Source: Candidatus Bathyarchaeota archaeon (GTDB taxonomy: Archaea; Thermoproteota; Bathyarchaeia; 40CM-2-53-6; CALIRQ01). Taken from it: a stretch of DNA of 36,989 nucleotides. Positions within the stretch are counted from its first letter, which is position 1, and each line of letters starts with the position of its first letter. The stretch spans positions 1-36,989 of the forward strand of contig JAPWUR010000003.1 in NCBI GenBank assembly GCA_028275385.1. Reading direction: 5' to 3'. A model generated the notes under the pieces. It saw nothing but the letters and a program-made list of their open reading frames with translations, was not told where the DNA came from and did no database searches. Positions 1 to 36,989 of the stretch are shown piece by piece. The translations under genes were made by a program, and so were the position numbers.

Positions 1-237
1 CCGGATCTTCTTCTCGACTTGGGCCCCGGAGGTCTTTCCCATGTAACCGCCCACCCTGCCATCGGAATTTATGACCCGATGGCAGGGGATCTTGGGGGCG
101 TGCGGGTTCCTGCGACAGGCATTGCCAACGGCCCTGTAGGCCCTAGTCCCCAATTTTTCGGCTATTATCTTATAGGTCGTTACCCTGCCATTGGGTATCC
201 TTTCGATGATCGCCCAAACCTCTTCATCGAATCCCAT
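1..237 (-). CDS. ogt: Methylated-DNA--protein-cysteine methyltransferase (MGMT/Ogt, short form lacking the N-terminal domain); 3' end runs off the window
   Basis: Not in the ORF track. Manual translation from ATG 237: MGFDEEVWAIIERIPNGRVTTYKIIAEKLGTRAYRAVGNACRRNPHAPKIPCHRVINSDGRVGGY..., with the IPxGxVxTY, RAVG and catalytic PCHRV motifs. Confidence 0.93.
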   Translation of the reverse strand, partial: MGFDEEVWAIIERIPNGRVTTYKIIAEKLGTRAYRAVGNACRRNPHAPKIPCHRVINSDGRVGGYMGKTSGAQVEKKIR

Positions 238-382
238 CTTCCGGCTCCGGTTTGTACGTCCCCCATCCGTATAAGGGTTTTTCCTCGAAGCCTCCTCCCC
301 CCTCGATCCCGGGGGAGCGCCGACCTGGGAGGCGGGGAAATAGATAATAACGTTGGTCCCCCCTCATTTATAACGAAGGGAA

Positions 383-1486
383 TTGAGGGATCTGCAACGA
401 AAAAGCATGGTGCGCATATCCCATTCCGGGGCATCGCCGGAGGGGACCCAAGGGGGCGAGGGAAAGGGTTTCCTAGTTGGGCGGGTCGAGGCCTTGGAGG
501 TCGTGCCGCATAGGGGCATCGATGATCTCGTAAGGGCGATGGGGAAAACGGGGTTCCAAGGGAGGAGGCTCTCCGAAGCCGTCGAGATCATAACGGAGAT
601 GATAATCGATGATGACGTCACGGTTTTCATGGGCTATGCCGGGAGCCTCTCCGTGGCAGGGCAATGGAGGATAATAAAATGGTTCATCGAGAACGAGTAT
701 ATAGACGTCCTCGTCCCGACGGGGGCCAATATATCGGAAGACATAGTGGAGGCCATGGGGCGCAGCTATTACCAGCTCGACGGGGGCGACGATTCCTACC
801 TCTTCAAGGAGGGATATAATAGGTACTTTGACCTCTGCGGGGTAGAATCCGATTACTTCGAGATGACGAGCCTCATCGCGGATTTCATCTGCGATCTGGT
901 CGATGCTGAGGGCGGGGAGCCCTGCATGTCATCGAGGGAGTTCCTGCGCAGGTTCGGGGGGTTCTTGGATGGTCGGGGGATAGATTGCATAGTCTCAGCG
1001 GCCTATAGGCACGGGGTGGATATATTCTGCCCCGCGATCGTCGATAGCCCCTACGGCGATGCGATATTGATGGCGTATGGCCGGGGGAGGAGGATTCGCA
1101 TCGACAACGCCGCCGATTATATAGAATTCATGAGCCTGGCCGAGAGGGTGAAGGAAACGGGGGTCATATACATAGGCGGGGGCGTGCCCAAGGACTTCAT
1201 CCAGCTCTTCGCGGTCACCCCCGATCTAATGTACGATCGCTTCGAGATACCTGGGCGAAAGGGGCTTAAGAGGAAGGGCGTCAAGGAAACGTTCTATCCC
1301 CATAAATACGCCGTTCAGATAACCACGGATTCGCCCCAATGGGGAGGGCTCAGCGGCGCTACGCTGGAGGAGGGTATAAGCTGGGGGAAGGAGGCGGTTG
1401 GCGGCAGGATCGTCACCGTTTACTGCGATGCCACGATAGCGCTACCCATAATAGCCCACGCCGTAGCCGAAAGGCTCGGATCCTAG
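383..1486 (+). CDS. dys: Deoxyhypusine synthase (DHS family); start may be ATG 407
   Basis: TGFQG, TGAN, FCPAIVDS, IYIGGGVPK and GGLSGATLEEGISWGK (active-site Lys) motifs; CDATIALP at the C-terminus. Confidence 0.9.
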   Translation: MRDLQRKSMVRISHSGASPEGTQGGEGKGFLVGRVEALEVVPHRGIDDLVRAMGKTGFQGRRLSEAVEIITEMIIDDDVTVFMGYAGSLSVAGQWRIIKWFIENEYIDVLVPTGANISEDIVEAMGRSYYQLDGGDDSYLFKEGYNRYFDLCGVESDYFEMTSLIADFICDLVDAEGGEPCMSSREFLRRFGGFLDGRGIDCIVSAAYRHGVDIFCPAIVDSPYGDAILMAYGRGRRIRIDNAADYIEFMSLAERVKETGVIYIGGGVPKDFIQLFAVTPDLMYDRFEIPGRKGLKRKGVKETFYPHKYAVQITTDSPQWGGLSGATLEEGISWGKEAVGGRIVTVYCDATIALPIIAHAVAERLGS

Positions 1487-1560
1487 GGAATATTAGTAAA
1501 TGTGTGCTACACAGAAACATTTAAATACTCTGAGGGCCTTTCTTAAAGCCGGTGATTCGC

Positions 1561-3015
1561 ATGAAGCGGGAATTCGCGAGCGTTCTGATGCTCATCGTAC
1601 TGATCGCGGGCCTTTTGCCCGCCGTTGCCATCGGGGGCAATCCAACGAAGGCCCCCGGGGACGATGATAAAAAGGGCCGCGCAAGGGTCCAGGAGGATTT
1701 CCTCATAGATCTCACGCCTTCCTCCAGGGTAGTCCCATGGGGGAAGCTATCCATAGTCAAATACGCGATCTCCGTGAAGGCCATGGGCAATTTCCGGGGG
1801 ATTGTTGAACTAAGCCTGAAGGGGGTGCCGCCCGGCGCCATCGGGGTAATCGATAAGTCGTATGGCGTGCCGACGTTCGCAACCATCCTGACCGTGGTGG
1901 TGACGCCAAATGCAGCCGAGGGCGTTTATCTCCTAACGGTCGTCGGCAAAAGCGGGGATATCGCCCACTCGGCCGAGGCCGCCCTCGTGATCGGCAGGGG
2001 GAGGAACGCCACCACGACTACCGCCACGGCCACCGCAACCACTACGATCGCGAGCTCGACGACCGCCACGACGATCACGCCCGGCCCGATCGGCGCCCTA
2101 ATGGCATCCGTTGAGACCGATAAGCAAAACTATGCCCGAGGGGAGGTCGTGAACATAAGGGGATTCATAAGGGATTCATCCGGGAACTCGGTCGAGGGCG
2201 CGAGCGTTTCGATACAGGTGGATGGGCCGTCCGGCGGGACCATAAGGACCGATCTGGTTTCAACGGATTCGATCGGTTCCTTCATCAGCGGTTTCACGCT
2301 GCCCAACGATGCCCCATTCGGCACCTATACGATCTACGTAACGGCCAGCAAGGAGGGCTATAGGGATGGGCGAGGGCAGGCATCGTTCAGCGTCGGGGAG
2401 AGCCAGGCCCCGGCAATCGCGATAGTCGCCCTCTACCTGAGCGATATGAGGAACGCCACCAAATCGTCGTTTTCGCCCGGGGAAACCCTCATAGTTTGGG
2501 TGATCGTCAGGAACTCGGGCGCATCCTTGGAAAGGGGCGTGATCTGGGCGGAGGTCGATGACCCGAGCGGCGCGCCCCTGATGGTCCAGTTCCAAATAGG
2601 GGGCATCGGGCGCGGAGCCGAGGTCAGGTCTGGGTTCAGCCTCACGCTCTCGGCGGATGCCCAGCTCGGGGCCTATAGGGCCAAGGCTTTCGTTTCGGAT
2701 AGAATGATATCGGAGGGCGGGAAATTCCTAGCCAGCCAAGCAACGTCATTCGCGGTCGCGCCGCAGGAGCCCATTATTACGACAACCGCCACGACGAGCG
2801 GGAGCTCCACGGTCACGTCCGAAACGAGCGCTACCGCGACCTCCACCACAACCACCACTTCAACTACCACCACGACTACGAGCGTCGCGACCACCACAAC
2901 GACCGCCACCACCTCCGAGGCCGGGGCGACGACCCAGTCGACCACCTCGGGGGCTACGAGCACCACGGGAGGAACCACCACCTCAGAGACGGCCGAAACA
3001 ACTCGCTCAGGATAG
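1561..3015 (+). CDS. Secreted/surface protein: signal peptide, Ig-like/MG2-type beta-sandwich modules, Thr-rich linker and long Thr/Ser-rich tail
   Basis: KR followed by a hydrophobic signal peptide; TDKQNYARGEVVNIRG..GASVSIQV..YTIYVTASKEGY module; poly-Thr tail. ATG 1561 follows GGTGA (ORF track starts at GTG 1552). Confidence 0.8.
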   Translation: MKREFASVLMLIVLIAGLLPAVAIGGNPTKAPGDDDKKGRARVQEDFLIDLTPSSRVVPWGKLSIVKYAISVKAMGNFRGIVELSLKGVPPGAIGVIDKSYGVPTFATILTVVVTPNAAEGVYLLTVVGKSGDIAHSAEAALVIGRGRNATTTTATATATTTIASSTTATTITPGPIGALMASVETDKQNYARGEVVNIRGFIRDSSGNSVEGASVSIQVDGPSGGTIRTDLVSTDSIGSFISGFTLPNDAPFGTYTIYVTASKEGYRDGRGQASFSVGESQAPAIAIVALYLSDMRNATKSSFSPGETLIVWVIVRNSGASLERGVIWAEVDDPSGAPLMVQFQIGGIGRGAEVRSGFSLTLSADAQLGAYRAKAFVSDRMISEGGKFLASQATSFAVAPQEPIITTTATTSGSSTVTSETSATATSTTTTTSTTTTTTSVATTTTTATTSEAGATTQSTTSGATSTTGGTTTSETAETTRSG

Positions 3016-3112
3016 GCGCGATCCAATCGGCTTTCAGGAGCATACCTAAACCTTTTTTATCGCCCGTTTTCGAGTGGTGCTGCGCGCGCTGGCAACAAAG
3101 GGGGGATCGATT

Positions 3113-3709
3113 TTGAGGAGCTTTAAGGCGATTGCGCTGATCTTGGCTTTGATGGCGATGGCGCTATTCGCGCCCCCGGTCGCGGAGGGCGCGAAGCTCT
3201 CGCTGACTGCCTCCACCTCTAAGCCCTCATACGGCGCCGGCGAGACCATAACGATCTCTGGGATGCTCAGGGATGAGGGCGGAAATCCGGTTGGGGGTGC
3301 CGCCATATCGATCCAGATCAACTCCGAGGCGGGGAGGCCCGTGGGCTTGGAGTTAGTGTACACGAATGGGGAGGGCAAGTTCAGCTATGAATTCAAGATG
3401 CCGGCCGGCTCCGATGCGGGATCCTATAGGATATTCCTCACCGCCAGCAAGCCGGGGTTCGAGGATGCGAGCGCGCAGCTCGGGTTCGCATTCATCCCGG
3501 AGGCCCCGATGGGCTCGCTGCCCATATTGATGCTCGCGCTCATTTCCTCGGCCATCCTGCTCCTGAGGCGGATCGCCGCGAGGGGCTCAAGCAGCGGGCG
3601 CGCTTCGTGGCCGGCCCTCGCTTCATATGCCCCCCATGGCCCTATCGAGAAACGATGGAAGGTCGTAGACGGGCGTACTGCCCCCGATGGCCTCCACCCC
3701 CTTCCTTAG
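3113..3709 (+). CDS. Small secreted protein with one MG2/carboxypeptidase-regulatory-like module and a PEF-CTERM-like C-terminal TM anchor
   Basis: Signal peptide; TSKPSYGAGETITISG..YRIFLTASKPGF module paralogous to the upstream gene; IPEAP + hydrophobic helix + RR. TTG 3113 preferred (ORF track 3074). Confidence 0.72.
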   Translation: MRSFKAIALILALMAMALFAPPVAEGAKLSLTASTSKPSYGAGETITISGMLRDEGGNPVGGAAISIQINSEAGRPVGLELVYTNGEGKFSYEFKMPAGSDAGSYRIFLTASKPGFEDASAQLGFAFIPEAPMGSLPILMLALISSAILLLRRIAARGSSSGRASWPALASYAPHGPIEKRWKVVDGRTAPDGLHPLP

Positions 3710-4798
3710 GTTGACGACGCAGAATGGGCACGCGGTCACTATGGCATCGATCGCCAGCCCGGATAGCTGCGCCGCCCTCCTCGCCGCCTGTTTTACGGAG
3801 AGCTCCCCATGGGCCGACCTGAAGCCGCCCCCGGCGCCGCAGCAGGAGGCGAGCCAGCGCGATTTCGAATGCTCGATCAGCTCGGCCCCGGCCCCCCGGA
3901 TCACGTTCCTGGGCGGGTCGTAGACGCCCATATGCCTACCGAGGTGGCATGGATCGTGGTACGTTACCCTCATGGCCCCGGATCGCCCCCCGGAGCCCGA
4001 TGCGCTTATCCTCCCCTCGCCCATGAGCCTTTCGAAGAGCTGGGAGGAGTGGAGTATTTCCAAGCCCAGATCCCCCTTTAGGTCTATCCCGAATAGCCTT
4101 CGATAATCCTCGGCGAAGGTCCTGAAGCATCCTGGACAGGAGGTCACCAGCACCTTTATGCCCAGCTCCTCGAATTTCCTCGCGTTCCCCTCCGCCAACC
4201 TCTCGGCCTCCCTCCAATGGCCCGTCCTTATGAGGATCGATCCGCAATCCCCCTCCGCCCTGCCTAGGGTCGTGAAATCCAATCCGGCCGCCCTCAGGAT
4301 CTTGGCCGTCGAAATGGCCGTTTCCTCGAGCCTATACGATGCCATGCAACCGGCCCAATAGAGCACCTCGGACCTCCTACCGGCCTTCAGCCAAGGGGGC
4401 ATCCATCGCTCCCTGGCGGCCTCCGCCTCACCGAACGGGTTGCCGAACCTCAGCACGCTCTCGACGACCCTCGAGTGCTCTCTCGGGATCGCGAGGCCCC
4501 GCTCCACGAACGCCGCCCTCGCGGCCTCGAACGCCTCATTGGTCCTAACGCCGGAAGGGCACCTCCTCAGGCAATAGCCGCAGGTCGTGCAGAAGTATAT
4601 GCGTTCCACGATGTAATCGGATATTTGAAGATCTCCCCTGGCCAGGGCCTTGAGCAGTTGCACCTTCCCCCTGGGGAAATTGGCCTCCCACGGATATAGG
4701 TCTCCCACGGGGCATAGCTCTCTACAGAATCCGCAACGGACGCATTTCTCAAGATCCCCCAAATAGCCCTTCAGCGGGCCGTTCGCCAGATCGGGCAT
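3623..4798 (-). CDS. (Fe-S)-binding protein, GlcF/HdrD-like (two 4Fe-4S clusters plus two CCG domains)
   Basis: CVRCGFCRELCP, CTTCGYCLRRCP, YWAGC, SCPGC, YHDPCHL, CCGAGGG and ACPFC. ATG 4798 overlaps the upstream TGA (TGATG). Confidence 0.9.
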   Translation of the reverse strand: MPDLANGPLKGYLGDLEKCVRCGFCRELCPVGDLYPWEANFPRGKVQLLKALARGDLQISDYIVERIYFCTTCGYCLRRCPSGVRTNEAFEAARAAFVERGLAIPREHSRVVESVLRFGNPFGEAEAARERWMPPWLKAGRRSEVLYWAGCMASYRLEETAISTAKILRAAGLDFTTLGRAEGDCGSILIRTGHWREAERLAEGNARKFEELGIKVLVTSCPGCFRTFAEDYRRLFGIDLKGDLGLEILHSSQLFERLMGEGRISASGSGGRSGAMRVTYHDPCHLGRHMGVYDPPRNVIRGAGAELIEHSKSRWLASCCGAGGGFRSAHGELSVKQAARRAAQLSGLAIDAIVTACPFCVVNLRKGVEAIGGSTPVYDLPSFLDRAMGGI

Positions 4799-6267
4799 CA
4801 ATGCGCCCCACCGATCCCCCTCAGGGGCGGGGGCCATGGCCCCCCCTTCGCCTTATATGGGTTCAGTATCATGTTCGGATCGAATACCCTTTTCAGCTCG
4901 CGCATCAGGCGCACGGCCTTCCCCCCGTGCTCGAGCTCCATATAATCCCCCCTGGATAGCCCAACCCCATGCTCCCCGGTTATGCTCCCGCCCAACGGTA
5001 TGACCACGTCCCTATACAGGATGTCTAGGGCCTTCCTGAAGGCCCTCCTCTGCTCCGGATCCCTCCCGTCGAATAGGAAATTCGGATGGAGGTTCCCCTC
5101 GCCTATATGGCCGAAGGTGCTTATCCCGATGGGCGCGCCCAATCCATCCGGTATGCTCGCTATCCTAGCGCAGGCCTCCGGGATCTTCGCCACCGGGACG
5201 GTGAAATCCTCCATGAATATGGTCGGCGCGATCCTCGATAGGGCCGGCAGGGCGGCCTTCCTGGCCGATATCAGGCGCTCGGCCTCCTCGGGGGATGAGG
5301 CCCTCTCGAAGAACTTGGGCCTCCTCCCCATGGCTATCCTATGGATCAACTCGGCCTCCCTCTCCACGGCCCCGCTCCGCCCGTCGCATTCCACCAGGAC
5401 CGCGCATCCCTCGGGACAATCCATCTTGGCGTATTCGAATGATGCCCTTGTGGAGGGCTCGTCCATGAATTCCAACATGCTCGGGAGTATTCCGGAGGAT
5501 TTTATCTCGACGGCCGTCCTAACGGCTTCCTCCACCCCCTCGAATATGTATAGGGATACGGCCCGGGCCTCGGGAAGGGGCATGACCTTGAGCCCGACCT
5601 TGGTGATGACGGCCAACGTCCCCTCCGAGCCTATCAAGAGCCTGGTGAGGTCATAGCCCGAAACGGACTTCAAAGTATTGGACCCGGTCCTGATGATCTC
5701 CCCGGTCGGGAGGACCGCTTCGAGCCATAGTACGTGATCCCTGGTGACGCCATATTTGAGGGCCCTGTTGCCCCCGCTGTTGTTTGCGACCATCCCGCCT
5801 ATGGTGGCGGCCGGGCTGCTGGCCGGATCCGGGGGGAAGAAGAACCCGCGGCCCGCCAAGTAATCGTTCAAGGTATCGCATACGACGCCCGGCTCCACGG
5901 CGATCGATTGGTTCGCACCATCGAACCCCAGGACGGCCTTCATGGAGCTCATATCGAGGCATATCCCACCCGCCACGGGCAGGGAGTTCCCGGCCAAGCT
6001 GGTGCCGGCACCCCTGGGCGTGACCGGTATCCGATGGCGATTGGCCAGGAGGAGGATCCTCGAGACCTGCTCGGCGGTCCTCGGGGCCAGGATCAGGTCG
6101 GGCTTATACTCCATGAGCGGGACCGCCTCATAGGATCCGCAAAGGAGGTCCTCGGCCCTCGTCGAGGCGTTCTCGGACCCAACTATTGCCTCCAGCTCGG
6201 CGATGAGCCTCTCGTTCAAGCGCCCGTATTCCAACCCCGGTCGGGATCGGTATCCCATCCGGGCCAT
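4798..6267 (-). CDS. FAD-linked 2-hydroxyacid oxidoreductase, GlcD/D-lactate dehydrogenase family
   Basis: PRGAGTSLAG, FPPDPAS, TIGGMVANNSGG, GYDLTRLLIGSEGTL, GHIGEGNLH, GEHGVG and FDPNMILNP motifs. Confidence 0.92.
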   Translation of the reverse strand: MARMGYRSRPGLEYGRLNERLIAELEAIVGSENASTRAEDLLCGSYEAVPLMEYKPDLILAPRTAEQVSRILLLANRHRIPVTPRGAGTSLAGNSLPVAGGICLDMSSMKAVLGFDGANQSIAVEPGVVCDTLNDYLAGRGFFFPPDPASSPAATIGGMVANNSGGNRALKYGVTRDHVLWLEAVLPTGEIIRTGSNTLKSVSGYDLTRLLIGSEGTLAVITKVGLKVMPLPEARAVSLYIFEGVEEAVRTAVEIKSSGILPSMLEFMDEPSTRASFEYAKMDCPEGCAVLVECDGRSGAVEREAELIHRIAMGRRPKFFERASSPEEAERLISARKAALPALSRIAPTIFMEDFTVPVAKIPEACARIASIPDGLGAPIGISTFGHIGEGNLHPNFLFDGRDPEQRRAFRKALDILYRDVVIPLGGSITGEHGVGLSRGDYMELEHGGKAVRLMRELKRVFDPNMILNPYKAKGGPWPPPLRGIGGAH

Positions 6268-6288
6268 ATAACGATGTCGCGCCGAGGG

Positions 6289-6915
6289 CTACGCTCGCCC
6301 GCCTCCGGCCATCCCGAGCCCGGAGATTATTCCCCTCAATCTCTCGAAGTCCTCGCGCATCGTCGCCCTCAACCGCGCCCTATAGAGGGCGGCCGAGGGA
6401 TGATACATGGGCAACAGGAGGACCCCGCCGGCCCTGATGATTCGGCCGTGTAGCTCGCTTATCCTCGAGGCGGTTAGCCCATGCTTCCCGAGGGCGTATC
6501 TGGTGGCCGTATTGCCCAAGGGGCATATCACCTTGGGCCTTATGAGCTCCAGCTGCCTATCCAAGTAGGGCGAGCAAGCCCTTATCTCGCCCTCGGTCGG
6601 CCTTCTATCCCGGCCCCGGGAATCGGTTGGCCGGCATTTGACCACGTTCCCTATGAATACCCTGTCTCGCTCGAGCCCTATGCCCGATAGCAGCTCATCG
6701 AGGACCCCGCCTGCCCTGCCGACGAATGGCCTCCCCTCCAAATCCTCGGCCCTTCCGGGGGCTTCGCCAATGAAGAATATCGCGGCATCGTGGGGGCCCT
6801 CGCCGGGGACAGCCTTGTTCCTGGTCCTATGCAATGGGCACCTCCTACATCGGCGTATCGCCCGGGCGAGCTCCTCCAGACCCAACCGAGGGTCCGATGC
6901 GGCGGGATCCGCCAT
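6289..6915 (-). CDS. udg: Uracil-DNA glycosylase, family 4 (4Fe-4S)
   Basis: CRRCPL, GEAPG, GRPFVG, NVVKCRP and YHPSA motifs. Confidence 0.93.
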   Translation of the reverse strand: MADPAASDPRLGLEELARAIRRCRRCPLHRTRNKAVPGEGPHDAAIFFIGEAPGRAEDLEGRPFVGRAGGVLDELLSGIGLERDRVFIGNVVKCRPTDSRGRDRRPTEGEIRACSPYLDRQLELIRPKVICPLGNTATRYALGKHGLTASRISELHGRIIRAGGVLLLPMYHPSAALYRARLRATMREDFERLRGIISGLGMAGGGRA

Positions 6916-6927
6916 CCCCGGCCGCCT

Positions 6928-7386
6928 TCACCCACCCTTTTTCTTGAAGAAGAGCCAATTCTTTCCCCCGGAGCCCTTGAGCTTGATCAAGCAGTATTCG
7001 CCCCTCAGCCTCTCGCCATTTATGCGGAACACCCATTTATCCTCCCCCTCCTCGATCGGCTCGTAGGTCCCCCTATCCCATATCTCCACCTTCCCGGCGC
7101 CGTACATCCCCTCGGGTATGATCCCCTCGAAATCCGCATATTCGATCGGATGATCCTCCGTTTGAACCGCAAGCCTCCTTATCCCCGGGCTCTCGGGCGG
7201 CTCCTTGGGAATTGCCCAGCTCTTGAGGACTCCATCCTTCTCCAGCCTGAGGTCGTAATGGAGGTGGGACGCGTGGTGCCTTTGTATGACGTAGATCCTC
7301 CCGGGGCCCCTACTCGGGACTTCGCCCCCGATCGGCTCAGGGGTCCTCCGGAAATCCCTCTTGCTCCTATATTCCTCCAAGCCCAT
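6928..7386 (-). CDS. Stand-alone LigD 3'-phosphoesterase (PE) domain protein
   Basis: [53 protein letters not shown] and [11 protein letters not shown] motifs. Confidence 0.92.
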
Positions 7387-7398
7387 CCCCGGCCGCCC

Positions 7399-8055
7399 TC
7401 ATTTGGCCTTGAACGCCGAGGGGCAGAGCTCCCTCAATGCGCAAGCGCCGCAATCGGGCTTCCTGGCCTTGCAAACCCTCCTCCCGTGCTCCATGAGCAG
7501 ATATGTTATCTTCCCCCAGTACTCCCTGGGCACTATCTTCATTAGGTCCCTCTCTATAGCGTCCTGATCCTCCTCCTTCGTGAGGCCCAGCCTCCTCGAT
7601 AGCCTTCTAACGTGCGTATCCACGGCGATGCCCTCCACTATGCCGTACGCGTTCGCGAGGACTATGTTCGCCGTCTTCCTCGCCACGCCCGGGAGCTCGA
7701 GCAGGTCCTCCATGCGCTTGGGGACCTTCGACCCGAACTTCTCCACCAAGACCTTGGCGGCCCTCTTCAGGTTCCTGGCCTTGGCCCTGTAGAACCCCGT
7801 CGGCCTTATGAGGGCCTCAAGCTCCGAGAGGTCGGCGTTGGCGTAATCCTCCGCGGTCCTATACTTCTTGAACAGCTCCTTCGTAACCCTGTTCACCCTT
7901 TCATCGGTGCATTGGGCCGAGAGCATCGTTGCGACCAATAGCTCAAGCGGATTGCTGTAATTCAGCGCTATCTTAGCATCGGGATATTCCCTCTCGAGCA
8001 CGCTTATGACCCTCCTCACCCTATCTTCCCTTCCCCCCTTCGCCGATCCGGTCAT
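7399..8055 (-). CDS. nth: Endonuclease III (HhH-GPD glycosylase/AP lyase, 4Fe-4S)
   Basis: LSAQCTD, LPGVARKTAN (HhH Lys), AVDTHV and CKARKPDCGACALRELC. ATG 8055 preferred (alternative 8085). Confidence 0.95.
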   Translation of the reverse strand: MTGSAKGGREDRVRRVISVLEREYPDAKIALNYSNPLELLVATMLSAQCTDERVNRVTKELFKKYRTAEDYANADLSELEALIRPTGFYRAKARNLKRAAKVLVEKFGSKVPKRMEDLLELPGVARKTANIVLANAYGIVEGIAVDTHVRRLSRRLGLTKEEDQDAIERDLMKIVPREYWGKITYLLMEHGRRVCKARKPDCGACALRELCPSAFKAK

Positions 8056-8116
8056 CGGCCCCCCTCCCCCTTGGCCGGCCCCCATGGGATCCCATGCCCC
8101 GGGGGGATTGGCATCG

Positions 8117-8440
8117 TTAGCATATCCTATAGGGGGGGCGATCGTAGATGAAGGCCCTCAATGGGAGCGAGGGGCGCAGCATCACGACCGGAGGGGGCTG
8201 ATAGATGATCCTCTCGGGCGGCCTCGGGATCTCAACGATCCTCGGAGGCGGCTGGTAATAGACCTCGGGGCTCGGGATATACCAGAATATCTGGGGCGGG
8301 GGTTGATAAACGAGCGGCAAGGGCGGGCTTTGCCGGATCAAATAATAACCCGCGGGGGAGGGGGGATGCCGAGCCGGGGGGATCCGCGCGAATTGGTTAT
8401 ATGGAGCGCATTGCAATGCCGTTCCCCATCGATATTTCAC
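8117..8440 (-). CDS. Putative small Pro/Tyr-rich protein with three YQPPP repeats; start uncertain (GTG 8440 or TTG 8416)
   Basis: VYQPPPQI, YYQPPPRI and IYQPPPVV are encoded by different codons. The ORF fills the gap upstream of nth, with an AT-rich TTATTTAT at about 8453-8460. Confidence 0.5.
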   Translation of the reverse strand: MKYRWGTALQCAPYNQFARIPPARHPPSPAGYYLIRQSPPLPLVYQPPPQIFWYIPSPEVYYQPPPRIVEIPRPPERIIYQPPPVVMLRPSLPLRAFIYDRPPYRIC

Positions 8441-8480
8441 CCCCACTAGCCGATAAATAAGCTTGACCCGATCGGATCCA

Positions 8481-10070
8481 TCAAATCCTCCTATAATACA
8501 GCCTGGCCCTTCGCCTCCTCCCGCGAATCCTCCCATAAGCCAGCAGGGAGGCCGCGATGATGGCCAGGAGCGCGGCCCATGCCCAAGGGGAGGAGGGCGT
8601 CGCCAGCGGGAGCCCCCATCCACCCCTGGGTTCTATCTCCAGCCTCGCGGATGCCGTTTTGGAGAGGCCCTCCGAGAACCCCGTTATGGATAGGTTCCCG
8701 GTCCATTGTTTGGCGGCCTCCGGGATCGATAGCTTGATGAGGGCCGTGGTGTTGGGCTTCACGACCCCCTCCTGCTTCACGGATAATCCCGCCGGACCGC
8801 CTTCGATCCTCAAGTGAATCGGCGCGGAGAAGCCCCCGCTGGCCACGGCCCTGACCCTGAGCTCGCCCTCGCCCCCGGCCTCCACCCGAAGGGAGCTCGG
8901 TTCCACCCGCAGCTCGAAATCCCCAATAGCCGAGAAGGAATATCTGATCCTATATTCCCTCGACGCCCTCGAGGCCCCATGCCATAGGAGGTGCAATGTG
9001 CCCCAAGGGCTCACGGCCAAACATGGGGACCATTGGGGGCCCTCGCCCTGGGAGATCGCCTCCATTGGGCCCCATCCTCCCTTGGGATCCCTCGTCCTAG
9101 CCTTCAAGGAGCCCGGGGCCATCCAAGCCACGTGCACCTCGCCGGATGCCGAGATGGCCAACGCCGGGAGGCTGGCGCCGGGCTCATCCGAGACCTGCTC
9201 GGCGGCCTCGAAAGCCCCTCCCCTGCCGCTGGCGTACCAGATGCCCCCGCCGCTCCAAACTACGTGGATCCGCCCCCCGGAATCGGCGAGGATCTGTGGG
9301 TCCCTCTTCGATCCCGCCCCGCTCGTCAGATCGAGGATCTCCGACCATTTGCCGTCCGGGCCCATCCGCCTATATCTTATTTGCTCATCCACGGGGCTAG
9401 ATGGCGATCGACCGCTCCAAACCACGTGGACCGAGCCATCCGGGGCTATAGCCAAATCCGCTTTGCCTTGCTCGAACTCCTCGGCCGTTATGGCGAGGGG
9501 TTCCCCGATCTGACCTCCGGGCTTCCATTTTGAATAAAAGACCTGTTCCTTCAGGGGGCTCGAGGCGGAGGTCCCTATCCAAACGGCGTGGACGGATCCG
9601 TCGGGGCCAAGGGCCAGCCTCGGATATCGCTGGTTATATTGGCCCCTCGTTACCTGTTCCGGCCCCCTCCAGGCGCCGCCCCGGGGCCTCCAAGCGTACC
9701 GGATCTGGAGCACGCCGCCGCCCGCGTCCCCGAACCAAGCCACGTGGGCGGAACCGTCTGGGCCGAGGGCCAGATCCGGGGCGTATTGGCCGCCGCCCTG
9801 GGCGATCGCCTCCCTCGCCCTCCATGTGCCATTTGGCGCCCTCTCAAGATAGAATATCCCCTGCCTCTGGCCCGAGCCCCACCAAACTATGTGGAGCGAG
9901 CCATCGGCGCCAGCGGCCGCCTTAGGATCGAATTGATCCCCCTCGGCCGTCAGCTCCGCCGGGTTGGACCAAGACCTCGGCCCAGCATGGGCCGAGGCGA
10001 TGCCCGATCCGCTAAAGGGCGAGGAGAGCAAGAGGAGCAATAGGGCCGAGGCGAGGGGGAACCTCTCCAT
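8481..10070 (-). CDS. Membrane-anchored secreted protein: about seven-bladed beta-propeller (GxxHxxW repeats), Ig-like domain and C-terminal TM helix
   Basis: Signal peptide; seven repeats (GSLHIVW, GSAHVAW, GSVHAVW, GSVHVVW, GRIHVVW, GEVHVAW, GTLHLLW); DFELRVEPSSLRV module; TM helix with Arg-rich tail. Confidence 0.82.
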   Translation of the reverse strand: MERFPLASALLLLLLSSPFSGSGIASAHAGPRSWSNPAELTAEGDQFDPKAAAGADGSLHIVWWGSGQRQGIFYLERAPNGTWRAREAIAQGGGQYAPDLALGPDGSAHVAWFGDAGGGVLQIRYAWRPRGGAWRGPEQVTRGQYNQRYPRLALGPDGSVHAVWIGTSASSPLKEQVFYSKWKPGGQIGEPLAITAEEFEQGKADLAIAPDGSVHVVWSGRSPSSPVDEQIRYRRMGPDGKWSEILDLTSGAGSKRDPQILADSGGRIHVVWSGGGIWYASGRGGAFEAAEQVSDEPGASLPALAISASGEVHVAWMAPGSLKARTRDPKGGWGPMEAISQGEGPQWSPCLAVSPWGTLHLLWHGASRASREYRIRYSFSAIGDFELRVEPSSLRVEAGGEGELRVRAVASGGFSAPIHLRIEGGPAGLSVKQEGVVKPNTTALIKLSIPEAAKQWTGNLSITGFSEGLSKTASARLEIEPRGGWGLPLATPSSPWAWAALLAIIAASLLAYGRIRGRRRRARLYYRRI

Positions 10071-10351
10071 GGTCGATCAATCAAAAGCCGGGGCCTATCG
10101 GGGATTTAAGCCTTAACCGATCGCGGCCGGCCGCGGGAGCCGGTTCGCTCCCCTTTCCACCCCGGGGGGTCGACGGCGTTTAAAGATCCCGGCGAAGGAG
10201 CGAATCCGGCTCGGCCGCGCCCCCCATTAGGCGGACCTGGACGCGGAATGAGCTACCGATGGGCAAATGGCCCCGCGGGATTGCGCGAATCCCGCTCAGA
10301 TTGCCTAAATCCCCGGCCCGGGAACCTTATAATACGGATGGGAGGATCCAA

Positions 10352-10996
10352 TTGGACGGACCCATTGCGGTGGCGGGCTTGGCGGATCCCTCGGCCCTGG
10401 TCCTCCAATTGATCGCCGTTTGCGGCCTCTTCTCCGAGGGCATATCATCCCTCTTCAAGCGAAGGAACAAGAGCGCCCGGGCCAAATTGGAGGAGCCATC
10501 GGAGGCGCCATCGAGCTCCCTGGAGGAGCTGAGGCGGGAGTTGGCCCTCCCGATGCTCAGGAGGCAGATAGCGTCATTCGCGGTTGAGGCCCTCAGGGAT
10601 GCCGTTGGAAAGGGAATGGGGGGCCCGGGGCTCAGAGATCTCCTCAAGCGCTACGAGGCGGAGCTCAAGGCCCTCGATGAGGCGCTATATCCCAAGGAGG
10701 TGGAGCTAAAGGTCCTGGAGCTTGAGGAGGCGAAGGGGAGGCTTAAGGAATTCCTCGAGGCCAAGATCGCCGAGATAGATTCGAAGATAATGGAGCTGAG
10801 GAGGTCCCTGGAGCTCGGCACGAGGGTCGAGCTGGATTTCGATGTCCCGAAGCCCGAGGATTACGAGGGGAAGGTGAGGGCCCTTATCAAGGACCTTGGG
10901 GGAAGGGCTGGGGAGCTAGAGAGGGAGCTCGAGTCCATAAACAAGGAGGTCCTATCGGCGCTGGAGCGGCTCGAGAGATTGGAGGCGGAGGGTTGA
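10352..10996 (+). CDS. Hypothetical coiled-coil protein with an N-terminal hydrophobic segment; start uncertain (TTG 10352 or GTG 10370)
   Basis: Glu/Leu/Arg heptad-rich sequence with host-like codon usage; TTATAA at about 10327-10332; stop overlaps the rpiA start (TTGA). Confidence 0.7.
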   Translation: MDGPIAVAGLADPSALVLQLIAVCGLFSEGISSLFKRRNKSARAKLEEPSEAPSSSLEELRRELALPMLRRQIASFAVEALRDAVGKGMGGPGLRDLLKRYEAELKALDEALYPKEVELKVLELEEAKGRLKEFLEAKIAEIDSKIMELRRSLELGTRVELDFDVPKPEDYEGKVRALIKDLGGRAGELERELESINKEVLSALERLERLEAEG

Positions 10997-11691
10997 GGCG
11001 GGGGGAGGCGGAGGCCGCCAAGAGGGCGGCCGCGGAGATGGCATCGGCCCTGGTCCGGAGCGGCCAGATAATCGGCCTCGGCAGCGGCAGCACCGTCGCG
11101 CTGGTGGTCGAGGCCCTGGCCAAGAGGGTCAGGGAGGAGGGGCTGAGTGCCGAGTTCGTCCCCTCATCGTATCAGATACAGCTCCTGGCCCTGGAGAGGG
11201 GCCTGAGGGTCGCGGACTTCATGGGGATCGATCGGATCGATTTGGCGATAGACGGCGCGGATCAGGTGGATCGGGAGCTCAACTTGGTCAAGGGCGGCGG
11301 GGGGGCTCTGACTAGGGAGAAGGTCATCGATTCCTTCGCCGCGGAGCTCGTAATAGTCGTGGACGAGGGAAAGCTCTCGGATCGCCTGGGCATCGGCCAG
11401 CCGATACCGATAGAGGTCATCCCCTTCGCCCTGCCGCTGGTGATGCGGGAGGTCAAGAGGCTCGGCGGGAGGCCGGTGCTGAGGATTGGGACCGGAAAGG
11501 TCGGGCCGGTGGTCACGGACAACGGGGGGTTCATTCTCGACGTCGATTTTGGCCCAATAGCGGATCCCGAGCGCCTCGATGCGGATTTGAGGGCCATACC
11601 CGGGGTTGTTGGGACCGGGATCTTCGCCGGGATGGCGCATAGGGTCTACGTCGGCAGGGCGGATGGGACCGTGGAGATCCTGGGGAGATAA
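10993..11691 (+). CDS. rpiA: Ribose-5-phosphate isomerase A
   Basis: IGLGSGST, AIDGADQVD, KGGGGALTREK and VTDNG motifs. Confidence 0.96.
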   Translation: MRRGEAEAAKRAAAEMASALVRSGQIIGLGSGSTVALVVEALAKRVREEGLSAEFVPSSYQIQLLALERGLRVADFMGIDRIDLAIDGADQVDRELNLVKGGGGALTREKVIDSFAAELVIVVDEGKLSDRLGIGQPIPIEVIPFALPLVMREVKRLGGRPVLRIGTGKVGPVVTDNGGFILDVDFGPIADPERLDADLRAIPGVVGTGIFAGMAHRVYVGRADGTVEILGR

Positions 11692-11693
11692 GG

Positions 11694-11825
11694 TGCCGAG
11701 GGCGGGATTCCCGGCCGTTTGGCTGTCGAACCCGCGACCTCTGGATCTCCCCAGAGGGGCTCAATCCCTTATGAGTCCAGCGCTTTGGCCCTTTCGGGCT
11801 CTGACCGCAGCTGAGCCACCTCGGC
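11694..11825 (-). tRNA. tRNA-Met(CAT), elongator type, with three introns (22/23: 11785-11800; 37/38: 11747-11769; 59/60: 11708-11724)
   Basis: Acceptor stem GCCGAGG/CCTCGGC + A; D stem GCTC/GAGC; anticodon stem CTGGA/TCCAG with CT-CAT-AA (anticodon 11771-11773); T arm GCGGG-TTCGACT-CCCGC once the three BHB/BHL-type inserts are removed. Confidence 0.9.
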
Positions 11826-11921
11826 GAATTGCCCTCAGGGGGCGGAGGTAAAAAAGTTTTAACGGCCCCTCGGGCCCCCGATCGACGGCTTTTTTAAAGG
11901 GGAGCGGCGGATCCCAAATCG

Positions 11922-13157
11922 GTGGCTCGCCCCTTGGGGCTATATCTGAGGATTGAGGACCTCGACCTAAGGGATAAGGCCGTCTTCCTTAGGGTCGATA
12001 TAAATTCCCCAATCGATCCAAAAACCGGCCGGATACTCGACGATAGCAGGATAAGGGCGGTGAAGGAAACCCTCGATGCCCTTTCCGAATCGAGGGTCGT
12101 GATTGGGGCCCATCAGGGGAGGCCCGGGGATGAGGATTTCACGTCCCTCAAGGCGCACGCCGAGATGCTCGAAGCGGTGGCGGGTAGGCGCGTGGAATTC
12201 GTCGAGGATATATTCGGCCCTTTGGCGAGGAGCGCGATAAAGAGGATGGGGAGGGGGGATATAACCCTCCTCGAGAACCTGAGGTTCGCGTCTGAGGAAG
12301 TCCTGGATGCCCCGCCCGAGGTGCTCGCGAGGACGCACTTCGTGAGAAATTTGGCCCCGCTCCTCGATGCCTACGTCAACGACGCCTTCGCCACGGCCCA
12401 CAGGGCCAGCGCCTCGATCGTGGGCTTCCCAGAGGTCCTGCCATCGGCGGCGGGGAAGCTCATGGAAAGGGAGCTGGCGGCCCTCGAGGCGATAACGGAG
12501 TCCCCGCAGAGGCCCTGCGTATTCGTCATCGGGGGCGCGAAGATAGAGGATAAGGTCCCGGTCGCCAAGAGCGCACTTGAGCGCGGTTACGCCGACAAGA
12601 TCCTCGTCGGGGGCATGGTCGCGAAGGTATTCCTGAAGGGCGCCGGCCTCGAGCTGGGGAGGGAGGACGAAAGGGTCGTATCTAAGAAGGCGGCCCTCGT
12701 GGAGATGGCGAAGGAGCTCGTGGGGAAATGGGGGGATAGGATAGCGATGCCGAGGGACGTCGCCGTCAAGGCCGATGGGGGGAGGTTTGAGGTGCCCGTC
12801 CAAAGGATGCGCGAATTCGACACCTCGATGGACCTGGGCAGGGAAACGATAGAGGAATACGCATCCATCATAAGGGGCGCTGGAACCATCGTGGCGAACG
12901 GGCCTATGGGCGTCTTCGAGGAGGGGGGGTTCGAGATCGGCACGAGGGCCCTATTGGAGGCGATCGCGGGCTCCAAGGCCTTCAAGGTGATCGGCGGGGG
13001 CCATTTGGCCGTATTGGCCCAAGACCTGGGGATCGCCGGGAAGTTCTCCCACATCAGCACGGGCGGCGGGGCCCTTCTGAAGTTCCTCGCGGGCGGATCG
13101 CTCCCGGCCCTCGATGCCCTGAGGAGGGCCGCGGAGAGGTTCAAGCCCAAGGCCTAG
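11922..13157 (+). CDS. pgk: Phosphoglycerate kinase
   Basis: RVDINSP, AHQGRP, LLENLRF, VNDAFATAHR, GGAK, NGPMGVFE and HISTGGGA motifs. Confidence 0.97.
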   Translation: MARPLGLYLRIEDLDLRDKAVFLRVDINSPIDPKTGRILDDSRIRAVKETLDALSESRVVIGAHQGRPGDEDFTSLKAHAEMLEAVAGRRVEFVEDIFGPLARSAIKRMGRGDITLLENLRFASEEVLDAPPEVLARTHFVRNLAPLLDAYVNDAFATAHRASASIVGFPEVLPSAAGKLMERELAALEAITESPQRPCVFVIGGAKIEDKVPVAKSALERGYADKILVGGMVAKVFLKGAGLELGREDERVVSKKAALVEMAKELVGKWGDRIAMPRDVAVKADGGRFEVPVQRMREFDTSMDLGRETIEEYASIIRGAGTIVANGPMGVFEEGGFEIGTRALLEAIAGSKAFKVIGGGHLAVLAQDLGIAGKFSHISTGGGALLKFLAGGSLPALDALRRAAERFKPKA

Positions 13158-13192
13158 GCCTGGGGCCTCGATCGCGGCTGAGGCGATCGAAT

Positions 13193-14119
13193 TTGGATCG
13201 GAGTGCCATATCGCCGGATAGGACGAGGGTGGGTTGGATAGGAACGGGCGTCATGGGCGGGCCAATGTGCGGCCACATCCTCAAGGCGGGCTATAGGGTC
13301 ACCGTTTACAATCGAACCAAGGCGAGGGCCGAGGGCCTCCTCGCCAAGGGCGCCAAATGGGCGGGGAGCCCGAAGGAGGTCGCGGAGGCCTCCGACGTGG
13401 TCTTCACCATAGTTGGATACCCGGAGGACGTCAGGGAGGTATACTTCGGCCCGGAGGGGATAATGGCGGGGGCCAGGAGGGGTTTGATAATGGTCGATAT
13501 GACCACCAGCCAGCCATCCTTGGCCGCCGAGATATACTCCAGGGCTAAGGCCATCGGGGCGCACGCGCTCGATGCGCCCGTCTCCGGGGGAGACGTCGGG
13601 GCGAGGGAGGGGACCCTATCGATAATGATAGGCGGGGACAGGGACGTGGCGGAGCGCGTGAGGCCCCTGTTGGAGTTGATGGGCAAGAACATACGCTATA
13701 TGGGGCCCGCCGGATCCGGGCAGAGCGCGAAGCTGTGCAATCAGATACTAATCGCCTCCACGATGATCGGGGTGGTGGAATGCCTCCTCTACGCCCATAA
13801 ATCCGGCTTGGATCTGATGGACGTAATAGCAGCGGTGGGGAGCGGCGCCGCGGCTTGCTGGTCCATAAACAACCTGGGGCCCAGGATCGTTAGGAGGGAT
13901 TTCGACCCGGGCTTCATGGTGGAGCATTTCGTGAAGGACATGGGGATCGCCCTCGAGGAGGCGAGGAGGATGAACCTCGCGCTGCCCGGGTTGGCACTGG
14001 CGCATCAATTCTACTTGGCCCTGAAGGCCAAGGGGAAGGGGAGGCTGGGGACCCAAGCGCTGGCGCTGATCCTTGAGGAGCTGAACAACGCGCGCATAGA
14101 GGGGGCCCCTAATCGCTAG
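13193..14119 (+). CDS. NAD(P)-dependent beta-hydroxyacid dehydrogenase (3-hydroxyisobutyrate DH / tartronate semialdehyde reductase family)
   Basis: GWIGTGVMG, DAPVSGGDVGA, GSGQSAKLCNQ and FVKDM motifs. Confidence 0.9.
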   Translation: MDRSAISPDRTRVGWIGTGVMGGPMCGHILKAGYRVTVYNRTKARAEGLLAKGAKWAGSPKEVAEASDVVFTIVGYPEDVREVYFGPEGIMAGARRGLIMVDMTTSQPSLAAEIYSRAKAIGAHALDAPVSGGDVGAREGTLSIMIGGDRDVAERVRPLLELMGKNIRYMGPAGSGQSAKLCNQILIASTMIGVVECLLYAHKSGLDLMDVIAAVGSGAAACWSINNLGPRIVRRDFDPGFMVEHFVKDMGIALEEARRMNLALPGLALAHQFYLALKAKGKGRLGTQALALILEELNNARIEGAPNR

Positions 14120-15641
14120 CGACCTCCAGCTGCAGGTTCAACCTCTTGCATAGCTTCAAGATCCTGCTTTGGCATTTCTTAAGGTAGGCCCTCTTGTACT
14201 CGGAGGGTATGAAGAGCCTAACGGCCTCATCGTCTACGTCCACATCGTACTCTGGCACATGCCTCGCTAGGATCTTGGATATAAGAGCCCTGTTCCGATC
14301 GCTCCCCTCGCTGGCCGCCCTCTTCATCGGGACGACGAAAGTCCTTTCCCCGAATACGTAGAGCTCGTATTCCACGTCGCCCGTCATGAAGTTCTTGACG
14401 AGCACTGTTGGCCTCGCGAGATCCCCCCTCCTCAGCCCAGCCGGGACTTTGACGGTCATCTCCAAGGTGTGGATCTTGGAAACGGTCCCCCCATCCATGA
14501 AGATCACCGTATCCACTATCGAGGGCAAAACGCCCACGTCGACCTTGTTGGCGACCCTTTGGATAGCATCTATCGGGTTCGTCGCATGCATGACGCCGAC
14601 CATCCCTATGCCCGCGAGCCTCAGGTCTATGAATACCTTGAAGTCGTCCTCGTCCCGCATTTCATCGAATATCGTATAATCCGGCCTGCTGAGGAGGAGG
14701 ACGTCGTGGAGCTCCCCCTCCTTGGAGGCGCTCTTCGAATATTGGGTTATATCGGGCGGGAGCTGGAGGTCCCTCGGGCTCTCTATGGTTTTAACGACCT
14801 TGTTCAAGGACCTATAATGCTCGGCCAAGGCCTGGGCGAAGGTGCTCTTCCCCATGCCCGGCGGCCCGGCTATCATTATGCCCTCCGCACCGCTCTCGAG
14901 GCGCTCGATCAGCCTCGGCGGGAGGTTGTAATCCTTAAGCCGCCGCCTGAGTATGGGCCTGACTATCGTTATCTCGAGGCCGTCGGAAAACGGGGGCCTG
15001 GTTATGACTATCCTATAATCCCTGAGCTGCATTATCGTGGCCCCGGGCTTGCTGACCTCTATGAACGCCTCCTCGCCCAGCGATGCGTAGACGTCCTGCG
15101 TTATCTGCGATATGATCATCTCGAGGTCCTCCCTGGAAAGCGGATCGTCCTGGAGGTCCTCGAAGAACCACTTGGAGGGCACCCCCTTCTTCACCCTCGG
15201 CGGGACGCCCTCCTTCAGGTGGAGGCTCATTACGTCGCCGGAGAATATCTCCTCCAGCTTGAGGATCCTATCCGGGGCCTCGTAGACCACCTTCGCCCCC
15301 AATGCCTCCGCCAATTTGGCCATTATGGGGTCGCAGGTCACTATCGATGCGTCCAGGGCCAGGGCCATCTCGCTCAGGGCCTGCCTCATGTTGCCCCCCT
15401 TTTCCGCCTGGAGGCCATCGCCCACATACTCCATATCCACGCCCATCTCGGCGCAGGCGAGCCTGAGCTCGTTCAAGCCGGATATCCCGGAGAGATCGCC
15501 TATTTCCCCCTTCGCTTCAAGGCTGGATATGATGGCCCTATGGATGAGTATCTTCCCCCCTATCTTGCCCTGTTTCAGCATCCGGGGTACCGCTTTGATC
15601 CTTATGGCCGATTCATCCGGGATATACGCCCTAGGAGACAT
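14109..15641 (-). CDS. PIN-domain / PilT-VirB11-type ATPase (PINA-like) with a C-terminal KH-like region
   Basis: MSLHLKEG, RPPFSDGLEIT, Walker A GPPGMGKST, KTIESPRDLQ, Walker B YTIFDEMR and GMVGVMHA. ATG 15641 preferred. Confidence 0.88.
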   Translation of the reverse strand: MSPRAYIPDESAIRIKAVPRMLKQGKIGGKILIHRAIISSLEAKGEIGDLSGISGLNELRLACAEMGVDMEYVGDGLQAEKGGNMRQALSEMALALDASIVTCDPIMAKLAEALGAKVVYEAPDRILKLEEIFSGDVMSLHLKEGVPPRVKKGVPSKWFFEDLQDDPLSREDLEMIISQITQDVYASLGEEAFIEVSKPGATIMQLRDYRIVITRPPFSDGLEITIVRPILRRRLKDYNLPPRLIERLESGAEGIMIAGPPGMGKSTFAQALAEHYRSLNKVVKTIESPRDLQLPPDITQYSKSASKEGELHDVLLLSRPDYTIFDEMRDEDDFKVFIDLRLAGIGMVGVMHATNPIDAIQRVANKVDVGVLPSIVDTVIFMDGGTVSKIHTLEMTVKVPAGLRRGDLARPTVLVKNFMTGDVEYELYVFGERTFVVPMKRAASEGSDRNRALISKILARHVPEYDVDVDDEAVRLFIPSEYKRAYLKKCQSRILKLCKRLNLQLEVASD

Positions 15642-15810
15642 CCCTCTGACGCGCCCAAACAATTGGGCTTGGAGAGCGAGCTCAGAACCCCCTTATAAAT
15701 CGCTCCCTCCCGCGGGCCCTCCCTGGGCTTGGGAAACCTTTAAGAAGATCCTCGATCGATCCCTTTCGAGAGTTGTTGAGGATTGGGTGGACGTAAAATC
15801 GAGCGGTGAT

Positions 15811-17421
15811 GTGGCGGGCCCCGGGGTACGGGGGCCGCAAGGGCCGGATCGGTTGATAATATACGATACGACGCTTCGGGACGGGAATCAAGCGTTCGCC
15901 GTGAATTTCTCCGTCGAGGATAAGCTGAAGATAGCCAGGAAGCTGGACGAGCTGGGGGTCCATTATATAGAGGGGGGATGGCCGAACCCAACGAACCCCA
16001 GCGAATTGGAATTCTTCAAGAGGGTCAAGCTCGAGGGATTGAGCGCGAGGATAGCCGCCTTCGGCATGACCAAGAGGCCGCGTTCAAGGCCCGAGGAGGA
16101 TCAGAACCTGAACCATCTCTTGGAGGCGGAGCCGGATTGCATAACGATCTTCGGGAAGACCTGGAAGCTGCACGTCGCGAGGGTCTTGGAAACTACGCCG
16201 GAGGAGAACTTGGCCATGATAGGGGGCTCGATCGAGTACATAAAGGCGCATGGCTATGAGGTCATCTACGATGCGGAGCATTTCTTCGATGGCTACAAGG
16301 ACGATCCATCCTATGCCTTGGAAACCCTAAGGGTCGCCTTCGAGAGCGGGGCCGAGCAGATCGTCCTATGCGATACAAGGGGGGCCTCCCTGCCGACTGA
16401 GGTATTCAAGGCCACCGAGGAGGTCGTGCGGAAGTTCCCGAGGGCAGTTGTGGGCATACACGCCCACAACGATAAGGGCTTGGCGACCGCGAATTCCCTA
16501 TTCGCCCTAATGGCCGGCGCGAGGCATGTGCAGGGAACCATAAACGGGATAGGGGAAAGGTGCGGCAACGCGGACCTCATAGAGGTCCTGGGCAATGCGG
16601 AATTGAGCTTGGGCATTAGGTTGGGGATCGACCTCTCGGCCCTATCCAAGGTATCGAGCTACGTTTACGAAATAGCGGGGCTCACCCCCAACGATCGTCA
16701 GCCCTTCGTCGGCAAATGCGCCTTCGCCCATAAGGGGGGCGTCCACGGCCACGCGGTGCTGAAATGCCCGGAGGCGTATGAGTTCGTGGACCCATCGATC
16801 CTAGGCGGGAGCAGGTTCATACTGGTGTCCTCGCAGGCCGGGAGGGCGAACCTGCTGGCGAAGGCCAAGGAGTTCGGATATGATCTCGAGAGGGACGATC
16901 CCCGGTTGGCCAGGATCCTAGAGAGGGTTAAGGAGATGGAGGGGGAGGGATACCACTTCGAGAACGCCGATGCGACCCTCGACCTGGTCTTGGCCAGATC
17001 CCTGGGCATCGACCCGAGGTATTTCGAGATAGAGGGCTGGAGGGTCATCGTGAGCGGGGGGAAGGGGGGCGTTTCTTCCGAGAGCACCGTGAAGTTAAGG
17101 GTGGATGGCGAGGAGCTCCTAACAGCCTCCGAGGGCAACGGCCCGGTCAATGCCTTCGATTTGGCCCTGAGGAAGGCCTTGGGCTCCAAATATCGAGAGT
17201 TATCGAAGGTGAACCTCGTGGGATATAGGGTCAGGGAAATAGACGTCGAGCATGGCACCGCGGCGAAGGTTAGGGTGCATATAGAGTTCGAGGCCGATGG
17301 AAGAAGGTGGTCGACGATAGGGGTTTCTACGAATATACTGGAGGCGAGCAAGGAGGCCCTCGAGGACGGCTATCTCTACTACCTCTATAGGATAAGGGAT
17401 CAAAAAAGAAGTGGGGGTTGA
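15811..17421 (+). CDS. cimA: Citramalate synthase (LeuA/CimA family with regulatory domain)
   Basis: IYDTTLRDG, YIEGGWP, IYDAEHFFDG, HAHND, GIGERCGNA, FAHKGGVH and EGNGPVNA. GTG 15811 is the likely start; the ORF-track extension from 15316 overlaps PINA. Confidence 0.9.
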   Translation: MAGPGVRGPQGPDRLIIYDTTLRDGNQAFAVNFSVEDKLKIARKLDELGVHYIEGGWPNPTNPSELEFFKRVKLEGLSARIAAFGMTKRPRSRPEEDQNLNHLLEAEPDCITIFGKTWKLHVARVLETTPEENLAMIGGSIEYIKAHGYEVIYDAEHFFDGYKDDPSYALETLRVAFESGAEQIVLCDTRGASLPTEVFKATEEVVRKFPRAVVGIHAHNDKGLATANSLFALMAGARHVQGTINGIGERCGNADLIEVLGNAELSLGIRLGIDLSALSKVSSYVYEIAGLTPNDRQPFVGKCAFAHKGGVHGHAVLKCPEAYEFVDPSILGGSRFILVSSQAGRANLLAKAKEFGYDLERDDPRLARILERVKEMEGEGYHFENADATLDLVLARSLGIDPRYFEIEGWRVIVSGGKGGVSSESTVKLRVDGEELLTASEGNGPVNAFDLALRKALGSKYRELSKVNLVGYRVREIDVEHGTAAKVRVHIEFEADGRRWSTIGVSTNILEASKEALEDGYLYYLYRIRDQKRSGG

Positions 17422-17445
17422 TTCCAAACGGGGGAGGTTCGGGGC

Positions 17446-19122
17446 TTACTCCTCGCTGCTGCTACTACTAGAGCTCTCGCCTTCCTCGCTCTCGGAGCGG
17501 CCCTTCGATGGCGTGGAGGTCTCCTTGGACTTCCCGGCCGCTATGACGTCGTCGATCCTCAATATCATCGAGGCGGCCTCGGTGGCCGATTTGATGACCT
17601 GCTCCTTAACGACCAATGGCTCGATGACGTTGTTCTTGTACATGTCCTCCACCTTCCCGCTGAATGGATTGACCCCGGCCCATTTCTCCCCCTTCTCATG
17701 GCGGGACCTCAGCTCAACGAGTATATCGATCGGGTCCAGCCCTGCGTTCTCCGCCAAGGCGGTCGGTATCTCCTCCAAGGCCTCGGCGAAGGCCATCACG
17801 GCGAGCTGTTCCCGCCCGGAGAGCGTGCCGGCAAAGCGCTTCAATTGAACGGCGAGCTCCATCTCGGGGGCTCCGCCGCCGGCGACGATCTTCGGGGTTT
17901 GGACGACGTCCCTGACCACCGCTAGCGCGTCGTGTATGCCCCTCTCCAGCTCATCGACTATGCGCTCCGCGCCGCCCCTCGCCAATATCGTGACCGATTT
18001 GGACTCCTTGCATCCCTCGATGAAGGTCATCTTATCGTCCGCGACCTTCCTCTCCTCCACGAGCTTGGCGGTTCCAAGGTCGGAGGGCTTTAGATCCTCT
18101 ATGTTGGTGACTATCCTTCCGCCGGTCGCCTTGGCCAGCTTCTCCATATCGGATTGCTTGGCCCTCCTCACCGCCAATATTCCCTTCTTGGCCAGGAAGT
18201 GCTGGGCTATGTCGTCGATGCCCTTCTCGCATATCACCACGTTCGCGCCTGCGGACGCGATCTTCTCCACCATATTCCTAAGGATCCTCTCCTCCTCGTC
18301 GAGGAATGCCTTCATCTGGTTCGGGTCCTGGATGTTTATCTTGGCGTCGAACTCCGTCTTCTCCACCTCCAAGGGGCAGTTCAAGAGGGCTATCTTCGCA
18401 TTCTCCACGCGCTTCGGCATACCGGGGTGAACGACCTCCTTGTCCAATACGATGCCATCGATCAGCTTCGTATCCGTCACGGAACCGCCGGCCTTTTTCT
18501 CCACCTTGACGTCGTCTATGTCCACCTTGTAACCCTCGGGGGTCTTCTGGGCGACCTTGAGTATGGCCTCCACGGCCATATCGGCTATCATATCCGCATG
18601 CTCGGCGGACGTCTTGCTCGCTTGGGAAACCGCGGCGATCCTCTTGAGGACCTCCTTATCGGTCGGGCTTACGTCGATCGCGATGCTCCTGAGGATCTCG
18701 AGGGATTTCTCGGCGGCCCTGCTGAAGCCGTCCACTATGACCGTTGGGTGGACCTCCTTCTCTATCAGCTTCTCGGCCTTCTCCAAGAGGGCGCCGGCCA
18801 GCACGACCGCGGTCGTCGTCCCATCCCCGACCTCATCGTCCTGGGCCTTGGCCACCTCGGCCATCATCTTGGCGGCCGGGTGCTGTATGTCCATCTCCTT
18901 CAGCATTACGGCGCCGTCCCCTGTGATTGTGACGTCCCCGAAACTCGAGACGAGCATCTTGTCCATGCCCTTGGGGCCCAAGGAGGACTTGACGCTCTCG
19001 GCTATGACCCTAGCCGCCATTATGTTGGCCCTTTGGGCCTCCCTCCCCCTGGTCCTCGTAGTGCCCTCCTTGAGTATCAGTACGGGTACCCCTCCTATGG
19101 AGGCGGGCACAGCTTCTGCCAA
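17446..19122 (-). CDS. ths: Thermosome subunit (group II chaperonin) with a Ser/Glu-rich tail
   Basis: [23 protein letters not shown] and ILRIDDVI motifs; GAGGTGA SD upstream of the TTG. Confidence 0.97.
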
Positions 19123-19204
19123 TTTGGATCACCTCAAGCTTTCCCGCTCTTGGAGGAGAAAAAAGCCTCAGATATAAACTTTTTATCGCCGGGTTCGCGA
19201 TCGA

Positions 19205-19615
19205 TTAAGTGGATATCGGGCCATAGCTAATTACCTTGGCCCTACCCTCCCGCTCCAATAGGGCCCTCAGCTCCTCGGGGTCCAGGGCGCATTTCGAAAC
19301 GTCCATTATGGCATGCCACTCGGCGGATTCCCCCCTCCTAAGGGTCCTGGATTGGCTCCAAAGCAGGTCCACGCCCTTTGAGGCCAATATCCCCGCGACG
19401 TTCGCGAGCGCCCCGGGCTCATCCCTGAGGCGGACCCTGAGCTCCGATAACTTCGCGCCGTGGTCGGCGAATGGCAATACCCTTATCTCCTTGGTCTTCG
19501 GCTCCGCGATCAATAGGAAGGACATCCCCTCGGCGAGCCCGAGCGTATTCCTTATGGACGAGGGCAGGAGGATCCTGCCCTTGGAATCCATCTTCACTAT
19601 CTCGGATACCCTCAT
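19205..19615 (-). CDS. AbrB/MazE/SpoVT-type DNA-binding domain fused to an ACT domain (putative amino-acid-responsive regulator)
   Basis: VKMDSKGRILLPSSIRNTLGLAEG (AbrB) and LRDEPGALANVAGILASKGVDL (ACT). ATG 19615 lies about 25 nt from the TATA box, consistent with a leaderless transcript. Confidence 0.85.
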   Translation of the reverse strand: MRVSEIVKMDSKGRILLPSSIRNTLGLAEGMSFLLIAEPKTKEIRVLPFADHGAKLSELRVRLRDEPGALANVAGILASKGVDLLWSQSRTLRRGESAEWHAIMDVSKCALDPEELRALLEREGRAKVISYGPIST

Positions 19616-19640
19616 CCCCTTGCCGTTTTCGCGAGATATG

Positions 19641-19681
19641 TTTATAAATGTGAATATCGTGGGCAAAATCCCACAATATTC
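19641..19681. promoter_or_regulatory. Palindromic TATA box (TTTATAAA, 19641-19648) and adjacent inverted repeat GAATATCGTGGG-N6-CCCACAATATTC (19652-19681); candidate operator
   Basis: The arms match at 11 of 12 positions. The element lies in the 86-nt gap between the divergent AbrB-ACT gene and hisZ. Confidence 0.6.
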
Positions 19682-19701
19682 CCACGAAGGTCGGGCATTC
19701 G

Positions 19702-20955
19702 ATGCTCAGGACCCCCCTCGGGACCAGGGATTACGCCCTCGAGGAGGCGGAGGCCTATAGCCGCCTGGAGCGCGCGCTGGAGCGGACCTTCGAGCTTTGG
19801 GGCTATAGGGAGGTGCGAACCCCCTGCCTCGAGTCGCTCGAGGTGTTCTCGGGGACCATAGGCCCAGGCGCCGTGGATAGGGCGTTCAAGTTCCAGGATT
19901 ACGACGGGAGGCTCTTGGCTTTGAGGGCCGAGGGTACCGCCCCAACGGCGAGGCTCTTCGCCTCAACCCTAATAAACGCCCCCCGCCCCTGCAGGCTGTT
20001 CTATATCGCGAAGGTCTTCAGGTTCGCGACCGATTTCCCGGGGGACTTCAGGGAATTTTCCCAAGCCGGCGCGGAGCTGATAGGATCGGGGGAGCCATCC
20101 TCGGACGCGGAGGTCATGGCGCTCTCGATAGCCGCCCTGGAGGACCTGGGGCTCGGGGGAAGGGGCCTCAGGATCGATTTGGGGCACGCGAACCTGATGA
20201 GGGAGCTAATCTCCCGCCTCCTGGGCGGCCCGGATGGGGAGCGCGCCCTCGATCTGCTCAGGAGGAGGGATCTTAGGGGGGCGCTGAGCTTATTCAAGGG
20301 GAGGGGTTTGCCCCCCGAGGCCTACGATTCCATAGCGGGGCTCCTGAGATGCCGGAGGGCGGATGAGTTTTTGGCAATGGATATTCCCATCGCGGACGCG
20401 GGGATTCGCGAAATGCTGAAGGGCTTCGCTGGCGTAATAGAGGAGGCGGAGGAGTACGGCATAGGCGATAAGCTCTTCCTGGATTTCTCGCTCATAAGGG
20501 ATTTGGAATATTACACCGGGGCGATCTTCGAGATCTCGATGGAGGGGCTCGGGGTGCCGGTTGGCGGCGGGGGCAGATACGATGCCCTCATAGAGAAGTT
20601 CTGCGGGCTCAGGATCCCGGCCGTCGGCTTCGCCCTGAACCTGAATAGGCTCATGGAGGGCATGGGCGCGGGATCGCTCCGCGAGGATCGGCGCAAGAGG
20701 GTCATTATACGATCCAAGAATAGGCGCGAGGCAATCGAGATCGCGAGGGAGCTAAGGGGGAAGGGGATAATCGCGGTCGTTTCCCTTGAAAGGGATGATT
20801 CCCTCTCCAAGGGAGGTGAGCTCGAGGGGTTCGATTACCTAATCGTCCCGAGCGGGGATGGATCGCTGAGGATCGCGGATCTGAGGAGCGGGGCCGTCAA
20901 GGCATCGAGCTTGGAGGGGCTCTTGGCCGAGCTGGGGGGAGGGGGCTTTGAATAG
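19702..20955 (+). CDS. hisZ: ATP phosphoribosyltransferase regulatory subunit (HisRS-like)
   Basis: GTRD, LRAEGT, REFSQAGAE, YYTG and GGGRYD motifs. The HisRS ERPQxGR loop is degenerate and the gene precedes a short HisG. Confidence 0.85.
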   Translation: MLRTPLGTRDYALEEAEAYSRLERALERTFELWGYREVRTPCLESLEVFSGTIGPGAVDRAFKFQDYDGRLLALRAEGTAPTARLFASTLINAPRPCRLFYIAKVFRFATDFPGDFREFSQAGAELIGSGEPSSDAEVMALSIAALEDLGLGGRGLRIDLGHANLMRELISRLLGGPDGERALDLLRRRDLRGALSLFKGRGLPPEAYDSIAGLLRCRRADEFLAMDIPIADAGIREMLKGFAGVIEEAEEYGIGDKLFLDFSLIRDLEYYTGAIFEISMEGLGVPVGGGGRYDALIEKFCGLRIPAVGFALNLNRLMEGMGAGSLREDRRKRVIIRSKNRREAIEIARELRGKGIIAVVSLERDDSLSKGGELEGFDYLIVPSGDGSLRIADLRSGAVKASSLEGLLAELGGGGFE

Positions 20956-21595
20956 GAGGATGAGGTTGGCGATGCCGAGCAAGGGCAGGTTGCACGGCCC
21001 ATCGCTGGATCTCCTTCGCAGGGCCGGCATCGAGTTGCTCTCCGAGGGCAGATCGTATCTTTCGGAAACCTCGGATCCATCCCTCGAGGTGATCCTCGTG
21101 AGGGCCAAGGACGTGCCCCTGTACCTCCACTACGGCGCTGCCGATTTGGGCATAACGGGATACGACCTCATAGTGGAGAGGGGCGCCGATCTATACGAGC
21201 TGCTGAGCCTTCCATATGGCGAATGCAAGCTCGTGGTGGCCGCGCCTGAGGATTCCGATATACGATCCATCGAGGACGTCGAGCCGGGGAGCGTCGTCGC
21301 CACATCGCACCCTAGGATCGCGAGCAAATTCTTCGAGGGAATGAACAAGGACGTCGAGGTTTTGGAGCTCGAGGGCTCGGTGGAGCTCGCGCCGAGGCTC
21401 GGCCTCGCGGATCTGATAGTGGATATATCATCGAGCGGGGAGACCCTGAGGAGGAACGGTTTGAGGGCCATCTGCACCATTTTGGAATCGACGGCCAAGC
21501 TGGCTTGCAACAAGGTATCCTATAGGGCGTTCGAGGATCGCGTAGAGGGCCTAGTTAGGAGGATCGAGGGAGCCCTGGGGGAATGGGCGCCATGA
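20948..21595 (+). CDS. hisG: ATP phosphoribosyltransferase, short form
   Basis: AMPSKGRL, DLGITGYD, GSVELAP and IVDISSSGETL motifs; no C-terminal regulatory domain. Start is 20948 or 20960. Confidence 0.95.
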   Translation: MNRRMRLAMPSKGRLHGPSLDLLRRAGIELLSEGRSYLSETSDPSLEVILVRAKDVPLYLHYGAADLGITGYDLIVERGADLYELLSLPYGECKLVVAAPEDSDIRSIEDVEPGSVVATSHPRIASKFFEGMNKDVEVLELEGSVELAPRLGLADLIVDISSSGETLRRNGLRAICTILESTAKLACNKVSYRAFEDRVEGLVRRIEGALGEWAP

Positions 21596-22881
21596 GGGTG
21601 CTGCGCGGGAGGGGGGAGGGGGAGGCGTTCCTTAATAAGCTAAGGGATAGGAGGGGCGAGGAGTTCGAGAGGGCATCGAGGGTCGTCGAGAGGATAATAA
21701 GGGACGTCAGGAAGTTCGGGGATCGCGCGCTGAGGAAATATACCAAGAAGTACGACGGCGTCGCCATAGGAGGATTGAGGGTAAGCCCCGAGGAGCTGGA
21801 GCTTTCGATGAGGGGCTTGGGGGAGGATGGGATCCGGGCCCTGAGGATGGCTAAAGGGAATTTGGAGCGATTCCATGCGGCCCAGCTGAGAGGGGGTTTC
21901 TCGATCGAGATCGCGGAGGGCGCGGAGATCGGGCAGCTCCCCAGGCCCCTTGGCCGCGTCGGGGGATACGTCCCCGGCGGGAGGCGCCCATATCCATCCT
22001 CGCTGATGATGTGCGCGATCCCGGCTTTGGTGGCCGGCGTTAAGGAGGTCGCCATTTGTACGCCGCCAGGCGAGGAGGGGCGCGTTCACGGGGCCGTCCT
22101 GGCCGCGGCGGGGATATGCGGCGTCGGGGAGGTCTATAGGGTGGGCGGCGCCCAAGCGATAGCGGCCATGGCCTATGGGACGGAGAGCATCGAGAGGGTC
22201 GATAAGATAGTGGGCCCTGGGAACATTTACGTTACCATCGCGAAGCTCCTCGTAAGGGACGACGTAGCCGTGGATCTCCCGGCCGGGCCGAGCGAGATCG
22301 TCATAATAGCGGATTCATCGGCGAACCCGAGGTTCGTGGCCGCCGATCTATTGGCCCAAGCCGAGCACGGCCCGACCTCCCTGGCCATCGTGCTCACGGA
22401 TTCGAGGGACCTGGCGGAGGCCGTTGGGGAGGAGGTCGAAGGGGAATTGGCCTCTGCGGATCGCGTTGTCGCGGACGCCATAAAGGGGAATGGCGCCATA
22501 GTGATATTGGATGATATCGGGGAATGCGTTGGGCTCGCGAACGCCATAGCCCCGGAGCATTTGGAGATAATGGTCAGGAGGCCCGAGGCGCTTTTGGATT
22601 CGATCGAGAGCGCCGGCGCCGTATTCTTGGGCGAATATTCTCCGGTGGCCCTCGGGGATTATTCGGCGGGCCTCAACCACGTGTTGCCGACGCGCGGTTT
22701 CGCCAAATATTACTCGGGGCTTTCGAGCTGGGACTTCGTCAGGTGGTTGAACTACTTGAAGTGCTCCAGGGAGGGCTTCGAGAGGCTGTGCGGGGCGGCG
22801 ATCGAGCTGGCCGAGATCGAGGGCTTCGGGCATCATTCAAGGTCCCTCAGGGTCAGGCTGGGAAGGGGGAGGGCGGGATGA
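21583..22881 (+). CDS. hisD: Histidinol dehydrogenase
   Basis: YVPGG, GGAQAIAA, GPGNIYV, AGPSE, QAEH, APEHL and GDYSAGLNHVLPT motifs. Confidence 0.96.
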   Translation: MGAMRVLRGRGEGEAFLNKLRDRRGEEFERASRVVERIIRDVRKFGDRALRKYTKKYDGVAIGGLRVSPEELELSMRGLGEDGIRALRMAKGNLERFHAAQLRGGFSIEIAEGAEIGQLPRPLGRVGGYVPGGRRPYPSSLMMCAIPALVAGVKEVAICTPPGEEGRVHGAVLAAAGICGVGEVYRVGGAQAIAAMAYGTESIERVDKIVGPGNIYVTIAKLLVRDDVAVDLPAGPSEIVIIADSSANPRFVAADLLAQAEHGPTSLAIVLTDSRDLAEAVGEEVEGELASADRVVADAIKGNGAIVILDDIGECVGLANAIAPEHLEIMVRRPEALLDSIESAGAVFLGEYSPVALGDYSAGLNHVLPTRGFAKYYSGLSSWDFVRWLNYLKCSREGFERLCGAAIELAEIEGFGHHSRSLRVRLGRGRAG

Positions 22882-24056
22882 GGGAATTGGCTGGGATCGC
22901 TCTGCCGTATATTGCGGAGGGCTTCGACCCCTCCAACATACGAAGGATCGCCGTCGATTTCGACGGCGTCATATCGAGCGCGAGCAAACCCTTCTACGAG
23001 GCGATCTCCCAAGCCGTCGATCGATATTATAACGCCATATTGGGCCTCGAGGGCCAAGGGGGGCTCGTGAGCCATGGGGATATATCGGCCATGAAGGGCA
23101 CGGGGCTCTTCAACAACGATTGGGACCTGACGCGCATCCTCATAGCCTACTACCTCGCCCTGGCCTATAGGGAGCTGGAGGGGAGGGGGGCAGCCGAGGG
23201 ATTCCTCCTCAGGCTCGGTAGGGGCTCGCCGGGGGATCCGATCGGCTGGCTCAAGGGCCTTGGGGGATATATGCGCTCCGAGGGCATAGATTTGGGGGGC
23301 TTGGCCGAGGCCAAGAGGGAGTTCCCGATAGGGGCCCTCGCCTCCAAGCTCGGGGCCGGGGGGCTCGGCGGGGAGGGTGCCATAGATGGGGTCGTAGGGT
23401 TCGTAATGCCGAGGGGGGGAGGGGAATTGGCGCGCGCGTTGAGGCGCCTCGTCGGATTCGATGCGGAGGGGATCGATCTCGTAAGGGAGCTGTTCGAGGA
23501 GATATATTTGGGCCCAAGCCTCTACCGGAGGTTCTACGGCAGGGAGCCCCCGATCGGCTTGGGAGGGGGGCGTGAAGGGCTGATGGCATTGGAGCGCCCC
23601 CTCCCAAGCAAGGAGGCCCTGAGGAGGCTCTCCGATGCCTTCGGGAGGTTGGGCATATATTCCGAGCGCCCCAGGGCGCAGGCCGAATACTTGCTGGAGA
23701 ATTGGGGGCTCTCGGACGCGTTCGACCTCTCGAGCTCCGCCTTCGTGGAGGATATCGCGAATTGCGCCTCCTTGGCGGGCGCCCCCCGCTCGGCCATGGG
23801 GAAGCCCAATCCGCGGCCCTTCCTGAAATTCCTGGAATCATTCAGCGGGGACCTCGATGCCATATACGTCGGGGATTCCCCATCCGATCTCCACCTGGTT
23901 TCGAACGCGAGAGCGATGGGGCGCGAGGGCATATCGTTCGCGGGGGTCCTGAGCGACTGCGAGGATCCGGGGGGTACTGCCCGCGCCTTCCGGAGGGGAG
24001 GGGCCTCGGCCATAATGTGGGATCTGAACCAATTGCCGGAGGTGCTGGGCGTTTGA
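22878..24056 (+). CDS. HAD-superfamily hydrolase with a large cap; candidate histidinol-phosphate phosphatase
   Basis: Motif I VDFDGV, motif II IYSERP, motif III GKPNP, motif IV YVGDSPSD. ATGA overlap with hisD and TTGA overlap with hisB. Confidence 0.8.
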   Translation: MRELAGIALPYIAEGFDPSNIRRIAVDFDGVISSASKPFYEAISQAVDRYYNAILGLEGQGGLVSHGDISAMKGTGLFNNDWDLTRILIAYYLALAYRELEGRGAAEGFLLRLGRGSPGDPIGWLKGLGGYMRSEGIDLGGLAEAKREFPIGALASKLGAGGLGGEGAIDGVVGFVMPRGGGELARALRRLVGFDAEGIDLVRELFEEIYLGPSLYRRFYGREPPIGLGGGREGLMALERPLPSKEALRRLSDAFGRLGIYSERPRAQAEYLLENWGLSDAFDLSSSAFVEDIANCASLAGAPRSAMGKPNPRPFLKFLESFSGDLDAIYVGDSPSDLHLVSNARAMGREGISFAGVLSDCEDPGGTARAFRRGGASAIMWDLNQLPEVLGV

Positions 24057-24643
24057 GCGGGGAAAGGGCCCGCAGGGCCAAGATAGAAAGGAGGACCTTG
24101 GAAGTGAGCATAAGCGGGGATCTCGATATAGACGGCTCCGGGAGGGCCAAGGTTTCTACGGGCATACCCTTCTTCGATCACATGCTCAGCACCCTAGCCA
24201 AGCACGCCCTCTTCGATTTGGAGCTGACCGCCAAGGGGGACTTGGAGCACCATTTGATAGAGGAGGTGGGCATAGCCCTGGGGTCGGCGATAGACGCCGC
24301 CCTCGGGGATAGGAGGGGGATAAGGAGGTTCGGCTCCGCCCTGATCCCGATGGATGAATCGCTCGCGAGCGCAGCGGTCGATCTGAGCGGAAGGGGCTTC
24401 GCGCGATTGAGCTTGGGGCTCCGCGATTCTGTGGAGGGCTTCAGGGCGGAGTGGCTCGAGCATTTCCTAAGATCCCTCGCGATGTCCTCGCGGGCGACGA
24501 TCCACGTGAACCTGGTCTATGGGAGCGATGAGCATCACAAAGCCGAGTCCTCCATCAAGGCCCTCGCCAGAGCCCTGAGGGATGCCGTTAGCATGGATTG
24601 GAGGATCCCGGGGGAGATCCCGAGCGTGAAGGGGGGATTATGA
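24053..24643 (+). CDS. hisB: Imidazoleglycerol-phosphate dehydratase
   Basis: TGIPFFDHML, GDLEHHLIEE, PMDES, DLSGR and HHKAES motifs; TTG 24053. Confidence 0.95.
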   Translation: MSGERARRAKIERRTLEVSISGDLDIDGSGRAKVSTGIPFFDHMLSTLAKHALFDLELTAKGDLEHHLIEEVGIALGSAIDAALGDRRGIRRFGSALIPMDESLASAAVDLSGRGFARLSLGLRDSVEGFRAEWLEHFLRSLAMSSRATIHVNLVYGSDEHHKAESSIKALARALRDAVSMDWRIPGEIPSVKGGL

Positions 24644-25252
24644 ATGCCGACGATACTCGTGGCGAACTACGGCGTTGGCAACCTCAGGAGCCTGAGGAGG
24701 GGATTGGAGCGGGCCGGGGCGCGCGCCGCCATAGGATTGGGGCCCGAGGAGCTCGAGGCCGCGGATGGCATCGTCCTGCCAGGGGTCGGGGCCTTCCGGG
24801 CCGCGATGGAGGGGCTGGGCGCCATAAGGGAGGCGCTCATGGAGCAAGTGGAGGCGGGGAAGCCGCTCCTCGGGATCTGCCTCGGGATGCAACTCCTCCT
24901 ATCCAAGAGCTACGAGAACGGCGTTTGGGATGGGCTCGGCCTAGTGAGGGGGGAGGCCACGAAGCTGCCGGGATCCGTGAAATTGCCCCACATGGGATGG
25001 GACGAGGTCATCATAACCAGGGATTCGGAGATAGCGGAGGGCATCCCGAGCGGGGCCCTCATGTATTTCGCGCATTCCTATGCCCCGGAGCTATCGGATG
25101 GTTCGGTGGAGGTCGCCCATACCGATTACGGGAGGAAGTTCGCTTCCATAATAGAGCGCGGGAACATATTCGGAACGCAATTCCATCCGGAGAAGAGCGG
25201 GGGGCCCGGGATAGGGCTCCTGAGGAACTTCGTATCCATCGTGAAAAGGTGA
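24644..25252 (+). CDS. hisH: Imidazole glycerol phosphate synthase, glutaminase subunit
   Basis: YGVGNL, LPGVGAF, GICLGMQ, PHMGW and QFHPEKS motifs. Confidence 0.96.
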   Translation: MPTILVANYGVGNLRSLRRGLERAGARAAIGLGPEELEAADGIVLPGVGAFRAAMEGLGAIREALMEQVEAGKPLLGICLGMQLLLSKSYENGVWDGLGLVRGEATKLPGSVKLPHMGWDEVIITRDSEIAEGIPSGALMYFAHSYAPELSDGSVEVAHTDYGRKFASIIERGNIFGTQFHPEKSGGPGIGLLRNFVSIVKR

Positions 25253-25259
25253 TGGCGGG

Positions 25260-25976
25260 TTGTACATCATACCGGCGGTGGATATAATGGGGGGCAAATG
25301 CGTTAGGCTCCTGCGCGGAGCCCCGGATGCGAGGATCGAGTATTACGAGGATCCAGTCGAGGCCGCTAAGCTTTGGGAAGCCATGGGGGCGGAATGGATC
25401 CACGTCGTGGACTTGGATAGGGCCATGGGGACCGGGGATAACCGCGATGTGGTATACGCCATACTCCGGGAGGTCGATTCCAAGGTCCAAGTCGGAGGGG
25501 GGATAAGGAGCCTGGAGGAGGCGGGCGAGATGCTAGATAGGGGGGCCTCCAGGGTGGTGGTTGGGACGAGGGCCATCAGGGATCCGGATTTCCTGCCGAG
25601 CCTGGCGAGGGCCTTTGGGAGCGAGAGGATCGCGGTTGCGATCGATGTGAAGGGAGGGGGGATCGCCATCGAGGGCTGGAGGAAGGTCGCGGGGTTGGAT
25701 CCCTTGGCTTTCGCGAGCAGCCTCAGGGGCGCTGGATTCCTCGTGCTAACGCTCGCGGATCACGATGGAACCCTCAGGACGCCCGCCTTGGGGATCGTTG
25801 AGGAGGTCAAGAGGGTCGCCCCGATGCCCCTGATAGTCGGGGGCGGGGTGAGCGATCTCGAGGGCCTGAGGGCCTTGGCGAGGATGGGGGTTTGGGGGGT
25901 GATAATCGGGAGGGCCCTTTACGAGGGCGTATTGGATTTCAAAGCCGCGGTGGAGGCGATCGCCGATGTTGGCTAA
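25260..25976 (+). CDS. hisA: ProFAR isomerase
   Basis: IIPAVDI, HVVDLD, QVGGGIR, DGT and IIGRALY motifs. Confidence 0.95.
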
Positions 25977-26736
25977 GAGGATAATACCGTGCTTGGATGT
26001 CAAGGACGGGAAGGTCGTGAAGGGCGTGAAATTCGAGAACCTGAGGGTCGAGGGCGACCCGGTCGAGCTCGCCTCGTATTATGAGGAATCGATGGCCGAC
26101 GAGCTGGTATTCCTCGATATAACGGCATCGAAGGAGAAGAGAAAGATATTGATCGATGTCGTAGAAAAGGTCGCCGATGTGCTGACGATACCCTTCACGG
26201 TCGGAGGGGGGATAGGCGACCTTGGGATGATACAGGAGCTTTTGTGCGCCGGGGCCGATAAGGTATCGTTGAATACCGCAGCCGTGAGGGACCCGGAGCT
26301 CATCAGGGTGGCATCGGATCGATTCGGGAGCCAATGCATAGTTATAGCCATAGATGCGAAAAGGGCCTGGGGGGCCCCGGGGCGCCCCCGATGGGAGGTC
26401 TATATCGAGGGCGGATCCAAGGGGACCGGCCTTGACGCGATCGAATGGGCCAAGAGGGCCGAGGGCCTCGGGGCGGGGGAGATACTCCTCACTAGCATGG
26501 ATAAGGATGGAACCCAAGAGGGCTACGATATAGAGCTGACCCGGGCGATTTGCGAAGCGGTGAACTTGCCCGTCATAGCGAGCGGCGGGGCCGGGGCGCC
26601 GGAGCACATCCTAGAGGTCTTCGAAAGGGGGCTGGCGGATGCCGCTTTGGCGGCTTCGATCTTCCATAGGAATATACATCCGATAATGGAGGTCAAGAGG
26701 TTCTTGGCATCGAGGGGGATCCCGGTGAGGATGTGA
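25966..26736 (+). CDS. hisF: Imidazole glycerol phosphate synthase, cyclase subunit
   Basis: [36 protein letters not shown] and IASGGAG motifs. Confidence 0.97.
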
Positions 26737-26737
26737 A

Positions 26738-27397
26738 ATGGGCGGCGGGAAGGGCGGGATCGAGGACTTGATCGAAAGAGTGGATTTCGAGAAGATGGGC
26801 GGATTGGTGCCAGTCGTGGTGCAGGACTTCGATACCGGGGAGGTCCTCATGCAGGCCTTCATGAACAAGGAGGCCCTCAAGTTGACCCTAGAGACGGGAT
26901 TGATGCATTATTGGAGCAGGACCAGGGGGAGGATATGGATGAAGGGCGAGGAGAGCGGGCATACGCAATCCGTGATTAGCGCGAGATTGGATTGTGATGG
27001 CGATGCGATATTATTCGCGGTGAGGCAAAAGGGCGTTTGTTGCCACACAGGCGAGGGCAGCTGCTTCCATAGGCCCCTCCTTGATGGCCCAGCGGGCGTG
27101 GGCGCGAAGATCCTCGGGGAAGTATTCCAAGTCATAAAGGGGAGGATCGAGGCGCCGCGGCCCGGCTCCTACGTATCCGGCTTGGCCTCAAAGGGGGAGA
27201 ACGCGATATTGAAGAAGCTCGGGGAGGAGGCGGCCGAGTTGGTGATAGCGGCCAAAGAGGGCGAGGGGATTATTCACGAGGCCGCGGATCTCCTATTCCA
27301 CTTGATGGTCCTCCTGGCCTTCAAGGGGGTGGGGCTGGAGGGCGTTTACGCCGAGCTTGAGAGGAGGCGAAGGGGGCGAAGGGCCGAGGGCCCTTGA
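26738..27397 (+). CDS. hisIE: Bifunctional phosphoribosyl-AMP cyclohydrolase / phosphoribosyl-ATP pyrophosphatase
   Basis: WMKGEESG, DCDGD and CHTGEGSCF, followed by KLGEEAAE and EAADLLFH. Confidence 0.95.
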   Translation: MGGGKGGIEDLIERVDFEKMGGLVPVVVQDFDTGEVLMQAFMNKEALKLTLETGLMHYWSRTRGRIWMKGEESGHTQSVISARLDCDGDAILFAVRQKGVCCHTGEGSCFHRPLLDGPAGVGAKILGEVFQVIKGRIEAPRPGSYVSGLASKGENAILKKLGEEAAELVIAAKEGEGIIHEAADLLFHLMVLLAFKGVGLEGVYAELERRRRGRRAEGP

Positions 27398-27493
27398 CCT
27401 GCCCCGCTCGGGTTGGGTCGATCCCCCATCCAACGGTATCCCTGTTCCACTTGGAAACTTTATAATCCCGCCCGGGAATATTTTGCCATCGCA

Positions 27494-27877
27494 ATGGAAG
27501 CGAAGGGCGCGGCGAGCGCGTTGGGCGATGAGGACGCCGTGATCGGCTTGCTCAAGAAGATAAACGAGAACCTGGAGGAACTCAATAGGAAGCTTGATGC
27601 CATGATAAAGATGCAGGAATCGTCGAAGCCCATCGCCAAGGCCATAACATCGGGGGAGATGCCCCTGGATGTGGATACGCTCCTATCCCTGCCGGATCAT
27701 CTGAGGAAGACGGCCTTGGCCATATGCGCCCTGGGCGAGGCGACCGCCACGCAGGTGGCCGCCGAAACCTCCAGGGCCAGGGCGGCCGAGAGCGATTACC
27801 TAAACCAGCTCGTCTCGCTCGGCCTCCTGAAGAAGAAGAGGAAGGGCAGGGATGTTTACTTCTACATCGAGAGGTGA
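27494..27877 (+). CDS. N-terminal coiled coil + winged-helix (ArsR-like) DNA-binding protein
   Basis: LLKKINENLEELNRKLDAM heptads; LPDHLRKTA..GEATATQVAAETSRARAAESDYLNQLVSLGLLKKKRKGRDVYF. TATA box TTTATAA at 27459-27465. Confidence 0.85.
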   Translation: MEAKGAASALGDEDAVIGLLKKINENLEELNRKLDAMIKMQESSKPIAKAITSGEMPLDVDTLLSLPDHLRKTALAICALGEATATQVAAETSRARAAESDYLNQLVSLGLLKKKRKGRDVYFYIER

Positions 27878-28642
27878 ATGGCCACGAAGGCCATATCGTT
27901 CCACTCCTACAAGGGCGGGACCGGGAAGACCTCGATAGCGGCCAACTTGGCGGCCATATACGCCCGCCTCGGGCACAGGGTCTGCCTCCTCGATTACGAT
28001 TTCAGGGCCCCGAGCCTGAGCGTCCTCTTCAAGCCCAATCCCAAGTTTTGGTTGAACGATTACCTGAACGGCCGATGCGAGGTGGAGGAGGCGCTCGTGG
28101 ACGTGGGGAAGGGGCTGGGCCTCGAGGGGGCGATCTTCGCCGGATTCGCCGATCCGAGCACGAGGGCCATAAGGGATATGATGACCAAGGATAGGGCTTG
28201 GGAGATGGGAGCCCTCCACAGGACCCTCTCGGCCAAGAGGGCCATACAAAGATCCCTCGGGGCGGATTATTTGATATTCGATACGAGCCCGGGCATACAT
28301 TATTCATCCGTCAACGCCCTGGCCAGCTCGGACGCCATAGCCCTCGTCATGAAGGGCGACGATTTCGACATGGAGGGGACCAAGGAGATGGTGCGCGGCA
28401 TATACGACGTGCTTGGGAGGAAGGCCGGGATAATCATGAATAAGATACCGATGGGCTTTGTCGAGGGAGGGGGGATCGTCAAGGGGGTCGAGGAGGAGCT
28501 CAATATACCGGTGCTGGGGGTGATCCCTTGCTATTGCGAGTTGATGGCCATCGGGGGCCGGTCGATTTACGCGCTCGATCGCCCAGATCACCCGTTCTCC
28601 AAGGCCCTCGAGGACCTATCCAAGAGGATCGCCGGGATGTGA
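27878..28642 (+). CDS. MinD/ParA-family ATPase
   Basis: Deviant Walker A SYKGGTGKT, LLDYDFRAPSL, YLIFDTSPG and IIMNK; starts immediately after the wHTH stop codon. Confidence 0.92.
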   Translation: MATKAISFHSYKGGTGKTSIAANLAAIYARLGHRVCLLDYDFRAPSLSVLFKPNPKFWLNDYLNGRCEVEEALVDVGKGLGLEGAIFAGFADPSTRAIRDMMTKDRAWEMGALHRTLSAKRAIQRSLGADYLIFDTSPGIHYSSVNALASSDAIALVMKGDDFDMEGTKEMVRGIYDVLGRKAGIIMNKIPMGFVEGGGIVKGVEEELNIPVLGVIPCYCELMAIGGRSIYALDRPDHPFSKALEDLSKRIAGM

Positions 28643-28656
28643 GGCCCGGGGGGCCC

Positions 28657-29595
28657 TCAACCCCTGCGGAGCCTCCTCTCGTATTCCTCCCTCAATCTGC
28701 GATATTCCGACTCGGTTATCCTCCCCAGGGCCTTGAGCTCCTCCAGCCTCGCTATCGCCCTGGCGGCCGCCAGATATTCCTCATCGGGCCCGCCGGCCTT
28801 CGCCCTCCTCCTAAGGGCGGCGTAGGCCCCCAATATGGCCAAGGCGATCGCGAGCGCCGCCGAGGCCAAGCCGAGGGGCCGCCACCAAGCCTCCCTCACA
28901 ACCAAGCCCAGCGCGAGCGATCTAATGGATCCGCCGCCGGATGCTATCACCGTTATATTATATCGCCCAATGGGCGCATCCGGGGAGCAAGTGATTTCGA
29001 GCAGGATCGAGCAAGGGGGCTGGGCCGGGTTCCTGTCGAACCTATAGGAGGCGCCATTGGGCAATCCCCGGAGGCTCAGATCCACCAGGGAGTCGAAGCC
29101 GTGAAGCGGCTCTATGGAGATCGCGACCCCGGAGGACCCGCCTTGCTGGACCTCCAGGACGGACGGATGCGCGGAGAGCCTAAAGTCGGGCTTGAAGATC
29201 CCGAACGTGAGCTCGGCCCTCGCCTCCCCGAACCCGATCTTCTCCGCCAATAGGTACACCGTGTAATTTCCCGACGCGTAGTCGCCCCTTAGCGCGAACT
29301 CATCCTCGTAGCCCCCATCGGCCCCGGTGAAGAGCAGCGCTATGTGGACCGTGTTGCCCCTCGGGTCCTTCACCTGGAGGGAAACGGCGGCGTTCGGAAC
29401 GGCCATCCCCAGCGGGGTGATGACCTTCCCCCTTATCCTGATTATCTGAAGGCCCGAGCGCAGCTCGGTCTCCGCCGATATTGACGCCTGTATCCCCTGG
29501 GCCGAGGCCAGCTCGATGATTGGGCACAGGGCCAATAGGGCGATCAGGGTTAAGGCCATAGCTCCCCGCAAGCACTGGGCACCATCCCGGCCCAT
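28657..29595 (-). CDS. Membrane-anchored surface protein: signal peptide, two Ig-like modules, TM helix and SHOCT-like cytoplasmic tail
   Basis: NAAVSLQVKDPRG..YTVYLLAEKIGF and DFRLSAHPSVLEV modules; TM helix; LEELKALGRITESEYRRLR. Confidence 0.8.
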   Translation of the reverse strand: MGRDGAQCLRGAMALTLIALLALCPIIELASAQGIQASISAETELRSGLQIIRIRGKVITPLGMAVPNAAVSLQVKDPRGNTVHIALLFTGADGGYEDEFALRGDYASGNYTVYLLAEKIGFGEARAELTFGIFKPDFRLSAHPSVLEVQQGGSSGVAISIEPLHGFDSLVDLSLRGLPNGASYRFDRNPAQPPCSILLEITCSPDAPIGRYNITVIASGGGSIRSLALGLVVREAWWRPLGLASAALAIALAILGAYAALRRRAKAGGPDEEYLAAARAIARLEELKALGRITESEYRRLREEYERRLRRG

Positions 29596-30067
29596 TCGGG
29601 CTGCCGGACGCCTTTGGCCTCCGCGGCTGGATTAAAAAAGGGTGCGCTCGGGGGGCCGGAGCTCATGAGGCCCGCGCGAATTGATGGCTCCCAGGTTTCA
29701 GCAGCGGACCCGCATCCCCCCAATCTCAGAGGGGGTTTGGCCCCATGAGGATGGCATGTACCAATCCCCTCGTGGGGGCCACGAGGGGAATGGGAGAATT
29801 AAGGGGGGTCGTTCGCTATCTCGCCGAAGGGCTCGGCGAAGGGGCTATCGGGCTACGTTGTTGATGGTCCTCGCGCCGCGCGAAGCTGCGGGGAATGGAG
29901 CGCATGGGGCCCGAGGCTCGCTGGAGCCATGCGGAGGGGTTCTTCGATGCGAATGGGATGGGCCGGGGAATATCCCGGGCCATATGGGGGATCGATGCCG
30001 GATCGCAAGGGCCCCATCCCATCCGATCCCTCGGGAGGGGGGAATTGGGGATTTTGCCACCGCGGCC

Positions 30068-31618
30068 TCATCCGAAGAGCTCGTCGAGCCTCTCCTTGGG
30101 CGGCTTGGGCGTGACCAAGCTAACGAGGAAGTATAGGGCGCCGCATCCAATGAAAGTCGCCAATTGCCAATAGCCCCATCCCCAGGCGTTGATGGTATAG
30201 ACGTAATAGCCCCCGAGGGCGCACATGGCCATCCCGTATAATATGCAAGCCATCGCGCCGTACTTCGTAGCCCCCCTCCAATAGAAGGAGACCGCCACCA
30301 CGAAGAAGAATATGCTGCCCAATCCAACGGCGGCCCCGGACATCAAATAGGCCAGCAACGGGGGCGGGCGCACGATGGCCCAATAGAGCGGTATGAGGGC
30401 GAAGATCGGTATTAGGATCCTCGTAATCGCCAGCAAGGTCTTCTTGGATAGGTTGGGCATGTAAAGGCCCAGGATGTCCCTGGTCACATTGCCGGACATC
30501 ACCATAACCATGGCCGCCAAGGTCGATAGGGAGGCCGCGAACACGGCCACCAGGTAAATCGTCGAGAGCGGGACGCCCCCGATGACCATCGCCAGCAATG
30601 GGGCCGCCGCGTCCCTCCCCAATCCCGTTGGCATCCCGGGGATCCCGGCCAACTTGGGCCCGAAATAGGCCCTGGCCGCGAGCCCCACTATCAAGTTGGC
30701 CCACGGCACGGAGCCGCCTATGGCTATGACGGCCATCATTATGGCGAAATCCCTCTTCGTGAACTTCCTTATCCCCAGGAACCTGGCGACGTTGTGGGGG
30801 AAGCCTATGGCCATCGTGAAGAACATTATGGCCGTCGCCAGGACCCCTATCCAATCCGCCGCGAATTGGGCGGCCGGCACGCCGGATAGCTTGGGGTTCA
30901 CGAGCCCCACGAGCTCCGGGGCCTGGGCCGCCAATTTGGCGTTCAAGGCCTCTGGGCCGCCGATGAAGGCCAAGGAGGCTATGCCCAGGGCGAAGCAACC
31001 TATTGTCAGCAAAATGCCCTGGAGGGCCAAGGTCCATTGGGTCCCCGTATATCCCCCGAAGGCCAAGTAGATGAAGGCCACCGAAGCGCTCAGGAGCATG
31101 CAGATTTCCCAGCGATAGCCCGTTATGGCGTACCAAGCGGTGGCGCCAGCCGTGTATTGGCCAACGGAGTATACCATCAAGAGGATTATCATGGACGCGG
31201 CCGCCATGGCCTGCGTGAGCTTGCTATCGAACCTTATGCCTATGACGTCGGGCACTGTCGCGGCCCCGAACTTGGCCGAATAGGCCCTCATCTTGGGCCC
31301 GGTTATGAGCGCCGCGGGCGCAAGGCCGAGGAGCGTCCAAACGCCGGCCAGCCACATGCCGGGCCAGCCGAACCAATAGGTTATGCCCATCAGCCCTAGG
31401 CATGCCCAACCGCTCATCCAAGTGGCGCAGAGGGCCAAGCCCGTTATTATGGGGCCGATATCCCTCCCGCCGACCAGGAAGAGCTCGAAGCTAGAGGAGC
31501 GCTTCTTGGCGGCGAAGCCCAGGAATATGCAGATGATCAGGAAGCCGGCTAGGGCGAGCGCCCCAATGAGGAGGTACTCGGGCGTGGGCTTTGGCGGATC
31601 CGGCCAATCGGTCGTCAT
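30068..31618 (-). CDS. Sodium:solute symporter (SSS/PutP-PanF family)
   Basis: FLVGGRDIG, ATWMSGW..LG, TVPD.IG.RF, YLAFGG, GFPHNVARF, AASLST, RDI and WRGATKYGA motifs; about 13 TM helices. Confidence 0.92.
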   Translation of the reverse strand: MTTDWPDPPKPTPEYLLIGALALAGFLIICIFLGFAAKKRSSSFELFLVGGRDIGPIITGLALCATWMSGWACLGLMGITYWFGWPGMWLAGVWTLLGLAPAALITGPKMRAYSAKFGAATVPDVIGIRFDSKLTQAMAAASMIILLMVYSVGQYTAGATAWYAITGYRWEICMLLSASVAFIYLAFGGYTGTQWTLALQGILLTIGCFALGIASLAFIGGPEALNAKLAAQAPELVGLVNPKLSGVPAAQFAADWIGVLATAIMFFTMAIGFPHNVARFLGIRKFTKRDFAIMMAVIAIGGSVPWANLIVGLAARAYFGPKLAGIPGMPTGLGRDAAAPLLAMVIGGVPLSTIYLVAVFAASLSTLAAMVMVMSGNVTRDILGLYMPNLSKKTLLAITRILIPIFALIPLYWAIVRPPPLLAYLMSGAAVGLGSIFFFVVAVSFYWRGATKYGAMACILYGMAMCALGGYYVYTINAWGWGYWQLATFIGCGALYFLVSLVTPKPPKERLDELFG

Positions 31619-31622
31619 GGCT

Positions 31623-31727
31623 TCATTCCCCCCAATACCTCAACCTTAGCCAAGTCCCTATCAAGACCAATAGCAAGCTGCCTATCATGACCGCCATGAG
31701 GGCGGTCCAAGCGCTCGGCTCAGCCAT
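31623..31727 (-). CDS. 34-aa single-TM small accessory protein of the SSS transporter (MAEPSAWTALMAVMIGSLLLVLIGTWLRLRYWGE)
   Basis: Not in the ORF track. SD GGGGGTG (31736-31742) lies 8 nt before the ATG; the stop is 4 nt before the symporter ATG; one hydrophobic helix. Confidence 0.8.
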   Translation of the reverse strand: MAEPSAWTALMAVMIGSLLLVLIGTWLRLRYWGE

Positions 31728-31938
31728 GCTTACGGCACCCCCAAACTGGCCCGAGCAAGGGCCGAGCCGAAGATCCGATATGGTTTTCAAGCCATTCCAA
31801 AAGCCACACCTCCGCCGCGAACGCGGGGCGGGCTCAGCGGAAGAAGAAGAACGCCGAGCCGAACGAGGCTATGCCCCTGATCCCCGCGTCCCGGTTCAAT
31901 TCGAATCGCCCAGAGGGGGCGGGCCATCGATATATAAA
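31714..31938 (-). promoter_or_regulatory. Promoter plus structured 5' leader (candidate attenuator) of the SSS transporter operon
   Basis: TATA box; complementary segments 31852-31860/31831-31839 and 31760-31771/31714-31725; GC hairpin followed by TTTT at 31799-31834. Confidence 0.6.
31834..31899 (-). CDS. Putative Phe-rich leader peptide MNRDAGIRGIASFGSAFFFFR (uORF)
   Basis: TTG start about 32 nt after TTTATATA (31931-31938); five TTC codons, four in tandem (31840-31851); embedded in alternative helices. Confidence 0.62.
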   Translation of the reverse strand: MNRDAGIRGIASFGSAFFFFR

Positions 31939-32062
31939 ATTTACCAAAGCTGCCGATACGCAGCCCGCCGGTCGCGATATCCAACGCGCCCGATCGGCGG
32001 GGGTTTGCCCAATTCGGCGGATCCTCGGCCCCCCTTTCGAAAACGGCTCGGCTGGAATGGGA

Positions 32063-33343
32063 TCAATTGGGCCCGATCGGGGAGGGGAGCGTCGATCCGG
32101 CGTAGGGCATGAGGATTATCGAGGCATCTCTTCCATGCGAATCGAGGGCCCTTTTCAGGGCCTCGTCCACGGTCTCCGCCGGCTCCATCAGGCCCTTCCC
32201 GCTCAGGTCCCCCTCCAAGACCCCCCTCAGCTCCGGGCCCGAAACGACCAGGATCCTCGCGCGCTTGGCGAGCCTAGCTATCGCGAATGCCTTATGGCCG
32301 CCCAGGGCGAATCCGGCCTTCAGCCTCTCGATGATGTCGTCCGGGCACGAGGCCTCCATCATCCATTCCTCGAAGACCTCATCGCCCAGCCCCTCCGGGC
32401 ATTCCGCCAAGAGGATTATCGTGCCCCCGTCCCTGACGGCATACGATGCGTTATCGAGGGCCTTCTGGGCTTGGTAGAGGTTTATGTCCTTCGGGAATCC
32501 CCCGGCCGAGGCTATCACTATGTCGGCCCTCCGCTCTATCGGCACCTTATACATCAGGTCGTTGGTCCTGATCGCCGCCCTGTGGGCTTCGACGAAGTCT
32601 CCGGCCACCGCTTGGACGATGCCCTTGCCCTCGTTTAGGACCACGTTGACTATGTAATCCATGCCCGCCATCCGGGCGCCCTCCTCGATATCCTCCCTAA
32701 CGGGGTTCCCATCCACGACGCCCGGCTCGGCCCGGTGGAGGGTCATCATGGAGTGGTTCTGCCGTATGGTTTCGAAGGATGAGACGCCCGGCAGCAGGGA
32801 TTTGGCCCCCCCGCTGTAGCCCGCGAAATAATGTATGTCTATATTGGCTATGCCTATGATGAAGTCGTGATCGAGGACCTCCTTGTTCACCGAGACCTCC
32901 GTCCCGCGCCTGGTCCTCCCAACGTATTCCAAATTCGCCTCATCCTTGGAGTCGTGGTTCACGGCCCTTATCCTGCCCAGGATCGCCGGGCCGACCAGCT
33001 TGTTCATATCCTCGATCGTTTGGGCCCTATGCATGCCATTGGCGAAGAATATCGTCATATCGCCGTCCTCGATCCCGGCCATCCTCAGCTCATCGATGAC
33101 GTGGGGCAGGACCTTATGGCTCGGGCAAGGCCTGGTGATGTCGCTGACCAAAAGGGCCACCTTCATGCCCCTCCCGACGAGGTCCCTCAGCCTTTTATGG
33201 CCCAAGGGGTTCTCGAGCGCCCCCCTCACCTCCTCGACCTCGCGATCTGCCGGGAGGTCATTTGGCTTGAGGGTGGAGATCAAGTTCCCCTCCGGTATCT
33301 CGACCTCCAGCGCCCCCTTCCCGTATTTGAGGCGAACCCTCAT
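32063..33343 (-). CDS. larA: Nickel-pincer-dependent lactate racemase family (LarA) alpha-hydroxyacid racemase/epimerase
   Basis: SDITRP, ANGMHR, NHDS, HYFAGYSGGAKSLLPG and GGFPKDINLYQAQK motifs. ATG 33343 is the likely start (not 34579). Confidence 0.9.
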   Translation of the reverse strand: MRVRLKYGKGALEVEIPEGNLISTLKPNDLPADREVEEVRGALENPLGHKRLRDLVGRGMKVALLVSDITRPCPSHKVLPHVIDELRMAGIEDGDMTIFFANGMHRAQTIEDMNKLVGPAILGRIRAVNHDSKDEANLEYVGRTRRGTEVSVNKEVLDHDFIIGIANIDIHYFAGYSGGAKSLLPGVSSFETIRQNHSMMTLHRAEPGVVDGNPVREDIEEGARMAGMDYIVNVVLNEGKGIVQAVAGDFVEAHRAAIRTNDLMYKVPIERRADIVIASAGGFPKDINLYQAQKALDNASYAVRDGGTIILLAECPEGLGDEVFEEWMMEASCPDDIIERLKAGFALGGHKAFAIARLAKRARILVVSGPELRGVLEGDLSGKGLMEPAETVDEALKRALDSHGRDASIILMPYAGSTLPSPIGPN

Positions 33344-33385
33344 TCGATTGGCCCCCGCTCCATTGCGCGAATACCGGATTCGAGA

Positions 33386-33423
33386 ATAAAAAGGAGGGGG
33401 TTCCGGGGCTTGCTGGATCCCCC
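33386..33423 (-). terminator. Imperfect hairpin followed by a T-tract downstream of the DASS transporter
   Basis: GGGGATCCAG-N6-CCGGAACCCC followed by TCCTTTTTA. The T-run could instead be the larA TATA box. Confidence 0.3.
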
Positions 33424-34830
33424 TTAGTAGAGGCCGAGGAACTTCCAATACGGGAATCCCAGGACGAACCATACGGCTATATGGATTATGGAGATCAGGA
33501 GGCCGTAGGCCCACCATTCCTTTATGTCGACGTAGCCCGCTCCAAAGTATATCGGCGCCGGCCCGGTTCCGTAGTGCGTCATGGCGGCGTTCAGGTTGGA
33601 CATATAGCCCAGCATCAAGCCGACCAACAACGGTGGCGCGCCCGCCGTGGCCATGACGGCCGCGAAGGGCGGGAAGAACGCCGTTACATGCGCAGTCATG
33701 CTGGCCATGAAGTAGTGGGCATAGAAGTACACCAAGGTGAGCACTATGAATGCCGTGAGCCAAGCCCAGCCGGAGACATATTTCGCGGTCGATTCCGCCA
33801 TCCATTTCATGAAGCCCAGCTTGTTGAGCCCGGCGGCCATTCCCACTAGGCCACCGAACCACACCAGGGCATCCCAGGCGCCCCTCTCGCCGAGCACGTC
33901 CTGCCAGCTCAAAACCCCGGTTACGAGCATTAGGGCCACGCCCAGCAGGGCGGTGGTGGTGGCGTTTATCTTCACTGTCTCGCTCAGGATCCACAGCGCC
34001 AAGGCCAGGATGAATACGAAGATCAATACCTTCTCCTCCCTCTTCAGCGGGCCCATCTCCTTCAGGCTCTTCTCGGCCAGCTTGGGGGCCTCGGGGCTCT
34101 CCTTGATCTCCGGCCTGGTCAGGAAGTATACGATGAGGGGCACCAAGAAGAAGGCAACGAAGCCGGGCACGATGGCCCCGAGGAACCACATGGCCCAGCT
34201 GATCTCCACCTTCAGGACCTGCTTGGCGAGCGATACGACCAGCGGATTGGCCGCCATCCCGGTCATGAACATGGCGCCCGTCACCAGGGTCGTCTGATAT
34301 TCGTTGAACATCAGGAAGTTCCCGATCCTCTTGGCCGTGGGGCCGGGCTCGGAATCGTAGGCCTTGGCTATGCTCCTGATTATCGGGAAGAGGATGCCGC
34401 CCGCCCTGGCGGTATTGCTTGGGGTCCCTGGTGCTATGACCAAGTCGGTCAGCGAGAGGGCGTAGCCGAGCGTCAAGGTCCTCTTGCCGATGGCCTTTAT
34501 GAACATCCACGCTATTCTCTCCCCGAGCCTCGTCTTGAGGAAGGCCCTCGCGAAGAGATATGCCGATACTATGAGCCATACCGTTGTATCGGCGAACCCA
34601 GCGAGCGCGTCCCCGATCGTAAGGGCCCCGGATAGAGCGGAGGCGACCACGCCTATCAACACAACGGCGCTCATGGGCAATGGCCTAAATATCAAGCCGG
34701 CTATCACGGCCACGAAGATCGCGAAGAGCAGCCATGCCTTGAAAGCCACGCCGGATGGCGCTGGTATGGCGTAGAGGATTAAGAAGACGATTATTGGTAT
34801 TATCGCCGATGCTACCCTCTTTGCGTCCAT
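33424..34830 (-). CDS. DASS-family di/tricarboxylate transporter (CitT/TtdT/2-oxoglutarate-malate translocator type)
   Basis: PSNTARAGGI, MFMTGMAANP, WDALVWFG, HYFMASMTAH and THYGTGPAPIYFGAGY motifs. ATG 34830 preferred. Confidence 0.93.
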   Translation of the reverse strand: MDAKRVASAIIPIIVFLILYAIPAPSGVAFKAWLLFAIFVAVIAGLIFRPLPMSAVVLIGVVASALSGALTIGDALAGFADTTVWLIVSAYLFARAFLKTRLGERIAWMFIKAIGKRTLTLGYALSLTDLVIAPGTPSNTARAGGILFPIIRSIAKAYDSEPGPTAKRIGNFLMFNEYQTTLVTGAMFMTGMAANPLVVSLAKQVLKVEISWAMWFLGAIVPGFVAFFLVPLIVYFLTRPEIKESPEAPKLAEKSLKEMGPLKREEKVLIFVFILALALWILSETVKINATTTALLGVALMLVTGVLSWQDVLGERGAWDALVWFGGLVGMAAGLNKLGFMKWMAESTAKYVSGWAWLTAFIVLTLVYFYAHYFMASMTAHVTAFFPPFAAVMATAGAPPLLVGLMLGYMSNLNAAMTHYGTGPAPIYFGAGYVDIKEWWAYGLLISIIHIAVWFVLGFPYWKFLGLY

Positions 34831-34967
34831 ATTCGATCGCCTACCATTTCCTTCCAACATAATGCGTTGGCGAATAAAAGGATTTTGAGTTGTATCTCAG
34901 TAATTCAAAATTACATTGGTGGGGGTTTCGCTTCGCGAAGCGCCCGCCGATCCGGGATGGGCCAAGC

Positions 34968-35387
34968 TCATTCGTACCCCTTTCCGGTCCTCGCGTAATC
35001 TATTATCCTCCTCTCGGCCCCTGGGGGCGCGTAGACCCAGAAAAGCTTCATGGTCTCCGAGCTCTCGTTGACGAACGTATGCCCAACCCCGGGCGGCACG
35101 TAAGCTATGGAGCCGGGTTGGATCTCGAACTCCTCCTCCCCGATTACGGCCTTCCCCCTCCCGGAGGCCACGTAGAGGATCTCCTCCGAGTTAGGGTGCA
35201 CATGTTTGGGATGGGCCGTCGTGTGCGGATAGATTATCGTGGCGCCGAAGGTTGCGTATTTCGAGGAAAGGCTTTTCTCAATGCGCTCCGGCGAAGCGAA
35301 TATCTTTATGAAGCGCTCATACGGCTGGGGCAATTTAACGCCCTTAACATCGTGCTCGTTGATCACGGGCATGGGCCGTCCACCCAT
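34968..35387 (-). CDS. Cupin-domain protein (metal-binding motif intact)
   Basis: HVHPNSEEILYVASG and PPGVGHTF motifs. Start is 35387 or 35372. Confidence 0.88.
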   Translation of the reverse strand: MGGRPMPVINEHDVKGVKLPQPYERFIKIFASPERIEKSLSSKYATFGATIIYPHTTAHPKHVHPNSEEILYVASGRGKAVIGEEEFEIQPGSIAYVPPGVGHTFVNESSETMKLFWVYAPPGAERRIIDYARTGKGYE

Positions 35388-35465
35388 TGATCAAAGTGTA
35401 TAACGATCAAATAAAACGTTTTCCTAAAATGGGGACCATGTGGCCGGCCCGGAGGGGGCGCTGGG

Positions 35466-36623
35466 CTACTTGGTCCTTATCTCGACCACGTCCCCGTCCA
35501 TCAAAACGTGGGATGGCCCGACCCTTTCGCCGGGATATTTGCTGGATGGCCCCCAGACCCTCGCGTATTTATAATTCTCCAAGAGCGAGGAGTGGATCCT
35601 CCTGGCTAAATCCGCCACCCTGGATCCGGCCTTAAGGATGAAGGGCTCCCCGCTCGGCTCCCTCTCGTTCGGCTCCTTAGTATAGACCCTTATTATGCCC
35701 AATGCCCGGAGCAACCCCGGCCCTATGAAGCCGAGGCCCTCCCCAGTTAGGGCGGAGACCCTGATTATCGGGATCGCGCCCCCGGCCGCCTCTTCGAGCC
35801 TGGCCAGCCCCTCCTGGCCCCGCACCAGGTCGGATTTATTGGCCAGCACGAGGCACGGCTTGTAGGTCTTCCTGGTCCGCAGGAGGGCATCCTCGATGTC
35901 CCCGAGGCTCGCATCCCCACGGATCCTGACCACCAAATCCCTCAGGCCCAACCCGAGGACCATCCTCTTCACGTCATCGATCGTGCAGCCCAATAACCTA
36001 CCCGAGACGAAGACCCTAGGCTCCCCGATCCCCTTGGCCCTTTCGATCTCTATCTCGGACCTCGGGGGGATCGGGGTTATCCCGGCCCTCTCTAGCTCCT
36101 CCAACATCCATCTCAGGTCCTCGGCGGCCCCCCTGCTGAGGTCGACCATTAGGATCAATCCATCGGCCCTCCTGATCATATCGATCGCCCCCGGCTCCAG
36201 TCCGCCTTCGGAGAGCGCGGGCATCTCGACCAGCTGGAACCTTATGTCCTCGAACCGCATGACCCCTGGCGTGGGGGATCTGGTCGTGAAGGGATGCGAT
36301 GCTATCTCGGGCCTCGCGTTCGTGAGGGCCGATAGGAGGAGGCTCTTCCCGACGTTCGTCGGCCCTATGATCAATACCTGGGCAGCCCCCTCCTTCTCCA
36401 AAAGCGGCTTGCTGGAAGACCTCCTCTTCCGCTCCCTCTCCTCCAGCTCCGCTCTGAGGGTGGCTATCTTCCTCTTAACCTGATCCCTGAGCCTCTCGTT
36501 GCCCTTATGCTTCGGTATGGCCGATAGGAACTCCTGGAGCGCCTTGATCTTCTCCTCCGGGTCCTTTATTGCTATGGCCTTCTCCCACTTCGCCTTGGCC
36601 TCGGCGGTAAGGTTTGCCGGCAT
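35466..36623 (-). CDS. DRG/OBG-family GTPase with a TGS domain
   Basis: IPKHKG, G1 GPTNVGKS, G2 PFTT, G4 NKSD, G5 SA, IRVYTK and ARVWG..L.DGDVVEI. Confidence 0.92.
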   Translation of the reverse strand: MPANLTAEAKAKWEKAIAIKDPEEKIKALQEFLSAIPKHKGNERLRDQVKRKIATLRAELEERERKRRSSSKPLLEKEGAAQVLIIGPTNVGKSLLLSALTNARPEIASHPFTTRSPTPGVMRFEDIRFQLVEMPALSEGGLEPGAIDMIRRADGLILMVDLSRGAAEDLRWMLEELERAGITPIPPRSEIEIERAKGIGEPRVFVSGRLLGCTIDDVKRMVLGLGLRDLVVRIRGDASLGDIEDALLRTRKTYKPCLVLANKSDLVRGQEGLARLEEAAGGAIPIIRVSALTGEGLGFIGPGLLRALGIIRVYTKEPNEREPSGEPFILKAGSRVADLARRIHSSLLENYKYARVWGPSSKYPGERVGPSHVLMDGDVVEIRTK

Positions 36624-36810
36624 CCCCAGGGGTCCCCCAATGAATTTTGGGAGGGGGCTTTTATCCCTGCCTCCCTAGGGGGCCGCCAACAAGCCGATAT
36701 TAAGGATCGCGAGCGAAATTGGGCCGGCTTGAATCCCCGGAGTTCAACGCTGGCCTGGGGTCCCTCCCATTCGCGACCCCTTAAAGCCTCCAAAGGGAAT
36801 TGCCATTGGC

Positions 36811-36989
36811 TCAACGGCCGGCCCCGAGGGCCTCCTCCCTCTCCCGACAGCCCCTTAAGTAGCCCTCGGCGGCCGCCGCCAGGAAATTCGTCACGCCCGT
36901 GCAAAGATATTGGAAGCCGAGCCTGCGCCAGCGCTCGTAGGCGGCCGGGTCCCTGGCTATGGTCCCAGCGGCCTTCCCGGCGGCGATCG
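36811..36989 (-). CDS. C-terminal fragment of an HpcH/HpaI aldolase/citrate-lyase family protein; 5' part lies outside the window
   Basis: Manual translation ..IAAGKAAGTIARDPAAYERWRRLGFQYLCTGVTNFLAAAAEGYL.. resembles the GKAAG..GF C-terminus of HpcH aldolases. Confidence 0.65.
   Translation of the reverse strand, partial: IAAGKAAGTIARDPAAYERWRRLGFQYLCTGVTNFLAAAAEGYLRGCREREEALGAGR

Follow-up and report, generated by a model that had tools for sequence, protein, structure and literature searches.

Conserved phenylalanine-rich leader ORFs of a symporter operon and a PaaK-like gene look like candidate amino-acid sensors in Bathyarchaeia

Short leader ORFs rich in Phe codons precede a transporter operon and a PaaK-like gene in one genus of Bathyarchaeia, and they appear to be the first candidates in Archaea for leader peptides that sense an amino acid. 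The window, the whole 36,989-nt stretch of DNA that was analyzed, comes from the metagenome-assembled genome (MAG) of an uncultured hot-spring member of the Bathyarchaeia, confirming the archaeal host proposed in the initial annotation. It was studied in a comparison set of four genus genomes (G000 to G003), all of them MAGs. The leader of the transporter operon is probably Phe responsive and ribosome mediated. The explanation that we favor, which taken as a whole we judge somewhat likelier to be right than wrong, is that the annotated region holds the promoter and the ~180-nt 5' leader for the genes of a two-part Na+/solute symporter in a thermophilic Bathyarchaeia archaeon, and that in this leader a first upstream ORF (uORF1) senses the supply of Phe-tRNA, a second (uORF2) acts as a relay, and a sister leader at the PaaK-like gene belongs to the same Phe-responsive regulon. 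Direct observations are the conserved elements of the leader, the presence of the sister leader, how rare such ORFs are in the genome, and the linkage of symporter and PaaK genes.

The transporter operon

The features of the leader and the two genes that follow it are listed in Table 1. The small subunit had no match in Pfam. For the sodium:solute symporter (SSS) permease, no NCBIfam subfamily scored above its cut-off, and its substrate is putative. SSS orthologues with 91-93% identity are present in three genus genomes, and homologues with 43-56% identity were found in 42 of the 400 other genomes of a phylum sample. Distant SSS homologues are accompanied by small TM ORFs of 27-72 aa at the equivalent position, and the two-TM small ORFs of such loci have a similar C-terminal tail (...L[RK].[RKS][YH]WE.., compared by eye). 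No tRNAs were found in the window, and a search of positions 31500-32200 for bacterial-type promoters and terminators returned 0 and 0. The his operon of the same window was searched for a His-run leader, and none was found.

Table 1. Leader elements and genes of the symporter operon (4/4, all four genus genomes)
Feature	Position	Strand	Remarks
TATA box TTTATATA, context AAATTTTATATA	31938-31931	-	Kept in 4/4
CGATT, likely initiator/TSS region	31904..31908	-	Invariant in 4/4, flanks variable; ~30 nt past first T of TATA box
uORF1, MNRDAGIRGIASFGSAFFFFR	31834..31899	-	TTG (31899-31897) to TGA (31836-31834); 21 codons; without SD; predicted 5' UTR ~8 nt
P0 5' strand GACGCGGGG	31882..31890	-	In uORF1 codons 4-6; pairs with 31828-31820
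Hairpin H1	31831..31860	-	Segment 1, loop of four tandem TTC, segment 2 (with TGA stop); in MFE fold and RNAalifold consensus
Segment 1 GGCUCGGCG	31860-31852	-	Position confirmed
Segment 2 CGCUGAGCC	31839-31831	-	Position confirmed
C-rich box CCCGCCCCGCGUU (CCCACCCCGCGCU in relatives)	31820..31832	-	P0 3' strand; complementary to SD2 and small-ORF SD
SD2 GGAGGTG	31807..31813	-	Perfect complement of 16S 3' end; invariant in 4/4
uORF2 (predicted ORF)	31720..31800	-	TTG 6 nt past SD2; 26 codons; TGA overlapping small-ORF ATG (ATGGCTGA)
3:4 domain	31714..31771	-	Segment 3, inner stem-loop with SD GGGGGTG (31742-31736), ATG (31727-31725), segment 4; G000 MFE
Segment 3 UUCGGCUCGGCC	31771-31760	-	Position confirmed
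Segment 4 GGCUGAGCCGAG	31725-31714	-	Begins at G of small-ORF ATG
34-aa single-TM small subunit MAEPSAWTALMAVMIGSLLLVLIGTWLRLRYWGE	31623..31727	-	ATG 31727-31725
516-aa SSS permease	30068..31618	-	Pfam SSF, E = 1.2e-37

A conserved Phe-rich ORF at the 5' end of the leader

The TATA box, uORF1 with its five TTC codons, and segments 1 to 4 were all recovered on the minus strand where the initial annotation had placed them. From the usual archaeal TATA-TSS spacing, we infer that transcription starts at the CGATT motif. The TTTTATATA core of the TATA box also occurs upstream of the PaaK leader and of a third, SSS2-PaaK2 leader. The description of uORF1 as a short, Phe-rich ORF close to the start of the long, conserved transporter-operon leader holds across the genus: the ORF ends in FFF(F)-R-stop, and its start, frame, Phe run (three or four codons), and stop are kept in 4/4 genomes. 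Between the start and the stop, 5 of 20 codons specify Phe, whose frequency in the genome is 3.2% (P = 3.6e-4), and the SSS leaders have three to four tandem Phe codons plus one or two others.

One 3-nt indel is located between the start and the run of uORF1. The TTC indel, as a repeat-unit slip, is uninformative about frame. Phe-to-Phe synonymous changes were found at codon 7 (TTT/TTC) and within the run of G002 (TTC<->TTT). From Phe13 through H1 to the stop, the sequence is identical in 4/4 genomes except for a single TTC unit. By comparison, G000 shares only 53-62% of the four-fold degenerate sites in the adjacent gene with the other three. In its N-terminal half, uORF1 is 45-58% identical between G000 and the others, about the neutral rate, and substitutions in uORF1 and uORF2 show no codon periodicity among the four genomes. 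At 61% GC, an open frame of 21 codons is nothing unusual, and the folding energy of the G000 leader has a z-score of -1.37, with 16 of 200 shuffles folding equally well or better. It is conservation, and not folding energy, that sets the leader beyond chance.

RNA structure and a second upstream ORF

Two nested helices, P0 and, within it, H1, enclose the Phe run, and both are conserved. P0 is 100% paired in 4/4 genomes; its substitutions comprise a double change (GC<->AU) and two that affect one side only. The 9-bp stem of H1 is invariant in 4/4, and H1 alone has a folding energy of -15.9 kcal/mol at 37°C and -7.6 kcal/mol at 70°C. The initial annotation looked to aligned orthologous leaders for conserved Phe codons and compensatory changes; the former were present in 4/4, and the latter were minimal, with one double change in 40 pairs, which was matched by 117 of 500 shuffles. 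In the folding model, P0 and H1 compete with pairing between the C-rich box and SD2, and the box pairs with the SD2 region in ribosome-constrained folds. When a ribosome was modeled at Phe12/13, the accessibility of SD2 was 0.14, versus 0.19-0.48 in the free leader (37°C, 4/4 genomes, three model variants).

The layout of the leader in the initial annotation was incomplete, as it overlooked uORF2, a conserved ORF with a perfect SD. The start, frame, and stop of uORF2 are kept free of indels in 4/4 genomes, and its peptide is not conserved. This ORF spans segment 3 and terminates within segment 4. Helices 1:2 and 3:4, the latter with its CUUGC/GUAAG and GGGCC/GGUGCC extensions, are present in the G000 MFE fold as had been described. 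The hairpin that buries the start codon also forms in local folds of all four leaders (-34.2, -28.7, -21.9, and -24.6 kcal/mol, with one to two internal mismatches in the relatives), so that the SD and start of the first gene are sequestered by 3:4 in both kinds of fold. The 3:4 pairing was not chosen in the RNAalifold consensus of the four leaders.

A sister leader at a PaaK-like gene

A second leader ORF of the same design lies upstream of a phenylacetate-CoA-ligase-like gene of the PaaK family in 4/4 genus genomes. It begins with ATG, has a GAGGAG SD 6 nt upstream (canonical spacing), comprises 20-21 codons with 6-8 Phe, and ends in FFF(F)-stop. The encoded peptides (MCKGARFGFEFAFEPAGFFFF, MFKGARFGFEFAFGPAGFFF, MSKGARFGFEFAFGPAGFFF, and MSKGRCLRFEFAFGPASFFF) are well conserved within the genus, and a Pfam scan of the peptide returned nothing. 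Further Phe codons outside the run are located at F7, F9, F11, and F13 in the PaaK leader and at F7 and F12/13 in the SSS leader, and a TTC<->TTT change at codon 13 of the PaaK leader is synonymous, keeping Phe. Across the leaders, the enrichment in Phe over the genome frequency of 3.2% has P values of 3.6e-4 to 6.5e-8. Past the stop of the PaaK leader ORF is a GCCCCAYCUCGC box resembling the C-rich box of the SSS leader. Equilibrium folding with stalls gave no consistent change in the accessibility of the PaaK SD. The best NCBIfam match of the downstream gene is TIGR02155 PaaK (E = 1e-123), at a score below the equivalog cut-off (413 versus 646 bits).

A PaaK homologue is located directly downstream of the SSS homologue, on the same strand, in 11 of 29 distant loci, and SSS-PaaK adjacency is also found at three paralogue loci of the genus. 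The adjacency in distant loci indicates that the two leaders mark one functional unit. The idea of Phe sensing put forward in the initial annotation is much strengthened by the PaaK-like sister leader and by SSS-PaaK adjacency in other archaea. The genome also encodes the alpha subunit of indolepyruvate oxidoreductase (IOR alpha, above cut-off), together with genes of the de novo Phe pathway (chorismate synthase and prephenate dehydratase). For M. maripaludis, an aryl-acid route to aromatic amino acids is cited in the literature (PMC4162585).

Rarity and distribution of the leaders

ORFs with a start codon and at least three in-frame Phe codons no more than 6 codons from the stop occur at three places in the 1.16-Mb genome. 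Two are intergenic and correspond to the SSS and PaaK leaders; the third is antisense in a 1,184-aa ORF and is an artefact. The scan for further uORFs of this kind, suggested in the initial annotation, thus turned up one more intergenic case, the PaaK leader, and each of the two loci of the proposed pathway carries a Phe sensor ORF candidate in 4/4 genomes. Short ORFs with runs of other amino acids were also sought in crude intergenic regions, and nothing comparable was found.

The leader is confined to one genus (4 MAGs). A DNA search of 61 relatives detected it in the four genus genomes only, plus one 21-nt chance match. A metagenome scan for orthologous leaders returned two loci that each match the query protein at 100% identity, and a scan of genome contigs returned two genus MAGs, both already within the four. 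Upstream regions of 29 distant SSS homologues, of 24 further PaaK homologues, and of the 61%-identical PaaK orthologue in G007 yielded no such leader. The closest outgroup SSS loci, which lack the leader, have a winged-helix-like regulator gene directly upstream (by eye). Across 301 class genomes, forward counts of FFFF followed by a stop were about the same as those of a reversed-pattern control. Among the 30 such loci that were inspected (772 further matches lay outside this set), none was leader-like except that of G000 itself, and two that were checked further proved to be T-rich tracts at gene ends.

No known RNA family matched the window at its Rfam gathering score. With E values up to 10, the region 31650-31960 gave only chance-level matches to two unrelated families, RAGATH-31 (E = 2.4) and c-di-GMP-I-GGC (E = 9.6), and a T-box was rejected. 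Since small subunits of distant homologues can have two TM helices, uORF1 might be what is left of the first helix of such a subunit; we rejected this reading because the closest outgroup (54-56% identity) has one-TM subunits and the leader is stably conserved.

Proposed mechanism and alternative explanations

In the explanation that we favor, uORF1 would be translated and would sense how much Phe-tRNA is available. With a ribosome dwelling on its Phe codons, H1 and P0 would stay open, and the C-rich box freed in this way could pair with SD2 of uORF2, these being the helices that presumably exchange. Ribosomes on uORF2 would pass through the start-burying 3:4 hairpin and terminate on the ATG of the first transporter gene. 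We propose that the rate of uORF1 translation thereby sets both the fold of the leader and the number of ribosomes reaching the transporter genes. As to the sign of the response, we lean toward induction on Phe shortage, and the uORF2 relay could equally give the opposite. The SSS leader and the PaaK leader, which precedes a putative aryl-acetate-CoA ligase, would together define a Phe-responsive regulon for the uptake and activation of an aryl acid, e.g., phenylacetate, which indolepyruvate oxidoreductase could take towards Phe. A more specific version, for which we hold slightly less than even confidence, is that archaea sense amino-acid supply through ribosome-mediated leader peptides, with a two-ORF "Phe ribulon" in this genus serving aryl-acid uptake (SSS and small subunit) and CoA activation (PaaK-like) for Phe salvage, and with a relay in the transporter leader from uORF1 to uORF2 to termination-reinitiation on the first gene. 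To our knowledge, a two-uORF relay architecture has not been described for bacterial attenuators.

The initial annotation proposed a different switch of the ermC type, in which segment 1 is occupied by a ribosome stalled at Phe codons on Phe shortage, segment 2 captures segment 3, and the release of segment 4 exposes the SD and AUG for translation of the transporter. The four segments are indeed complementary as stated, and 1:2 and 3:4 form in the folds described above. A ribosome stalled at Phe12/13, immediately 5' of segment 1, would sit on segment 1 with segment 2 still available. However, in three of the four genomes an A/C mismatch replaces the central A-U pair in both 2:3 and 3:4, and G003 loses a second pair. 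The 2:3 duplex (-16.2, -11.4, -7.5, and -9.5 kcal/mol) is weaker than 3:4 (-23.7, -18.9, -12.7, and -16.2 kcal/mol) by 5-7.5 kcal/mol in all four, and at 70°C it amounts to only -3.8 to -8.6 kcal/mol. Stalls on the Phe codons, which were expected to open the SD and AUG, left their accessibility in G000 unchanged at 0.58 and 0.34 in ribosome-constrained folds and shifted it inconsistently in the other genomes. The freed segment 2 and the C-rich box paired locally with the SD2 region rather than with segment 3, and 2:3 appeared in no constrained MFE fold shown. The Phe run begins 9-12 nt before segment 2 and ends 0 nt before it; by the geometry of the ribosome footprint, pausing within the run would place much of segment 2 under the ribosome and not free it. 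Finally, the PaaK sister leader has no counterpart of 3:4, and uORF2 is left unaccounted for. The exchange of 1:2 plus 3:4 for 2:3 is thus quite improbable, given the degraded 2:3 helix and the lack of consistent SD/AUG opening under stalls.

Another explanation dispenses with translation of uORF1 and holds that the two operons share a structured cis-regulatory RNA that binds a protein or ligand, with the UUC run as a loop motif and the frame incidental. In the hairpin region, third codon positions do not vary, indicating a constraint at the RNA level, and coding periodicity is absent. The TTG start of uORF1 without an SD and the location of the Phe run in a hairpin loop in both leaders also fit such an RNA, as does a ~60-nt core around the run that is common to both leaders and scores 46 for the G001 pair against 21.7 +/- 3.4 for shuffles. 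The same comparison is not above shuffles in G002 (27 versus 21.8 +/- 3.4), however, and the G000 and G003 pairs are close to the best shuffle (38 versus a maximum of 37, and 32 versus 35). An incidental frame also accords poorly with the ATG and canonically spaced SD of the PaaK leader ORF, with the length of both ORFs (19-21 codons) and their ending 0-1 codon past the run, with the additional Phe codons outside the run in both leaders, and with TTC<->TTT changes that preserve Phe. Rfam, T-box included, also gave no match at E values up to 10 other than the two at chance level. We consider a shared structured RNA unlikely.

The remaining two explanations are each very unlikely in our judgment. 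One takes the inverted and direct repeats as DNA operator sites for a transcription factor acting on both operons. Segments 1/2 and 3/4 are near-palindromic at the DNA level as well (8/9 and 10/12 complementary), TTCGGCTCGGC occurs three times in the genome, two of them at the SSS leader, and the winged-helix-like gene upstream of the closest outgroup SSS loci would be in keeping with such control. Yet the repeats lie ~45-190 nt downstream of the predicted TSS, and archaeal repressors usually act far from such downstream positions. The mismatches become G-U pairs on the sense RNA strand only, segment 4 is coding sequence, and the repeat is missing from the PaaK leader. The other takes the short ORFs as genes for functional hydrophobic micro-proteins with the motif FG[SP]A.FFF, e.g., accessory subunits, rather than sensors. 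The C-terminal motif is common to both leader peptides, the PaaK leader peptide is well conserved in the genus, and SSS permeases of this kind are normally partnered by small TM subunits. Against this, uORF1 lacks conservation in its N-terminal half, the peptides have too little length and too polar an N terminus to form a TM helix, the gene behind one of them encodes a soluble CoA ligase, and Pfam gave no match.

Comparison with known leader systems

Leader-peptide attenuation is a textbook bacterial mechanism that needs coupled transcription and translation. Among the papers listed in full-text searches, none gave an example from archaea, which is not proof of absence. The enterobacterial Phe leader peptides pheL (pheA) and pheM (pheST) are classical transcription attenuators with a hairpin plus U-tract intrinsic terminator read by bacterial RNA polymerase; archaeal termination differs. 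The leader described here resembles them in having a short Phe-run ORF before genes with a proposed tie to Phe supply and in the proposed role of ribosome speed on Phe codons in setting the fold. It differs in that no terminator-like site was found, the genes are a transporter and a CoA ligase and not pheA or pheST, and the host is archaeal. T-boxes, which are bacterial, can likewise present UUC triplets (a Phe UUC specifier) in a leader hairpin loop before an amino-acid-related gene. In the present leader, in contrast, the triplets belong to the frame of a conserved ORF, and the Rfam search up to E = 10 gave no T-box match.

In ermC and cat, the signal is a drug together with the nascent peptide, and the ribosome stalls in segment 1 with segment 2 outside it. 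These genes are described as cases of translational attenuation (10.1101/834739). As in ermC and cat, the leader ORF here precedes a hairpin in which the SD and start of the following gene are buried, and a four-segment complementarity can be drawn. Unlike in those systems, the proposed signal is an amino acid, the Phe run lies directly next to segment 2, and the 2:3 helix is weak and, in three of the four genomes, degraded. The same report describes an experimentally demonstrated "Cys ribulon" in mycobacteria, i.e., in bacteria, with leaderless poly-cysteine short ORFs (10.1101/834739). The two systems share a run of codons for one amino acid at or near the 5' end, several pathway loci each with a sensor ORF, and translational control via an RBS-sequestering structure and ribosome pausing, which is here a proposal. 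The present case differs from what is described there in that the amino acid is Phe, the leaders are longer, with ~105-110 nt from the sensor stop to the gene start, and the SSS leader has an intervening, SD-led uORF2.

The conserved pair of Phe-codon leaders on a transporter/CoA-ligase unit offers a concrete, mutable test of archaeal ribosomes as amino-acid sensors. It also suggests a role, the salvage of aryl acids to phenylalanine, for the widespread archaeal cluster of SSS with small subunit and PaaK.

Strain variation in the leader

Contigs from four DNA runs were compared with positions 31560-32080, and short, near-identical pieces only were recovered. In these contigs, uORF1 and H1 are unchanged, and four changes fall within 31615-31826. 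One of these, the strain variant A31730G (RNA strand), keeps a U-A pair of the 3:4 domain as U-G.

Elements of the transporter leader

The initial annotation had described a Phe-rich leader ORF (uORF1) and four segments pairing as 1:2 and 3:4 or, alternatively, as 2:3, in an ermC-like scheme controlling a transporter operon. All of the elements that it listed were found on the minus strand where it had placed them, and helices 1:2 and 3:4, with the described extensions, are present in the minimum-free-energy fold of the leader. However, it overlooked a second ORF, uORF2, which has its own Shine-Dalgarno sequence (SD2), crosses segment 3 and the SD of the small ORF (the first gene of the operon), and ends with a TGA, in ATGGCTGA, that overlaps the ATG of the small ORF. 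If translated, uORF2 would melt 3:4 and either deliver ribosomes to the start of the first gene or occlude it.

Elements of the transporter leader and the operon behind it
Feature	Position	Strand	Remarks
TATA box, TTTATATA	31938-31931	-	Sequence check
uORF1, 21 codons, MNRDAGIRGIASFGSAFFFFR	TTG 31899 to TGA 31836-31834	-	Sequence check
Segment 1	31860-31852	-	Sequence check
Segment 2	31839-31831	-	Sequence check
SD2, GGAGGTG	31813-31807	-	Perfect complement of 16S tail; invariant in 4/4 genomes
uORF2, 26 codons	TTG 31800	-	6 nt after SD2; start, frame, and stop kept in 4/4 genomes
Segment 3	31771-31760	-	Sequence check
Small ORF, 34 aa, hydrophobic	ATG 31727	-	Segment 4 begins at G of this ATG; sequence check
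Segment 4	31725-31714	-	Sequence check
Sodium:solute symporter (SSS), 516 aa		-	4 nt after small ORF; Pfam SSF, E = 1.2e-37

The genome (G000; 1.16 Mb, 61% GC) has a 16S 3' end reading ...GGATCACCTCCT, and the DNA datasets containing this stretch are mostly hot-spring metagenomes. The 16S rRNA match itself (contig C9:27289-28944, plus strand; GC 63%) probably carries an insertion or intron, because it exceeds the model length (1,656 nt versus 1,478 positions). uORF1 starts on TTG without an SD. Such starts seem common in this genome: when it was crudely scanned for TATA-like boxes, TTG was the first start to follow in 25 of 70 cases, and the PaaK-like gene described below also begins with TTG. 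The region upstream of the leader encodes, also on the minus strand, a DASS transporter and a LarA homologue that resembles malate racemases. An 838-aa ORF there (32063-34579, minus strand) is an over-extension: only its C-terminal ~420 aa match LarA (528 bits to the NCBIfam malate racemase LarAH6 family), and it overlaps the separate DASS transporter ORF at 33424-34860.

Conservation of the leader

The leaders are known from four MAGs of one genus only. The three other genomes (G001 to G003) have orthologous SSS loci encoding proteins 91 to 93% identical, and the frame and Phe run of uORF1 held up in the aligned leaders: TTG, frame, three or four tandem TTC codons, and Arg-stop are kept in 4/4, as are the TATA box, CGATT ~30 nt downstream of it, and hairpin 1:2 (H1). 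The leader is under selection, because its identity (74 to 77% between G000 and the others, 89 to 93% among the others) exceeds that of SSS four-fold sites (53 to 62% and 75 to 79%, respectively) and the block from Phe13 to the stop is identical across the four genomes except for one TTC unit. The 5' half of uORF1 is 45 to 58% identical, about the neutral rate, and no codon periodicity was seen in the substitutions of uORF1 or uORF2 among the four genomes. By this sequence comparison, the target of selection is not the peptide as such.

The RNAalifold consensus retains H1 and an enclosing helix, P0, in which codons 4 to 6 of uORF1 pair with CCCCGCG after the stop; 3:4 was not chosen in this alignment of four leaders. 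The H1 pairs are invariant, and P0 is 100% paired. Compensatory change, proposed as a check on the structure, was seen as one GC<->AU double change in P0, but overall covariation was matched by 117 of 500 shuffles. The folding energy of the whole leader is also unremarkable (z = -1.37; 16 of 200 shuffles fold equally well). In three of the four genomes the central A-U pair of 3:4 is replaced by an A/C mismatch, and G003 lacks one further pair. Helix 2:3, the supposed ON state, suffers the same two losses and was not upheld as conserved. Its duplex energies in the four genomes are -16.2, -11.4, -7.5, and -9.5 kcal/mol, versus -23.7, -18.9, -12.7, and -16.2 kcal/mol for 3:4. Local folds gave a 3:4-type hairpin covering the start codon in all four genomes (-34.2, -28.7, -21.9, and -24.6 kcal/mol), with the inner stem changing register in the relatives to CAUG.../...CAUG.

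Modeling of ribosome stalling

A 28-nt ribosome footprint was held unpaired at each Phe codon and the remainder folded at equilibrium; such models of GC-rich RNAs ~215 nt long carry little weight. The proposed opening of the small ORF's SD and AUG by a ribosome on the Phe codons was not reproduced, as accessibility was unchanged in G000 and changed inconsistently in the other three genomes. The second leader described below likewise showed no consistent effect on SD accessibility. The only reproducible stall effect concerned SD2: with a ribosome at Phe12/13 its accessibility was 0.14 in 4/4 genomes at 37°C (0.16 to 0.21 at 70°C), versus 0.22 to 0.48 (RNA ended at column 130) or 0.19 to 0.35 (full length) without a ribosome. 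In these folds the freed C-rich box after the uORF1 stop pairs with the SD2 region, and holding all RNA behind the ribosome open too gave the same drop at the first codons of the run.

Because SD2 masking is the one reproducible stall effect, a relay model is favored for the transporter leader. In this model, uORF1 occupancy would set P0/H1 versus box:SD2, that state would govern uORF2, and uORF2 would in turn act on helix 3:4 and on the first gene. Whether the response is positive or negative would depend on how uORF2 affects the start of the small ORF, by coupling to it or by occluding it. Among the papers listed by full-text searching, which dealt with attenuators in bacteria and with Ribo-seq of small ORFs in archaea, none concerns an archaeal leader-peptide attenuator; the closest analogue examined is a mycobacterial poly-Cys short-ORF system (10.1101/834739).

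A sister leader ahead of a PaaK-like gene

The genome was scanned for any ORF with a start and at least three in-frame Phe codons within 6 codons of the stop. The scan returned three places in 1.16 Mb: the transporter leader, one antisense within a 1,184-aa ORF, and one further leader, on contig C17. The last sits behind the same promoter core, TTTTATATA, as the transporter leader, has a GAGGAG SD 6 nt before its ATG, and encodes MCKGARFGFEFAFEPAGFFFF-stop, its Phe run also lying between complementary flanks. About 105 nt beyond it, GGAGGAGGTG precedes the TTG start of a 448-aa protein. Among NCBIfam families, this protein matches phenylacetate-CoA ligase PaaK best (E = 1e-123), with a score (413 bits) short of the equivalog cutoff (646 bits).

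This ORF is kept in all four genomes of the genus, with synonymous TTC<->TTT changes. Another 24 PaaK homologues from the order lack it upstream, a 61%-identical orthologue included; two of these have an unrelated FFF-containing ORF 330 to 395 nt upstream. Phe enrichment ranges from P = 3.6e-4 (G000 SSS leader) down to 6.5e-8 (G001 PaaK leader) against a background of 3.2% Phe. A core of ~60 nt is common to the two leaders. Its alignment score is 46 in G001 (shuffles, 21.7 ± 3.4), is about that of the best shuffle in G000 and G003, and does not rise above the shuffled scores in G002. The strongest conserved structure of the PaaK leader is a 14-bp hairpin immediately 3' of the stop, the 5' strand of which is a C-rich, anti-SD-like box. 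At one box position and its complementary SD position, the four genomes read C/G, U/G, U/G, and U/A, single-step changes that are compatible with box:SD pairing.

A third long leader of the genus, with the same TTTTATATA core (L009:1090-1500 in G003; L012, reverse strand, same region, in G002), precedes a small TM ORF, an SSS paralogue, and a PaaK paralogue. Its ATG lies 29 nt downstream of the box's first T, a leaderless geometry, and opens a conserved 29-30-codon ORF, MRGGWAMRREFRGD.VYT...HSGSAHR(N)S, with one of each aromatic residue (W5, F11, and Y17) spaced 6 codons apart and a TGA followed by GCCC..., as in the SSS and PaaK leaders. TTCTTCTTCTTC occurs at just one other place in the genome, contig C51:4400-4800 (minus strand), which was rejected as a leader: there it encodes PFFFFW of a two-TM small subunit, a real membrane-protein motif, ahead of another SSS paralogue. 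No His-codon leader ORF was found at the his operon in the window (19702-27397). That operon has a TTTATAAA box and a ~30-nt 5' UTR (19630-19705, plus strand) with a GTGGG-CAAAAT-CCCAC hairpin and a repeated CCCAC.

Link between transporter and ligase

Of 400 other genomes sampled from the phylum, 42 encode homologues of the SSS (43 to 56% identity). A small TM ORF lies directly upstream in most of 29 fetched loci, none of which has a Phe-run leader, and in 11 of them the SSS homologue is directly followed, in the same orientation, by a PaaK homologue. In this genus, then, the conserved unit of small subunit, SSS, and PaaK is split in two, and each of the two loci bears a Phe-run leader. The genus also has a pair of SSS and PaaK paralogues. 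In the closest outgroup family (L039 to L044), a winged-helix-like gene adjoins the small TM ORF, ~100 to 450 nt upstream of the SSS match; the protein pattern, ...LSSLVR.LS.EL...ESTLKW.LRGLRD.GL..., was assigned by eye. The outgroup arrangement suggests control by a protein, at the place that the uORF leader occupies in this genus.

Phenylacetate permeases are members of the SSS family. The G000 genome encodes IOR alpha (above its cutoff), chorismate synthase, and prephenate dehydratase. In M. maripaludis, according to a secondary citation, aryl acids feed aromatic amino acid synthesis via IOR (Porat et al., cited in PMC4162585). In the search output, some PaaK homologues from related families, L077 and L078 (G046 and G004) and L082 and L085 (G055 and G045), span one or two in-frame stops, which are TGA, TGA plus TAA, or TAG.
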